A stretch of DNA of 64,000 bases from Alphaproteobacteria bacterium. GTDB taxonomy: Bacteria; Pseudomonadota; Alphaproteobacteria; UBA828. Location: contig CAXXMU010000002.1 of the NCBI GenBank assembly GCA_963667785.2, positions 800,001 to 864,000 of the forward strand, written 5' to 3'. Position 1 is the first letter of the stretch. Each line of letters opens with the position of its first letter. The notes beneath the pieces are model-generated. The model did no database searches, was not told the DNA's origin, and was given only the letters and a program-made list of their open reading frames with translations. This document shows, piece by piece, positions 1-64,000 of the stretch. A program made the translations under genes and the position numbers.

Positions 1-1
1 G

Positions 2-745
2 GCCCTCAGGCCGGACCGCTACTACGGGCAGTTGAGCCGGCGCTACGTCGCCGCGATCAGGGCGGCGACGGCGGAGGGCACGCTCTACGACGTGGACATG
101 CGCCCCCGCCCCTCCGGCAACGCCGGGCCGATCGTCACCTCGCTCGCGTCCTTCATCGACCATTTCCGCGCGGATGTTCCGGTCTGGCAGCAGGGCGCCC
201 TCACCCGCGCGCGCGTGGTCTGGGCGGACGGCGACCTGGCGGAGCGCTTCGAGGAGGCGCGCCACGCCATCCTCGGGCAGGAGCGCGAGCGTCAGGATCT
301 CGCCGCCCAGCTCGCGGACCTGCGGGAGGACCTGCGGGGCGACGACCCGGGCGAGGACATCTGGGCGATCGAGCAGAAGCGCGGCGGCCTGGTCGACGCC
401 GAGTTCATCGCCCAATATCTGCAGCTTCAGCACGCCGCGCAGACGGCCGACGGTCTGGCCGGCGATTCCGCCGCCGCCTTCGAGGCCGCGGCCGCGCACG
501 GGCTGATCGACGCGGAGACCGCGCGCGAGCTCGTCGACGCGACAACGCTCTGGCACAACCTGCACGGCATCCTCAGCCTGACCGTGGAGGACCGCTTCGT
601 CGAGGCGACGGCGCCGCCGGCGCTGCTCGGCGTCATCGAGCGCGCCTGCGACATGGCGGGTATCGATTCGCTGAAGGAAGCGATGCGCGAGACCGCGGCC
701 CGCACCGCGAGCCACTACGACCGCCTGCTCGGCGGCGAGGGCTGA
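2..745 (+). CDS. glnE: Glutamine synthetase adenylyltransferase GlnE, C-terminal part (5' truncated by window edge)
   Basis: Open frame from position 2; motifs LYDVDMRxRPSG, ALTRAR, RGGLVDAEFIAQYLQL typical of the GlnE adenylyltransferase domain. Confidence 0.8.
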   Translation, partial: ALRPDRYYGQLSRRYVAAIRAATAEGTLYDVDMRPRPSGNAGPIVTSLASFIDHFRADVPVWQQGALTRARVVWADGDLAERFEEARHAILGQERERQDLAAQLADLREDLRGDDPGEDIWAIEQKRGGLVDAEFIAQYLQLQHAAQTADGLAGDSAAAFEAAAAHGLIDAETARELVDATTLWHNLHGILSLTVEDRFVEATAPPALLGVIERACDMAGIDSLKEAMRETAARTASHYDRLLGGEG

Positions 746-760
746 GGCCCGGCGCTTACG

Positions 761-2011
761 TCAGAAGCGGTCCGGCGAGAGTCCGGCCATGTCGATCCCG
801 GGGTCGCGGCCCGAGACGATGTCGGCGATGATCCGGCCTGAGCCGGAGGAATAGGTCCAGCCGGTGCTGCCGTGGCCGGTATCCAGGTAGAGGCCGGGAA
901 CTCCGGTCTTGCCGATGATCGGCAGGCAGTCCGGCGTCATCGGCCGGAAGCCGATCCAGCGCTCAGCCTTGCTGCGATCGCCGCCGCTCGGGAACACCGC
1001 CATGGCGGCGTCGAGCGTCGCCGCCGCCCGGTCCGCGCGGATGGTCGCGTTGTGGCCGTCGAGCTCGGCGGTGCCAGCGCAGCGCAGGCGCTCCCCCAGC
1101 CGGCTCATCACGATGCGGCGGCGGCCGTCGTGGATGGCGCGGGTGGGCGCACCGTTGTAGCCGGTGGTGGGAATGGTCACCGAATAACCCTTGAGCGGGT
1201 AGATCGGCGCGCGCACGCCGAGGCGCCTGAGGAATCGCGGGCTGTAGCTGGCGAGGCTCATCACCACGGCGTCCGCCTCGATGGCCCCCTTGTCGGTCTC
1301 GGCGCCGGTGACGCGGCGGCGGTCGCCGCTGAGCCGCTGCACGGTCTCGCCGTAGCGGAACGTGACTCCCTTAGCGGCGGCGACGGCGGCGAGGCCGGCC
1401 GTGAACTTGTGAGCGTCGCCCGATTCGTCCTGTGAGAAGAAGAGCGCGCCCGCGAACTGGTCGGCCGTCTGCTGCAGCGCGGGCTCGGCCTCCAGCATCG
1501 CGTCCCGGTCGAGGCGCTCGGGGTGGAAGCGCCCGTCCGCCATCCGGGTCTCGTAGGCGTAGGATGCGTCCAGCGAGGCGGCGTCGCGGTAGAGATGGAG
1601 GACTCCCTCGGCGCGCTGGTCGTAGGCGATCCCCTCCCGCTCGCGCAGCGCCTTCAGGCAGTCGTAGCTGTAGGTCGAAAGCCGCAGCGAGACCTGTTGC
1701 GAGCGCTCGAACTGCGCCCGCGTGCAATGGCCGAGGAAGCGCAGCGCCCAGCGCCACTGGGCGAGGTCGGGGCGGAGGCGGAAGAGGTAGGGCGCATCCT
1801 CGCGCCCGAACCACTTGACCAGCATCCGGGGCACTTCCGGATGCGCCCAGGGCCGGGAGCTGTAGGCGCCGACGATGCCGCCGTTGGCGAAGCTGGTCTC
1901 CAGGCCCGCGCCGGCCTGGCGCTCCACCACGGTGACCTCGTGGCCGGCCTCGTTGAGGAAGTAGGCGGCCGCCGTGCCGACCACGCCGGCGCCGAGGACC
2001 AGGACGCGCAC
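761..2011 (-). CDS. dadA: D-amino acid dehydrogenase (DAO family flavoprotein)
   Basis: GAGVVG FAD motif, ETSFANGG, PLKGYS, GFRPMTPD, TGHGSTGWT. Confidence 0.85.
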   Translation of the reverse strand: MRVLVLGAGVVGTAAAYFLNEAGHEVTVVERQAGAGLETSFANGGIVGAYSSRPWAHPEVPRMLVKWFGREDAPYLFRLRPDLAQWRWALRFLGHCTRAQFERSQQVSLRLSTYSYDCLKALREREGIAYDQRAEGVLHLYRDAASLDASYAYETRMADGRFHPERLDRDAMLEAEPALQQTADQFAGALFFSQDESGDAHKFTAGLAAVAAAKGVTFRYGETVQRLSGDRRRVTGAETDKGAIEADAVVMSLASYSPRFLRRLGVRAPIYPLKGYSVTIPTTGYNGAPTRAIHDGRRRIVMSRLGERLRCAGTAELDGHNATIRADRAAATLDAAMAVFPSGGDRSKAERWIGFRPMTPDCLPIIGKTGVPGLYLDTGHGSTGWTYSSGSGRIIADIVSGRDPGIDMAGLSPDRF

Positions 2012-2048
2012 GCGCCGCCTCCCGCCGCGAGCGCCCGGCCGCTCCGGC

Positions 2049-2264
2049 TCAGCCGATCTCCACCGCGAGCTGGCCCACGTCGACCGCGTCTTCCTCCTTG
2101 ATGTGGAGCTTCGTGACCGTGCCGTCGCTTTCGGCGTCGTGGGGCACCTCGGTCTTCATCACCTCTAGGATGAACAGCGTATCGCCGGCCTTGACCGAAT
2201 CGCCCTCCTTGACCAGCACCTTCCACACGTTCCCCGGTGCCTGGGTCAGAACCTCCTCCGCCAT
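2049..2264 (-). CDS. Stand-alone biotin carboxyl carrier protein (71 aa)
   Basis: Tail of the 2049..3467 shadow ORF, MAEEVLTQAPGNVWKV...LEVMKTE...GQLAVEIG; EVMK biotinylation motif; ATG overlaps the upstream stop. Confidence 0.85.
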   Translation of the reverse strand: MAEEVLTQAPGNVWKVLVKEGDSVKAGDTLFILEVMKTEVPHDAESDGTVTKLHIKEEDAVDVGQLAVEIG

Positions 2265-3247
2265 CAACTGGACTCCTCTCGTTCGATGCTGCCTGGCGCA
2301 CACGCCTCGTCGAGGGCGAGACGCAGCGCCTGCGCCTCGTCCACCGAGACCTCGCGGAACCTGATGTACTCGTTGGGCTTCATCTGGCCGAGCTTCCAGA
2401 AGGCGGCCGACGGCACGGTGTAGGGGCAGATGAAGCCGCCCATGCTGGGACCGTCGTTCATCAGGATGATGGGGGTCTGGCCGCCCAGGTTGACCGCGCC
2501 CAGCGGATAGCCCTGGTCGATGATGTTGGAGGGAAAGTCGCCGTGCTCCGGCAGCTTGTCGGTGGCCTTCGCGGTGAAGGTCCAGTCCGGCCCGCGCAGG
2601 CGGTAGCCGGTGCGGTCGCTGCGCGCCTCCAGCAGCCACTCGGTGGTGGCGAAGCGCTCGTGGCCGGCATCGTCGACCCAGTCGTCGTTGGGCCCCCTCA
2701 CCGCTTCGATCTCCCACGTCTTGCCCTCGGCGAAGCGGGGCCTGGCGGCGTCTGCGACCCGCCGGCCCGGCGTGCCATCGGCATCCTTCACCGGCAGCAC
2801 CTGGCCGGCCTGGATCGCGTGGCCGTCCAGCCCGCCGACGCCGGCCTTGTGGAAGGTCGATGCGGAGCCGAGCCATTCCGGCGCGTCGATGCCGCCGGCC
2901 ACCGCCAGATAGCCGCGCGCGCCGGAGACCGCAGGCCCCATGGCGAGGGTCTGCCCGGCGGCGACGGCGACGCTCTCCCACATGGGCAGCGGCTCGCCGT
3001 CGAGCCTTGGGCGCATGTCGGCACCGGCGAGCGCGATCACGCCCGCGCGCTGGAAGCGGATCGTCGGCCCCATGAACTGGGCCTCCAGCCCGGCAGCGCT
3101 CCCGTCGTTGCCGACCACCAGGTTGGCAAGGCGGAAGGACCACATGTCGAGCGGGCCGGAGGGCGGGAAGCCCTGGTTCCAGTAGCCGATGCGGCCGGGA
3201 AAATCCTGAATGCTGGTCTCGAGACCCGGCTTGACGATCTCCAGCAT
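2264..3247 (-). CDS. Biotin-dependent carboxyltransferase subunit (AHS2/PxpC, urea-carboxylase-like)
   Basis: PGLETSIQDFPGRIGY, PPSGPLD, SDRTGYRL, DGPSMGGF motifs. Confidence 0.85.
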   Translation of the reverse strand: MLEIVKPGLETSIQDFPGRIGYWNQGFPPSGPLDMWSFRLANLVVGNDGSAAGLEAQFMGPTIRFQRAGVIALAGADMRPRLDGEPLPMWESVAVAAGQTLAMGPAVSGARGYLAVAGGIDAPEWLGSASTFHKAGVGGLDGHAIQAGQVLPVKDADGTPGRRVADAARPRFAEGKTWEIEAVRGPNDDWVDDAGHERFATTEWLLEARSDRTGYRLRGPDWTFTAKATDKLPEHGDFPSNIIDQGYPLGAVNLGGQTPIILMNDGPSMGGFICPYTVPSAAFWKLGQMKPNEYIRFREVSVDEAQALRLALDEACAPGSIEREESS

Positions 3248-3259
3248 CGACGCGCTCTC

Positions 3260-4189
3260 CTAGTGAAGGTGCTTGAGGTACTGGGCCACGAAATCGAAGC
3301 CGATCAGCTCGCTGTAGAGCGTCATCAGACGCCCGGTCACCGGGCCGGGGACGTCCCGCTCGGCGAAGCCCACGCCGTTGATCGAAGCCACCGGACAGAC
3401 GCAGAAGCTCGTCGACGTGATGAAGGCCTCGTCGGCGCCGTGGGCGTCGAAGAGATCGAGGTCGCACTTCACCACCTCGATGTCCGCCTTGGCCGCGATC
3501 TCCAGCACGGTCTCGCGGCTGACGCCGTTGAGCACGTAGCGGTCCTGCGGCGTGTAGAGCACGCCGTCGTCGACGAGGAAGAGGTTGGAGCCCACCCCCT
3601 CGCTGAGATTGCCGTTGTGGTCGAGGAACAGCGCCCAGGCGTTGGGATCGCTGCGGCGGACCTCGTCGTTGCCGATGAAGAGGTTGAGGTAGTTGTGGGT
3701 CTTCGCCCGGGGCGAAATCGTATCCGGCGCGGCCCGGCGGTTGGACGGAATCATCAGCGGAATCCCGTCACGGAAGTAGTGGGCGCGCTGGGCGATGGGA
3801 AGCGGCGTACAGTCGATGATGAGCACGGGGTCCGTCGCGCCGTGGACGTCGCCGCCCGCCGGCTCGAGGCCGCGGGAGATGCGCTGGAAGACCCAGTAGT
3901 CGTCATCCGGCCCGAGCAGGTGGAGGTTGCGGGCGAGCACCTCCTCGGTGTGGCGCTTCATCTCCGAGGGCGCCATGCCGGGGTCGATGCGGAGATAGCG
4001 CAGCGTCTTGTAGAAGCGCACGATATGCTCTTCGAGCTTGAAGATGCGGTGACCGAAGGTGCGGGTGGTGTCGAAGGCGCCGTCGCCGTAGCGGAAGCTC
4101 CTGTCGCGGAAGGAGACCAGGGCCCGGCTCTCCGGGACGATCTCCCCCTTGAAGTAGCAAACCCGCTCGTTCGCGCGCTCAACGGCCAT
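3260..4189 (-). CDS. Class IV PLP aminotransferase (branched-chain/D-amino acid aminotransferase family)
   Basis: YGDGAFDT, AKTHNYLN (PLP Lys), EGVGSN, LNGVSRE, DEAFITST; start moved to MAVERANE. Confidence 0.85.
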   Translation of the reverse strand: MAVERANERVCYFKGEIVPESRALVSFRDRSFRYGDGAFDTTRTFGHRIFKLEEHIVRFYKTLRYLRIDPGMAPSEMKRHTEEVLARNLHLLGPDDDYWVFQRISRGLEPAGGDVHGATDPVLIIDCTPLPIAQRAHYFRDGIPLMIPSNRRAAPDTISPRAKTHNYLNLFIGNDEVRRSDPNAWALFLDHNGNLSEGVGSNLFLVDDGVLYTPQDRYVLNGVSRETVLEIAAKADIEVVKCDLDLFDAHGADEAFITSTSFCVCPVASINGVGFAERDVPGPVTGRLMTLYSELIGFDFVAQYLKHLH

Positions 4190-4267
4190 GTCTTGCTCCC
4201 CGCTCCCGGCCCCCCTGCCCGGCCGGCGCGCGATCATGGCGCAAAAGCCCGGCAGGCGCGAGTGCCC

Positions 4268-4816
4268 TCATTCCGCCTCGTATACGACAGCCGGCGCCCG
4301 GCGCACCACCAGGCAACGCGCGATCATGTCGTGCAGCCCCTGCTTGCGGCGGGTGAAGGGAACGGCGAGGCAGGCGACGAACGCGGCGATGCCGACGATG
4401 GCGTTGAGCCCGACCACCATGCCGACTAGCCCCGGCAGATAGAGCGGCCAGCAGCGCAGGCTCGCCGTGAGCAGCGAGAGCCGCGCGCCGTCGAGATCCG
4501 TGACCCGGATGCCCATCATCCTCTTGCCGAGGGTCGCCTGGGCGGGTGCGCTCTCCTGCAGCGCGGTATAGGCCCAGAAGACGACTCCCAGCACGACCGA
4601 ACCGAGCCCGCTCAGCGAGTAGCTCACCACCTCCAGGCGGGCGCCGTCGGTCTCGGAGGCGTGCCGCGCAGTCTCGATCAGGTCGGGCCACAGGAAGATG
4701 CCGACGATGTAGACGCCGATCAGGATGAGGATCGAATCGATGATCCACGCCACGACCCGCCGCCCGAATCCGGCGGGAACGTCCTGCGCGGCGGGGTCTG
4801 TTCCCTGGTCACTCAT
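4268..4816 (-). CDS. RDD family membrane protein
   Basis: AGFGRRVVAWIID, QATLGKRMMGIRV, QGLHDMIA. Confidence 0.85.
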   Translation of the reverse strand: MSDQGTDPAAQDVPAGFGRRVVAWIIDSILILIGVYIVGIFLWPDLIETARHASETDGARLEVVSYSLSGLGSVVLGVVFWAYTALQESAPAQATLGKRMMGIRVTDLDGARLSLLTASLRCWPLYLPGLVGMVVGLNAIVGIAAFVACLAVPFTRRKQGLHDMIARCLVVRRAPAVVYEAE

Positions 4817-4860
4817 GCACGCCGCCCGGTCAGGACCCGAGCGCCGGCGCCCGAAACGAT

Positions 4861-4891
4861 GGAAGGGCCGCCCGCCTGGGACGGCCCTTCC
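4861..4891 (-). terminator. GC-rich hairpin, probable intrinsic terminator of the small mRNA
   Basis: GGAAGGGCCG...CGGCCCTTCC inverted repeat followed on the minus strand by ATCGTTTC. Confidence 0.6.
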
Positions 4892-4927
4892 CGTTCGTAC
4901 CGCGATCCGCGGATCGCGTCGGCACCG

Positions 4928-5002
4928 TCAGGCGCAGGCCCCACCCGAGGGGGAGACCCAGTTCCCGGCGACCGCCGAACGCGGTTTACGATAGTCAGAC
5001 AC
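4928..5002 (-). CDS. Small ORF (24 aa, MSDYRKPRSAVAGNWVSPSGGACA) with an extended Shine-Dalgarno sequence
   Basis: GTG start preceded by GAAAGGAGGTGATCC (5004-5018), complementary to the 16S rRNA 3' end; own promoter and terminator. Confidence 0.6.
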   Translation of the reverse strand: MSDYRKPRSAVAGNWVSPSGGACA

Positions 5003-5037
5003 TGGATCACCTCCTTTCGTTGTTGACGGACGCCTCG

Positions 5038-5066
5038 TATATGGCGCGGCCGGAAGAGCCACGCAA
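5038..5066 (-). promoter_or_regulatory. Sigma70-type promoter for the small mRNA
   Basis: TTGCGT-N17-CATATA on the minus strand, matching the alphaproteobacterial TTG-N-CATAT pattern. Confidence 0.6.
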
Positions 5067-5089
5067 GCGTTTGCGCAGGTCCGGCGTGC

Positions 5090-5560
5090 TCAAATCGTCG
5101 TGCGGTCGCCGCTGTCCCACCACGCCTTGAAGACGGCGAAGGCCTCGTCGCCGAGCAGGCGGCGATAGGGGCGCCGGCGCTGCTCGCTCGCGGTCGCGAC
5201 TTCGCTCTCGAGGTCGCCGATGTCGACTCCGAGGTCGGCCGCATCGGACAGGAGGTTGGCGTAGAAGACGCGGTCGATCCGCGCCCACCAGATCGCCGCC
5301 GCGCACATCGAGCAGGGCTCCCAGGTGGTGTAGAGCACCGAGCCGGAGAGATCCCAGCTCCCGGTGCGCGCGCCCGCGTCGCGGATGGCGTTGATCTCGC
5401 AATGGCCGGTGGCGTCGTGGGTCTCGACCACGTTGTTCCAGCCCTCGCCGATCACCTCGCCGTCGCGCACGATGATCGTCGCACAATAGCCGCCCTCGCC
5501 CGATGCCATCTTCTCTTCGCAGAGCGCGATCGCCCGGCGCATGTAGCCTTCGTCGTCCAT
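5090..5560 (-). CDS. Zn-dependent nucleoside/nucleobase deaminase (guanine deaminase/CDA-like)
   Basis: Tail of the 5090..7204 ORF, MDDEGYMRRAIAL...; HCE and PCSMC zinc motifs; GGAGGG SD. Confidence 0.85.
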   Translation of the reverse strand: MDDEGYMRRAIALCEEKMASGEGGYCATIIVRDGEVIGEGWNNVVETHDATGHCEINAIRDAGARTGSWDLSGSVLYTTWEPCSMCAAAIWWARIDRVFYANLLSDAADLGVDIGDLESEVATASEQRRRPYRRLLGDEAFAVFKAWWDSGDRTTI

Positions 5561-5574
5561 CGCTCCCTCCTCCG

Positions 5575-6534
5575 TCACGCCTTCCGGCCCGCAACCGCCT
5601 CGGCGAGCACGCACAGGATCTCGAACATCATGGTGGCGCCCACGAGCGCCGTGTTGCCGCTGGGATCGAAGGGGGGCGCCACCTCCACCACGTCGCCGCC
5701 CACCAGGTTCAGCCCGCGCGCGCCGCGCAGCATGCGCTGCGCCTCGTAGGTGGAGAAGCCGCCGATCTCGGGCGTACCGGTGCCGGGCGCGTAGACCGGA
5801 TCGAGCCCGTCCACGTCGAAGCTGATGTAGGTCGGCCCCTCGCCGACGACGGCGCGGGCCGCGGCCACCACCTTCTCCCAGCCGAGCTCGAAATACTCCT
5901 CGATGGTGATGACGCGCATGCCGGAGCCGTAGGCGAAGTCCATGTCGTGGGCGTCGTAGACCGAGCCGCGGATGCCGATCTGCACGGTCCGCTTGGGGTC
6001 GAGCAGGCCCTCCTCCACCGCGCGGCGGAAGAGCGTGCCGTGGGTGATCGTGTAGCCGCCGAAATAGCTGTCCCAGGTATCCGAGTGGGCGTCGAAGTGG
6101 ATCATGCCGACGGGCCGGTCCTTCGCGATGGCGCGCATGATGGGGAGCGTGATCAGATGGTCGCCGCCGGCCGAGAGCGGCACCGCGCCGGCGCCGTGCA
6201 GCCGGGTGAAGAAGTTCTCGATGCGCCCGATCGTGTCGGTCAGGTCGATGGGGTTGACGCTGGCGTCGCCGCAGTCCGCCACGCGGCAGAGTTCGTAGGG
6301 GCAGATGCCGAGCGTGTGATGCGTGCGCCGCATCAGGCTCGACATGTTGCGGATCTCGCGCGGGCCGTGGCGGGCGCCGGCGCGGTTGGTGGTGCCGCCG
6401 TCCCACGGCACGCCAACCAGCGCGATGTCGACGGCCGAGAAGTCGGTGATGTGGGGCAGCCGCATGAAGGTCGGCATGGCGCTGAAGCGCGGCATGTCCA
6501 TGCCGCTCACCGGCTCGTAGAACCCCTTGGTCAT
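5575..6534 (-). CDS. Ureohydrolase (agmatinase/guanidinobutyrase family)
   Basis: GGDH, HFDAHSD, SFDVDGLDP, PGTGTP, VEVAP metal-binding motifs. Confidence 0.9.
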   Translation of the reverse strand: MTKGFYEPVSGMDMPRFSAMPTFMRLPHITDFSAVDIALVGVPWDGGTTNRAGARHGPREIRNMSSLMRRTHHTLGICPYELCRVADCGDASVNPIDLTDTIGRIENFFTRLHGAGAVPLSAGGDHLITLPIMRAIAKDRPVGMIHFDAHSDTWDSYFGGYTITHGTLFRRAVEEGLLDPKRTVQIGIRGSVYDAHDMDFAYGSGMRVITIEEYFELGWEKVVAAARAVVGEGPTYISFDVDGLDPVYAPGTGTPEIGGFSTYEAQRMLRGARGLNLVGGDVVEVAPPFDPSGNTALVGATMMFEILCVLAEAVAGRKA

Positions 6535-6564
6535 GGCGGCGCCCCCCTTCCCTGCCCGTTCGCG

Positions 6565-8091
6565 CTAGCGGTTGGTCGGCCAGCGCGGCTGGTTGTCGCT
6601 GCCCCAGCGGTTGATGCCGATATCGGTCTCGGCGCAGCGCCGCCAGACCTCGGCGAGCGGCGGGATGAACGGCCTGTTCATGGCCTCCAACCGCTCCTGG
6701 TCGGCCCTGATCTGCGGCATCATGTCGCGCAGCTCGTCCATCAGCGCCGCCTCGTCGACCCGCGTGAGCCGGCCGCTCTCGACCATGATCTCGCCGTTGA
6801 CGATCACGGTCTCCACCGAGGAGCCGTTCTCGCAGTAGACGAGGTGGTTGCGCACGTCGTTGAGCGGCGTGAAGTTGGCCGTGCGCATGTCGAGGATCGC
6901 CATGTCGGCTCGCTTGCCGGGCTCCAGCGAGCCGATCTCGTCCTCGAGGAGCACGCTGTAGGCGCCGCCCACGGTCGCCGCGTGCAGCACCTCGCCGGCC
7001 TCGAGCCAGTAGGCGTTGTCGGGCGAGGTGACGTTGTGCATGAGGCCCGCGCACTGCATCACGCTGAACATGCGGGGCGTGTCGCTGGTGGAGAGCCCGT
7101 CCGAGCCCAGCGCCAGGTTGACGCCGGCATCGAGCAGCCGGCGCACGGGGCAGAGACCGGAGCCGAGCTTGAGGTTGGAGAGTGCGTTGTGGACCACCGA
7201 GCACCGCGCCTCGCCCAGCAGCGCGATGTCCTCGTCGGTGAGCCAGACGCCGTGCGCGATGGTGGTATTGCGGTTGAGCAGGCCGAGATCGTGCATATAG
7301 CGGACCAGCGTCTTGCCGTAGAGCGCGTGGCCGGTGACCGCCTGGACCTTGGATTCGAGGATGTGGGTGTGGAAGGGCAGCCCGTTGGCGCGGGCGAACT
7401 CGTCCGTTGCCCGCATCAGGGGCTCGGTGCAGCGCTGGGGACCGGAGGGCGCCGGCATGAAGCGGAGCCTACCCGCACGGCCGTCATGGAGGGCGTACGC
7501 CTCCTCGCAGAACGCCGCGAAGTCATCTGCCGTCGGCGGCTCCATTGCGTCGACCTCGCGCTTCAGGTCGAGCGGCAGCAGGTCGTTCAGATGGACGATC
7601 GAGTCGGGCAGCCTGCGGTTGATGACGTGGCCGGAGATCGAGGCCCGCAGGCCCACATCCTCGTAGGCCTGAAAAACCGCGCCGATGGTCTCCATCGACT
7701 GGAGGGGAAACTCCAGGATGTCGTCGGAGAAGTAGGTGACCCCGGTCTTGATCGCGTCCATGGCGCAGAGCGCCGACCGCAGGTAGATCATGCGGGGCGT
7801 GAGCTCGGGCGCGCCGAGGATGCCGTAGGCGAGCGTCATCCAGAGCTCCAGCGGCATGTTGTCGTAGCGCCCCTTGGCGAAGGCCTCCGGCGTGTGGATG
7901 TGGGCGTTGATCAGTCCGGGGATCACCAGCTTGCCCTCGCTGGGGATGACGCGATCGGCCTCCGGCCGGGCCTCGCTCTCGCCGACGGCGGCGATGCGCT
8001 CGCCTTCGATCAGGATGTCGCCCCGGAAGGGCTCGCTGCCATGCGTGGGGTCCATGGCGACGATGGTGGCGCCCTCGATCAGTATCGACAT
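6565..8091 (-). CDS. Metal-dependent amidohydrolase (ATZ/TRZ/MTA-SAH deaminase family)
   Basis: PGLINAHIH, HTHILES, AHGVWL, LGSDG, IGSLEPGKRAD. Confidence 0.85.
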   Translation of the reverse strand: MSILIEGATIVAMDPTHGSEPFRGDILIEGERIAAVGESEARPEADRVIPSEGKLVIPGLINAHIHTPEAFAKGRYDNMPLELWMTLAYGILGAPELTPRMIYLRSALCAMDAIKTGVTYFSDDILEFPLQSMETIGAVFQAYEDVGLRASISGHVINRRLPDSIVHLNDLLPLDLKREVDAMEPPTADDFAAFCEEAYALHDGRAGRLRFMPAPSGPQRCTEPLMRATDEFARANGLPFHTHILESKVQAVTGHALYGKTLVRYMHDLGLLNRNTTIAHGVWLTDEDIALLGEARCSVVHNALSNLKLGSGLCPVRRLLDAGVNLALGSDGLSTSDTPRMFSVMQCAGLMHNVTSPDNAYWLEAGEVLHAATVGGAYSVLLEDEIGSLEPGKRADMAILDMRTANFTPLNDVRNHLVYCENGSSVETVIVNGEIMVESGRLTRVDEAALMDELRDMMPQIRADQERLEAMNRPFIPPLAEVWRRCAETDIGINRWGSDNQPRWPTNR

Positions 8092-8191
8092 GCGTCGGCC
8101 CCTCTCCCTGCTCTGGCAATCCTAGCAGAACTGGCCTATCTCCCCATGCAGTCGGCGGGATCGCCGCCGCGCCCGCCACGGGAGAAGAGCA

Positions 8192-9235
8192 GTGCTGCAA
8201 CTGGGCCTCGTGCTCGGCTATTCGGGCCGGGACTTCACCATCGACATCGACCTCGTCCGCGAGGCGGAATCGCTCGGCTACGAGTCGATCTGGACCTCCG
8301 AGGCCTACGGCTCGGACGCGGTGACTCCGGCTACCTGGATCCTCGCCCGGACCGAGCGGATGACGGTCGGCACCGCGCTCATGCAGATGCCGGCGCGCAC
8401 GCCGGCCTGCGCCGCCATGACCGCGATGACGCTCCAGGCGCTCTCGGGCGGCCGCTTCGTCCTCGGCATCGGGCCGTCGGGGCCGCAGGTGATCGAGGGC
8501 TGGCACGGGGTGGCCTACGGCAAGCCGCACGAGCGGCTGCGCGAGTACGTCTCGATCGTGCGCAGCATCGTCGCGCGCGAGGAGCCGGTGGTCCACGAGG
8601 GCATGCACTACTCGCTCCCCTATCGCGGCCCCGACGCGACCGGCCTCGGCAAGCCGCTGAAGAGCATCCTCCACGCGCGCCATCCGCTGCCGATCTACAC
8701 CGGCTCGGTCTCGCCTGCCGGGCTCAGGCTCGCCGGCGAGATCACCGACGGGCTGTTCCCGCTCTTCATGATGCCCGAGCGCGCGCACGTCTATCTCGAC
8801 CCGCTGACCGAAGGCTTCCGCCGCGGCGGCCACGGCGAGCGGCGCGAGGGCTTCGCCATCGCGCCCTTCGTCCAGACCAGGATCGACGAGGATCACGCGC
8901 GCGCCCTGGCCCCGGTCAAGCAGTCGCTCGCGCTCTATGTCGGCGGCATGGGCGCACGCGGGCGCAACTTCTACAACGACTACGCGCACCGGCTCGGATT
9001 CGGCGAGGCCGCCAAGCGCATCCAGGACCTCTTCCTTGCGGGCGACAAGCAGGGCGCGGCCGAGGCCGTGCCCGACGAGTTCGCCGACGGCATCGCCCTG
9101 GTCGGACCCAGGGCGCACATCAAGGAGCGACTCGCCGCGTGGAGGAAGGCGGCGGACGAGGGCGCGGTAACGGCGCTGCTGCTCGGCGGCGCGGGCCGCG
9201 ACGAGATCCGCTTCCTCGCCGAGGAGATGCTCTGA
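8192..9235 (+). CDS. Luciferase-like (LLM) oxidoreductase, F420-dependent-type subfamily
   Basis: SEAYGSDA, ARTPACAAMTAMTL, LGIGPSGPQVIEGWHG, YVGGMG. Confidence 0.85.
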   Translation: MLQLGLVLGYSGRDFTIDIDLVREAESLGYESIWTSEAYGSDAVTPATWILARTERMTVGTALMQMPARTPACAAMTAMTLQALSGGRFVLGIGPSGPQVIEGWHGVAYGKPHERLREYVSIVRSIVAREEPVVHEGMHYSLPYRGPDATGLGKPLKSILHARHPLPIYTGSVSPAGLRLAGEITDGLFPLFMMPERAHVYLDPLTEGFRRGGHGERREGFAIAPFVQTRIDEDHARALAPVKQSLALYVGGMGARGRNFYNDYAHRLGFGEAAKRIQDLFLAGDKQGAAEAVPDEFADGIALVGPRAHIKERLAAWRKAADEGAVTALLLGGAGRDEIRFLAEEML

Positions 9236-9267
9236 CCCGGAGCGGGGCTGAGCGGGAGCGGCAGGGC

Positions 9268-9930
9268 ATGAGGCGCTGGCTGCTCCTCCCGGCTCTCGCG
9301 CTCTGCGCCGCCTGGCTCGCCACCTGCGAGAGCGGGCCACCACCGTCTGATGCCGAGGGGCCGCGCACTCATCCCATCCGGGTCGCGAGCAACGGCTGGC
9401 ACACGGCGATTATCGTGCCCGCGCCCGCCCTCGCCGCGACGGGCCTGCTGCCCGAGGCGGCGGATTTTTCCGGCGCCGCCTATCTGGAGTTCGGCTGGGG
9501 CGACCGCGTCTACTACCCGGCGAAGGACAAGACCCTCGGCATGACCCTCGCCGCGGCGCTGACGCCGACGCCGGCAGTCATGCACATGGCCGGCCTCCGG
9601 GCAGCGCCCGAGGACGGCCGCGGGGGCCGCGAAGTCGTCACGCTCGCCCTGACCGAAGCGGGCTTCCGGCGCCTGGCCGAGGCGCTCGATGCGACCTTCG
9701 AGCGTCCTGCCGGGGCCGAGCGCGCCGCGCCCATCTCGCGCGGGCTATACCCCGGCAGCCGCTTCTACCACGCGCGCGGGACGTTTCACCTGCTCAACAC
9801 CTGCAACACGTGGACGGCGCGCATGCTGAGCACCGGCGGGGTGTCGGTCTCCCCGGCCGGCGTCGTCACCGCCGACGGGCTGATGTTCCGCCTGCGCGGT
9901 CTGTCGCGCCCCGCAACCGAGCCGGAGTGA
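9268..9930 (+). CDS. DUF2459-like exported/lipoprotein
   Basis: Tail of the 5503..9930 ORF; signal peptide with LATC; GWHTAI, EFGWGDRVYY, NTCNTWTA. Confidence 0.75.
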   Translation: MRRWLLLPALALCAAWLATCESGPPPSDAEGPRTHPIRVASNGWHTAIIVPAPALAATGLLPEAADFSGAAYLEFGWGDRVYYPAKDKTLGMTLAAALTPTPAVMHMAGLRAAPEDGRGGREVVTLALTEAGFRRLAEALDATFERPAGAERAAPISRGLYPGSRFYHARGTFHLLNTCNTWTARMLSTGGVSVSPAGVVTADGLMFRLRGLSRPATEPE

Positions 9931-10001
9931 ACGCCGATCGCGCCGGGAGTATATTGCCGCGCGCATAATCCCGCGGGCGGGCGCGACTTTACTGCCGCGC
10001 G

Positions 10002-10036
10002 CACGGCCCTGCGGGCGTGCGCGACGCAGGGCCGTG
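10002..10036. terminator. 12-bp perfect hairpin between convergent genes
   Basis: CACGGCCCTGCG-N11-CGCAGGGCCGTG; no clear U tract. Confidence 0.4.
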
Positions 10037-10056
10037 AACCTGTTGAGAAAAGCGGG

Positions 10057-10395
10057 CTACTCGCCGAGTGAGCTCAGCGCGCCTTCGCGGGTGTCGTGGA
10101 TCGGGATGATCTTGTCGAAGCCGCTGATCTCGAACACCTCCTTGACCGGACCGGAGAGCGAGCAGAGCGCGAACTTGGCGTCACGCTTCCACAGCGTCTT
10201 GGCGGTCATCAGCACGGCGCGGAGCCCCGCACTGCTGATGTACGAGAGATTCTCGAAGTCCATGATCACGGCGCTGTCGCCGTCTTCGATCTTGGTTCGG
10301 ACCGCTTCCTCGAAGTCGCGGGCATTGGTGCTGTCGATGCGTCCGTCTACCCGGGCGGTCAGGGCGCTCCCGTCGCGCTCGATCGTCAACTCCAT
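10057..10395 (-). CDS. STAS-domain anti-sigma factor antagonist (RsbV/SpoIIAA family)
   Basis: GRIDS, YISSAGLR (phospho-Ser motif), EVFEISGF; GGAGG SD. Confidence 0.9.
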   Translation of the reverse strand: MELTIERDGSALTARVDGRIDSTNARDFEEAVRTKIEDGDSAVIMDFENLSYISSAGLRAVLMTAKTLWKRDAKFALCSLSGPVKEVFEISGFDKIIPIHDTREGALSSLGE

Positions 10396-10521
10396 TGCCT
10401 CCGCCTCCCGTCACAGTGCCGCCGGGGATCATACAGCGTGTTCGGAGCTTGCCACACCCCAATTTGCGTGCAGATCAGATGGCGCGGGGGAGCAGCCCGG
10501 CGGCACCCCTCCCGGCCCGCG

Positions 10522-11949
10522 TCAATCGTCGGTCTCAGGCATCAGCACGAACTCGGGATACGACTCGATGCCGAGCTCCGCCGCATCCTGCCCGAGCTCC
10601 TCGTGAGCGGGCGGGATCCGCGCGCCCAGGAGCTTGTCGATGATGTACCAAGACAGGAACGACGTGCCGAAGACGAAAGCGCCGATGGCGAGAATGCCGA
10701 TGATCTGCACGACCGGGTCTCCGCCGGCGGCGATGCAGACCGCAAGCGTTCCCCAGACACCGGCGAAGAGGTGCGCCGGAACCGCGCCGACCACGTCGTC
10801 CACCTTGAGCATCTCGAGCAGTTTGACGCCGAGCACGACGATCGCGCCGCCGATCGCGCCGATGATAACGGCGAAGTAGTGATCGACGATGTCGGGGCCG
10901 GCGGTGATCGCCACCAGGCCGGCGATGGCGCCGTTCAGGCTGGTGACAAGATCGACGCGCCCCATGATCGGCCGCGACAGCGAGATCGCCGCCAGCACGC
11001 CGGCCGCCGCGGCGAGGTTGGTGTTGGCCAGGATGTTGCTCAGCGCCACGGCGTCGATGGCGCCGCTAAGCGCGAGCTGCGAGCCGCCGTTGAAGCCGAA
11101 CCAGCCGAGCCAGAGGATGAACACGCCGAGCGTCACCGCCGGCACGTTGGAGGGCGCCGTCGTCTTGACGCTGCCGTCTTCGCGGAACTTGCCCTTGCGC
11201 GCGCCGACGATCATGGCGCCGGCCAGCGCGGCCCAGCCGCCGGTCGAATGCACGATCGTGGAGCCGGCAAAGTCCTGGAAGCCCATCTGGGAGAGCCAGC
11301 CGCCGCCCCAGGTCCAGGAGCCGATCACCGGATAGATGAAGGCGGTCAGCAGCGCGATGAAGACGAAGAACGACCAGAGCTTCACCCGCTCGGCCAGCGT
11401 GCCCGAGACGATGGAGGCGGTGGTCGCGACGAACACCATCTGGAAGAACCAGTCGGACATGGTGGAGTAGCCGTTCTCCACCACCGCCTCGGTGACGGAC
11501 TCGTCGCCGCCAAGCAGGGCTATTTCGTCGCCTGTCGTCGAGTAGGGATGGGCGAAGGAACCGACCCAGCTCACCACGTCGACGTACATGAGATTGTAGC
11601 CGACCAGGTAGTAGGTGAGCCCGGCGATGGAATAGAGGCCGATGTTCTTGAGGCAGATGACCGATGCGTTCTTGGTTCGCACCGAGCCGGCCTCCAGCAT
11701 GGTGAAGCCGGCGCACATCCACATGACCAGCGCGCCCCAGACGAGGAACGAGAAGCTGTTGAGGATGAACTGCGTCTCCGCCGAGACCGCGGCATAGGCC
11801 TGCGGCACCACGAACACCAGCGACAGCGTGAGCACGACGACCAGGGCCGCGATGCGCCAGCCCGATCTGCCGGCGGAGCGGAAGAGCCCCAGCCCCAGAC
11901 GGGAGGAGGCAGACGACGTGGCATGCGTAACCCTGAATTCGTCCCGCAT
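10522..11949 (-). CDS. amtB: Ammonium transporter (Amt)
   Basis: GFTMLEAG, FFQMVF, QDFAGSTIVH, GWFGFNGGS, DDVVGAVPAH; start uncertain (11949 or 11973). Confidence 0.9.
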   Translation of the reverse strand: MRDEFRVTHATSSASSRLGLGLFRSAGRSGWRIAALVVVLTLSLVFVVPQAYAAVSAETQFILNSFSFLVWGALVMWMCAGFTMLEAGSVRTKNASVICLKNIGLYSIAGLTYYLVGYNLMYVDVVSWVGSFAHPYSTTGDEIALLGGDESVTEAVVENGYSTMSDWFFQMVFVATTASIVSGTLAERVKLWSFFVFIALLTAFIYPVIGSWTWGGGWLSQMGFQDFAGSTIVHSTGGWAALAGAMIVGARKGKFREDGSVKTTAPSNVPAVTLGVFILWLGWFGFNGGSQLALSGAIDAVALSNILANTNLAAAAGVLAAISLSRPIMGRVDLVTSLNGAIAGLVAITAGPDIVDHYFAVIIGAIGGAIVVLGVKLLEMLKVDDVVGAVPAHLFAGVWGTLAVCIAAGGDPVVQIIGILAIGAFVFGTSFLSWYIIDKLLGARIPPAHEELGQDAAELGIESYPEFVLMPETDD

Positions 11950-12097
11950 AGTCGACTCCCGGTCAGCGTTCACGGCTTCGTGAAAGATGCCCTATATGCA
12001 GAAGTACTGTCAATTGTGAGCACTTCCAAAAAATCCTTATCTGGCATGGCGATAGCATCAATTTCGCATATTGCGGCAGGCGCACGGGGACGCAAAC

Positions 12098-13558
12098 CTA
12101 TCCAGCTAGGCTGCGGAGAACGCCGGGCAGCATTTCGGCAAGATCTTCGGCGATCAGGCCGGGGCCGAAGGCGGCCGCGGAGGCGCCGTGCAGCCAGACC
12201 CCTGCGGCAGCCGCCTCGAAGGCCGGCATTCCCTGCGCCAGCAGGCCGAGAATGACGCCCGCCAGGACATCGCCCGCGCCCGCCGTCGCCAGCGTGGGCG
12301 GCGCGTTGGCGTTGATCGCTGCGCGGCCGTCGGGTGCGGCGATCACGCTGTCGGCGCCCTTGAGCACCACCACCGCGCCGCATTCCGCCGCCGCCGCGCG
12401 GGCGCGGGAGAGCTTGTCGCCTTCGTGGCGGAAGAGGCGCCCGTACTCCCCCTCGTGCGGGGTCAGCACGGCGTCGGGCCCGAGCGCGGCGAACAGCGCC
12501 CCCGGCTCGCTCTGGAACGCGGTGAGCGCGTCGGCATCGAGCACGCAGCGCTTGCCGGCGCCGAGCGCGGCCAGCGCCTGCCCGCGGGTTGCCGGGCCCG
12601 TGCCGCAGCCGGGCCCGATGAGCAGCGCGTTGCGCCGCTCGTCGGCGAGCGCGACGCCGAGCTCGGCCGTGGACGCCACCATCACGGCGGTGAGCTGGGC
12701 CGCATAGAGGTGAACGGCAGCCTCGGGCGCATGCACGGTGACCAGCCCGGCGCCGACCCTGAGCGCCGCGCGCGCCGCAAGGCGCGCCGCGCCGGAGTGC
12801 GCCCCGTCGCCGCCCACCACCAGCGCATGGCCGCGGCTGTATTTGTGATCGGCGAGCGCCGGCCGGGGCATTGCCGCCCGCCAGCGCGCCGGCGCGTTCT
12901 CGTGCACCCGGAGGTCCAGCCCGTCGATCACCGCAGGGGGAATGCCGATGTCGGCGACCTCCACCTCGCCGGCGCACGCGCGCCCCGGCAGCAGCAGGTG
13001 GCCGTACTTGCGCCGGCCGAAGGTCACGGTCAGCGTCGCCCGGAAGGCGCCGCCGAGCGCCTGGCCGGTGTCGCCGTGAATGCCGCTCGGCACGTCGACC
13101 GAGACGCAGGCGAGGCCCCGGGCGCCGCTCGCCTCGGCCAGCGCCAGCGCGTGGCCTTCGAGCGGCCGGGCGAGGCCTGCGCCGAAGAGCGCATCGACCA
13201 CCAGCGGCCCGTCGTCGAGGAGCGCCGGCGCCAACGGCTCGACCGGATGCTCCCAGTGCGCCGCCATCGCCGCGGCATCGCCCTTCAGGCGCTCGCGGCT
13301 GCCGAGAAGCCCGAGGCGCACCGGCCAGCCGGCATCGGACAGCAACCGGGCCGCGACGAAGCCGTCGCCGCCGTTGTTGCCGGGGCCGCAGAGCACCGAC
13401 ACCGGCCTCCGCCCCCAGCGCCGGATCACGGCTTGCGCCACCGCGCGGCCGGCGTTCTCCATCAGCGTCAGCCCCGGCGTGCCCGCGCGGGCCGCCGCCG
13501 CATCGGCCGCGTACATCTCGGCGACGGAGAAAAGGGCGAGAGCGCCGGCGTCGCTCAT
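12098..13558 (-). CDS. nnr: Bifunctional NAD(P)H-hydrate epimerase/dehydratase
   Basis: LMENAG, CGPGNNGGDG, DALFGAG, LTPHEGE, ATAGAGDVLAG. Confidence 0.93.
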   Translation of the reverse strand: MSDAGALALFSVAEMYAADAAAARAGTPGLTLMENAGRAVAQAVIRRWGRRPVSVLCGPGNNGGDGFVAARLLSDAGWPVRLGLLGSRERLKGDAAAMAAHWEHPVEPLAPALLDDGPLVVDALFGAGLARPLEGHALALAEASGARGLACVSVDVPSGIHGDTGQALGGAFRATLTVTFGRRKYGHLLLPGRACAGEVEVADIGIPPAVIDGLDLRVHENAPARWRAAMPRPALADHKYSRGHALVVGGDGAHSGAARLAARAALRVGAGLVTVHAPEAAVHLYAAQLTAVMVASTAELGVALADERRNALLIGPGCGTGPATRGQALAALGAGKRCVLDADALTAFQSEPGALFAALGPDAVLTPHEGEYGRLFRHEGDKLSRARAAAAECGAVVVLKGADSVIAAPDGRAAINANAPPTLATAGAGDVLAGVILGLLAQGMPAFEAAAAGVWLHGASAAAFGPGLIAEDLAEMLPGVLRSLAG

Positions 13559-14256
13559 CCGGGCGCGGTATGGAAGAGATCGACCCGCATCGGTTGCACG
13601 AAGGCATAGTCGCCCGCCTCCGTGCAGCCGGCCTCGAAGAGCCGCTTCACGGTCTCGCTCCGCACGGCGTCGGCGCCGTAGCTGTTGTAGCTGAGGCCGG
13701 AGAAGAGCGTGACGAACTCGTCGTGGCTCGCGAAGCGCCGCTCGATCTCGTAGTGCACCTCCCGCGCGACGGCAAAGAGCGGGGCCGTGTCCACGAGCGC
13801 CTCGCGGGCCTGGCGGCGGACCTCGGTCTCGTCGTGGAAGGGCTTCATGACCGCCGAGAACGCCCCTTCCATCACCGGCTCCAGCACGTAGACGAAGCCG
13901 CCGGGCCGGAGCACCCGCCGCGCCTCGGCCAGCGCCGGCCGCATGGCGGCCTCCGGGACATGGTGGAGGGAGCGGCCGAAGATCACCCCGTCCACGCCGC
14001 CGTCGTCGGCCGGGAGCGATTCCGCCCGCCCCTCGGCCAGGGTCACGCCGTCTGCCTCGGGCGCCTCCCGGTTGCGCGCGGCCTGGACCGGGTTGGGCTC
14101 GACCCCGAGCACGGTGGCGCCGCGCGCGGCGAGCTCACGGGCAAGGGCGCCTGCGCCGCAGCCGACGTCGATCAGCGACAGCTCGCGCACCTCCACGAGC
14201 CGGCTCAGCACCGCGAGATCGGTGCTGCGCCCCCAGTGTTCGACGTCTCCCGGCAC
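13555..14256 (-). CDS. Class I SAM-dependent methyltransferase
   Basis: IDVGCGAG, SLHHVP, RVLRPGG. Confidence 0.85.
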   Translation of the reverse strand: MPGDVEHWGRSTDLAVLSRLVEVRELSLIDVGCGAGALARELAARGATVLGVEPNPVQAARNREAPEADGVTLAEGRAESLPADDGGVDGVIFGRSLHHVPEAAMRPALAEARRVLRPGGFVYVLEPVMEGAFSAVMKPFHDETEVRRQAREALVDTAPLFAVAREVHYEIERRFASHDEFVTLFSGLSYNSYGADAVRSETVKRLFEAGCTEAGDYAFVQPMRVDLFHTAPG

Positions 14257-14350
14257 GAGATTGAGAATAGCCTCCGCCCCAAGTTCACGCTAGGCGAACG
14301 GGCGCGCCCGTTCGATGATAAGCGCCGCCTATTCCGGCCGGAGATGCCGC

Positions 14351-15871
14351 ATGGTTGCCCATATCGAGACCGTCGCCTTCCAGGGAATCGAGGCGCTGCC
14401 GGTCGACGTACAGGTGCATATCGGCGCCGGCCTGCCCGCGTTCACCGTGGTCGGCCTGCCGGACAAGGCGGTGGCCGAGAGCCGGGAGCGGGTGCGTGGC
14501 GCGCTCTCGGGCCTGGGCCTGGCGCTACCGGCGAAGCGGATCACCGTCAATCTAGCGCCGGCGGACATGCAGAAGGAAGGCAGCCACTTCGACCTGCCGA
14601 TCGCGCTCGGGCTCCTGGTGGCGATGGAGGTGCTGACGGCGGACGATGTCGCCACCTACGTGGCGCTCGGCGAGCTCGGGCTGGACGGCGCTCTCAATCC
14701 CGTGGCCGGCGTACTGCCGGCGGCGATCGGCGCCAACGCGCGCGAGTACGGCCTGATCTGCCCGGCGGCCAACGGCGCGGAGGCTGCGTGGGCCGGCGGC
14801 GGCGAGGTCGTGGCGCCGACCGACCTGCTGGCGCTCATCAACCACTTCAAGGGAACGCAGCTCCTGGCGCTGCCGACGCCGGCGACGCACGCGCAGCAGC
14901 CGCGCTACCCGGACCTGCGCGACATCAAGGGGCAGGAGACGGTCAAGCGCGCCCTCGAGGTGGCCGCCGCCGGCGCCCACAACCTGCTGATGATCGGCCC
15001 ACCCGGAACCGGCAAGTCGATGCTGGCCTCGCGTCTGCCCGGCATCCTGCCACCGCTGGCGCCGGAGGAGGCGCTGGATGTCAGCATGATCGCCTCGGTC
15101 GCCGGCCTCCTCGACGGCAGCGGGCTGACCCGCAGCCGGCCGTTCCGTGACCCACACCATTCGGCCTCGATGGCGGCGATGGTGGGCGGCGGCGTTCGCG
15201 CCCGGCCCGGCGAGGTCTCGCTCGCGCATCTCGGCGTGCTGTTCCTGGACGAGCTGCCGGAGTTCCCCCGCCCGGTGCTCGACGCGCTGCGCCAGCCGAT
15301 CGAGAGCGGTGCGGTGGCGGTCGCGCGCGCCAACGCCCATGTGCGCTATCCCGCGCGCTTCCAGCTCGTCGCCGCCATGAACCCCTGCCGCTGTGGCTAC
15401 CTGTCGGATCCCGCGCGGGCCTGCTCGCGCGCCCCCAATTGCGCACGCGACTATCAGGTGCGCATCTCGGGTCCGCTCTACGACCGGATCGATCTCCACG
15501 TCGAGGTGCCGGAGCTCTCCGCCGCCGACCTCGCCCTGCCGCCGCCCGCCGAGGGCTCGGCCGAGGTCGCCGGGCGGGTCGCGGCTGCCCGCACGCTGCA
15601 GCGGGCCCGCTTCGAGGCGCTCGGCGCGGCGCCCGGAATGCGCACCAACGCCGAGGCCGAAGGCGAGACGCTCGACCTCATCGCGACGCCCGACGAGGAC
15701 GGGCGCGCCCTGCTGACGGAGGCGACGGACCGGCTCAGGCTGTCCGCCCGCGGCCATCACCGCGTGCTCCGAGTGGCGCGCACGATCGCGGATCTGGCCG
15801 GCGCCGAGACCGTGGCGCGCCGGCATATCGCGGAGGCCCTCTCCTACCGCCGCATCGGCCCCTACGGTTAG
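14351..15871 (+). CDS. comM: YifB/ComM Mg-chelatase-like AAA+ ATPase
   Basis: VGLPDKAVAESRERV, GPPGTGKS, FLDELPEF, AMNPCRCG. Confidence 0.92.
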   Translation: MVAHIETVAFQGIEALPVDVQVHIGAGLPAFTVVGLPDKAVAESRERVRGALSGLGLALPAKRITVNLAPADMQKEGSHFDLPIALGLLVAMEVLTADDVATYVALGELGLDGALNPVAGVLPAAIGANAREYGLICPAANGAEAAWAGGGEVVAPTDLLALINHFKGTQLLALPTPATHAQQPRYPDLRDIKGQETVKRALEVAAAGAHNLLMIGPPGTGKSMLASRLPGILPPLAPEEALDVSMIASVAGLLDGSGLTRSRPFRDPHHSASMAAMVGGGVRARPGEVSLAHLGVLFLDELPEFPRPVLDALRQPIESGAVAVARANAHVRYPARFQLVAAMNPCRCGYLSDPARACSRAPNCARDYQVRISGPLYDRIDLHVEVPELSAADLALPPPAEGSAEVAGRVAAARTLQRARFEALGAAPGMRTNAEAEGETLDLIATPDEDGRALLTEATDRLRLSARGHHRVLRVARTIADLAGAETVARRHIAEALSYRRIGPYG

Positions 15872-15906
15872 GCCCGGCGACGCCAGGGCGCCGCTCGGCG
15901 TCTCTC

Positions 15907-16269
15907 TCAGCTCTCGGGGATCATGCGCCCCAGGCGGCGGCCGCCACAGATGTGGACGTGGAAGTGGGGCACCTCCTGGCCGCCGTGGGCGCCGGTGTTG
16001 GCGATGGTGCGGAAGCCCGGCCCGTCCAGCCCGAGCGAACGGGCGATCTCGCCCACCGTCTTGAAGAAGCGCCCCACCTCGTCGGCCGACGCGTTCTGCG
16101 TGAAGTCGTCGAGCGAGACGTAGGCGCCCTTGGGGATCACCAGGACGTGCACCGGTGCCTGCGGCGCGATGTCGCGGAAGGCGAGGACGGCGTCGTCCTC
16201 GTAGACGGTGTCGTTGGGGATATCGCCGCGCAGGATCTTCGCGAATATGTTGTTCTCGTCGTAGCTCAT
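15907..16269 (-). CDS. hinT: Histidine triad nucleotide-binding protein
   Basis: [18 protein letters not shown]. Confidence 0.92.
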
Positions 16270-16613
16270 CGCCCACCCCCGGCCGTGCGCTTGGTCTTCT
16301 CGCGCGCAAGCCCGGAAGTCCCGCGCCGCTTCGACAGCTCATCGAACACCTCGGCCGGCGCGACGCCTGCCGCCGACCAGAGAACCAGAAGGTGAAACAG
16401 CAAGTCGGCGCTCTCGGAGACGATACCCTTCCTGTCGTCAAGCGCACCGGCGAGCGCCACCTCGACGCCCTCCTCGCCCACCTTCTTCGCGACGTGCTCG
16501 CGGCCGCGCGAGACGGTACGCGCGACGTAGGAGGTCTCCGGGTCGCCGCCCTTGCGCTGCTCGATGACGTCGAACAGCTCCTCGATCACGCGGCCGTCCC
16601 GCGCCTTGGCCAT
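16266..16613 (-). CDS. hisE: Phosphoribosyl-ATP pyrophosphatase
   Basis: [18 protein letters not shown]. Confidence 0.95.
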
Positions 16614-16681
16614 CGTCCTGCCCCGTTCAACTCAGCGGGTCTGGGTATCAGATTTCGCGCGCCCCGTCATGGTCGCGCCCG

Positions 16682-17440
16682 CTACGGTCGGACCTGGATG
16701 CCGGCGGCGGCCATGTGCGCCTTGGCCTCGCCGATGGAATGGGTGCCGAAGTGGAAGATCGAGGCGGCCAGCACCGCGGTCGCGCCGCCCTCGCGGATGC
16801 CCTCAACCAGATGGTCGAGCGTGCCGACGCCCCCCGACGCGATGACCGGCACCCGGACCGCATCTGCGACGGCACGGGTCAGTTCCAGGTCGAAGCCGGC
16901 GCGGGTGCCGTCACGGTCCATCGAGGTCAGCAGGATTTCGCCTGCGCCTGCCGCCGCCATGCGCCTCGCCCAGTGGATGGCGTCGATCCCCGTCGGCGTG
17001 CGGCCACCGTGGGTGAAGATCTCGAAGCCGCCACCCACGACCCGCTTGGCGTCGATGGCGACGACGATGCACTGGGTGCCGAACTTCTCCGCCGCCTCGG
17101 CGACGAAGGCGGGGTTGGCGACCGCCGCCGTGTTGATCGAGACCTTGTCGGCGCCCGCGAGGAGAAGCGCCCGGACATCCTCGATGGCGCGCACACCGCC
17201 GCCCACCGTGAGCGGCATGAAGCAGGCCTCGGCGGTGCCGGCGACCACGTCGTAGATGGTGTCGCGCCCCTCGTGGGAGGCGGTGATGTCGAGGAAACAG
17301 AGCTCGTCCGCCCCTTGCGCATCGTAGACGCGGGCCTGCTCCACCGGGTCTCCGGCATCCACCAGATCGACGAAGCGCACGCCCTTCACCACCCGCCCGG
17401 CGTGGACGTCGAGGCACGGGATGACGCGCATCTTCAGCAC
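16682..17440 (-). CDS. hisF: Imidazole glycerol phosphate synthase cyclase subunit
   Basis: [26 protein letters not shown]. Confidence 0.97.
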
Positions 17441-17458
17441 GGGACGGGTCCGGGGCGA

Positions 17459-18184
17459 TCAGGCGGCGAGCTGCGCGAGCGCGAGCGCCGGGTCGATGCG
17501 CCCGTCATAGAGCGCGCGGCCGCAGATCACGCCGCAGACGCCGTCCGCCTCGTGCGCCTTGAGCCGGTCAAGATCGTCATGGGAGGCGACGCCGCCGGAC
17601 GCTATGACCGGCGTGACGAGCGCGTGCGCCAGTGCCCCGGTCGCCTCGGCATTGACGCCCTCCAGCGCGCCGTCGCGGGCGATGTCGGTGTGGATGATCG
17701 CGGCGGCGCCGGCATCCTCGAAACGGCGTGCCAGCGCCAGTGCATCCATGTCGACCGATTCCGCCCAGCCCTCGACCGCCACGCGGCCGTCGCGGGCGTC
17801 GATGCCGACCGCCACCCGGCCGGGGAAGGCGCGGCACGCGGCGCGCACGAGCGCAGGCTCGCGCACCGCCACGGTGCCGAGGATCACACGCTGCACGCCC
17901 TTGGCGAGCCACGCCTCGATGGTGGCCATGGCGCGGATGCCGCCGCCGAGCTGGACCGGGATGTCGACCGCCTCGAGGATCGCATCGACCGCATCGGCGT
18001 TGATCGCCTTGCCGGCGAAGGCGCCGTCGAGATCGACCACGTGGAGCCAGGTGAAGCCCGCGGCGGCGAAGGCGCGTGCCTGCGCCGGCGGATCGTCGGA
18101 GAAGACCGTCGCGCGCGCCATGTCGCCCTGCACGAGGCGCACGCAGGCGCCGCCCTTGAGGTCGATGGCGGGGAACAGGATCAT
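17459..18184 (-). CDS. hisA: ProFAR isomerase
   Basis: [26 protein letters not shown]. Confidence 0.97.
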
Positions 18185-18741
18185 GCCGCCGCGCCCGGCG
18201 GGTCCGTCAGGTCCTTGCAGTAGTAGTGGCCGGCGATCGACCGGCCCTCCACGAAGGCGTATTTCGGGTGCGTGCCCCAGCGCTCGAAGCCGAGCGATTC
18301 GTAGAGCGCGATGGCCGCCTCCTGGGTCTCGCGCACGCTCAGGTTCATCACCTTGAAGCCGCGCGAACGCGCTTCCGCCTCGGCGGCCTCGAGCAACTGC
18401 CGGGCAAGCCCGTGACCGCGCGCCCAGGGTGCCACGAAGTGCGTATCGATGAGGCAGGAGAGCCGCCAGGCCTCCTTCTGCGGCGGTGCCGAGACGAGCT
18501 GGACCGACCCCGCCACGACGCCGTCCAGCCGACCGATATAGAGGATGCGCTCGGGCACCACGGTGACGCCCCGCCAGTAGCGCTCGAACGCGGCAGGCTG
18601 GGGCGGGCGCACCCAGCCGAAGCCTGCGCCGTCGTTGATCGCCGCGGCGGCGGCCTCGCAGAGCTCGCCGAGATCGCGCTTGTGCAGGCGCTCGACGGCG
18701 CCGACCTCGATCCGCGGGCCCGCGTCCTGTGTCTCGCTCAT
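18181..18741 (-). CDS. GNAT N-acetyltransferase embedded in the his operon
   Basis: [12 protein letters not shown] acetyl-CoA motif, [10 protein letters not shown]. Confidence 0.85.
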
Positions 18742-19382
18742 GGCCGCCAGCGAAGGAAGTTGCCGATCACCGCGAGCCCCACCGCCTGGCTCTTCTCGGG
18801 GTGGAACTGGGTGCCGACCATGTTGTCGCGGCCAGCGACCGCGGTGACGGGCCCGCCATAGTCCACCGTCGCCAGGACCTCGCCCGGCTCGCGGCAGGCG
18901 AGCGCGTAGCTGTGGACGAAATAGGCATGCGCCCCGCTGGCGAGGCCCTGCAGGACGGGATGGCCGTCATCGGCGATCGCGAGATCGTTCCACCCCATGT
19001 GTGGCACCTTGAGCGACTCGTCGCCGGGCTCGAGCGCCACGACCTCGCCGGCGATCCAGCCGAGGCCCTCGTGCTCGCCGTGCTCGCGGCCGATGCGCGC
19101 CATGAGCTGCATGCCGACGCAGATCCCGAGAAAGGGCACGCCACGGCGCAGCACCGCATCTTCCAGCGCCTCGATCATGCCGTCTCGCGCGGCGAGCCCG
19201 GCCTTGCAGTCGGCGAAGGCGCCGACGCCGGGGAGGACGATGCGCTCGGCCCGGCTCACGCGCTCGGCATCGTCGGTCACCAGCACCGGCGATTCGGGCG
19301 TGGCGTCCGCCGCGGCGCGCTCGAAGGCCTTGGCGGCCGAGCGCAGGTTGCCCGAGCCGTAGTCGATGATCGCGGTGGTCAC
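18738..19382 (-). CDS. hisH: Imidazole glycerol phosphate synthase glutaminase subunit
   Basis: DYGSGN, GICVGMQ, QFHPEKS. Confidence 0.97.
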
Positions 19383-19388
19383 GGCGCG

Positions 19389-19874
19389 TCAGCTCCAGAC
19401 GTCGGGGCCGGGGCCCCAGTCGAGCGAGCCGGGCGCACGGGCGGCGGTCGCCGCCTGGGGTGCACGCGCCGGCGCCGGAACGGGCGCGATGGCCTCGGCA
19501 TAGCGGATGAGGGCCTGCGCACGGCTCGGCGCGGCGACGATCTCGATCAGGCGCCAGCCGCGCCCGGCAAGCCCGGCCCGGCGCAGGTCGTTGCCCGAGA
19601 AGCCTGCAAGCAGGCCGTAGCCGAGGCCGAGCACCGCCGGCAGGAGCGGCCCGAGATCGAGCGCCACGGGCACCGCGATCAGCGCGGCAAGCGCCGCGAT
19701 CAGCACCAGCGCGGCGAGCCAGAGCCCCTCCGCGAGCGCCCAGAACGGCGCGAAGAAGAAGGCGAGCCAGTTGAAGCCCTCGCGCACGAGGACGGCATCG
19801 CCGAGCGCCGTGCCGGCCGCCACGCTGCCGCCGGCACCCGCTCCCTCCGGCAGGTGAACCGTGTAGTAGCGCAC
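19389..19874 (-). CDS. DUF2628-like membrane protein
   Basis: YTVH, VREGFNWLAFFF; position between hisB and hisH. Confidence 0.7.
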   Translation of the reverse strand: MRYYTVHLPEGAGAGGSVAAGTALGDAVLVREGFNWLAFFFAPFWALAEGLWLAALVLIAALAALIAVPVALDLGPLLPAVLGLGYGLLAGFSGNDLRRAGLAGRGWRLIEIVAAPSRAQALIRYAEAIAPVPAPARAPQAATAARAPGSLDWGPGPDVWS

Positions 19875-19878
19875 AGCC

Positions 19879-20496
19879 TCAGGCCTCCAGGCTGCCGCCG
19901 AGCACGCCCTTGGTGGAGGGAACCTCGCCCGCCATGCGGGGATCCGGCTCGATCGCCTGGCGCAGCGCCCGGGCGAGGCCCTTGTAGCAGGCCTCGATCA
20001 TGTGGTGGCTGTTCTCGCCGTACATCACCTCGACGTGGAGGGTGAGCCCGGCCGACTGCGCGAACGCCTGGAACCACTCCTTGAAGTGCTCGGTGTCCAT
20101 GCCGTCGATGCGCGGCCTCTCGAAGCGCACCCGCCAGACCAGGTAGGGCCGGTTGCTGGCATCGAGCGAGACCCGCGCGCAGGCCTCGTCCATCGGGATC
20201 ACGGCACTGCCGTAGCGGCGGATTCCGCGCCGCTCGCCGAGCGCCCGGCTCACCGCCTCGCCGAGCGCGAGCCCGGTGTCCTCCACCGTGTGGTGCAGGG
20301 TCACGTCGATGTCGCCCTTCGCCTCGCAGGCGATGTCGATCAGGCTGTGGCGCGAGAGCTGCTCCAGCATGTGATCGAAGAAGCCGATGCCGGTGGCGAT
20401 CTGCGAGCGGCCGCTGCCGTCGAGATCGACGGCGACGGCGATGCTCGTCTCCTTGGTGACCCGCTCGACGCGGGCCGTGCGCGCAGGCTGGCTCAT
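19879..20496 (-). CDS. hisB: Imidazoleglycerol-phosphate dehydratase
   Basis: [29 protein letters not shown]; start moved to MSQPART. Confidence 0.96.
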
Positions 20497-20735
20497 GGCG
20501 CAGTCCGATGGTCCCGGGGGAAGGGCGCCCTTGTAGCAAGAACCGCCGCCGGCTGCCAGCCTCGACCATGCACGCCGCGCGACGGGACGGGTCGCACCGG
20601 CGGCGCAGAGCGCCCTTCGCACGCGGCCGTCGCCGTGGAAGTCGCAGCGGCCGGGGCCTAGCCTCTTCGCCCTTCCCGCCGTGGCGTGTCCGGGGCATGA
20701 TGGCGGGAGAGACGCGCTGACGAGGAGGCCGCATC

Positions 20736-21533
20736 ATGGCCGGGACCTTCGACATCAACATCGACTGCGGCGAGAGCTTCGGCAACTGGGTGATGGGGGC
20801 GGACGAGGCGCTCATGCCCCACGTCACCACGGCGAACGTCGCGTGCGGCTTCCATGCCGGCGACCCGGTGACCATGATGAAGACCATCGCGCTCGCCAAG
20901 GAGAACGGCGTCGCCGTCGGCTCCCATCCCGGACTGCCGGACCTCATGGGCTTCGGGCGGCGGGTCATGGCGATCACGCCGGACGAGCTCTACGCCTACG
21001 TGATCTACCAGACCGGCGCGCTGAAATCGGCGCTGGAGGCCAACGGCATGACGCTCCATCACGTCAAGCCGCACGGCGCTCTCTACCGCATGCTGAACGG
21101 CGACGAGGCGCTGGGCGAGGCCTTCTCGCGGGCGGTGATCGACCTCTGCCCGGAGCCGATGCTCTACTACCCGGCGCCGGTGGACCGCCACGCGGTGACG
21201 AAGATCGCCGCCGGCATGGGCATCGACGTGGTGCCCGAGCTCTATTTCGACCTGCCCTACGACGATGACGGCACGCTGGTGCTGAAGCGCTCCAACGAAG
21301 GCGCGGACCTGGACGAGACCCGCCACAAGCTCGGCCTCTTCCTGGAGACCGGCAACACGCTGAGCGTCAACGGCGCGCGGGTGCCGATCTCGGCGCGCAG
21401 CATCTGCCTGCACGGCGACGGGCCGAACGCGGTCGATCTGGCCACCACCATCGGGGCGACGCTGACCGAGCGCGGCTACAGCCTGCGGCCGCTGGAGCCT
21501 GCGCCGACGATCCGCCACGAGGCCGCCGAGTAG
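20736..21533 (+). CDS. pxpA: LamB/YcsF family protein (5-oxoprolinase subunit A-like)
   Basis: DINIDCGESFG, NVACGFHAGDP, HVKPHGALY, SICLHGD. Confidence 0.88.
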   Translation: MAGTFDINIDCGESFGNWVMGADEALMPHVTTANVACGFHAGDPVTMMKTIALAKENGVAVGSHPGLPDLMGFGRRVMAITPDELYAYVIYQTGALKSALEANGMTLHHVKPHGALYRMLNGDEALGEAFSRAVIDLCPEPMLYYPAPVDRHAVTKIAAGMGIDVVPELYFDLPYDDDGTLVLKRSNEGADLDETRHKLGLFLETGNTLSVNGARVPISARSICLHGDGPNAVDLATTIGATLTERGYSLRPLEPAPTIRHEAAE

Positions 21534-21618
21534 GGCTGGCGTTCGGGCACCGCTTGGGGCATGGTGCGCGCCCCGCGCCGCCTGACGAGTCGCGGGACGA
21601 GAGCAGGAGGAGACGTCG

Positions 21619-21750
21619 ATGAGCGACGAGCACGGCCCCTCGCTTGAGGAGCTGACGCGGGCCCGGATCCCATACGTGGCGGGGCTCGGCCTCGTCGTCG
21701 CCGTCATCGGCGTCCTCGCCGGCCTCTCGGCCGCCGGCATCGTTCCGTAA
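21619..21750 (+). CDS. Small single-pass membrane protein (43 aa)
   Basis: AGGAGG SD 8 nt before the ATG; MSDEHGPSLEELTRARIPYVAGLGLVVAVIGVLAGLSAAGIVP; GC3-rich codons; fills the intergenic gap. Confidence 0.65.
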   Translation: MSDEHGPSLEELTRARIPYVAGLGLVVAVIGVLAGLSAAGIVP

Positions 21751-21756
21751 GGAGCC

Positions 21757-22707
21757 TCAGCCCGCCGGCGGCGCGGCCGGCAGCAGCCCCTCCTCCCGCA
21801 TCCAGGCGCAGAGGTCGGCGAACATGGTGCGGAGCGGCACCGGCCTGAAGCCGAGCTCCCGCACCGCCTTGTCGCACAGCATGATCTGGGTCTGGTTCGT
21901 CACGAAGTGGATCTCGTCGCTCGCGTCGGGGTTGCGCTCGCTCGTCGGCCGGGGCGGCGTCACGCCCACGATCTCGGCGACGATGGCGGCGGCGGCGGCG
22001 AAGCTCTCGTTGGCGCCGGCGAGGATGTAGCGCTCCCCCCTCTTCCCCCGCTCGTAGGCCGTGATGTGCGCCTTCGCGGTCTCGTCGATATGGCAGAAGG
22101 CGCCGCCGCCCGAGCCCACCGTGGTCATGGCGCCGCTCGCGATCGCCTCCACGAAGGGGCCCCAGATCACCCGGTCGTAGGGGCCGACGACATTGCCGGG
22201 ATTGACGCACACGGCATCCAGGCCGGCGGCCGCAGCCTCCAGCACGATGTCCTCGGCGGCCTTCTTGGTGCGGCAGTAGTTGACCGGGATCTCGTCGGCG
22301 TTGGACGGCGCCGTCTCGTCGATGGGCACGCCGTCGTGGAGGCCGAACACCGCGCCCGTAGAGGTGTGGATGAAGCGCCCCACGTTCCTCGCCTTCGCCG
22401 CCTCGACGACGGCGCGGGTGCCCGCCACGTTCGCATGGGTCTGGGCCTCGTCGCCGGCGGAATCGAAGCTCACGTTCCCGGCGACGTGGAAGAGGGCATC
22501 GACGCCTTCCGGGATCGTGTCCGCCAGGAACTCCCGGTCGCCGATGTCGCCCACCACCAGCGTCGCCGGGAAGCGCTTGAGGTAGGCGAGGTTCGAGGTC
22601 TCGCGGTGCATCGCGATCACCTGCCAGCCGGCCTCGCCGAGCTGCTTCACCAGATTGGTGCCGATGAATCCCGACGCGCCGGTCACGAACGCGGTCTTCC
22701 CTGTCAT
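21757..22707 (-). CDS. NAD-dependent epimerase/dehydratase (extended SDR, DFR/HpnA-like)
   Basis: VTGASGFIG, HTST, YCRTK. Confidence 0.85.
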   Translation of the reverse strand: MTGKTAFVTGASGFIGTNLVKQLGEAGWQVIAMHRETSNLAYLKRFPATLVVGDIGDREFLADTIPEGVDALFHVAGNVSFDSAGDEAQTHANVAGTRAVVEAAKARNVGRFIHTSTGAVFGLHDGVPIDETAPSNADEIPVNYCRTKKAAEDIVLEAAAAGLDAVCVNPGNVVGPYDRVIWGPFVEAIASGAMTTVGSGGGAFCHIDETAKAHITAYERGKRGERYILAGANESFAAAAAIVAEIVGVTPPRPTSERNPDASDEIHFVTNQTQIMLCDKAVRELGFRPVPLRTMFADLCAWMREEGLLPAAPPAG

Positions 22708-22732
22708 GCCGTCATCTCCGAAGGTGGGCGGC

Positions 22733-24241
22733 TCAGCGCCAGATCGGCTTGCCGTCGCCGGGCAGGCCGTAGGAGTGCCACTTGCCCGTTACCCGCTCGA
22801 CGATCTCGTCGGCCATGCGGATGCGCCGGCCCCAGTCGCGGCTGGTCTCGGGCCCGATCTTGGTCGTCGCGTCGAGGCCGATCTTGGCGCCGAGCCCGGT
22901 TTCCGGGCTGGCGAAGTCGAGATAGTCGATGGGCGTGTTCTCGACGACGGTGATGTCGCGCGCCGGGTCCATGCGGGTCGACACCGCCCACATCACGTCC
23001 TTCCAGTCGCGCGCGTCGATGTCGTCGTCCACCACGATCACCCACTTCGTATACATGAACTGCCTGAGATAGGACCAGACGGCCATCATCACCCGCTTGG
23101 CGTGTCCCGCGTACGACTTCCTGATGGAGACCACGGCGATCCGGTAGCTGCAGCCTTCCGGCGGCAGCCAGAAGTCGACGATCTCCGGGAACTGCTGGAC
23201 GAGCAGCGGGATGAAGACCTCGTTGAGCGCCTCGCCGAGGATGCTCGGCTCGTCCGGCGGGCGCCCGGTGTAAGTGGAGAGATAGATCGGCTCGCGCCGC
23301 ATGGTGATGGCTGAGACCGTGAACACGGGGAACGGCTCCACCGCGTTGTAGTAGCCCGTGTGGTCGCCGAAGGGGCCTTCGTCCCGGTAGTCGTCGAGGC
23401 TGACATGGCCCTCGATGACGATCTCCGCCTCGGCCGGGACCTCTAGCGGCACCGTCTTGGCCCGCACCAGCTCGACCTTCCGGCCACGCAGGAGGCCCGC
23501 GAACTGATACTCGGACAGCGTATCCGGCACCGGCGTCACCGCCGCGAGGATGGTGCCGGGGTCGGCGCCGATCACCGCCGCGGCCGGCAGCGGCTCGCGC
23601 GTCGACTCCGCCCAGCGCCGGTGCTGCTGCGCGCCGCCCCGGTGTGCGAGCCAGCGCATCAGCGTCGTGTCTCGGCCGGTGACCTGCATCCGGTAGATGC
23701 CGAGATTGTAGTTGTCGACGCGGGCGCGGCTCGGCCCCTTGGTCACCACCAGCGGCCAGGTGATGAGCGGCGCCGGCTCGCCCGGCCAGCAGGTCTGGAT
23801 CGGGAGCCTGGAGAGGTCGATGTCGTCGCCCGTGAGCACCACCTCCTGCACGGGCCCCTCGCCGAGAGTGCGCGGCTTCATCGCGCGCACCGTGTTGAGC
23901 AGCGGCAGCATCTCGACCGCCTCGCGCCAGCCGCTCGGCGGCTCCGGCTGACGCAGGAAGGCCAGCGTCTCACCCACCTCGCGGAGCGCGCCGGGCTCCC
24001 GGTTCATGCCCCAGGCGACCCGTTCCACGGTGCCGAAGAGGTTGACCAGCACCGGCATGTCGTAGCGCGTGCCGTCGTCGCCCACCACGTTCTCGAAGAG
24101 CACGGCCGGCCCCTCGTCCGCGATGAGGCGGGTCTGGATCTCGGTCATCTCCAGGGCGGGCGAGACCGGCGCCTGGACCCGATGCAGGCGGCCCGCGCTC
24201 TCGAGGCGGGCGATGAAGTCGCGCAGCGATCGGTAGGCCAT
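22733..24241 (-). CDS. ubiD: UbiD family prFMN-dependent decarboxylase
   Basis: [33 protein letters not shown]. Confidence 0.93.
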
Positions 24242-24335
24242 GGTCACCTCGGCGGGTCGCCGCCATTCATGGGCAGGCACCGGCCCCCGTCAAGCCCGCG
24301 TGGCCCGCACGCGGCCCTGGTCGTGGTCAACAGCA

Positions 24336-25868
24336 TCACGCTCTGCCACACCCTGCCCGAAGGTACGCGCGCAGCCGGTCCGCGCCGTGCGCCGAGACGC
24401 CGAGGCCCTTCTTCGTGCGCCGCCACAGGATGTCCTCGGCGGTCCGGGCCCACTCGTGCCGGGCGAGATATGCGACCTCCGCCGCGTAGAGCCCGGCCCC
24501 GAAGTGCTCGCCGAGGTCGTCCACGCTGCTGCGACCGGCGAGCAGCGCATGGGTATCGGTGCCGTAGTGGCGGACGCAGTGACGGAGTAGCGCCTCCGGC
24601 AGCCACGGGTACCGCGCGGCGCAGTGCGCGGTGAAGGCGCCGATGTCCGCGCCCGGGATGTCGCCGCCGGGAAGCGGCGCGTCGCTCGTCCATCGCGATC
24701 CGTCGGCGCCGAGAGGTCCCGCCAGCATGTCCACCGCCTGCTCGGCAAGCCTGCGGTAGGTCGAGAGCTTGCCGCCGTAGACCGAGAGCATGGGCGCCGG
24801 CGCCGGGTCGAGGTGCAGCACGTAGTCGCGGGTGACCTCGCTGGCGTTCTCGGCCATGTCGTCGAAGAGCGGACGGATGCCGGCGTACGCCCACACCACG
24901 TCGCGCGGAGCGATGGGCTTCTCGAAATAGGCGTTCGCGGCGGCACAGATGTAGTCGACCTCCTCCGGCGTGATCTCGACCCGACCGGGCGCGCCCTCGA
25001 ACTCCACGTCGGTGGTCCCCAGCAGGGTGTAATCCTCCTCGAAGGGGATCGCGAACAGCACGCGGCCGTCGCCGGTCTGGAAGATGTAGGGATGGGCGTG
25101 GTCGAAGAGCCTCCGCACCACGATGTGGCTCCCCTTGACCAGCCGGACCCGGTGCGTCGCCCCGGCGCCGCCCGCGAGCGAGCGGACCCGGCCGACCCAG
25201 GGGCCGCTCGCGTTGACGACGCCCCGCGCCTCGACGGTGGCGCGCTCGCCCGACCCCCGATCGGCGAGAACGGCCCGCCAGCCCGAGCCGCCGGGCGCGA
25301 GGGAGACGCACGCGGTGCGGGTGCGGATCTCCGCCCCCCTGGCGTGGGCATCGCGGGCGTTCAGCACCACCAGCCGCGAGTCCTGCACCCAGCAGTCCGA
25401 GTACTCGAAGGCCCGGCGATAGCGGCTCTGCAACGTGTGCCCGCTCGCGTGCCGGCCGAGGTCGATGGCCGCGCACGGCGGCAGCGGGCCGCGCCCGCCG
25501 AGATGGTCGTAGAGGAAGAGGCCGAGGCGGATCATCCACCGGGGGCGCAGCCCGGCGTGATGCGGGAGTACGAAGCGCAGCGGCCAGATGATATGCGGGG
25601 CGTTGCGCAGGAGCACCGCGCGCTCGCGGAGCGCGTGGCGCACGAGTCGGAAGTCGCGATGCTCCAGGTAGCGAAGCCCGCCGTGGATCAGCTTGGTGCT
25701 GGCCGACGAGGTGTGCGCCGCCAGATCGTCCTGCTCGCACAGCAGTACGCGGATGCCGCGCCCCGCCGCGTCCCGGGCGATGCCGGTGCCGTTGATGCCG
25801 CCGCCGATGACGAGCAGATCGACCTCGCGCGGCGCCGCACCCCTCACGCCCATCTGAACCTGGCCCAT
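24336..25868 (-). CDS. glpD: Aerobic glycerol-3-phosphate dehydrogenase
   Basis: GGGINGTGIARDAAGRG, TSSASTKLIHGGLRYLE, WRRTK; start uncertain. Confidence 0.92.
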   Translation of the reverse strand: MGQVQMGVRGAAPREVDLLVIGGGINGTGIARDAAGRGIRVLLCEQDDLAAHTSSASTKLIHGGLRYLEHRDFRLVRHALRERAVLLRNAPHIIWPLRFVLPHHAGLRPRWMIRLGLFLYDHLGGRGPLPPCAAIDLGRHASGHTLQSRYRRAFEYSDCWVQDSRLVVLNARDAHARGAEIRTRTACVSLAPGGSGWRAVLADRGSGERATVEARGVVNASGPWVGRVRSLAGGAGATHRVRLVKGSHIVVRRLFDHAHPYIFQTGDGRVLFAIPFEEDYTLLGTTDVEFEGAPGRVEITPEEVDYICAAANAYFEKPIAPRDVVWAYAGIRPLFDDMAENASEVTRDYVLHLDPAPAPMLSVYGGKLSTYRRLAEQAVDMLAGPLGADGSRWTSDAPLPGGDIPGADIGAFTAHCAARYPWLPEALLRHCVRHYGTDTHALLAGRSSVDDLGEHFGAGLYAAEVAYLARHEWARTAEDILWRRTKKGLGVSAHGADRLRAYLRAGCGRA

Positions 25869-25954
25869 GGGTGAACATATATTTCCTTTCTCGAGCACGG
25901 CCAGCACCGTTCGATCCGTGACCATGGTGAGAAATGCGGGCTAGCATGATCGCC

Positions 25955-27427
<1,473 letters not shown>

Positions 27428-27496
27428 CTAGGCGGCGCTGTCAACCGCAGGGCAGCCCCTCCCGGCCGGCAGGCGGGCCGAGATGTGCGCGCCGTG

Positions 27497-27640
27497 CGGG
27501 ACGGGGGGCCGGGGAGGCACCGGGATTCGGCGGGATTCGGCGGGATTCGGCTGGAGAAAGCGGGATTGCACGGGACGGGAGCGGGGGTCCTGGGGGGCAT
27601 GCGGGATTTCGCGGGATAACGAGGGATTCCGGGCGGGACA
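27497..27640. repeat. Helically phased CGGGA(TT) repeat array including three exact CGGGATTCGG copies
   Basis: Exact 10-mers at 27521, 27531 and 27541; degenerate copies at 27497, 27561, 27571, 27602, 27612, 27622 and 27634. Confidence 0.75.
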
Positions 27641-27782
27641 GGCGGCCTCCATATCCCACTTGAGCACCGGCTCCCTTGCCGCGCCCCGCTCCTTCCCGCT
27701 CGTCCGCGCTCTCGCCCATCATGCCGCGACCCTCGCACGCCCACGCCATGCCCTGCACCGCACTATGGTGCGGGGAGTCGCG

Positions 27783-28057
27783 TAGAGCAGTTTCCGAGCT
27801 GCCGGGTTGACGGCGATCCGAACGACTCCCACCTCCCCCTGTCCCCCTCCCCCAAAGGCGGAGGGGGAACTTAGACGGCGCTGTCCGCTCTCCCTCTCCG
27901 CCCCCGAGCCAAGCTCGCGGAGCGAGCGCCCGGCGACTGAGGGAACATAAGAAGGGGGCGGAGAGGGCCGGGGTGAGGTGGGGGAGTCCGGGCCATTCTG
28001 CATGCAGAAAGGGGGCGCGCGGCAGCCGGGCGCGACCCCGTCTGGTCAGAACGCGCG

Positions 28058-28061
<4 letters not shown>
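27783..28061 (+). mobile_element. MITE-like repeat, copy 1, with an internal REP-like palindrome and an extra ~50-bp insert
   Basis: Ends TAGAGCAG...GCGCTAG; colinear with the reverse complement of 34369-34604. Confidence 0.65.
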
Positions 28062-29131
<1,070 letters not shown>

Positions 29132-29133
29132 GG

Positions 29134-29994
29134 TCAGCCCTTCACCGCGCCCATGGTCATGCCCTTGATGAAGTAGCGCTGGAAGAACAGGAACACCACG
29201 AGAGTCGGCAGGCTCGCGATCAGCGACAGCGACCCCTGCACCCCCCAGGCCACCGAGTACTGCCCCTGGAGGTTCACGATTCCCAGCATGATGGTCCGCT
29301 TCTCGTCGGACTGGGTGAAGATGAGCGGCCATAGGAAGTCGTTCCAGATCCAGGTGAACTGGAGAGTCGCCAGCACCGCCAGCGCCGGCAGGCTCAGCGG
29401 CAGCGCCACCCGGGTCAGCACCTGCCACTCGTTGGCACCCTCCAGGATGGCCGCCTCGCGCAGGGCGTTCGGGACGGTGGCGAAGAAGTTGCGCATCAAG
29501 AGCGTGCAGATGGGGATGCCCATCGCGGTGTGGATGATGATGATGGGATAGAGCGTGTCGATCAGGTCCACGGCGTTGAAGAGCCGGAACAGCGGGATCA
29601 GGATCACCTGCGGCGGGAAGAACATGCCGGAGACGATGACGAGAAAGAGCAGGTTGCTGCCCCGGAAGGGCAGCTTGGCGAACACGTAGCCGGCCAGCGA
29701 GCCCAGCGCGATCGAGGCCACCGTCGCGGGCGCGGTGACGATGAACGTGTTGGCGAAGTAGCGGTGCACGGCCGGATTGGCGAGCACCTCGGCGTAGTTG
29801 CCCCAGAACAGCTCGGACGGAATCGTCCAGAGCTGGCCGAGCGCGATGTCGCGGGTGGTCTTGATCGAGGACAGCAGCACGCCGGCGGTCGGCGCCAGGA
29901 ACAGCACCGCCAGAACCGCGAGCGAGACGAAGATAACCGCCGGCCACGGGTTGAAGCGCCTGCCCGAAGCGGGGGCGATTGCTACGTCAGCCAT
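29134..29994 (-). CDS. Carbohydrate ABC transporter permease (MalG-type)
   Basis: EAAILEGA loop, WNDFLWPLI. Confidence 0.92.
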   Translation of the reverse strand: MADVAIAPASGRRFNPWPAVIFVSLAVLAVLFLAPTAGVLLSSIKTTRDIALGQLWTIPSELFWGNYAEVLANPAVHRYFANTFIVTAPATVASIALGSLAGYVFAKLPFRGSNLLFLVIVSGMFFPPQVILIPLFRLFNAVDLIDTLYPIIIIHTAMGIPICTLLMRNFFATVPNALREAAILEGANEWQVLTRVALPLSLPALAVLATLQFTWIWNDFLWPLIFTQSDEKRTIMLGIVNLQGQYSVAWGVQGSLSLIASLPTLVVFLFFQRYFIKGMTMGAVKG

Positions 29995-30868
29995 GGATCT
30001 CGTCGACCTTGCGCAACTGGCGGAAGTAGAGGCGGATGATGGTCAGCGCGATCAGGAACAGGACCACCGAGATGGCGCTGCCGTAGCCCATCAGGTACTT
30101 CTTGAACGACTCGTTGTACATGTGCATGGCCAGCGTGTCGGAGCTGTTGAAGGGCCCGCCGCCGGTCATGGTGTAGAGGATGTCGAACCCCTTGAGCGAG
30201 TTGATGACGTTGAGCGCGATCACCACCACGGTGGCGGGCGTGAGCAGGGGGATGACCACCAGGCGGATGCGCTGAAGCGTCCTGGCACCCTCGATCTCGC
30301 ACACCTCCAGCAGCTCCTCGGGGATGGTGGTGAGCCCGGCCAGGAAGATCACCATCGAGAGCCCGGTCTGCTGCCACGACCAGGCGAGGATCACCGACCA
30401 GAGCGCGCTATCCGGCTTCGCCAGCCACGCGTAGGTGAAGTTCTCGCCGGTCACCGCCTCCACAACGGTGTTCAGCAGCCCCCAGTCCGGCTGGTAGATC
30501 CACACCCAGATCTGGCCGACCACCACGGCCGAGAGGCAGATCGGCAGGTAGAAGATCGACTTGAACACCGGGCCGCCGGGGATGCGGCTGTCGATCAGCA
30601 GCGCAAGCCCGAGCCCGAGCGCGGTCGGCACGACGATCGCGGCGACGATCCAGAGCGCCGTGTTGATCGCGGCGTTGAGGAACAGCTTGTCGGTGTGGAT
30701 CTTGAGGAAGTTGTCGAAGCCGACGTAGTCGTAGTCGGGATTGAAGCCGTTCCAGTTCGTGAAGCTGTAGTAGAAGGAGCTCGCGAGCGGCCAGATCACG
30801 AACGCCGCGAACACCGCAAGCGGCAGCGCCAGCAGGATCACCCGCCAGAAACGGTTCTCCCGTTCCAT
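29987..30868 (-). CDS. Carbohydrate ABC transporter permease (MalF-type)
   Basis: SFTNWNG, VGFDNF, MTGGGP. Confidence 0.92.
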   Translation of the reverse strand: MERENRFWRVILLALPLAVFAAFVIWPLASSFYYSFTNWNGFNPDYDYVGFDNFLKIHTDKLFLNAAINTALWIVAAIVVPTALGLGLALLIDSRIPGGPVFKSIFYLPICLSAVVVGQIWVWIYQPDWGLLNTVVEAVTGENFTYAWLAKPDSALWSVILAWSWQQTGLSMVIFLAGLTTIPEELLEVCEIEGARTLQRIRLVVIPLLTPATVVVIALNVINSLKGFDILYTMTGGGPFNSSDTLAMHMYNESFKKYLMGYGSAISVVLFLIALTIIRLYFRQLRKVDEIHG

Positions 30869-30895
30869 CGGTCACCGCTCATGCCGGAAAGTGAA

Positions 30896-30927
30896 CGGGC
30901 CGCCGGGATATACCGCCCGGCGGCCCG
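30896..30927. other. 12-bp stem-loop between the solute-binding protein and permease genes (probable mRNA-stabilising/attenuating hairpin)
   Basis: CGGGCCGCCGGG-N8-CCCGGCGGCCCG. Confidence 0.55.
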
Positions 30928-30944
30928 CCCGCACGAGACCGCGC

Positions 30945-32216
30945 CTACTCCGTGAACGCCTGGGCTGCGTCCGCGGCGACCTGCGCGAGGATGTCGTCCA
31001 CCTGGCTCGGGTCGTCCATGAAGCGGGAGAACATGGAGAGCCCGACCTCCGCCACCGGCGGCGGCGTCGCCAGGTCGTAGTTGAAGGCGAAGTTGTCGGC
31101 AGCGCCCACGACGGTGGAGACCCGCTGCATGACCACGCTGTAGTTCGCCGGGTCGACGCTGACGTTGGCGCTGAGCGCGCCGTATGCGCCGGTCCAGCTC
31201 GCCTGCACGTCGGCGCTCGACATCATGTAGCTCAGGAACGCCTCGGCGCCGGCGCGGTTCTCCCCGTCGTTGGAGACGACCAGGCCGTCCACCGGGCCCA
31301 CCACCGAGACGGGCACGCCGTCCGCGATGGACGGGAACGGGAAGAAGTCGTAGTCCGTGCCGGGCTCGAGCTCCATTCCGTTCCAATAGCCGGTGATCCA
31401 GGTGCCCATGAGCGTCATTGCCGCGTCGCCGCGCGCGACCTTGTCCGACGCGTCCGTCCACGAATCGGCGTTGGCGTTGGGCGCGAAGTAGCCCTTGTCC
31501 GCCAGGTCCTTCCACATCGCCATGGCGGCCTTGACCTCGGCGTCGTCGTAGGCCGCGGAGCCGTTCATCAGGTTCGCGCGGTAGTCGGGGCCGGCGGTGC
31601 CGAGCAGCAGGTAGTCGAACCAGAACTGGGCGGGCCAGCGGTTCTTCGAGCCGAGGGCGATGGGCGTCACGCCCTGCCCCTTCAGCGTCTCGCAGAGCGC
31701 GAGGAAGCCGTCCCAGGTCGTCGGCATCTCGCTGACGCCGGCATCCGCGAGCACCTTGGTGTTATAGAACATGCCCGCGTAGTGGTAGTTGAACGGCACC
31801 AGGTAGCGCTGGCCGTTGTACATGGTGGCGCTGTCCGCCACGGACTTCGCGACGACGTTGTCGAGGCCGTCCCTGGCCCACATCTCGTCGATGGGGTGCA
31901 GGGCTCCTGCATCGACGACGAACTGCGTCCGCGCGCCGGCCCAGTAGCTGAACACGTCGGGCAGGCTGTCGCCGGCCGCGCGCACCAGGATGTCGGTCTT
32001 GAAGTCCTCGTGGCCGATGGGGCTGTTCTTGATCGTGTAGTCCGTGTCGGCCTCGAACTTCGCGACCTGCTCGTTGAAGATCTTGAGCCCGAACTCCCCG
32101 GTGAAGTAGTGGGTCAGAGTGACGTCGCCGCCCTGCGCGAAGGCGGGCGCGCCGAGCGCGAGCGCCGGCACGACCGCCAGAGCGGCCAGCGCCCCGCGCC
32201 TGTTGAGAGTGATCAT
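30945..32216 (-). CDS. Carbohydrate ABC transporter substrate-binding protein
   Basis: Signal peptide (NRRGAL, possibly Tat), PDVFSYW, MFYNTKV, MTLMGTW. Confidence 0.9.
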   Translation of the reverse strand: MITLNRRGALAALAVVPALALGAPAFAQGGDVTLTHYFTGEFGLKIFNEQVAKFEADTDYTIKNSPIGHEDFKTDILVRAAGDSLPDVFSYWAGARTQFVVDAGALHPIDEMWARDGLDNVVAKSVADSATMYNGQRYLVPFNYHYAGMFYNTKVLADAGVSEMPTTWDGFLALCETLKGQGVTPIALGSKNRWPAQFWFDYLLLGTAGPDYRANLMNGSAAYDDAEVKAAMAMWKDLADKGYFAPNANADSWTDASDKVARGDAAMTLMGTWITGYWNGMELEPGTDYDFFPFPSIADGVPVSVVGPVDGLVVSNDGENRAGAEAFLSYMMSSADVQASWTGAYGALSANVSVDPANYSVVMQRVSTVVGAADNFAFNYDLATPPPVAEVGLSMFSRFMDDPSQVDDILAQVAADAAQAFTE

Positions 32217-32255
32217 CGGAATCCCCCTGTGCGGTTGGTTTGGCGCCGTTATGGA

Positions 32256-32265
32256 TGAGCGCTCA
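32256..32265. promoter_or_regulatory. Candidate LacI-family operator
   Basis: Perfect palindrome TGAGCGCTCA with a central CG, lying between TTGACT and CATAAC upstream of the ABC operon. Confidence 0.4.
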
Positions 32266-32435
32266 GGCAGTCAAGCGTATCGCTCCGTTCGGAGTCAACG
32301 GAAACGGGGCGGACGCGCCGGGGTATCGCGCACGGGCATACCGAAAAGCCAAACGACGATGGCGGCACGTGTTGCGCGACCGCTCGGGTTCCGCCTACCT
32401 TCGCGGCGTATCGGCGCCGCGGGAGCTGACGAGTG

Positions 32436-33530
32436 ATGCAGAGCGGTCCCATCGGTATAGGCATCGTGGGCACGGGCCGCATCTCCGACCTGCACGCCAT
32501 CGAGTACCTGGCGAGCCCCTTGGCGCGGATCGTCGCGCTCTGCGACGTGGACGCGGCGCGCGCGGCGCAACGGGCGGCGGCCTGGGGCCTCGACGACGTC
32601 GCCATCGACGACGACATCGATGCCCTGCTCGCCCGCCCGGAGGTGGATCTCGTCGAGATCCTGCTCCCCCATCACCTGCACCTCGACGCGGCGCTGAAGG
32701 CCGTCGCCGCCGGCAAGATCGTCTCGCTGCAGAAGCCGATGTGCATCTCGCTGGAGGAGGCCGACCGCCTGGTCGCCGCCGCGGACGCCTCGGACCGCCC
32801 GTTCAAGGTGTTCGAGAACTTTCTGTTCTATCCCCCTGTCATCAGGACGCAAACTCTGATTGCCGAAGGCGCAATCGGCGCGCCGCTCTCCATCCACATC
32901 AAGAGCAACCCGGGGCGGAGCGCGACCGCCTGGGACGTGCCGGCGAGCGCCATCGCCTGGCGGCAGCGGCCCGAGCAGTCCGGCGGCGGGCCGCTGGTGT
33001 TCGACGACGGCCACCACAAGTTTGCGCTGGCCTGGCACTTCATGGGCGAGCCGGAGGAGGTCCACGCCTTCATCGGCGAGACCGAGACGGCGGACCACCG
33101 GGAGCGGCTGGACGCGCCTTCCATCGTCTCGTTCCGCTTTCCCGGCAACCGCATCGGCAACCTGGAGATCGTCCACTCGCCGGAGCTGGAGATCGCGACC
33201 CGGCACTACGCCCAGGACGACCGCGTGGAGATCACCGGCAGCCGGGGCGTGATCTGGATGAACGGCGGCCACGGGCGCCTCGGCGACGCGCCGCCGCTCA
33301 CGCTCTACCGGGACGGCGCGCTGACCGAGTTCCGCGACGTGGAGACCGGCTGGGAGCAGAGCTTCGTGCTGTCGACGCGCCACTTCCTCGAGGTCGTCTC
33401 GCAGGGCGGGCGCCCGGTGCTGACCGCGCGCGAGGGCCGACAGGTGCTGCGCTTCGCGCTCGCCGCGCTCGAGTCCGCCCGCACGGGCAGGCCGGTGCCG
33501 GTCGTCGCCGACGGCGGATCGGGCGCATGA
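32436..33530 (+). CDS. Gfo/Idh/MocA NAD(P)-dependent oxidoreductase
   Basis: GIVGTGRIS, PHHLH, LQKPM, GGPLVFDDGHH. Confidence 0.88.
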   Translation: MQSGPIGIGIVGTGRISDLHAIEYLASPLARIVALCDVDAARAAQRAAAWGLDDVAIDDDIDALLARPEVDLVEILLPHHLHLDAALKAVAAGKIVSLQKPMCISLEEADRLVAAADASDRPFKVFENFLFYPPVIRTQTLIAEGAIGAPLSIHIKSNPGRSATAWDVPASAIAWRQRPEQSGGGPLVFDDGHHKFALAWHFMGEPEEVHAFIGETETADHRERLDAPSIVSFRFPGNRIGNLEIVHSPELEIATRHYAQDDRVEITGSRGVIWMNGGHGRLGDAPPLTLYRDGALTEFRDVETGWEQSFVLSTRHFLEVVSQGGRPVLTAREGRQVLRFALAALESARTGRPVPVVADGGSGA

Positions 33531-33549
33531 CGGCGAAGAGCCGGCGTCG

Positions 33550-34365
33550 TTGAGCCCGGCGGACGCCGCCGCGGTCGAGACCGCGAAGCGCTACCCGTTC
33601 CCGCGGCCGGGGTATTCCTTCCTCTACGTGGATGGCGAGGCGCTGCCCCTCCTTTCGCTTGCCGAATCGCTGGAGGACGCCGAGATCGAGGCGGACGGCA
33701 GGGCCCGCCCGGCGGGCGACCTGCTGCGCCGGCGCGGGATCGCCGCTGCCTCCCCGCTCGGCCGGCGCACGCCGGTGCTGGCCTATGGCGCCAATGCCGC
33801 GCCCGAGCGGCTGCGGCGGAAGTTCGGGCCGCTCGCCATGGCGGTCTTCCCCGTGCTGCGGGCCAGGCTCCACGACTTCGACATCGTCCACGCCGCCCAC
33901 ATATCGAGCTACGGCGCGGTGCCGGCGACCATCCAGCCTTCGCCCGGCACGGTCTGCGACATCGCCGTCACGTATCTCGACGAGGCCCAGCTCGCGCGCA
34001 TGCACGAGACCGAGCTGCGCCGCCGCACCTACCTCTTCGGCCGGCTGAACAATATCCGGCTCGAGCCCGACCTGCTGCCGGCGACGGATCGCGTGTGCAG
34101 CTATGTCGGCGACTGCGGTTGCATCGCGCGCGACGGGAGCCCGCTTGCGCTCGCCGCCATCGAGGCCGAGAGGCGGCGCTTCCACGCGCTCACGCAGGCC
34201 GAGGTGCAGCGGACGGTCCACGCCATGCTCGCCGCGCCGGGGCCGCTCGATGCCTTCATCCGCGAGGCGGTGGACGACGAGAGCGTGCGGCGCGCGCGCA
34301 CCGCATCGCTCAGGGAACGGGCGCTGCCCTTCTCCTGCGCCGGCTTCACGCCGACGGCGCCGTGA
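33550..34365 (+). CDS. Hypothetical protein, possibly gamma-glutamylcyclotransferase-like fold
   Basis: TTG start; VLAYGANA resembles the GGCT Y-G-S/N motif; family call tentative. Confidence 0.55.
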   Translation: MSPADAAAVETAKRYPFPRPGYSFLYVDGEALPLLSLAESLEDAEIEADGRARPAGDLLRRRGIAAASPLGRRTPVLAYGANAAPERLRRKFGPLAMAVFPVLRARLHDFDIVHAAHISSYGAVPATIQPSPGTVCDIAVTYLDEAQLARMHETELRRRTYLFGRLNNIRLEPDLLPATDRVCSYVGDCGCIARDGSPLALAAIEAERRRFHALTQAEVQRTVHAMLAAPGPLDAFIREAVDDESVRRARTASLRERALPFSCAGFTPTAP

Positions 34366-34368
34366 TAC

Positions 34369-34604
34369 CTAGAGCACGTTTCGTTCAGACACGATCGCAG
34401 CGAGTTGCTGCGGGTGCCCAATCTTCGTGCGGTGTTGCCCGAGCTTCCCCCACCTCACCCCGGCCCTCTCCGCCCCCAGGGGCGGAGAGGGGGTAACGGG
34501 CGGCGCCGTCTAGGTTCCCCCTCCGCCTTCGGGGGAGGGGGACAGGGGGAGGTGGGAATCGCGTTCGGGCTGTCGCGACCCGGTACGGTCGGATGGTGCT
34601 CTAG
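34369..34604 (-). mobile_element. MITE-like repeat, copy 2, with 9-bp terminal inverted repeats
   Basis: CTAGAGCAC...GTGCTCTAG; internal CCCCACCTCACCCCGGCCCTCTCCGCCCC palindromic core. Confidence 0.7.
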
Positions 34605-35530
34605 CCGAGTCCCTTCGCGGCCACGATCCCGGCGAAGATCACGAGACCGACCAGGCTGTTGTTCTTGAACTTGGCGAGGCAGTCGGCGGGGCTGTCCGTC
34701 CGCACCCTGAACGCCTGCCAGCCGAGCAGCAGCGCCGCCAGCGCCACGCCCACGAAGTAGGGCCACGCGGCCGACGCGGCGACGCCTGCGCCGGCGAAAC
34801 CCGCCACGGCGGCGGCATAGAAGACGATCAGCCACGGCCGCGTCCGCTCGCCGAGCGCAAGCGCGCTGGACTTCACCCCGATGAGCAGGTCGTCCTCCTT
34901 GTCCTGGTGGGCGTAGATCGTGTCGTAGCCCAGCGTCCAGGCGATGCCGGCGACGTAGAGCAGCCCCGCCGGCCAGCCGATGCCGCCCGCGACCGCAGCC
35001 CAGCCCAGCAGAGCGCCGTAGTTGAAGGTGAGGCCGAGAAAGGCCTGCGGCCAGTAGGTGATGCGCTTCATCAGCGGGTAGGCGACCACCAGCAGCAGCG
35101 AGCCTGCGCCCAGCAGGATCGCGAACAGGTTGAGTTGCAGCAGGATGGCGAGGCCCACGCCGAGCAGCAGCGCCAGGTAGGCGACCGCGCCCTTCACGCC
35201 GATCGCGCCGGAGGGCAGCGGCCTCTGCCGGGTGCGCTCGACCCGCCCGTCGAAGTCGCGGTCGAAGATGTCGTTGACGGTGCAGCCGGCGGCCCGCATC
35301 ACGAAGGCGCCGGCGGTGAAGAGCGCGAGCAGTCCGATATCGGGCAGACCGTCGGCCGCGAGCCCGAGCGCCCAGAGGCACGGCCACAGCAGCAGCCAGA
35401 CTCCGGTGGGCTGATCCAGCCGGGCCAGCGCCACGAAGGGGCGCAGCCTGGCCGGCATCGTCCGCTCGATAGGACCCGGCCCGGGCGGCCCGGCGGGCGC
35501 CGCGGCCCCGCTCTGCAGGCGCTCGGCCAT
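34601..35530 (-). CDS. ubiA: 4-hydroxybenzoate polyprenyltransferase
   Basis: RLDQPTGVWLL, NDIFDRDFD, YDTIYAHQDKEDD. Confidence 0.95.
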   Translation of the reverse strand: MAERLQSGAAAPAGPPGPGPIERTMPARLRPFVALARLDQPTGVWLLLWPCLWALGLAADGLPDIGLLALFTAGAFVMRAAGCTVNDIFDRDFDGRVERTRQRPLPSGAIGVKGAVAYLALLLGVGLAILLQLNLFAILLGAGSLLLVVAYPLMKRITYWPQAFLGLTFNYGALLGWAAVAGGIGWPAGLLYVAGIAWTLGYDTIYAHQDKEDDLLIGVKSSALALGERTRPWLIVFYAAAVAGFAGAGVAASAAWPYFVGVALAALLLGWQAFRVRTDSPADCLAKFKNNSLVGLVIFAGIVAAKGLG

Positions 35531-35581
35531 GGCCGCTGGTGTATCGTGGCGCTTCGGCCGAGACAAGCGACGAGCCGCGCC

Positions 35582-36355
35582 ATGGGCGGGTCCGACCGGG
35601 ATCGGGGAGACGAGCGGGAGCGCGCGGGAGCGGGCAGCGCGATCCGCCTCTTCGTCGACGCGACGCTCGCCGCCGGCGCCCCGGTCGCGCTGGACGGCCC
35701 CCAGGCCCACTACCTCCGCAACGTGATGCGGCGGGCGGCGGGGGACCGCATCCGCCTCTTCAACGGCCGCGACGGGGAGTGGGAGGGAGCAATCGAGAGC
35801 CTGTCGTCCGGCCGCGCCGTCGTTCGGCCGGACGCGATGCTGAAGGCGCAGATGCCGGCGCCCGACCTCTGGCTCCTGTTCGCGCCGCTCAAGGCCACCC
35901 CCATGCGCTTTCTGGTCGAGAAGGCGACGGAGCTCGGCGTCGGCGCACTCCGCCCGGTGGTCTGCCGGCGCAGCCAGACCCGGCGGGTCAACACCGGCCG
36001 GCTCCGCGCGCACGCGATCGAGGCCGCCGAGCAGTGCGGCCGCCTGGACGTGCCGCGCGTCGATCCCCTCTCCTCCCTCGACGACGCGCTCGCCGCGTGG
36101 CCGCCCGGACGGCGGCTGCTCGTCTGCGACCCGGACGCGCGGCAGGCAGCAGCCGACGCGCTGGCGGGCTCCGACGCCTCGCCCTGGGCCATCCTGATCG
36201 GGCCGGAGGGCGGATTTGCGCCCGAGGAACGGCATCGGCTCGCCACGCACCCGGCGGCCGTTCCCGCCCGCCTCGGCCCGCGACTCCTCCGGGCGGAAAC
36301 GGCGGCGGCGGCGGCGCTGGTCTGCTGGCAGGCGCTCGCCGGCGACTGGCGATGA
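35582..36355 (+). CDS. rsmE: 16S rRNA m3U1498 methyltransferase
   Basis: HYLRNVMR, KATELGV, EAAEQC, IGPEGG, LRAETA. Confidence 0.93.
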   Translation: MGGSDRDRGDERERAGAGSAIRLFVDATLAAGAPVALDGPQAHYLRNVMRRAAGDRIRLFNGRDGEWEGAIESLSSGRAVVRPDAMLKAQMPAPDLWLLFAPLKATPMRFLVEKATELGVGALRPVVCRRSQTRRVNTGRLRAHAIEAAEQCGRLDVPRVDPLSSLDDALAAWPPGRRLLVCDPDARQAAADALAGSDASPWAILIGPEGGFAPEERHRLATHPAAVPARLGPRLLRAETAAAAALVCWQALAGDWR

Positions 36356-36473
36356 GCGCGCGCGGCGCCGCACGCAGGCCTGCCATGCTCCTTTCGGTTG
36401 CGCGATATGCTGGACAGGGAGGCCGGAATCGACGAAACCCTGCACTCGGCCACCCCGGCCGCCGGGAGGGTGC

Positions 36474-37835
36474 GTGAACGACAGCACCGCCACGCAGGGC
36501 GAGGCGCTCACCCGCCGCGACCTGATCGCCTATCTCGAATCGGGCTGCAAGCCGCGTTCCGCGTGGCGGATCGGCACCGAGCACGAGAAGTTCGGCCATC
36601 GCCTCGCCGACCGTGCGCCGCTCCCCTACGAGGGGCCGGCCGGCATCCGCGCGCTGCTCGAGGGACTGCAGCGCTACGGCTGGGAGCCCTACCTCGAGAA
36701 GGGCAAGCCGATCGCGCTGCTCAAGGACGGCCAGTCGGTCTCGCTCGAGCCCGGCGGCCAGCTCGAGCTGTCCGGCGCCCCGCTGCACAACCTGCACCGC
36801 ACCTGCGACGAGGTGCACGCGCATCTGGACCAGGTGCGCGCCGTCTCGGCCGAGCTCGGCATCGGCTTCTACGGTGTCGGCTTCCGGCCCGACGCGCCGC
36901 GCGAGGCGATCCCGTGGATGCCCAAGGGCCGCTACGCGATCATGCGCCGCTACATGCCGACGCGGGGCTCGCTCGGCCTCGACATGATGACGCGGACCTG
37001 CACCGTCCAGGTCAATCTCGACTTCGAATCGGAAGCCGACATGGTGCGCAAGATGCGCGTCGGCATGGCGCTGCAGCCGGTGGCGACGGCGCTCTTCGCC
37101 ATCTCGCCCTTCGTCGAGGGCAGGCCGAGCGGCTTCCGCAGCTACCGCAGCCACGTCTGGACCGATACCGATCCCGACCGCTGCGGCCTCCTCCCCTTCG
37201 TCTTCGAGCCGGGCATGGGCTTCGAGCGCTATGCCGACTACGTGCTGGACGTGCCCATGTACTTCGTGGCGCGCGACGGCGGCTTCGTCGATGTGGCGGG
37301 CGAATCCTTCCGCGACTTCCTCGCGGGCGCCCTGCCCCAGCTTCCCGGCGAGCGGCCGACGCTCAAGGACTGGGAGGACCATCTCACCACCGTCTTCCCC
37401 GAGGTTCGGCTCAAGCGCTACATCGAGATGCGCGGCGCCGACAGCGGGCCGTGGGGCAAGGTCTGCGCCCTGCCCGCGCTCTGGGTCGGACTCCTCTACG
37501 ATTCGACCGCGCTGAACGAGGCCGAGGCGCTCATCGCCGGGTGGTCGGCCGCCGACGTCGCGGCGCTGCACGGGGCGGTCCCGCGCGACGCGCTCACTGC
37601 TACCGTCGGCGGGCGCACGGTGCGCGACGTGGCGCGCGACGCGGTGGAGATCGCGGCCGGCGGCCTCAAGCGCCGTGCCGTCGCCGGCAATCTCGATTCC
37701 GACGAGCGCTCCTATCTCACCTACCTGCGCCAGATCGCGGAGAGCGGGCGCACCGCCGCCGACGACATGCTGGAGGCCTACGCGGGCCGCTGGGGCGGCA
37801 GCATCGAGCCGCTCTTCGAGGAATACGCCTATTAG
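36474..37835 (+). CDS. gshA: Glutamate-cysteine ligase (plant/alphaproteobacterial type)
   Basis: RIGTEHEKF, SLEPGGQLELSG, MPKGRY, QVNLDF, EMRGAD. Confidence 0.93.
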   Translation: MNDSTATQGEALTRRDLIAYLESGCKPRSAWRIGTEHEKFGHRLADRAPLPYEGPAGIRALLEGLQRYGWEPYLEKGKPIALLKDGQSVSLEPGGQLELSGAPLHNLHRTCDEVHAHLDQVRAVSAELGIGFYGVGFRPDAPREAIPWMPKGRYAIMRRYMPTRGSLGLDMMTRTCTVQVNLDFESEADMVRKMRVGMALQPVATALFAISPFVEGRPSGFRSYRSHVWTDTDPDRCGLLPFVFEPGMGFERYADYVLDVPMYFVARDGGFVDVAGESFRDFLAGALPQLPGERPTLKDWEDHLTTVFPEVRLKRYIEMRGADSGPWGKVCALPALWVGLLYDSTALNEAEALIAGWSAADVAALHGAVPRDALTATVGGRTVRDVARDAVEIAAGGLKRRAVAGNLDSDERSYLTYLRQIAESGRTAADDMLEAYAGRWGGSIEPLFEEYAY

Positions 37836-39015
37836 CGATCCGGCCTACCGCATCGCCCCGGCGGTCTCGGCCGTCAGCCCGCCGCCGATCGCCGAAATCA
37901 GGGGACTGGCCCAGGGGCTGCGCGTCACGCCCGAGAAACCCCTGCTGGACCTGACCCAGGCGGTGCCCGCCTATACGCCGGCGGACGCGCTGACGGACCA
38001 TCTCGCAGATGCCGTGCGCCAAGCGGAGACGGCGCGCTATACCGCCATCCTCGGCCGGGACGAGCTGCGCTCGGCCTTCGCCGCGGCGCTCTCGGAGACT
38101 TACGGCGGCAGCGTCGCGCCGGACCAGGTGGCGATCACGGCGGGCTGCAACCAGGCCTTCTGCCTCGCGCTCATGGCGCTCGCAGGGCCGGGCGACGAGG
38201 TGATCCTGCCCGCGCCCTGCTACTTCAATCACCGGATGTGGCTGGAGATGCTGGGGGTCTCGCCGGTCTTCCTGCCCTTCCGGCCCGAGCGGGGCGGCGT
38301 GCCGGACCCGGCCGACGCCAGCGCGCGGATCACGCCCCGCACCCGCGCCATCGTGCTGGTGACGCCCAACAACCCCACGGGCGCCATCTATCCGCCCGAG
38401 GCGATCCACGGCTTCCACGGGCTCGCGCGCGAGGCCGGCATCGCTCTCGTGCTCGACGAGACCTACCGCGATTTCCTGCCGGGCGATACCCCGCCGCACG
38501 GGCTCTTCGCGCGTGCGGACTGGGGCGAGACGCTGGTCCACCTCTACAGCTTCTCCAAGGTCTACGGCCTGACCGGCTACCGGGTCGGCGCGCTGGCGGC
38601 GGCGCCGGCGCTGCTCGCCGAGATCGTCAAGGCGGCCGATTGCGTGGCCATCTGCGCGCCGGCGATCGCCCAGGAAGCGGCGCTCTTCGGCCTCCGCCGC
38701 CTCGCCGGCTTCCGCGCCGAGAAGCGGCGCCAGGTGCTGGAGCGGGTAGCCCGTTTCCGCGCGCTCTTCGAGCGCCGCAACCTCGCCTACGAGCTGGTCT
38801 CGGCCGGCGCCTTCTTCGCCTACGTGCGCCACCCCTTCGCAGACATGGCGGCCGGCGACGTCGCCCGCAGGCTCGCCCTGGAGGAGAACGTCCTCTGCCT
38901 GCCCGGCAGCGCCTTCGGCCCGGATCAGGAGCGCTACCTGCGCTTCGCCCTCGCCACCATCGACGACGACGGGATGGCGGCCCTCGGCGCGCGCCTGCAG
39001 GCTTGCCAGGAATAG
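37831..39015 (+). CDS. Class I/II PLP aminotransferase; start codon non-canonical or uncertain (ATT at 37831)
   Basis: DLTQAVP, GCNQAF, VTPNNPTG, DETY, SFSKVYGLTGYRVG. Confidence 0.85.
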   Translation: MSDPAYRIAPAVSAVSPPPIAEIRGLAQGLRVTPEKPLLDLTQAVPAYTPADALTDHLADAVRQAETARYTAILGRDELRSAFAAALSETYGGSVAPDQVAITAGCNQAFCLALMALAGPGDEVILPAPCYFNHRMWLEMLGVSPVFLPFRPERGGVPDPADASARITPRTRAIVLVTPNNPTGAIYPPEAIHGFHGLAREAGIALVLDETYRDFLPGDTPPHGLFARADWGETLVHLYSFSKVYGLTGYRVGALAAAPALLAEIVKAADCVAICAPAIAQEAALFGLRRLAGFRAEKRRQVLERVARFRALFERRNLAYELVSAGAFFAYVRHPFADMAAGDVARRLALEENVLCLPGSAFGPDQERYLRFALATIDDDGMAALGARLQACQE

Positions 39016-39020
39016 CCCCG

Positions 39021-40154
39021 CTACGGCGCGGTCGTTGCCGCCGGCGCCTCGAAGCGGGCGATATCGAAGCCCTCGATCGGCGTGTCGGTGCGACCGTCCA
39101 GGGCGAGCTCGGCGGCCACCGCGCCCGACGCCGGGCCGAGGCAGAAGCCGTGGCCGCTGAAGCCGAAGGCGTGGACCAGGCCGGGCGTGGTGCGGCTCGG
39201 GCAGAGGATCGGGAGGTGGTCGGGGGTGCAGCCCTCGACGCCGCTCCAGAAGCGGATCACGGCGAGGTCCGCGACACGGGGAATGATGGCGGCCGTGCGG
39301 GCGAACGTGGTCAGGCTCTCCTCGGCATCGACCTTGCCGAAGCCGACATCGAGGTCGGCGGTGCCGCTGCGACCGCCGAAGATGACGTTGCCGCGCGGGA
39401 TCTGGCGGGCGTAGACGTCGCCGCCGACGACGGCCAGCACCGGCTCCATGAAGTAGGGCGCGGGCTCGGTAACCGCCATCTGCGGCTCCATCGGCCAGAT
39501 CTCGACCTGCTCGCCGAACTGCGCCGCGAGGCGCGCGCCCCAGGCACCGGAGGCGTTGATCAGCGCGCCCCCGCGCAGGCTGCGGCCGGATTCGGTCTCG
39601 ACGACGAAGTCGCCCCCGTCGCGCGCGACATGCGTCGCCCCGTCGAGCTCGATCAGCGTGGCCCCTGCCGCCCGCGCCGCCCGCGCGAAGGCGGGGCCCA
39701 CCAGGCGCGGATTGGCCTGGCCGTCGCTGGGGCAGTAAGCGGCGCCATAGGCGCCCGACCCGAGCCAGGGGAAGCGGTCGAGCAGCGCGTTCCGGCTCAG
39801 CATCTCGACCTCGACCCCGTAATCCGCCTGCGCCTCGGCGTGGGCGGCGATCTGGACCATGTCCTCCTCGTTGCGCGCGACCTTGATGTTGCCGGTGATC
39901 TGGTACTCGCAATCGCTGCCCACCAGCGCGGGCAGGCGCTTCCACACCGCGAGCGCGCGGGCGGCGATGCCGAGCTCGGCGAGCTTGCGCCCGTTGCGCC
40001 GGACGCCGCCGAAGTTGACGCCGCTCGCCGCCGCCCCGAGCTGGTTCTTCTCGACCACGGCGACGCTCGCGCCGCGCTCGCGCAGGTGCAGCGCGGCGGC
40101 GCAGCCCACCAGGCCGCCGCCGACGATGACGACATCGCTGCGCCCGTCGCTCAT
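39021..40154 (-). CDS. FAD-dependent oxidoreductase, HcnC/OoxB-like subunit
   Basis: GGGLVG, ASGVNFGGVR, DGQANP, FSGHGF. Confidence 0.85.
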   Translation of the reverse strand: MSDGRSDVVIVGGGLVGCAAALHLRERGASVAVVEKNQLGAAASGVNFGGVRRNGRKLAELGIAARALAVWKRLPALVGSDCEYQITGNIKVARNEEDMVQIAAHAEAQADYGVEVEMLSRNALLDRFPWLGSGAYGAAYCPSDGQANPRLVGPAFARAARAAGATLIELDGATHVARDGGDFVVETESGRSLRGGALINASGAWGARLAAQFGEQVEIWPMEPQMAVTEPAPYFMEPVLAVVGGDVYARQIPRGNVIFGGRSGTADLDVGFGKVDAEESLTTFARTAAIIPRVADLAVIRFWSGVEGCTPDHLPILCPSRTTPGLVHAFGFSGHGFCLGPASGAVAAELALDGRTDTPIEGFDIARFEAPAATTAP

Positions 40155-41554
40155 ATCGAGGCCGCCCGTGCGCGGTCCTCCACCGCGGCCGCGGCGCCTG
40201 CGCGTATGGAGAGCGGCTTGACCGGCGCCTGGCCGCGCAGGCGGCCGACCTCGGCCACGTCGCAGCCGCGCGCGGCGGCGAGGATCTGCGCCGCGGCGGG
40301 GCCGCACACGCGGCCCTGGCAGCGGCCCATGCCGACGCGGGTGAAGGCCTTCGCCCGGTTCAGCTCCGCCGGCTCCAGCGCCCGCCCCTGGCGGATATCG
40401 CCGGCGGTGATGGCCTCGCAGCGGCAGATGACGGTCTCGTCGGGGAGCGTGCGCGCGAGATGGAACGGCGCGGGGAGCGCCCGCTCCAGCGCATTGCGAA
40501 AGCGCATGATGCGCCGCAGCCTGCCGCGAAGCCGCGCCTGCAGCGCACGGTCGATGGCGACGCCGCGATCGGCCAGCAGGGCGAGGGCCGCGAGCCTGCC
40601 GCGAAGCTCGGCAGCGTCGGCGCCTGCGACCCCGGCACCGTCGCCGGCGAGATAGATCGAGCCCTCCAGCGCGCGCCCGTCCTCGTCGGCCTCGGGCAGC
40701 CATTGCTGCGCCAGCGGGTCGAACGCCGTCTCGCAGCCGGCGAGTTCGGCGAGCTGCACCTCGGACTTGACGCTGTAGCCGATGCCGAGGCCGGTGCAGG
40801 CGATGCGCCGCTCGCGCCCGCGGCGGTCGCGATAGCGCACCGCCTCGAGGGCCCGCTCGCCGTCGGCCGCGACCGGCGTGATCCCGGTACGCACGGGGAT
40901 CCCCGCCGCGCGCAGCCAGGTCATGTACCAGAGGCCCTTGGCGAAGGTGCGGCCGCCCCAGAGGAGGCCGGGCAGCACCGGAATCGCCGCGCTGGCGCGG
41001 GAGGTGTCGAGCACCGCCGCCACGCGGGCGCCGGCGTGGACGTACTGATAGGCCACCAGGTAAAGCAGCGGCCCGGTGCCCATGAAGACCACGGGCTCGC
41101 CGATGGCGCAGCCTTGGGCCTTCAGCGCCACCTGGGCGCCGCCCATGGTGAAGACGCCGGGCAGCGTCCAGCCCGGGAAGGGAATCACCTGATCCATCGC
41201 GCCTGTGGCGAGAACGATGGAGTCGAAGGCGATCCGCCCGACGCCGTCCGGGCCGAGCGTGTGCGCGATGCCCTTCTCGATGTTCCAGACGAGGGTGCCG
41301 GGGCGATAGTCCAGCCGGTCTCCCAGAGACGCGAGCGCCGCGTGCACCGACCGCGCCTTGCGCGCCTCGAACCCGTAGAGCGCCTCCGCCGGACGCGTGA
41401 ACCCCTGCGGCGGCTGGCGGTATATCTGGCCGCCGCTCCGCTCAGCCTCGTCGACCACGATCGGCGCCAGACCGTGGGCGACGAGGGTTTCCGCAGCCCG
41501 GGTTCCCGCCGGGCCGGCGCCGACGATCAGGATCGCGCGGTCCTCGCCGCTCAC
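40151..41554 (-). CDS. NAD(P)/FAD oxidoreductase with BFD-like Fe-S domain, HcnB/OoxA-like subunit
   Basis: GAGPAG, GGQIYRQ, PGWTLPGV, ICRCE, GMGRCQGRVC. Confidence 0.87.
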   Translation of the reverse strand: MSGEDRAILIVGAGPAGTRAAETLVAHGLAPIVVDEAERSGGQIYRQPPQGFTRPAEALYGFEARKARSVHAALASLGDRLDYRPGTLVWNIEKGIAHTLGPDGVGRIAFDSIVLATGAMDQVIPFPGWTLPGVFTMGGAQVALKAQGCAIGEPVVFMGTGPLLYLVAYQYVHAGARVAAVLDTSRASAAIPVLPGLLWGGRTFAKGLWYMTWLRAAGIPVRTGITPVAADGERALEAVRYRDRRGRERRIACTGLGIGYSVKSEVQLAELAGCETAFDPLAQQWLPEADEDGRALEGSIYLAGDGAGVAGADAAELRGRLAALALLADRGVAIDRALQARLRGRLRRIMRFRNALERALPAPFHLARTLPDETVICRCEAITAGDIRQGRALEPAELNRAKAFTRVGMGRCQGRVCGPAAAQILAAARGCDVAEVGRLRGQAPVKPLSIRAGAAAAVEDRARAASI

Positions 41555-41865
41555 GGCGCGTTGTCCGGCGCGCGGACGCGCATGCCGTCCCACACCTCCG
41601 TGGTGCAGGCGCGCAGCCGGCTGCCGTCCTCGAGCACGACCCAGCAGTCCTGGCAGGCACCCATGTTGCAGAAGCCCGCGCGCAGGCCGCCGTCGAACTC
41701 GTTGCGGCGAAGGGTCACGCCGTTGCAGAGCAGCGCCGTCAGCAGGGTATCGCCGGCGAGCGCGGACAGCGGCCGGCCGCCGTGGTGGATCGTGACGCCG
41801 GGCCGCCCGGTCTCGGCCAGGCGCACGAGCCGGCAAGCGGCTTCGGTTGAGGACGGTTCGGACAT
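41551..41865 (-). CDS. 2Fe-2S subunit, HcnA-like
   Basis: GFCNMGACQDCWV, RACTT. Confidence 0.87.
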   Translation of the reverse strand: MSEPSSTEAACRLVRLAETGRPGVTIHHGGRPLSALAGDTLLTALLCNGVTLRRNEFDGGLRAGFCNMGACQDCWVVLEDGSRLRACTTEVWDGMRVRAPDNAP

Positions 41866-41933
41866 GGCCGCTCGTGCTGACACGGCGCCCGGCGCGCGTC
41901 AAGCCGGGCGCCCCGCCCCGGCCGGCCGGAGAG

Positions 41934-43109
41934 TCACCCGGCGCCGCCGGGCGCCCGATTCCGCGCGTAGACGCGGCCCTTCCACTCGCTCCGCCGGCCG
42001 CCCCAGTCGCGCAGCGCCGAGTGCCAAGTCATGGCCAGATAGAGCGTCCCGACCAGCGGCATGGCGAGCGCCCAGCCCGGCGCGACGCGGTAGTAGCGGA
42101 GGGTGGGCAGGTAGCAGCCGGCCATGACGGCGAGGCCCGCGCCGGCGGCAGCCTTGGCCGGCAGCGGCCCGGCGAGGCCCGCGAGAGGCGCCCAGAACGC
42201 GAGCGCCATGAGCGCGGTGCAGAGGAGAAGCAGCGTCGGCGAGTAGCGTAGCTGAGTGTAGGCCGTGCGCGCGACCATGTGCCAGACGTCGCCCAGCCCC
42301 GGATAGGCCCGGTGGCTCGCCGCCCCGAGGCTCACACCGATCCAGGTCCGGTAGCCTGCGTCCTTGACCGCCCGCGCCAGCGCGCAGTCGTCGATGAGCG
42401 CGCCGCGGATCGCGGCGAAGCCGCCGATGGCGTCGAGCACCCGGGTCTCCACGAGCACGCAGCCCCCGGCGGCGGCGGCCACGAGACGGCCCGGCCGGTT
42501 CGCGAGATGGAAGGGATAGAGCAGGCGGAAGAAGAAGACGAAGGCGGGCAGCAGGAGCTTCTCCCATCCGCCCGTCATCCTGAGCGCCGCCATGACGGAG
42601 ACCAGCGCCGCGCCCGTCTCCTCCTTCTTGGCGAGCAACGCATGGATCATCCCCGGCTTCAGCGCGATGTCGGCATCCAGCAGCAGGACGAGCGGGGTCT
42701 CGATCCGCCCCCTCCCCTGCTCCAGCGCCCAGAGCTTGCCGCTCCACCCCTCGGCCAGCGCCTCGCCCTGGCAGATCTCGAGTGCGAGTGCGTCCGGCGC
42801 GGCCTGCCCTGCTGCCTCCGCCGTCCCGTCGTCGGAGCGGTCGTCGACCAGGACCACGCGCAGGCGCTGGTCCCGACCCTGGCCCTGGCCGCCGAGCGCG
42901 GCCAGCGTCTCGCCGATGACCGCCGCCTCGTTGCGGGCGGGGATGAGCACCGTGACGCCGTCGAGGCCGCCGGCGACGGCACCCTCCCCGGTCGCCGGCT
43001 CGAGCCGCTCGCGGACGCGCCAGGGCTGCCACGGCAATATCAGGATGCAGAACCAGAGGAAGGCGCCGGCGGCGGCGAAGCCGCTCCAGAGCGTCGCTAT
43101 TGAGTCCAT
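41934..43109 (-). CDS. hpnB: GT2 glycosyltransferase, hopanoid-associated HpnB-like
   Basis: PARNEA, WSGKLWAL, DADI, ALIDDCALA, MVARTAYTQLRYS. Confidence 0.8.
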   Translation of the reverse strand: MDSIATLWSGFAAAGAFLWFCILILPWQPWRVRERLEPATGEGAVAGGLDGVTVLIPARNEAAVIGETLAALGGQGQGRDQRLRVVLVDDRSDDGTAEAAGQAAPDALALEICQGEALAEGWSGKLWALEQGRGRIETPLVLLLDADIALKPGMIHALLAKKEETGAALVSVMAALRMTGGWEKLLLPAFVFFFRLLYPFHLANRPGRLVAAAAGGCVLVETRVLDAIGGFAAIRGALIDDCALARAVKDAGYRTWIGVSLGAASHRAYPGLGDVWHMVARTAYTQLRYSPTLLLLCTALMALAFWAPLAGLAGPLPAKAAAGAGLAVMAGCYLPTLRYYRVAPGWALAMPLVGTLYLAMTWHSALRDWGGRRSEWKGRVYARNRAPGGAG

Positions 43110-43222
43110 CGGCGGGGACCGTGCGCCGCCCCCGATGCCGGCTCAGACCGATGGCGCCGGCTGGGCGGCCACGACAGGCAAATCAGTAGACAACGAGGTG
43201 GTCAAACAGGACGGCGCGGGCA

Positions 43223-43645
43223 TCACTTCTCCCGGCGCTTGATGAGGGTCACCACGTTCTTGCCGTCCTCACGCCGGTAGCTGGCTTCGTCCATGAGCTT
43301 CTGCACGAGATAGACGCCGAGCCCGCCGATCGGGCGCTCAGGGATCGGCGAATCGAGATCGGGCTCCGGCGCCTCGGAGAACGGGTCGTATGGCTTGCCG
43401 TCGTCGACGATCTCCATGGTGAGCGTATTGGTCTCCGAGGTCAGCGTGACCTGAAAGTGATGCTGTCCCCCTTCGTCGTAACCGTACTTGACGATGTTGG
43501 TGCCGATTTCCTCCAGCACGAGCTTGATCTGGAACAGAAGATCCTCGGGCCAAACTTCTGCCTGTGCAAGAATATCGACGGCGGCGTGAATACGCTCGAT
43601 CTCGTCGAGCTCCGCTCGCATGTTGAGTGTAAGGTTCGCGCTCAC
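43223..43645 (-). CDS. Anti-sigma factor / Ser kinase (RsbW-like HATPase_c_2)
   Basis: EEIGTNIVKYGY, DDGKPYDP, IGGLGVYLVQKLMD; start moved to VSANLTL. Confidence 0.88.
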   Translation of the reverse strand: MSANLTLNMRAELDEIERIHAAVDILAQAEVWPEDLLFQIKLVLEEIGTNIVKYGYDEGGQHHFQVTLTSETNTLTMEIVDDGKPYDPFSEAPEPDLDSPIPERPIGGLGVYLVQKLMDEASYRREDGKNVVTLIKRREK

Positions 43646-43957
43646 TATTCGGTCCTCGCTCGGTGGGAGGGTCGCGCGGGCGATGGCGTCACGCTGGCTC
43701 GGTAATACTCCGCTCGAGTATCTGCTGCATCGGACTGCGAAATGCTCTCTCTGCAGGCGCGGAGATCGGACGCGCCAATAGTTCCACGACACGCTGCTAT
43801 ACCTGCACCCGCTTGGCAAGCACCAATGGGGGTTGAAAATTGCTCACGTTGAGGCATGAGGAATTGCGCGCGTTGAGGACGCGCCCGATCGCGCCGAGTC
43901 GGCATGCGCCCGGGCGGATTGCCGCCGGGGCCTTTGCACGCGTCAGGGAAGAAAGGA

Positions 43958-44035
43958 TGGGGCGAGTGATGGGATTCGAACCCACGACCCCCGGAACCAC
44001 AATCCGGTGCTCTAACCGACTGAGCTACACTCGCC
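43958..44035 (-). tRNA. tRNA-His(GTG) with G-1 and encoded CCA
   Basis: Full cloverleaf: GCGAGTG/CACTCGC acceptor stem, CCGGA-TTGTGGT-TCCGG anticodon arm, GTTCGAATC T loop. Confidence 0.97.
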
Positions 44036-44121
44036 GCAGCCGGCTTCACTTAGTGAAGGCCGGGTGCGGCGTCAAGCGGACGAGGGGCGTGCGGGCCGAT
44101 TCGCTCAGGCCGCGGTGGGGG

Positions 44122-45831
44122 ATGCGCCTGGCGCTCGCCGCGTTGCTGCTTCTCGCGCTGGCAGGCGCGGGAGTGCTCCCGGCACCGCTCGCGGCCGATA
44201 CCCCTGCCCGCGCCGAGCGCGCGATGATCGCGGCGGCGCACCCGGCGGCGGCCGAGGCCGGCGCCCGGATCCTCGAAGCCGGCGGCGATGCCATCGACGC
44301 GGCGATCGCGGCCCAGATGGTCCTCGGCCTCGTCGAGCCGCAGTCGTCCGGCGTCGGCGGCGGCGGGTTCCTTCTCTACCACGACGCGGAACGGGGTAGC
44401 GTGGAAAGCTACGACGGGCGGGAGACGGCGCCGGCCGCCGTCGACGAGCGCCTCTTCCTCGCTCCCGACGGCACCGCGCGCTCCTGGCTCGAGGTCGCGG
44501 TCGGCGGTCTCCCCGTCGGCGTGCCGGGCGTCGTGCGGATGCTCGAGCGCGTGCACCGCGCGCACGGGCGAACGCCCTGGGCGCGGCTCTTCGAGCCTGC
44601 CGCGGCGCTGGCAGAGCACGGCTTCCTCATCTCGCCACGGCTCGCGCACATGATCGAGCGCAACCCCGACCTGGCGCGCTGGCCGGGCGCCCGCGCCTAC
44701 TACTTCCACCCGGACGGGAGGCCGCGGCGCGCCGGCGAGACGCTGGTCAACGCGGCCTACGCCGAGACCATGCGCGCGATCGCCCGGGACGGCGCCGACG
44801 CGCTCCACGAGGGGCGGATCGCCGCCGAGATCGTCGCCGCCGTGACGGACGACCCTGTCAATCCGGGCGCGCTCTCGCTCGCCGACCTCGCCGACTACCG
44901 CGCTCACGAACGGCCCCCGGTCTGCCTCGACTATCGGCACCACCGCGTCTGCGGCGCGGGCCCGCCGAGCTCGGGCGGGGTGACGGTGCTGCAGATACTG
45001 GGCCTGCTGGAACACTTCGATCTCGCGTCTCTCGCGCCCGGCTCGGTGGAGGCCGTCCACCTGATCAGCGAGGCGAGCCGTCTCGCCTTCGCCGACCGCA
45101 ACCGCTATCTGGCGGACTCCGACTTCGTGCCGGTGCCGGTGGCGGGTCTGCTCGATGCCGACTACCTCGGCGCGCGGGCCAATCTGATCGACCCCACGCA
45201 GGCCATGGACGAGGCCGCGCCGGGCCTGCCGCCGGGCGCAGACGGCCTCGACCGGGCCGATGCGGCCGCGCCGGAGCACGCCTCCACCAGCCATCTCTCG
45301 GTGATCGATGCGCGCGGCAATGCCGTCTCCTTCACGACGAGCGTGGAACGGGCGTTCGGCTCGCGACTCATGGCGGCCGGGTTCATGCTCAACAGCCAGC
45401 TCACCGACTTCTCCTTCGCGCCGGAGGACGCGCAGGGGCCGGTGGCGAACCGGGTGCAGGCAGGCAAGCGGCCGCGCTCGTCGATGGCGCCGACACTGAT
45501 CCTCGACGGCGACGGCAGGCTCGTGGCGGCCCTCGGCTCGCCGGGGGGCTCCCGCATCATCGGCTTCGTCGCCCAGTCCGTCATCGCCCTCCTCGACTGG
45601 GGCCTCGATGCCCAGGCCGCACTCAGCCTGCCGCGCCACGTCAACCGGAACGGCGCGACCGAGCTGGAGGCCGGCACCTCGCTGGAGCGGCTGGCGCCCG
45701 CCCTGGAGGCGCTTGGGCACGAGGTTCGCATCGGGCCGATGGTGAGCGGCCTGCACGCGGTGCGCCGTGTCGGAGGCGGCCTGGAAGGCGGCGCCGACCC
45801 GCGCCGCGAAGGCATCGCGCTGGGTTACTGA
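44122..45831 (+). CDS. ggt: Gamma-glutamyltransferase
   Basis: Signal peptide; EPQSSGVGGG, DGRETAP, TSHLSVID (catalytic Thr), KRPRSSM, GSPGGSRI. Confidence 0.93.
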   Translation: MRLALAALLLLALAGAGVLPAPLAADTPARAERAMIAAAHPAAAEAGARILEAGGDAIDAAIAAQMVLGLVEPQSSGVGGGGFLLYHDAERGSVESYDGRETAPAAVDERLFLAPDGTARSWLEVAVGGLPVGVPGVVRMLERVHRAHGRTPWARLFEPAAALAEHGFLISPRLAHMIERNPDLARWPGARAYYFHPDGRPRRAGETLVNAAYAETMRAIARDGADALHEGRIAAEIVAAVTDDPVNPGALSLADLADYRAHERPPVCLDYRHHRVCGAGPPSSGGVTVLQILGLLEHFDLASLAPGSVEAVHLISEASRLAFADRNRYLADSDFVPVPVAGLLDADYLGARANLIDPTQAMDEAAPGLPPGADGLDRADAAAPEHASTSHLSVIDARGNAVSFTTSVERAFGSRLMAAGFMLNSQLTDFSFAPEDAQGPVANRVQAGKRPRSSMAPTLILDGDGRLVAALGSPGGSRIIGFVAQSVIALLDWGLDAQAALSLPRHVNRNGATELEAGTSLERLAPALEALGHEVRIGPMVSGLHAVRRVGGGLEGGADPRREGIALGY

Positions 45832-45867
45832 GCGCGCCGCAGCAGCGCAAGGCCCGCGCCGCCCGGC

Positions 45868-47298
45868 TCAGGCGGTGCCGCGCTCGGGCGAGGCCGGCAG
45901 GCGCAGCCGGAAGACCGTGCCGGCGGGCCCCGAGCTTTCGAGGCCGATATCGCCGTCGTGGTTGCGCATGAGATCGCGCGCGATGGCGAGGCCGAGGCCG
46001 GTGCCGTCGCCGCGGCCGCCGCTGGCGAAGACCTCGAACAAATGGTCGCGCACCTCGGCGGGAAGGCCGGGGCCCGTGTCGGCGATCTCGACGATGGTGT
46101 CGGTTCCGTCCGGCCAGGCGCCGATTCGCACGGTGCCGCCCCCGCCGCAGCGCGCCAGCGCCTCGACGGCATTCTGTGTCAGGTTGATGACGACCCGGTA
46201 GAGCTGATCGCGGTCGGCGCTGACCGCGAGCCCCGGCGGCACCTCGTTGCACCAGACGCACCCGTCGCCGTCGCCGAGCGGAAGCGCCGCCCCCACCTCG
46301 TCGACCAGCGGCGCCAGCGCGAACGACGTGCGGCGCGGCGCGGGCAGCAGGCCGGTCGCGAAGCTCAGCGTCTGGGTACAAAGCGCGATGGCCCTGTCGA
46401 TCGCGGCAACGAGGGGCAGCGCCAGCTTCTGCACGTCCGGATCGCGGGCCGCCGCCAGGCGATCCGTCAACACCGCCGCGGTCGCCAGCATGTTGCGCAG
46501 ATCGTGGTTGATCTTGGCGACGCCGGCGCCGAGGGTCGCGAGCCTCGCCTTCTGGCGGAGCGCGGCGCGCACGCGCCGCTGCATGACCTGGAGCTCCCGC
46601 TGCGCGAGCCCGATCTCGTCGCGCCGGCCGCTGACCCTCACGGTCGAGGCGGCGTCCTCCGGCGCGCGCCGGAACGAGACCAGACTGTCGGTCATGCGGC
46701 CGAGCGGCAGCACCATCAGCCAGTGCAGCGAGAGATAGACGAGGCCGGCCACGATGAAGGCGAGGACGATGGAGAGGATGAGAATCCGCTCCGAGTAGTC
46801 GAGCATCGACGCGAACATGGGGGCTTCCGGCAGCATGATGTCGACGACCGTGTCGGCGGGATCGCCGGGCGCGGTCCCCATCACCCGAATCGTCCGATCG
46901 CCGCCGTGGCGGAGCGTGTCCGCCGCGTGCCCGATCAGGCCGAGCGGGGTCGCCTCGCGCAGGTCGAAGCTCGCGTCGATCTCGGCCGGCATGTCGTCGC
47001 CGAGCACCAGTATCCGCGTGCCCGGCCGCTTGAGGGACACCGCGCTGACGCCGGCGCGGTCCAGGAGGGCGGCGCGCAGCTCCTCCGTCACCATGCCGTC
47101 CGGCGACGCCTCGACCGCCAGCGCCGCGATCCGCGCGGCGTCGATCCGCTCCTCGAGAAAGACCAGGCGATGGCGCGCGATCGAGGGGACGTAGATCAGC
47201 ACTTCGCCCAGGAGGACGAACAGTATCGTGAGGACCAGCAGCCGCGCCGAGAGTCCGCGGGCCGCGCGCGACAGGACGGTAAGGGTAAACCCAGCCAA
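45868..47298 (-). CDS. HAMP-domain sensor histidine kinase
   Basis: Two TM segments, RRDEIG, INHDLRN H-box, DTGPG, GTGLGL. Confidence 0.9.
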   Translation of the reverse strand: MAGFTLTVLSRAARGLSARLLVLTILFVLLGEVLIYVPSIARHRLVFLEERIDAARIAALAVEASPDGMVTEELRAALLDRAGVSAVSLKRPGTRILVLGDDMPAEIDASFDLREATPLGLIGHAADTLRHGGDRTIRVMGTAPGDPADTVVDIMLPEAPMFASMLDYSERILILSIVLAFIVAGLVYLSLHWLMVLPLGRMTDSLVSFRRAPEDAASTVRVSGRRDEIGLAQRELQVMQRRVRAALRQKARLATLGAGVAKINHDLRNMLATAAVLTDRLAAARDPDVQKLALPLVAAIDRAIALCTQTLSFATGLLPAPRRTSFALAPLVDEVGAALPLGDGDGCVWCNEVPPGLAVSADRDQLYRVVINLTQNAVEALARCGGGGTVRIGAWPDGTDTIVEIADTGPGLPAEVRDHLFEVFASGGRGDGTGLGLAIARDLMRNHDGDIGLESSGPAGTVFRLRLPASPERGTA

Positions 47299-47393
47299 GA
47301 CGTCTCGAGGCGATCGCCTGTTGTCTCTCTCGCCCGACTATAGAGCGGGCGCCGCGCGCGCGCCACGCCGGCCGCGCCGGCCAAGCGGGGCGT

Positions 47394-48815
47394 CTATCCC
47401 AGGCGCTGGAGCATGCGCACGATACGGCGCGTCCTGGCGCCAAACAGCACGGGCGTGTGGAAGCTGCCTGCGGCCCTGGCGCTCGCCTCGCTCAGGGTGG
47501 GATAGGGAACGATCGCCTGCGAGAGCTTGCCGACGCCCAGTCGGTGCTTCACGGCGAGCACCCAGGGCAGGATCAGCTCGCCGGCATGGCGGCCCACGAT
47601 GGAGGCGCCCAGCACCCGGCCGCGCCGGGTCGCCACGACTTTCACCAGTCCCTCGGTCGCGCCCTCGGCGATGGCCCGGTCGTTCTCCTCGAAGGGGAAG
47701 CGCAGGATGCGCGGCTCTTCGCCCTGCGCCCGCGCCTCCGCCTCGCTCAAGCCCACATGGGCGAGTTCGGGATCGGTGTAGGTGACCCACGGCACGGCGA
47801 CGTAGCGCGCCTTCGCGGGGATGCGGAAGAGCGCGTTGGTCAGCACGATCCGCGCCTGATAGCTCGCCGTGTGGGTGAAGCGGTAGGGGCCGACGACATC
47901 GCCGATGGCGTAGATGCGCTTGTTGGTCGTGCGCAGGCGACGGTCGACCAGCACCGCACCGTCGCTGAGCGCCACGTCCGCGCTGTCCAGCCCGAGATCG
48001 TCCACGTTCGGTCGCCTTCCTGCCGCCACCAGAAGGTGCGAGCCCTCGATCCGCCGGCTCTCGCCGCCGCCCTCGCCGCCCGCCCTATAGGTGAGCGCGA
48101 TCCCGCCGTCGTCGCCAGCGCCGACCGCGGTCACGGTCGACTCCTCGCAGACCGTCACGCCCTCCTCCACCAGCCGCGCGCGCACGATGGCCGCGAGCTC
48201 CGGGTCGTCGCGCCCGAGCACCCGCCCCTTCTCGACCAGCGTGACCTCTGCGCCGAGGCGGCGGTAGGCCTGCGCCATCTCGACGCCGACGGGGCCGCCG
48301 CCGAGCACCAGCAGGTGGCTCGGCTCCGGCGCCGAATCGAACAGCGTCTCGTTGGTGAAGTAGGGGACCGTGTCGAGACCGGGGATATCGGGCACGCGCG
48401 GGCCGGAGCCGGTGGCGATGACGAAGCGCCGCGCCGTCACGCTGGTATCGCCCACCTCCAGGAAGCGGGGTTTGACGAATCGGGCCTTGCCGAACACCAC
48501 GTAGGCGCCGAGGCGGCGGAAGCGCTCGGCAGAATCGTGGGGCTCGATCGCGGCGATCGCGCCGCGCATGTGGTCGTAGGCGGCGGCGAAGTCGTCGCCC
48601 CGCGCTGCCGCCGCGAGCAGGGCCTTGGACGGAACGCAGCCGGTGTTCAGGCACTCGCCGCCCATCCGGGACTGCTCGATCAGGATGACCGAGGCGCCCA
48701 TCTGGACGGCACCCGCGGCCAGCGAGAGGCCGCCCGATCCGGCCCCGATCACGCAGAGGTCGGCCTTGATCCTGTCGGTTATGGTCCCGGACCGGTTCAC
48801 GCCCTCTGCTCCCAC
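47394..48815 (-). CDS. Pyridine nucleotide-disulfide oxidoreductase (dihydrolipoamide dehydrogenase/MerA-like family)
   Basis: GAGSGG, GGECLNTGCVPSK, PYPTLSE; no C-terminal Cys pair. Confidence 0.85.
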   Translation of the reverse strand: MGAEGVNRSGTITDRIKADLCVIGAGSGGLSLAAGAVQMGASVILIEQSRMGGECLNTGCVPSKALLAAAARGDDFAAAYDHMRGAIAAIEPHDSAERFRRLGAYVVFGKARFVKPRFLEVGDTSVTARRFVIATGSGPRVPDIPGLDTVPYFTNETLFDSAPEPSHLLVLGGGPVGVEMAQAYRRLGAEVTLVEKGRVLGRDDPELAAIVRARLVEEGVTVCEESTVTAVGAGDDGGIALTYRAGGEGGGESRRIEGSHLLVAAGRRPNVDDLGLDSADVALSDGAVLVDRRLRTTNKRIYAIGDVVGPYRFTHTASYQARIVLTNALFRIPAKARYVAVPWVTYTDPELAHVGLSEAEARAQGEEPRILRFPFEENDRAIAEGATEGLVKVVATRRGRVLGASIVGRHAGELILPWVLAVKHRLGVGKLSQAIVPYPTLSEASARAAGSFHTPVLFGARTRRIVRMLQRLG

Positions 48816-49246
48816 GCGCCGCCCTCGGTCTGTTCCCAGTAGGTGACCGTGTCGCCCCGGTCCTTGTGCGCGCGCCAGCGGGCACGAGCCGCCTCCAGCG
48901 CCTGCGGGTCCGTGCCGTCGAACATGTCGAGGCAGCGCTCGAAGCGGTCGAGATCGGAAGGGGCGATGCCATCCACCATGACCACTATATGGGCACCGTT
49001 GGGCACCGCGTCATCGGCCGACAGCAGGATCGGCTGGCGCTCGGGCCGGCCGCCCCGCACCGTGCCGTGGGGCAGGAACGAGCCCTGCTCGTAGGTCCAG
49101 AGCGCAGCATCGAGGGCGTCCGCGCGCTCCTCCGAGCCGGTCAGCACCATCGCGCGGCGGCCGCTCTCCAGCACCTTCTCCAGCAGCTTGGGGAGCGCCT
49201 TCTCCAGCGGCGTGCGACGAAGCTGGTAGAAGGCGATCTCGGCCAT
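48797..49246 (-). CDS. holC: DNA polymerase III chi subunit
   Basis: FYQL, LPKLLEK, LWT, FLPHG, ARARW; follows pepA. Confidence 0.92.
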   Translation of the reverse strand: MAEIAFYQLRRTPLEKALPKLLEKVLESGRRAMVLTGSEERADALDAALWTYEQGSFLPHGTVRGGRPERQPILLSADDAVPNGAHIVVMVDGIAPSDLDRFERCLDMFDGTDPQALEAARARWRAHKDRGDTVTYWEQTEGGAWEQRA

Positions 49247-49256
49247 CGCGCCTGTG

Positions 49257-50759
49257 TCAGGCCTCGTAGTGCATGCGCACCAGCCGGTCGAGGAGCCGGA
49301 CGCCGAAGCCGGTCGCGCCCTTGGGCACGGTCGGGTCGTAGTCGCGCTTCATCCACGCCGTGCCGGCGATGTCGAGATGCGCCCACGGCACGCCGTTGAC
49401 GAAGCGCTGGAGGAACTGGGCGGCGGCCACGCTGCCGGCCTCCCGCCCCTTGCCGACGTTCTTCATGTCGGCGATGGCGGAGTCGATGTCCTTGTCGTAG
49501 CGCTCGCCGAGGGGCATGCGCCAGACCTCCTCGCCGGCCTCCTTGCCCGCCGCGAGCAACCGCTCCGCCAGCTTGTCGTCGTTGCTGAACATCCCCGCCT
49601 GGAAGGTGCCGAGGCTGACGATGATCGCGCCGGTGAGCGTCGCGAGGTTGACCATGAAGCGGGGCTTGTAGGTCGCCTGGGTGTACCAGAGCGCGTCGGC
49701 GAGCACGAGGCGGCCCTCGGCGTCGGTGTTGATGACCTCGATGGTCTGACCCGACATCGAGGTCACGACGTCGCCCGGGCGCTGCGCCTTGCCGTCCGGC
49801 ATGTTCTCGACCAGCCCGACGACGCCGACGGCATTGACCCGCGCCTTGCGGCCGGCCAGGCACTTCATCAGGCCGTACACCGCCGCCGCGCCGGCCATGT
49901 CGTACTTCATCTCCTCCATGCCCTGGCTCGGCTTGATGGAGATGCCGCCGGTATCGAAGGTCACGCCCTTGCCGATGAAGGCGACGGGCTGCTGATCCGC
50001 CCCTTCGGGCGCGCCGTTCCAGCGCATGACCGCGAGATAGGGCTCGTTCTCGCTGCCCTGGGCGACTCCGAGCAGCGAGCCCATGCCGAGAGACGCCATC
50101 CTCTCGCGATCGAGGAGCTCGACCTCGACCCCGTCCGCGGCGAGCGCCTCGATGTCCTGGGTGATGGCCTTCGGATACTTGACGTTGCCGGGTTCCGAGA
50201 TCATGTCGCGCGCGGCGAAGACGCCGTCGGCGAGCTTCTCGTTCGGCCCGAACGCCCGCCGCGCCGCCGCCGGCTCCCCCAGCATCACGGTGAGCTGGCC
50301 GAGGGACTTCTTGTCCTCGTCCTTCTTCTTGGTGTGGTACTTGTCGAAGCTGTAGCTGCCGAGGCGCGCGCCGACGGCGATCTCCGCGGCCATTGCGGGC
50401 GGCGCCATGGCAGCGCCGTCCACCGCGTCCACGACGATGGCGCCGGACTTCGCGCCGGCGGCGTTCATGCGGCCGACGACCGCGCCGCCGAGCGCCCGCA
50501 TCCGGCGGCCGTCGATCTTGGCCGGCCGGCCGAGGCCCACGAGAAGGACGGCATCGAGCGCGAGACCGTGCGGGGCGACGACGGTCGTCGAGCTTCCCGG
50601 CTTGCCCTTGAAGCGGCCCGCGGAAAGCGCGCGTGTGAGCGCGCCGCCGGTCTCCTCGTCGAGCGCGCGGGCGGTCGGGCCCAGCGCACGGTCCTCCGTC
50701 ACGGGGACGGCGATGACGCCCCTGGACGGCGTCTTGATCTGGGAAAACGAAATCTTCAT
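49257..50759 (-). CDS. pepA: Leucyl aminopeptidase (M17)
   Basis: GKGVTFDTGG, MKYDMAG, NTDAEGRL, AHLDIAG. Confidence 0.95.
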   Translation of the reverse strand: MKISFSQIKTPSRGVIAVPVTEDRALGPTARALDEETGGALTRALSAGRFKGKPGSSTTVVAPHGLALDAVLLVGLGRPAKIDGRRMRALGGAVVGRMNAAGAKSGAIVVDAVDGAAMAPPAMAAEIAVGARLGSYSFDKYHTKKKDEDKKSLGQLTVMLGEPAAARRAFGPNEKLADGVFAARDMISEPGNVKYPKAITQDIEALAADGVEVELLDRERMASLGMGSLLGVAQGSENEPYLAVMRWNGAPEGADQQPVAFIGKGVTFDTGGISIKPSQGMEEMKYDMAGAAAVYGLMKCLAGRKARVNAVGVVGLVENMPDGKAQRPGDVVTSMSGQTIEVINTDAEGRLVLADALWYTQATYKPRFMVNLATLTGAIIVSLGTFQAGMFSNDDKLAERLLAAGKEAGEEVWRMPLGERYDKDIDSAIADMKNVGKGREAGSVAAAQFLQRFVNGVPWAHLDIAGTAWMKRDYDPTVPKGATGFGVRLLDRLVRMHYEA

Positions 50760-50879
50760 GGAACGGTCCATCCTGACGATGCCTGCGCCGGCCGCGCGGT
50801 CTGCACACGCACCCCGCAGCTATCCTATAGCCAAGGTGGTGCGCTGGGTGAAGGGAGGCAAGCCCGCGAGCCGGGCGAT

Positions 50880-52487
<1,608 letters not shown>

Positions 52488-52751
52488 CGGCTGCTCATGG
52501 CTTGGGGGGAGGTACACACGCGGCCAAAACCGCACGACCCGGGCGCAGCGCCGGTGCCGGGTGAGGATCGAGCGTTCCCCGAGTCGTTCATGAGTGTCGA
52601 TCGTGGCGTCGAAAGCAATCGTGCCGACCTGCGGCGTGCATAACAGGATTCGCGGGCGAATGCCAACGACGCCGCAGCCGTGGGTACGGAAGCGCCTCCG
52701 GCACGCAATCCTGTGCGCCGTTCCCGGCAAAATGAGCTAGGTTCCGGCGCC

Positions 52752-54134
52752 ATGACCAAGGGACTAGCCGTCGCGCCCGAGCGACCCGCCAGTGCGGCCA
52801 TGCCGTTCCAGCGGCACCTGATACGGACCGCGCGATTCGCCGGCCCGGTGATCCTGGCGCGCGCCGGTCTCCTGGTCATGGTCGCGGTGGATTCGGCGAT
52901 GCTGGGCCACTACGGCACCCTCTCGCTCGCCTACTACGCGGCGGCGAACGCGGCCCAGGTGGTGATGATCCTGATCGGGGTGGGGCTGCTGCAGGGGACG
53001 ACGATCCTCGTAGCCCAGGCGCACGGCGCCCGCGACGGCCCCGCCTGCGGCGCCTACTGGCGCGTGAGCTTCGTCCACGGCGTCGTCCTCGGCGTGCTCA
53101 TGGGGCTGATCTGCCTGCTCGGCCGCTGGACCCTGGAAGCGACGGGGCAGGAGCCCGAGGTCGCCGCCGGCGGCGGGCGCGTGCTCGACATGATCGCGTG
53201 GGGCTCGCCGGCGCTCTTCATGTGGGTTGTGTGCACCCACTTCCTGGAGGGCATCAGCCGCCCGATTCCCGGCATGCTGGTCATGCTGGCTGCGGTGGTC
53301 GTCAACGTGCTGCTCAACTGGATCCTCATCTTCGGCAATCTCGGCGGGCCGGAGCTCGGCGCGGAAGGCGCCGCCATCGCCACCTCGCTGGTGCGGTGGT
53401 TCATGTTCGCGGCCCTCTTCGTCTTCGTGCTGCGCCTGCCCGACGCGCGCGCGCTCGGCATCCGCAAGCCGGTCACCGATTTCTGGGCGATCTCGAAGCG
53501 GCTGCGGCGCATCGGCTACCCGCTCGGCGCCGCACGCGGGCTCGAGACCGCGGCATTCGCCGCGCTGGTCATGCTGGCCGGCCATCTCGGCACGGTCCCG
53601 CTCGCCGCCTATCAGATCGGCTACAACCTGATCGGGCTGGTCTTCATGGTCGCCATCGGCACCGCGGCCGCGAGCATGATCCGGGTGGGCAACGCGGTCG
53701 GGCGGCGCAACGCCACCGACATCGCCCGTGCCGGCTGGGCCGGCGTGCTGCTCATCGCCTGCCTCATGGCCGCCTTCGCGGGGCCCTTCCTCGGCCTCGG
53801 CATGCCGCTCGCGAGCCTCTATACCGACGACCCGGCGGTGCTGCCGCTGGCCGCGTCCCTCATCGGAATCTGCGGCATAATCCTGGTGTTCGACGGAATG
53901 CAGGCGGTGCTCATGGGCGCACTGCGCGGGATCGCGGACGTATGGGTGCCGCCAGGGCTTCAGCTCATCTCGTGGTGGTGCGTCTCGGTGCCGATCGGCT
54001 ACGTACTGGCGTTCGAGGTGGGGATCGGCGTGGACGGCCTGATGTGGGGTATCCTGGCGGGCGCTCTCAGCGCCAGTATCCTGCTGTCGGGCCGCTTTCT
54101 CGCGGTGTTGCGGCGCCCGATCGCGCGCTACTGA
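52752..54134 (+). CDS. MATE family efflux transporter
   Basis: About 12 TM segments; VDSAMLG, ELGAEGAAIAT, RVGNAVG, FDGMQAV, GALRG. Confidence 0.9.
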   Translation: MTKGLAVAPERPASAAMPFQRHLIRTARFAGPVILARAGLLVMVAVDSAMLGHYGTLSLAYYAAANAAQVVMILIGVGLLQGTTILVAQAHGARDGPACGAYWRVSFVHGVVLGVLMGLICLLGRWTLEATGQEPEVAAGGGRVLDMIAWGSPALFMWVVCTHFLEGISRPIPGMLVMLAAVVVNVLLNWILIFGNLGGPELGAEGAAIATSLVRWFMFAALFVFVLRLPDARALGIRKPVTDFWAISKRLRRIGYPLGAARGLETAAFAALVMLAGHLGTVPLAAYQIGYNLIGLVFMVAIGTAAASMIRVGNAVGRRNATDIARAGWAGVLLIACLMAAFAGPFLGLGMPLASLYTDDPAVLPLAASLIGICGIILVFDGMQAVLMGALRGIADVWVPPGLQLISWWCVSVPIGYVLAFEVGIGVDGLMWGILAGALSASILLSGRFLAVLRRPIARY

Positions 54135-54215
54135 GACGGCTCTCAGGCAGAGGCGCCCCAGAATCGCCATAGTGAGTGCATAGACGGGACAGCCGCCCGG
54201 GGGAGGAACGACACG

Positions 54216-54908
54216 GTGCCTTCGACCATCGCGCTCGTCGACGACGACCAGCATCTGCTCACGTCGGTCACCATGGCGCTGGAGGCGGAGGGCTTCGTCG
54301 TGCGGCCCCACAGCGACCCGGCGAAGGCGCTGCAGGACCTGCTGAGCCGGCCGGTCGACCTCGCGGTGCTCGACATCAAGATGCCGCAGATGGACGGCCT
54401 GGAGCTGCTGGCGCGGCTCCGGCAGCATTCCGCCATTCCGGTGGTGTTCCTGACCTCGAAGGACGCCGAGGACGACCAGCTTTACGGCCTGAGCCAGGGC
54501 GCCGACGACTACATCACGAAGCCCTTCTCGATCCGCCTCCTGGTCGAGCGGATCCGGGCGGTCCTGCGGCGCGCCGACCCTGTGAGGAGCGGAGACGCGC
54601 CCGGCGCCCTCATGGTGCGCGGCGCGCTGGTGCTCGACGAGGACCGCCATCTCTGCACCTGGCGCGGCGAGGCCCTCTCGCTCACCGTCACGGAGTTCCT
54701 GCTGTTGAAGGCGCTGGCCCAGCGCCCCGGACACGTCAAGAGCCGGAACCAGCTCATGGATGCGGCCTACGGCGATCAGATCTACGTCGAGGACCGCACC
54801 ATCGACAGCCACGTCAAGCGCATCCGCAAGAAGTTCAGGGCCATCGATCCGGCCTTCTCGCAGATCGAGACGCTCTACGGTGTCGGTTATCGATACACAG
54901 CGCCGTGA
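54216..54908 (+). CDS. chvI: OmpR-family response regulator ChvI
   Basis: [42 protein letters not shown]. Confidence 0.9.
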
Positions 54909-56595
54909 CTCCAGCGCAGACGGCCGGCAGGCGGCGGCATCCGCCCCGCAGGTAGCGGCCCGGCGCGGCCTGCGCCGGCTCGTCGCCTTCCCGCTCACCG
55001 CCCGCATCCTCGCCATCAACGTGATGGCGCTCGGGGTCCTGGTCTCGGGTTTCTTCTATCTCGACCACTATCAGCGCGACCTGATGGACGCCAAGCTGGA
55101 GTCGCTCGCGCGGGAGGCCGCGCTGATGGCCGCATCGCTCGGCGAGAGCGCGGTCGTCGCCGGCGGCACGGAAGACGCCGGGCTGGACGGAGCTGCCGCA
55201 GGAACCCTCGTCCAGCGCCTCAACCTGCCGGGCGACACGCGCGCGCTGCTCTTCGATGCCGGCGGCGCGCTGGTCGTCGATTCGCGGCAACTGCCGATGG
55301 CGGAGGTCGAGACGACGGAACTGCCGCCGCCCGAGACGGAGCGCGGCGCGCTGGGCCGGGCGGCGGACATCGCCTACGACTGGATCACCGCGCGGCTGCC
55401 GCCCCGCACCACGGTGCCGCTCTACACCGAGCGCGGCAACCCGCGTGCGGACACCTTCCCCAAGGTGCTCGGCGCGCTGGAGGGCACAGCCGGCAGGGCG
55501 ATGCACCGGACCGAGGAGGCCCGGCTGGTCGCGCTCGTGGCGGCGCCGATACAGCCCTTCCGCCGCGTTCAGGGCGCCCTGCTGCTGGTTGCGGACGCAG
55601 GCGACGTGTCGGAAAGCGTGCGCAACGCCCGCTTCACCATCCTGCAGGCATTCAGCATCGCGCTCGGCATCACGGTCCTTCTCAGCCTCTACTTCGCGGG
55701 CACGATCACCCGCCCGGTGCGCCGCCTGGCGCGGGCGGCCGAGCGGGTGCGCGCCGGCGGCGGACGCAAGGTGGCGATCCCCGACTTCACGGCGCGGCAC
55801 GACGAGATCGGGCGCCTCTCAGAAGCGCTGCGGGACATGACCGAGGCGCTCTGGGTGCGCATGGATGCGATCGAGCGCTTCGCCGCCGATGTCGCCCACG
55901 AGGTGAAGAACCCGCTCAGCTCGGTGCTCAGCGCCGTCGATACCGCGCGCCGGGTCGACGACGAGGAGAAGCGCGGGAAGCTGCTCGCCCTCGTCGGCGA
56001 GGACGTGAAGAGGCTGGACCGGCTGCTGAGTCAGATCGCCGATGCCTCCAAGATCGATGCCGAGCTTGCCCGGGCCGAGATGCGGCCGCTGGACCTCGGC
56101 GCCATGGTGACGACGTTTGCCGAGATGCACGGCGCCTCCGCCTCCGCTTCGACGAGCGACGACTCCGTCGCGATGCGGCTGGAGATCGAGGGCGACGGGC
56201 CCTTCGCGGCTCTCGGCGTGGAGGACCGGCTCGCGCAGGTGATCCAGAACCTCGTCGGCAACGCCCGCTCGTTCAGCCCGCCCGGCGGAACCATCGCGCT
56301 CGGGCTGCGGCGCGAGGGCGCCGCGCTCGTCGTCACCGTGGACGACGACGGCCCCGGCGTGCCGCCCGGCATGGAGGACGCGATCTTCGGACGCTTCTAC
56401 ACGCTGCGGCCCGACAGCGAGACCTTCGGCGCCCATTCCGGCCTCGGGCTCAGCATCTCGCGCCAGATCGCCGATGCCCACGGCGGCCGGCTCACCTGCG
56501 TCAACCGGCGCGATGCGGACGGCACGATATGCGGCGCGCGCTTCCGCCTCGAGCTTCCCGGCACAGCCTCGATCGGGCCGCCCGGCACGGACTGA
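54880..56595 (+). CDS. chvG: Sensor histidine kinase ChvG/ExoS
   Basis: [45 protein letters not shown]; in-frame GTG overlapping the chvI 3' end. Confidence 0.88.
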
Positions 56596-56628
56596 CCGGC
56601 TTCCCTCGCCCGGCGCGCCCGACTCCGG

Positions 56629-56844
56629 TCAGTGGACGCTGAGCGGGATGAGCTGGTGCTGGCGCGCGGCGGCGAACGCGATGTCGCGGTCGGGCGCGAC
56701 GCCGAGGAGGCGGCCGTCGGTCGCGTGGATGCCGTAGACGACGGCGCCGTCCACGACGACTTCCCTGATGTAGGCTTCGTTGCCGCTGAGGAAGGGGGCG
56801 TATTCCCTCTGCCCTTCGGCGTCGACCCTTTCGCCATCTGTCAT
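56629..56844 (-). CDS. DUF1150-like small protein downstream of the sHSP gene
   Basis: AYIREV, YGIHATDG, AARQHQLIPLSVH; AGGAGG SD. Confidence 0.8.
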   Translation of the reverse strand: MTDGERVDAEGQREYAPFLSGNEAYIREVVVDGAVVYGIHATDGRLLGVAPDRDIAFAAARQHQLIPLSVH

Positions 56845-56870
56845 GACCATCCTCCTCCTGCCAAGGCGTT

Positions 56871-57299
56871 CTAGCCCTCCTCTGCCCCGTCGCCGCTCTC
56901 GATCGCGATGGTCTTCACGGTCTCCGGCGCGGTGGGGCGGGTGAGCTCGATATGGAGCAGTCCGTTGTCGAGGCGGGCGCCGGCCACGTCGATCCCTTCG
57001 GCGAGCAGAAAGGTGCGATGGAACTGACGCGCGGCGATCCCGCGGTGCAGGTAGACCGCGCCGTCATCCTCGGCCTGGCGCCCCCTGATGTGCAGCTCGT
57101 TGCGCTCGACGGTGACGTCGAGATCGTCTTCCGCGAAGCCGGCCACGGCGAGGCTGATGCGCAGCCTGTCGTCCGCCACGTGCACGACGTTGTAGGGCGG
57201 GTAGCCCTCGGTCGAGGAGCGGGCGAGCCGGTCGACCACCTCCTCCAGGCGGTCGAAGCCCAGCAGCAGGGGACTGTTGAACGGTGACATCCGTGCCAT
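56871..57299 (-). CDS. Small heat shock protein (Hsp20, IbpA/B type)
   Basis: SPLLLGFD, YPPYNV, AVAGF, YLHRGIAAR, NGLLHIEL. Confidence 0.93.
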   Translation of the reverse strand: MARMSPFNSPLLLGFDRLEEVVDRLARSSTEGYPPYNVVHVADDRLRISLAVAGFAEDDLDVTVERNELHIRGRQAEDDGAVYLHRGIAARQFHRTFLLAEGIDVAGARLDNGLLHIELTRPTAPETVKTIAIESGDGAEEG

Positions 57300-57405
57300 C
57301 GCCTGCACCTCCTCCTTAGAGCGAGTGTCGGCGGGTGCACCCGATGGCGGCGAACACCCTCCGGCCGGCGAGCGCGGCCGCCTCCCTCAGGCCGGCCGCC
57401 TCACC
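57300..57405 (-). promoter_or_regulatory. Candidate ROSE-like RNA thermometer in the sHSP 5' UTR
   Basis: CUCGCU immediately 5' of the AGGAGGAGG SD, plus GC-rich upstream hairpins. Confidence 0.5.
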
Positions 57406-57410
57406 CTCCT

Positions 57411-57440
57411 GATGTGGGCCTCGCCGGGCCGGGGATCAAC
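57411..57440 (-). promoter_or_regulatory. Candidate sigma32 (RpoH) promoter
   Basis: GTTGA-N17-CCCACATC upstream of the sHSP gene. Confidence 0.5.
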
Positions 57441-57460
57441 CTGTTTTGGCATGCAGATTA

Positions 57461-57475
57461 CTCTGTATCACAGAG
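57461..57475. promoter_or_regulatory. Palindromic operator candidate
   Basis: CTCTGT-ATC-ACAGAG in an AT-richer patch upstream of the membrane protein/wHTH operon. Confidence 0.55.
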
Positions 57476-57527
57476 CGAACTGTGATAGCCTGGGGCTTGT
57501 CGCACACCCGGAAGAGCGGAGGGTGCC

Positions 57528-58094
57528 ATGACCGTCACCAGGGACGATGCGCGTGCGGCTCTGCGCGACGCCGAGGCGGCAGGCGAGCGGAGCCAGACCC
57601 TTTTCCGCTACGAGCTGTCGAGTCCCTACCTCCTGCTGTGGGGCGCGCTGTGGATCGTCGCCGGCGTCGTCGCTGCCCTGTCGCCGGCCAACACCGGCTT
57701 CGGCTGGGCCGCGGTCGATTTCGTCGGCCTCGGCGGCACCGCCTATCTGATCGTGCGCCACGCCCGGCGCTGCGGCACGGGGGACGAGCGCGTCCGACTG
57801 GTCCGCAACATCGGGTCGGTGGCCGCGCTGGCGGCGTTCGTCGGATTGACGCTGATGCTCTTCGGGCCGGTGGCCGGCGGCGACGTCACGATGCTCATCG
57901 CTCTCGTCATGGCGGCGGGCTACGCCGTTGCCGGCTGCTGGATCGGCGTTCGCTACGCGGCGGTGGGCGTGGCGCTGGCCGGCCTCTGCGCAGGCGTGTT
58001 TCACCTCGCGCCGGCGCAGGTCCCGGTGATCGTGCCGATCGCCGGCGGCGGCGCCCTCATCCTCGGCGGCATCTGGTTCAGGCGTAGCCGATGA
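57528..58094 (+). CDS. Hypothetical integral membrane protein (about 6 TM)
   Basis: Hydrophobic stretches; LLLWGALW; ATGA-type overlap with the regulator gene. Confidence 0.75.
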   Translation: MTVTRDDARAALRDAEAAGERSQTLFRYELSSPYLLLWGALWIVAGVVAALSPANTGFGWAAVDFVGLGGTAYLIVRHARRCGTGDERVRLVRNIGSVAALAAFVGLTLMLFGPVAGGDVTMLIALVMAAGYAVAGCWIGVRYAAVGVALAGLCAGVFHLAPAQVPVIVPIAGGGALILGGIWFRRSR

Positions 58095-58393
58095 GCGGCG
58101 CGGACGAGATCGTTCACCAGCCGACGCGGCTCCGGATCATGTCGGCGCTGAACGCCCTGCCCCGCAGGGAAATGATGGAATTCGTCCGGCTCAGGGCGAT
58201 CACCGGCGCCACCAACGGCAATCTCGGATCGCACCTCGCGACCCTCGAGAAGTCGGGATACGTGACCATCGCCAAGGATTTCGTGGGCAAGAGGCCGCGG
58301 ACCCGCGTCGGCATCACCGGGCCGGGGCGGCGTGCGTTTCAGGGGCACGTCGCCTACCTGCGCGAGATTCTGGAAGACGGCGGCGGCACCTGA
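58091..58393 (+). CDS. Winged-helix transcriptional regulator (MarR/ArsR-like HTH_34 type)
   Basis: VHQPTRLRIM, TNGNLGSHLATLE, KRPRT, GRRAF. Confidence 0.88.
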   Translation: MSGADEIVHQPTRLRIMSALNALPRREMMEFVRLRAITGATNGNLGSHLATLEKSGYVTIAKDFVGKRPRTRVGITGPGRRAFQGHVAYLREILEDGGGT

Positions 58394-58411
58394 GCCGCCA
58401 GGGAGGATGAC

Positions 58412-59125
58412 ATGCACATGACGGCAACACGTTGGAAGCGATGCGCCGGCATTCTCGGCCTCTTCGCGGTGCTGGCGGTGCTTCTCCTGGCCGCTCCCGT
58501 CGCGGCGCAGGACTCCATGCGCTTCGACGAGGAGGTGCGGGAGCTCTTCTTCGCCGGCTTCGCCGGCAACGAGGACGCGCTCGCGCGGGGCATGGCGATC
58601 TGCGAGGAGACGCTGCAGGCCGACCCCGATCATCCGGGCGCCCTGGTCTGGCAGGCGTCGGGCTGGATGTTTCAGTCCGGCATGGCCTACCAGGAGGGCG
58701 ACTGGGCCAAGGGCATGGCCCTGTTCGACGACGCCACCGCGCAGATGGATCGCGCCGTCTCGCTCGCGCCGGACAGCCTTCAGACGCTGATCCCCCGCGC
58801 GTCGGTCTACCTCGGCGTCGCTCCCTACATCTACGACACAGCGACGCGCACCAGGTTCCTGGAGACGGTGGTCGACGACTACACCAAGGTTCTCGCCATC
58901 CGCGAGCCCTATTTCGCCTCGCTCACGGCGCACAGCCGGGGCGAGCTGCTGGGCGCGCTCGCCGAGGCGCTGTGGCGGCTGCAGAGGCGCAACGATGCGC
59001 AGGTCTATCTGGACCGCATCCTCGCCGAGCTGCCGGACTCGGCCTACGCGCTCATGGCGGAGCGCCAGCTCGCGGAGCCGCAGACGATCCAGCAGCTCAC
59101 CTGCCTCGGCTGCCACAAGTACTGA
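58412..59125 (+). CDS. Secreted TPR-like helical protein with a C-terminal CxxCH haem-attachment motif
   Basis: Sec signal ending VAA|Q; TPR-like helices; ends TCLGCHKY. Confidence 0.7.
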   Translation: MHMTATRWKRCAGILGLFAVLAVLLLAAPVAAQDSMRFDEEVRELFFAGFAGNEDALARGMAICEETLQADPDHPGALVWQASGWMFQSGMAYQEGDWAKGMALFDDATAQMDRAVSLAPDSLQTLIPRASVYLGVAPYIYDTATRTRFLETVVDDYTKVLAIREPYFASLTAHSRGELLGALAEALWRLQRRNDAQVYLDRILAELPDSAYALMAERQLAEPQTIQQLTCLGCHKY

Positions 59126-59229
59126 GCGGGCGTTCCAGCGCCCTCCTCCGCTCCGGCGCGAGTGCGCGGGCCCGACGGGCGCGCTAAGCTGCCGCCGGAG
59201 CGTTCGTCGGCAGACGGAGGAGGGGCGCC

Positions 59230-59946
59230 ATGAACCGGGGCGACGGCGGCAACGTCAAGGAGGGGTGGAGCGCCTGGTGGAGCTTCGCGCGCATCCCGGA
59301 GTTTCCGGTCGCGGCGGACAAGACCGCGCTCATCGTCATCGACATGACCTACCAGCAGGCCCACCGCGACTACGGGCTCTGCAAGCGCATCATCGAGGCC
59401 GGGCTGGAGGACGACCTCGCCTACTATCTCGAGCGGATCGACAACGTTGTGGTGCCGAATCTCCAGGCGCTCGTCGCGGCATTCCGCAGCGCCGGCGCGC
59501 CGGTGATCTACACCCGCTGCGCCTCGCTGACAGGCGACGGCTCGGACCAGACATGGCGCCACCGGCACTTCGGCGTGGTCACCACCGTCGACTCCAAGGA
59601 CGCGCAGATCCTGGAGCCGCTCGCGCCCGAGGACGGCGACATCATGCTGACCAAGTCGGGCTCGGCGGTCTTCCCCTCGACCAACTGCGAGCACCTGCTG
59701 CGCGTGAAGGGCATCACCACCATCGTGGTGAGCGGCATCTTCACCAACAGTTGCGTCGAGGGCACGATCCGGCTCGCCGGAGACCTCGACTTCCGCTGCC
59801 TGATGCCGGAGGACGCCTGCGCCGCCATGTCGCCCAGCGGCCACGCCAACGCCATCGAGTATCTCGACGGCAACTTCTGCCACGTGAAGCCCACGGCGGA
59901 GATCGTCCGCCTGCTGGGCGCCGACGCGGGCGCCCGCGCCGCCTGA
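59230..59946 (+). CDS. Isochorismatase-family cysteine hydrolase
   Basis: ALIVIDM, TKSGS, GIFTNSCVEGT (D-K-C triad), EDAC. Confidence 0.87.
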   Translation: MNRGDGGNVKEGWSAWWSFARIPEFPVAADKTALIVIDMTYQQAHRDYGLCKRIIEAGLEDDLAYYLERIDNVVVPNLQALVAAFRSAGAPVIYTRCASLTGDGSDQTWRHRHFGVVTTVDSKDAQILEPLAPEDGDIMLTKSGSAVFPSTNCEHLLRVKGITTIVVSGIFTNSCVEGTIRLAGDLDFRCLMPEDACAAMSPSGHANAIEYLDGNFCHVKPTAEIVRLLGADAGARAA

Positions 59947-59948
59947 CC

Positions 59949-61124
59949 TCAGTCGTCCGCCTGGCGGACGATGCCGTCCGCGACGAGCGCCCGGCAGGCG
60001 GCCTCGTCGTAGCCGAGCTCGCGCAGGATCTCCCCGCTGTGCGCGCCGAGGGCAGGCGCGTCCGGGCCGATGGCCCCCGGCTCCTCCCGGAACTTGATGG
60101 GGATGCCGAGGTGGGCGGCGCCCGCCGCGTCGCGCTCGACCATGCCGCGCGCGGCGAGGTGCGGGTCGTCGAAGGCTTCCTTCAGGTCGAGGACCGGCGC
60201 GAAGCAGATGTCGCGGCCCGCGAACCAGGCGACCCACTCGGCCTGGGTGCGGGCGGCGAAGGTCTCTTCGAGGAAGGCGTGGAGCGGCGCCTGCGCAGGC
60301 CCGGCGGGCTCGCGGCCGAGGGGGATCAGGTCGGGCCTCCCCACGCCTTCGAGGAAGTTGACGACGAACTTCATCTCGCCCCCGCCGAGCGTGACGTAGC
60401 GGCCGTCCTTCGTGCGGTAGGGCCGGTAGAAGGCGGCGCCGCCCTGGGTGCGCTCCGACGAGGGCTCGGGCGCGCGGCCTTCGGCGAACACGCGGCCGGC
60501 GACGTGCGGCGTCCATGACACCACCGCGTCGAACATGGCAAGGTCCAGATAGTCGCCGCGACCGGTGGTCTGGCGGCGCAGTAGCGCCATGAGGATGCCG
60601 GCGAGCGCCATCAGCGAGCCCCCCATGTCCGAGGGCGGCAGGCACGCCATGGCCGGCTTGCCGTCGCCGTCGACGCCGAGGCTGGCGACACCGGCGAGCG
60701 CGTTGACGCTCAAATCGTGGGCCGGGCGGTCACGGTAGGGTCCGGACTGGCCGAAGGCGGAGATGGAGGCGTAGACGACCTGCGGCGCCCGCGCGCGCAC
60801 GGCGTCGTAGCCGATGCCGAGGCGGTCCACCACGCCGGGGCGGAAGGTCTCCAGGATCACGTCGGCGGTCTCGGCGAGGCGCATGAAGGCCTCGCGCCCG
60901 GCCTCGCTTTTGAGGTCCACCGCGAGGCTGCGCTTGCCCCGGTTGGCGTTGCGGAAATAGACCGTGTGGCCGTGCTCGGCCGGCCCGATCGCGCGCGCCG
61001 GATCGCCCGTTCGCGGGTCCTCGATCTTGATCACGTCGGCGCCGTGATCGGCCATCATCATGGCGAGATGGGGCCCCGGCAGGAACCGGGAGAGGTCCAG
61101 CACCCTGATCCCTTCGAGCTTCAT
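59949..61124 (-). CDS. Family III CoA-transferase (CaiB/BaiF)
   Basis: LPGP, GADVIKIE, NRGKRS, FRPGV, FGQSGP, HDL, SDMGG. Confidence 0.9.
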   Translation of the reverse strand: MKLEGIRVLDLSRFLPGPHLAMMMADHGADVIKIEDPRTGDPARAIGPAEHGHTVYFRNANRGKRSLAVDLKSEAGREAFMRLAETADVILETFRPGVVDRLGIGYDAVRARAPQVVYASISAFGQSGPYRDRPAHDLSVNALAGVASLGVDGDGKPAMACLPPSDMGGSLMALAGILMALLRRQTTGRGDYLDLAMFDAVVSWTPHVAGRVFAEGRAPEPSSERTQGGAAFYRPYRTKDGRYVTLGGGEMKFVVNFLEGVGRPDLIPLGREPAGPAQAPLHAFLEETFAARTQAEWVAWFAGRDICFAPVLDLKEAFDDPHLAARGMVERDAAGAAHLGIPIKFREEPGAIGPDAPALGAHSGEILRELGYDEAACRALVADGIVRQADD

Positions 61125-61264
61125 GCCATGCCTCCCTGCTGCCGCTCTCTCTCCGCTCGCGCCGACATACCCCGCCGCCGCTGTGCGCGCCATGGCGGAG
61201 CCGCCGCCGCCTTGATCGGGAGGGTGCGCTGTGGTTGTTTGGCCTCAAGCTTCGCGGAGCCCCC

Positions 61265-62149
61265 ATGCACCTGCACCGCACCTACCTGTTCGCCCCGGGC
61301 AACCACGCGCGCAAGGTCGCCAAGGTCTTCGGCGCCGGCGCCGATGCGGTGGTGCTCGACCTCGAGGACGCCGTCGCCGCGGCGGAGAAGGAGGCCACGC
61401 GGCCGGTCGTCGTCGAGGCGCTGCAGGGACCGCGCGCCTGCCTCGGCTACGTGCGGGTGAACGCGCTGGATACTGACTACTGCCATGGCGATCTTCAGGC
61501 CGTCGTCGCGCCCGGCGTGGACGGCATCCTGCTGCCCAAGGTCGAGGCGCCGGGCGAGCTGGAAACGGTGGACTGGCTGCTCGGCCAGCTCGAGCGCGAG
61601 CGGGGCCTCGAACGGGGCGCGATCGACCTCGTGCCCATCATCGAGACCGGCCGGGGGGTGGCCGCGGCCGAGGCCATCGCGGGCGCAGACACGCGCGTGC
61701 GCCGGCTCTCCTTCGGCGCGGGCGACTACACCCGCGACATGGGGATGGTCTGGACCGGCGCCGAGGCCGAGCTCGCCCACGCCAGGGCGTGCATCGTGCT
61801 CGCCTCCCGCGTGGGCGGGCTGGAGCCGCCGATCGACACGGTCTTCATCGACCTCGCCGACGCGGACAACCTGGTGCGCTCGACCGAGACCGCGCTCAGC
61901 TTCGGCTTCCAGGGCAAGCTCTGCATACACCCCAAGCAGGTGGGGCCCGTGAACGGCGTCTTCACGCCGAGCAGCGCCGCCGTGACCCAGGCGGAGAAGC
62001 ACGTCGCCGCCTTCCGGGAGGCGGAGGCCGCGGGCTCGGCCTCGATCCAGGTGGACGGCTACTTCATCGATTACCCGATCTACGAGAAGGCCGAGCGGGT
62101 GCTGCGGATCGCGGAGGCGATCCGACAGAAGGGCGCGCAGGCCGGCTGA
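61265..62149 (+). CDS. CitE/HpcH family acyl-CoA ester lyase
   Basis: LFAPG, LDLEDAV, VRVN, IIET, GAGDY, GKLCIHPKQ. Confidence 0.9.
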   Translation: MHLHRTYLFAPGNHARKVAKVFGAGADAVVLDLEDAVAAAEKEATRPVVVEALQGPRACLGYVRVNALDTDYCHGDLQAVVAPGVDGILLPKVEAPGELETVDWLLGQLERERGLERGAIDLVPIIETGRGVAAAEAIAGADTRVRRLSFGAGDYTRDMGMVWTGAEAELAHARACIVLASRVGGLEPPIDTVFIDLADADNLVRSTETALSFGFQGKLCIHPKQVGPVNGVFTPSSAAVTQAEKHVAAFREAEAAGSASIQVDGYFIDYPIYEKAERVLRIAEAIRQKGAQAG

Positions 62150-62163
62150 ACGGGAGCAGCGGC

Positions 62164-63709
62164 ATGTTGATGACCGGCGACGACTACCGCGAATCCCTGA
62201 GGCGGCTTTCGCCGCGCGTCTATGTGGAGGGCGACGAGGTGGCGTCGGTCGCCGACGAGCCGCGCTTCGCGCCGGGCGTCGCGTCGCTCGCACTCACCTA
62301 CGACTTCGCGCTGGACGAGCGCCACCGGCACACCATGGCTGCGGTCGAGGAGAGCACCGGCGCAGACGTCAACCGCTTCCTCCACATCAACCGTTCGACC
62401 ACCGACCAGCTCCACAAGCTGGAGGCGGTGCGCCTCGTCTGCCAATACACCGGCTGCGCCCAGCGCTATCTGACCCAGGACGGTCTCAACGCCATCCACC
62501 AGGCGACCTGGCGCATAGATCAGGAGACGGGCGGCACCCTGCACGAGCGCTTCCTCGCCTATCTCCACCGGGTGCAGGCGGAAGACCTCACCCTCGGCGT
62601 CGCCATGACCGACGGAAAGGGCGACCGCTCGCGCCGCCCCCACGCCCAGGCGGTGCGCGATTCGTACGTCCATATCGCCAGGCGCCGGCCCGATGGCATC
62701 GTCATCCGGGGCGCCAAGGCCATCGTCACCGCCGCGCCCTACGTCCACGAGTACCTGGTCATGCCGTGCCGCAACATGACGGAGGACGACAAGGACTTCG
62801 CCGTCTGCTGCGCGGTGCCGGTGGATGCCGCAGGCGTCACCGTCGTTGCCCGCCCGGCGGGCCGGCCGGGGGAGAAGGCGGCCACCTTCAGCGCCCGCTA
62901 CGGCCAGTCCACCGGCGTGGTGATCTTCGACGACGTGTTCGTGCCGTGGGAGCGCGTGTTCCTCGCCGGCGAATGGGAGCATTCGCAGTTCCTGACCCAG
63001 GCCTATGCGACCCATCACCGCCATTCCTGCATCGGCGCGCGCGCGGGCTTCGGCGACCTGCTGATCGGCGCCGGGGTGCTGATGGCCGAGGCCAACGGGC
63101 TCGAGGTGGAAGGCACCTCCCACCTGCGCGACCGCATGGTGGAGCTGATCAAGATCGTCGAGGGCTTCTATGCCTGCGGCGTCGCGAGCTCGGTCTACGC
63201 GCGTGCCGACGGCTCCGGCTGCGTCGAGCCCGACCGCGTCTTCGCCAACATCGGCAAGCTGCTGCTGTCCACGCAGATCTACGACATGCACCGCATCGCC
63301 CACGAGGTCTCGGGCGGGCTCGTGGTCGCCCCTGCCGGGGCCGGACGAGGACCACAATCCGGCGACCGCCGGCTCGCTATCCGAGATGCTGAAGGGGCGC
63401 GACGACCTGCCCTACGGCGAGCGCATGGAGGTCGCGCGCCTGATCGAGGATCTCACCGCGTCCGGCACCGCCGGCTGGTACTCGGTCATCAGCCTGCACG
63501 GCGGCGGCTCGCCGCAGGCGACGGGTCTCGAGATCTTCCGCAGCTATCCGATTGAGGACAAGGTGGCGCTGGTCGAGAAGCTGCTCGAGCGGGGCGTGCT
63601 CGCCGACGAAAGCGGCGAGAGTCGCGACCGCCAACCGGGCCGATGCTGCCCCATCGGCTGCAAGGAGCCGGAGGAAGCCCCGGCGCCGCCGCGGCGCGCC
63701 CGCAACTGA
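62164..63709 (+). pseudogene. 4-hydroxybutyryl-CoA dehydratase / 4-hydroxyphenylacetate 3-hydroxylase family protein interrupted by a +1 frameshift (real or assembly error)
   Basis: AMTDGKGDRS, GIVIRGAK, FDDVFVPWERVF in frame 1; LPGPDEDHNP...LHGGGSP in frame 2; extra C in the C run at 63329-63332. Confidence 0.8.
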
Positions 63710-63751
63710 ACGACCGATACGTAATTCACACCGTCACAGGGGAAAGAGACC

Positions 63752-64000
63752 ATGTCAGTGGAGCAACGTCTTCAGCGTCTGGAAGATATCGAGGCCATCA
63801 AGCAGCTCATCGCCCGCTACATGACGGCGGCGGATCACAATGGCGATCCGGCGATGATGGCGCCCTGCTTCACCGAGGACGCGGTCTGGAACTGCGAGGG
63901 GATCGGGCGCTTTGAGACCCGGGACGCCATCGTGGACGGCCTGCGCAAGACCTCCACCAAGACGCTCTCCTGGGCGCTGCACTACGCGACCCAGCCGATC
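63752..64000 (+). CDS. SnoaL/NTF2-like protein (3' truncated by window edge)
   Basis: MSVEQRLQRLEDIEAIKQLIARY...FTEDAVW...ALHY. Confidence 0.8.
   Translation, partial: MSVEQRLQRLEDIEAIKQLIARYMTAADHNGDPAMMAPCFTEDAVWNCEGIGRFETRDAIVDGLRKTSTKTLSWALHYATQPI

Follow-up and report, generated by a model that had tools for sequence, protein, structure and literature searches.

What is the short element that lies on the minus strand between a deaminase gene and an RDD-family gene in the window, the 64,000-nt stretch of DNA analysed here, and that carries a perfect complement of the 16S rRNA 3' tail directly ahead of a small reading frame (sORF)? A preliminary description had taken it for a hidden, stand-alone small mRNA of the rreB/rreR type. 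Reading the sequence again recovers every feature that it listed, at the same minus-strand positions; they are compiled below, in the direction of transcription, together with further elements of the predicted RNA and the two flanking genes.

5090-5587, minus strand: cytidine/deoxycytidylate-type deaminase gene, upstream (Pfam PF00383, E 1.3e-21); ends 24 nt before the -35-like box
5061-5066, minus strand: -35-like box TTGCGT (CTTGCG counting the preceding C), read from the sequence; putative function
5038-5043, minus strand: -10-like box CATATA, 17 nt past the -35-like box
5019-5025, minus strand: CA-rich leader CAACAAC, read from the sequence
5004-5018, minus strand: 15-nt stretch GAAAGGAGGTGATCC, complementary to the 16S tail, read from the sequence
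5002-5018, minus strand: complementarity region of 17 nt, perfect against the 16S rRNA 3' tail of the same genome; holds the canonical AGGAGG
4928-5002, minus strand: sORF of GTG (5002-5000), 23 further codons and TGA (4930-4928), product MSDYRKPRSAVAGNWVSPSGGACA
4948-4962, minus strand: 16S-tail look-alike ACUGGGUCUCCCCCU inside the sORF (codons 14-19); putative pairing
4936-4959, minus strand: hairpin P2 (GGGUCUC / GGGGCCU), alternative partner of the look-alike; 100% paired over 17 sequences
4922-4935, minus strand: small hairpin, stop codon UGA in the loop; forms in 4 of the 17 genus-level sequences, including the window
4901-4918, minus strand: perfect palindrome of 18 nt; 7-bp hairpin or, paired with the 5' half of the sORF, the 3' side of a long closing helix
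4861-4891, minus strand: terminator-type hairpin, 13 bp, G+C-rich; 99.5% paired over 17 sequences, aligns to the terminator stem of RF01867
4852-4860, minus strand: degenerate U-tract AUCGUUUCG, outside the generic terminator rule
4268-4816, minus strand: RDD-family gene, downstream on the same strand (Pfam PF06271, E 7.8e-25); starts 44 nt past the hairpin

The match to the 16S rRNA tail and its surroundings

The 16S rRNA of the same genome ends in ...GCGGCUGGAUCACCUCCUUUCU, so that the complementary stretch, at 5018-5002, is 17 nt long and takes in the G of the start codon. The 15-nt match first described (5018-5004) is present as a part of this longer one. The last base of the complement is the first base of the start GTG, as it is in 15 of the 17 genus-level sequences, and in every relative the start codon abuts the Shine-Dalgarno (SD) region at the optimal 7-nt spacing from AGGAGG. 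Two loci (L012 and L013) have ATG in place of GTG, by which the seventeenth base pair is lost and the start codon kept, and a 1-nt insertion before the GTG of L019 leaves the frame intact. In L011, a locus from an A+T-rich reduced genome of the window's family, an A-to-G change falls inside the 17-nt region; this genome has no assembled 16S rRNA, and the 16S tail of genome G039 is standard. The computed duplex between the SD and the 16S tail amounts to -32.2 kcal/mol, and opening the site in the folded RNA costs 4.7 kcal/mol.

A match of this length is hardly expected by coincidence. With up to two mismatches, the 15-mer occurs once in the window against an expectation of 0.07, and at least one match appears in 5 of 100 shuffles. 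Its 13-mer core is found at three sites of the 4.09-Mb genome, namely the 16S 3' end, the element itself and one site within coding-looking sequence, the flanks of which are unlike those of the element. Read on the plus strand, the element repeats 17 bases of the 16S 3' end without a difference, as a stray piece of an rRNA gene would, but the identity stops beyond both sides. A 16S rRNA gene fragment was rejected as a candidate, since the flanks do not carry on the rRNA sequence; rRNA families have no match in the window. Chance is ruled out by the relatives, as 17 of 20 same-genus genomes and many families show promoter boxes, leader, sORF and hairpin in the same arrangement. We therefore regard a chance match or a stray rRNA fragment as vanishingly improbable.

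The signals that flank the element were judged by conservation and pair counts rather than by generic promoter and terminator scans. CTTGC is found at the same distance in 18/18 genus-level loci, and GCGCCATATAC around the -10-like box is invariant throughout the genus. Thus, the proposed promoter boxes are present and conserved, although the generic sigma-70 scan makes no call at the element, where the -10-like box ends in A. From these boxes, transcription is predicted to start near 5031. The same holds for the proposed terminator, a conserved 13-bp hairpin that escapes the generic rule because the tail past it, ATCGTTTCG, has too few T. The statement that the list of open reading frames misses the sORF entirely was too strong, as the mechanical list contains a 44-aa frame (4928-5062) that starts from an upstream GTG.

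Family membership and known relatives

The likeness to rreB and rreR that the preliminary description pointed out is borne out: the class exists, its anatomy is the same and the element is a full-length match to the corresponding Rfam model. RF01867 (Caulobacter sRNA CC2171) aligns to 4864-5025 of the minus strand over model positions 1-159 of 159 with 60.6 bits (E 2.5e-12), which is below the gathering cut-off of 75 bits. All 17 same-genus matches likewise stay below the cut-off (50.8-68.2 bits), and standard annotation would consequently not label the copies of this genus. L011 reaches 60.7 bits. In a 15-locus test, the five loci of other lineages with CC2171-type sORFs scored 75.5-91.1 bits, all above 75. 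Two rreB-type and two rreR-type loci also gave full-length matches, with 37-49 bits and E-values of 7e-5 to 7e-8.

The element and RF01867 are identical in the 5' block CAAC..CGAAAGGAGGUGAUCCAGUGUCU and share a hairpin ahead of the terminator followed by the GGAAGGGCC... terminator stem, as well as the class of sORF, which comprises 21-27 codons with Trp at codons 13-17. It differs in its shorter central hairpins and in its third codon, which is Asp and not His, so that the CAUUGUC/GACAAUG closing helix of the model is replaced by pairing based on the palindrome. In the alignment to the model, four of the seven closing-helix pairs are non-standard and the inner hairpins are deleted, while the terminator and one hairpin align; an equivalent closing helix, built with the palindrome, is predicted in the window RNA. 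Within the genus, the arrangement of extended SD, ORF and hairpin is kept as a single copy in 17 of 20 sampled genomes. It is absent from two complete same-genus genomes, where it is evidently dispensable. Beyond the genus, 18 of the 151 alphaproteobacterial families sampled contain RF01867-like elements. Pieces of relatives' elements were also seen among the assembled contigs of four public runs, one of them a metatranscriptome (X20), from which transcription is not readable.

The rreB and rreR RNAs are described by Hahn et al. (2016; PMC5711450) as small mRNAs of about 165 nt with a 17-nt complement of the 16S 3' end, the last base of which is the G of GTG, and with sORFs of 14 or 18 codons. 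Both bind to 30S subunits, and their translation is weak. According to the same text, rreB measures 165 nt and sediments together with 30S, its SD is masked in the RNA fold and it is stabilised when the start codon is replaced by a stop codon. Its overproduction had no growth effect, and the authors argue against simple ribosome titration, which also bears on the earlier suggestion that the window RNA could sequester subunits. They view RreB and RreR as conserved small proteins, while the synthetic peptides are reported as unstructured and overproduction as without phenotype (PMC5711450).

The window element resembles rreB of the Bradyrhizobiaceae (PMC5711450) in the 17-nt complement that ends in the G of GTG, the CA-rich leader, the promoter boxes and the terminator-type hairpin (the latter features predicted in the window), the total length of about 165-175 nt (likewise predicted), the single copy per genome and an SD that can be masked by sequence within the sORF, as computed for the window. 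Moreover, rreB-type loci match RF01867 over its full length with 42-49 bits. In contrast, the rreB sORF has 14 codons and not 24, the peptides are dissimilar, opening the SD is computed to cost about 10 instead of 4.7 kcal/mol, and rreB adjoins a tRNA gene rather than a deaminase and an RDD gene. A degenerate U-tract likewise sets the window element apart. Loci of the rreR type from the Rhodobacter/Roseobacter group share the leader and the 17-nt complement that ends in GTG; their terminator stem is of the GAAGGGUCG... type, and they match RF01867 weakly over its full length (37-40 bits). They differ in their 18-codon sORF with another peptide (MSR.{3}E.GVGT...) and in an SD that is far more masked, with a median opening cost of 11.2 kcal/mol.

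Since RF01867 matches rreB- and rreR-type loci full length, CC2171 and the rre small mRNAs appear to be one object described twice, and neither text names the other. 'CC2171' has no occurrence in the available text of Hahn et al. (PMC5711450), and 'rreB' and 'Shine' have none in that of the preprint in which a Northern blot shows CC2171 of Methylorubrum extorquens (10.1101/2022.01.24.477521). SD complementarity and the sORF are absent from the Rfam label and from the available passages of this preprint, which cites the original Caulobacter report. Among the matches listed, the texts on CC2171 RNA were this preprint, the Rfam 15 paper and the latter's own preprint; on the rre class, later literature yielded nothing further among the matches listed.

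The proposal that the element might represent a new lineage of the class is weakly supported. Analogs in four alphaproteobacterial orders have already been reported (PMC5711450), in a list that may include relatives of the window lineage, and in our scan the motif turns up in many alphaproteobacterial families. The 16S rRNA of the window's genome is at most 89% identical to named records in a plasmid collection (Skermanella, Azospirillum, Tistrella); in a comparison with five genomes that carry related loci, it reaches 92% with one alphaproteobacterial MAG and at most 88% with the others. The rreB/rreR class itself is real and widespread; the copies in this genus are divergent and lie in front of an RDD gene. 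The window element is a strongly conserved, real copy of an already described and poorly understood alphaproteobacterial small RNA.

Selection on the sORF and predicted RNA folds

The borders of the sORF are conserved at every level. It comprises 24 codons in 17/17 genus-level sequences and 21-27 codons in 60/60 unique CC2171-type relatives, where start, frame and stop are kept; these arguments rest on related sequences with few independent events, and 80 of the loci were picked by a pattern requiring RTG. Among the 60 unique elements, the stop codon is TGA in 38, TAA in 12 and TAG in 10. An in-frame Trp occurs in 56 of them, its position shifting among codons 13, 14, 15 and 17. The relatives' peptides follow the pattern MS[HD]C..PRS.....W[IV]..S, which is still recognisable in the L011 peptide, MSNCLKTKSSNIRIWIVTSNEVHFD. 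The search of NCBIfam with the 24-aa peptide matched no family.

The peptide itself shows no codon-periodic selection. Within the genus, the in-frame pN/pS is 1.24, with out-of-frame controls of 1.60 and 0.55, and the variable columns are spread over codon positions 1, 2 and 3 as 10, 14 and 10. Across orders, in-frame values of 0.92-1.07 compare with 0.82-1.32 out of frame; pN/pS is thus about 1 and the same as out of frame. Further, the conserved residues overlap RNA helices, HC with the closing helix and WI/WV with the 16S-tail look-alike and P2. The four sORF classes have a common RNA frame, including the aAcaA.c consensus immediately 5' of the complementarity region, and different peptides. 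As to ORF versus RNA conservation in relatives, which the preliminary description had proposed to compare, frame, length and stop are kept, but the peptide is without purifying selection. What looks selected is thus the RNA and its being translated, with start, frame, length and stop preserved, and not the peptide sequence.

The whole element folds with a predicted -86.9 kcal/mol (z -2.17; 4 of 200 shuffles as good), and the computed SD-masked and SD-open ensembles lie at -86.8 and -89.1 kcal/mol. Masking is provided by the look-alike at 4948-4962, which pairs with the SD and start codon at 13 of 15 positions (-20.2 kcal/mol). This duplex is moderately better than shuffles, as 7/200 match it (z -2.2), and z ranges from -0.7 to -4.1 over the 16 of 60 elements examined. 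Throughout the class, the SD-masking partner lies at about +39 nt from the start, and for rreB the same calculation yields a masked SD, in agreement with Hahn et al. (PMC5711450).

The alternative partner hairpin P2 shows one G-C to A-U double change over the 17 sequences, and three of its pairs vary on one side only. The palindrome is 99.2% paired as a hairpin over the same sequences, whereas the minimum-energy fold joins it to sORF codons 4-13. The small hairpin at 4922-4935 is lineage-specific and weak. Over the genus as a whole, one pair changed on both sides, and the observed covariation score is reached by 65 of 500 shuffles, a level at which the sequences are too similar for covariation to prove the folds. 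Both low-energy folds retain the same 13-bp hairpin, and the alternatives involve the SD, sORF and palindrome only. A leader-peptide transcription attenuator was rejected on this ground, as there is no mutual exclusion of terminator and antiterminator.

Gene neighbourhood, proposed mechanism and alternatives

An RDD-family gene follows on the same strand in 18/18 genus-level loci and in 0/84 others. Its ATG lies 13-16 nt past the hairpin in most genus-level loci and 44 nt in the window, so near that there is no room for an RDD promoter. At least five T among the eight nucleotides after the hairpin are found in 0/18 genus-level elements and in 56/75 other rre-like elements. The degenerate U-tract and the ever-close RDD gene make the stand-alone character claimed earlier doubtful in this genus, where the element may not be an independent unit. 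Upstream, a full-length homolog of the deaminase gene is present in 15 of the 18 loci and remnants in two more. The element is far better conserved than its neighbour, with a mean column identity of 93% (17 sequences) against 56-69% for the RDD protein.

The reading we favour and, with both parts taken together, consider reasonably probable is that the element belongs to the rre / CC2171 family as a divergent member and acts by the mechanism proposed here. Its own housekeeping-type promoter would transcribe it from near 5031 into an RNA presenting the CA-rich leader and then the 17-nt stretch, which could pair with the entire single-stranded 16S 3' tail and would give a very tight capture by 30S subunits. 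As this duplex would extend into the start codon, the start of elongation would be hindered and the 24-codon sORF only weakly translated. Selection would then act on the RNA and on ribosome engagement rather than on the peptide. The look-alike within the sORF may bind the SD and start codon or, alternatively, the downstream SD-like strand of P2, and this choice of partners could toggle the RNA between SD-masked and SD-open folds of nearly equal energy. In this genus, which has lost most of the U-tract, part of the transcripts would probably read through as a leader of the RDD gene. For the window RNA, 30S binding, weak translation and ribosome-dependent decay are expected by homology to rreB, while the putative toggle and read-through are drawn from folding only.

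Three other readings assign the function elsewhere. If the element were a true micropeptide gene, the 24-residue peptide would be the functional product and the odd SD would only tune its level. The kept start, frame, length and stop in 60/60 relatives, the in-frame Trp and a peptide pattern that persists across orders, even in the reduced genome, speak for this, as does the view that Hahn et al. take of RreB and RreR. However, an in-frame pN/pS no lower than out of frame in the genus and across orders, variation equal over the three codon positions, conserved residues that coincide with RNA helices, four sORF classes with the RNA but not the peptide in common, and the report of unstructured synthetic peptides and of overproduction without phenotype (PMC5711450) make it unlikely. 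Conversely, the lack of a codon-periodic signal, the strong predicted structure and the filing of the family by Rfam as a gene of the sRNA type would suit a purely non-coding regulatory sRNA with an incidental frame, which pairs with mRNAs or titrates 16S tails. We consider this very unlikely, because the start codon keeps its optimal spacing in every relative and because GTG/ATG exchange and turnover of all three stop codons leave the frame bounded. Moreover, rreB is translated, its stability depends on its start codon, and growth was not slowed by its overproduction, a point against titration (PMC5711450).

The neighbourhood bears on the remaining possibility, that in this genus the element is not an independent small RNA but only the 5' leader of an RDD-family / aminotransferase operon, with the hairpin as a structural or processing element. 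The constant RDD gene at short distance, the U-tract degenerate in 18/18 loci and the unmet generic terminator rule all fit such a leader. On the other hand, the tails of homologs elsewhere are T-rich and their neighbours unrelated, and in Bradyrhizobium and Methylorubrum such homologs have been observed as separate small RNAs (PMC5711450; 10.1101/2022.01.24.477521). The 13-bp G+C-rich hairpin is fully conserved, the alternative folds leave it untouched, so that attenuator logic is absent, and the element is much better conserved than the RDD protein. A role as leader only is therefore improbable in our view.

Within the favoured reading of an rre / CC2171 family member, the kept start, frame and stop with an unselected peptide sharpen the question of whether these loci are RNAs or protein genes. 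A more speculative extension, to which we give a small but real chance, is that rre / CC2171 RNAs are sensors of free 16S 3' tails rather than micropeptide genes. The tail copy within the sORF would keep the SD masked and give way only to a 30S subunit whose tail is accessible; translation of the sORF, into an irrelevant peptide, would then remodel or destroy the RNA. In this genus, loss of the U-tract would have recruited the module as a 30S-loading or sensing leader that couples the operon of an RDD-family membrane protein to free small subunits. The genus-specific fusion to the RDD gene, with its decayed U-tract, is in any case a natural variant for studying the module in cis. An analogy of principle, with no homology implied, is offered by the extended SD of rpsU in Flavobacteriales (PMC9976891), which belongs to a normal protein-coding mRNA of another phylum with a logic tied to bS21, and in which a long SD reports the state of the 16S 3' tail.

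Anatomy of the element and its family

The promoter-like boxes, leader, GTG frame, palindrome and hairpin of the putative small mRNA, listed here as read from the sequence, are all present on the minus strand where the preliminary description had placed them.

5066-5061, minus: -35-like box TTGCGT
5043-5038, minus: -10-like box CATATA, 17 bases after the -35-like TTGCGT
5025-5019, minus: leader CAACAAC
5018-5002, minus: 16S-tail complement GAAAGGAGGTGATCCAG, by comparison with the genome's own 16S 3' end
5002-5000, minus: GTG start, opening a 24-codon frame
4930-4928, minus: TGA stop of the 24-codon frame
4918-4901, minus: perfect palindrome, 18 nt
4891-4861, minus: G+C-rich hairpin, 13 bp

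The 3' end of the genome's own 16S rRNA, located by pattern search in a gene confirmed by Rfam, reads ...GCGGCUGGAUCACCUCCUUUCU. The element is complementary to it over 17 nt, the final base being the G of the start codon; the perfect match, originally given as 15 nt, is real and two nucleotides longer, a count newly contributed here. The spacing between the canonical AGGAGG and the start codon is 7 nt, and the 16S pairing extends into the start codon itself, with a computed duplex energy of -32.2 kcal/mol. The 4.09-Mb assembly contains the 13-mer core at just three sites, namely the 16S end, the element, and one further site within coding-looking sequence whose flanks are unlike those of the element, while 0.07 occurrences of the 15-mer with up to two mismatches are expected in the window. 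The frame had been thought absent from the ORF track, but the mechanical ORF list includes it in the form of a 44-aa ORF starting at an upstream GTG. Similarly, the boxes and hairpin proposed as promoter and terminator exist, but generic rules call neither, and the tail 3' of the hairpin is poor in T.

The likeness to rreB/rreR, suggested in the preliminary description, proved correct, as the anatomy agrees with the ribosome-binding small mRNAs of Hahn et al. (2016; PMC5711450). In that paper, rreB of the Bradyrhizobiaceae, a small mRNA of 165 nt, has a 14-codon sORF and a 17-nt 16S-tail complement that includes the first base of its GTG start; it co-sediments with the 30S subunit, needs the start codon for stability, and is translated weakly due to SD pairing that continues into the start codon.

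At gathering thresholds, Rfam does not call the element; its sole match in the whole window is a tRNA gene at 43961-44034(-). At E-value thresholds, RF01867, the model of Caulobacter sRNA CC2171, aligns to 4864-5025(-) along its full length of 159 positions with 60.6 bits (E 2.5e-12), below the cut-off of 75 bits. Tried on 15 loci, the model gave exclusively full-length matches: 75.5-91.1 bits for five CC2171-type loci of other lineages (Brevundimonas, Methylobacterium, Falsiroseomonas, and two MAGs), 41.7-49.4 bits for two rreB-type, 37-40 bits for two rreR-type, and about 35 bits for two 'MSS'-type loci. Like the window copy, locus L011 stayed below the cut-off, at 60.7 bits; it comes from a reduced, A+T-rich genome in the same family as the window. 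Three of the 15 (two Burkholderiales MAGs, one Azospirillum) had no match at E up to 0.001. Given the full-length matches across all four types, the CC2171 and rre literatures seem to concern a single RNA family, a link that is also new. CC2171 was confirmed in Methylorubrum extorquens by Northern blot (bioRxiv 10.1101/2022.01.24.477521); the accessible part of that preprint mentions neither rreB nor the Shine-Dalgarno sequence, and that of Hahn et al. (PMC5711450) does not mention CC2171. The window element joins this known family as a new member with a sub-threshold score, and it is a divergent member of the commonest branch. The observation in the preliminary description is confirmed and its interpretation supported.

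Distribution and sORF classes

Conservation in relatives, proposed earlier as a check, was found: 17 of 20 same-genus genomes carry an RF01867-matching element, each as one full-length copy with 50.8-68.2 bits, all below the cut-off; two of these carriers have an extra weak partial match of ~50 nt. Including the window's own genome and 40 relatives, 24 of 41 genomes give an RF01867 match (E up to 0.01). In two members of the genus with complete, single-contig assemblies (G015 and G016, 3.5-3.6 Mb), neither the covariance model nor the exact 12-mer reveals the element, the 12-mers occurring only at the rRNA end and in coding-looking sequence; the element was apparently lost in this smaller-genome branch. 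Of 151 alphaproteobacterial families sampled by a single genome each, 18 yielded matches at E up to 1e-5, five of them above the cut-off.

An exact-pattern scan (17-mer plus RTG, one genome per prokaryotic species) found at least 116 stretches; of the 80 loci among the matches listed, almost all belong to Alphaproteobacteria (Rhizobiales, Rhodobacterales, Caulobacterales, Acetobacteraceae, Azospirillum, Geminicoccaceae, Hyphomonadaceae, and others). Together with 22 elements from the RF01867 scan of the window's own genome and its relatives, 102 were classified by sORF. The CC2171 type (MS[HD]C..PRS.....W..., 21-27 codons) accounts for 61, the window's included, followed by the rreR type (13), the ATG-started 'MSS' type (11), the rreB type (8), and others (9). 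A CA-rich leader and promoter-like boxes at equal distance are common to all four named classes.

Several loci deserve individual mention. L011 (1501-1668(+)), in the 1.6-Mb, 77%-complete genome G022, keeps the element with a 25-codon ORF and carries one A-to-G change in the 17-nt region, which would pair G-U with a standard 16S tail. A tRNA lies just upstream of the rreB-type elements L038 (161-231(-)) and L088 (184-254(-)), in agreement with the tRNA-Gly neighbour of rreB in Hahn et al. (PMC5711450). In the Azospirillum MAG loci L064 and L083 (match 401-419), the 17-nt complement and an ATG start, as also given for Azospirillum in that text, precede a 59-60-codon ORF with a hydrophobic, signal-peptide-like N-terminus; L083 has no RF01867 match. 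The loci L053 and L059, from betaproteobacterial MAGs (Burkholderiales and 'Bordetella sp.'), have the same 19-nt pattern at 401-419; similar ORFs of 24-26 codons follow (MRDDQG..., MRDHQG...), then a terminator hairpin whose tail is rich in T. Neither locus matches RF01867 at E up to 0.001. The two may represent an independent class of extended-SD small mRNAs beyond the Alphaproteobacteria, or else an artefact of binning.

Proposed selection on the frame, and predicted folding

In each of the 60 unique elements of the CC2171 type, the frame that begins at the start codon beside the SD remains open for 21-27 codons and is then closed (TGA 38, TAA 12, TAG 10), while the other two frames lack a stop inside the element in 12 and 21 of the 60. 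A Trp codon is in frame in 56 of 60, though at codon 13, 14, 15, or 17, so any change in length ahead of it is by a multiple of three. Two genus members replace GTG by ATG, giving up the 17th base pair and keeping the start, and one has a 1-nt insertion directly before the start codon. Selection on the peptide sequence left no sign in pN/pS, within the genus or across orders, or in codon-position counts within the genus. Among 17 genus sequences, pN/pS is 1.24 in frame and 1.60 and 0.55 in the shifted frames, with 10, 14, and 10 variable columns at codon positions 1, 2, and 3; across orders (three gap-free groups of 15, 6, and 3 sequences), it is 0.92-1.07 in frame and 0.82-1.32 out of frame. 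Moreover, the conserved-looking residues coincide with RNA helices. The frame and the peptide results alike come from related sequences with few independent events, and 80 of the loci had been chosen by an RTG-requiring pattern. In our reading of these alignments, selection would act on ribosome engagement with a bounded frame rather than on the amino-acid sequence, a distinction newly drawn here.

Codons 14-19 (4962-4948) form a further new feature of this branch, an internal look-alike of the 16S tail in which 13 of 15 positions can pair with the SD plus start codon. In the window, this duplex (-20.2 kcal/mol) is equalled by 7 of 200 shuffles; z lies between -0.7 and -4.1 in the 16 elements examined, and throughout the class the partner is placed about +39 nt relative to the start. 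Alternatively, the stretch pairs with a downstream SD-like strand, forming hairpin P2 (4936-4959(-)), whose pairing is 100% across 17 sequences and includes a single double change from G-C to A-U. Predicted ensemble energies are -86.8 kcal/mol for the SD-masked and -89.1 kcal/mol for the SD-open state, the latter including the minimum-energy fold (-86.9 kcal/mol, z -2.17), and genus-level covariation is too thin to prove these folds. Freeing the 17-mer in the folded window RNA costs a computed 4.7 kcal/mol, the class median, compared to about 10 for rreB and 11 for rreR. The palindrome is a hairpin in the masked fold, whereas in the open fold it pairs with sORF codons 4-13 and supplies the 3' strand of a long closing helix, which corresponds to the closing helix of the RF01867 model; most simply, it would be a strand serving both predicted folds.

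Genus-specific neighbourhood

All 18 genus-level loci, but 0 of 84 others, have an RDD-family gene (4268-4816(-) in the window) downstream on the same strand. Its ATG lies 13-16 nt past the hairpin in most genus loci and 44 nt in the window. A promoter of its own would not fit into this spacing, so transcription of the RDD gene probably runs, at least in part, through the element. At the hairpin 3' end, at least five T in any 8-nt window occur in 0 of 18 genus-level loci versus 56 of 75 other rre-like elements, and within the genus the mean column identity of the element is 93% versus 56-69% for the RDD protein. Stand-alone status in this genus is doubtful; recruitment of the element as a leader, a possibility raised newly by this gene arrangement, seems likely. 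Upstream, a deaminase gene is full length in 15 of 18 genus-level loci and leaves remnants in two more. In the window, very long open frames overlap there, 5090-7204(-) with 704 aa and 5503-9930(+) with 1475 aa, of which Pfam matches only the C-terminal ~100-170 residues (deaminase and DUF2459, respectively); open frames of this kind are typical at high G+C, and the genuine genes are far shorter.
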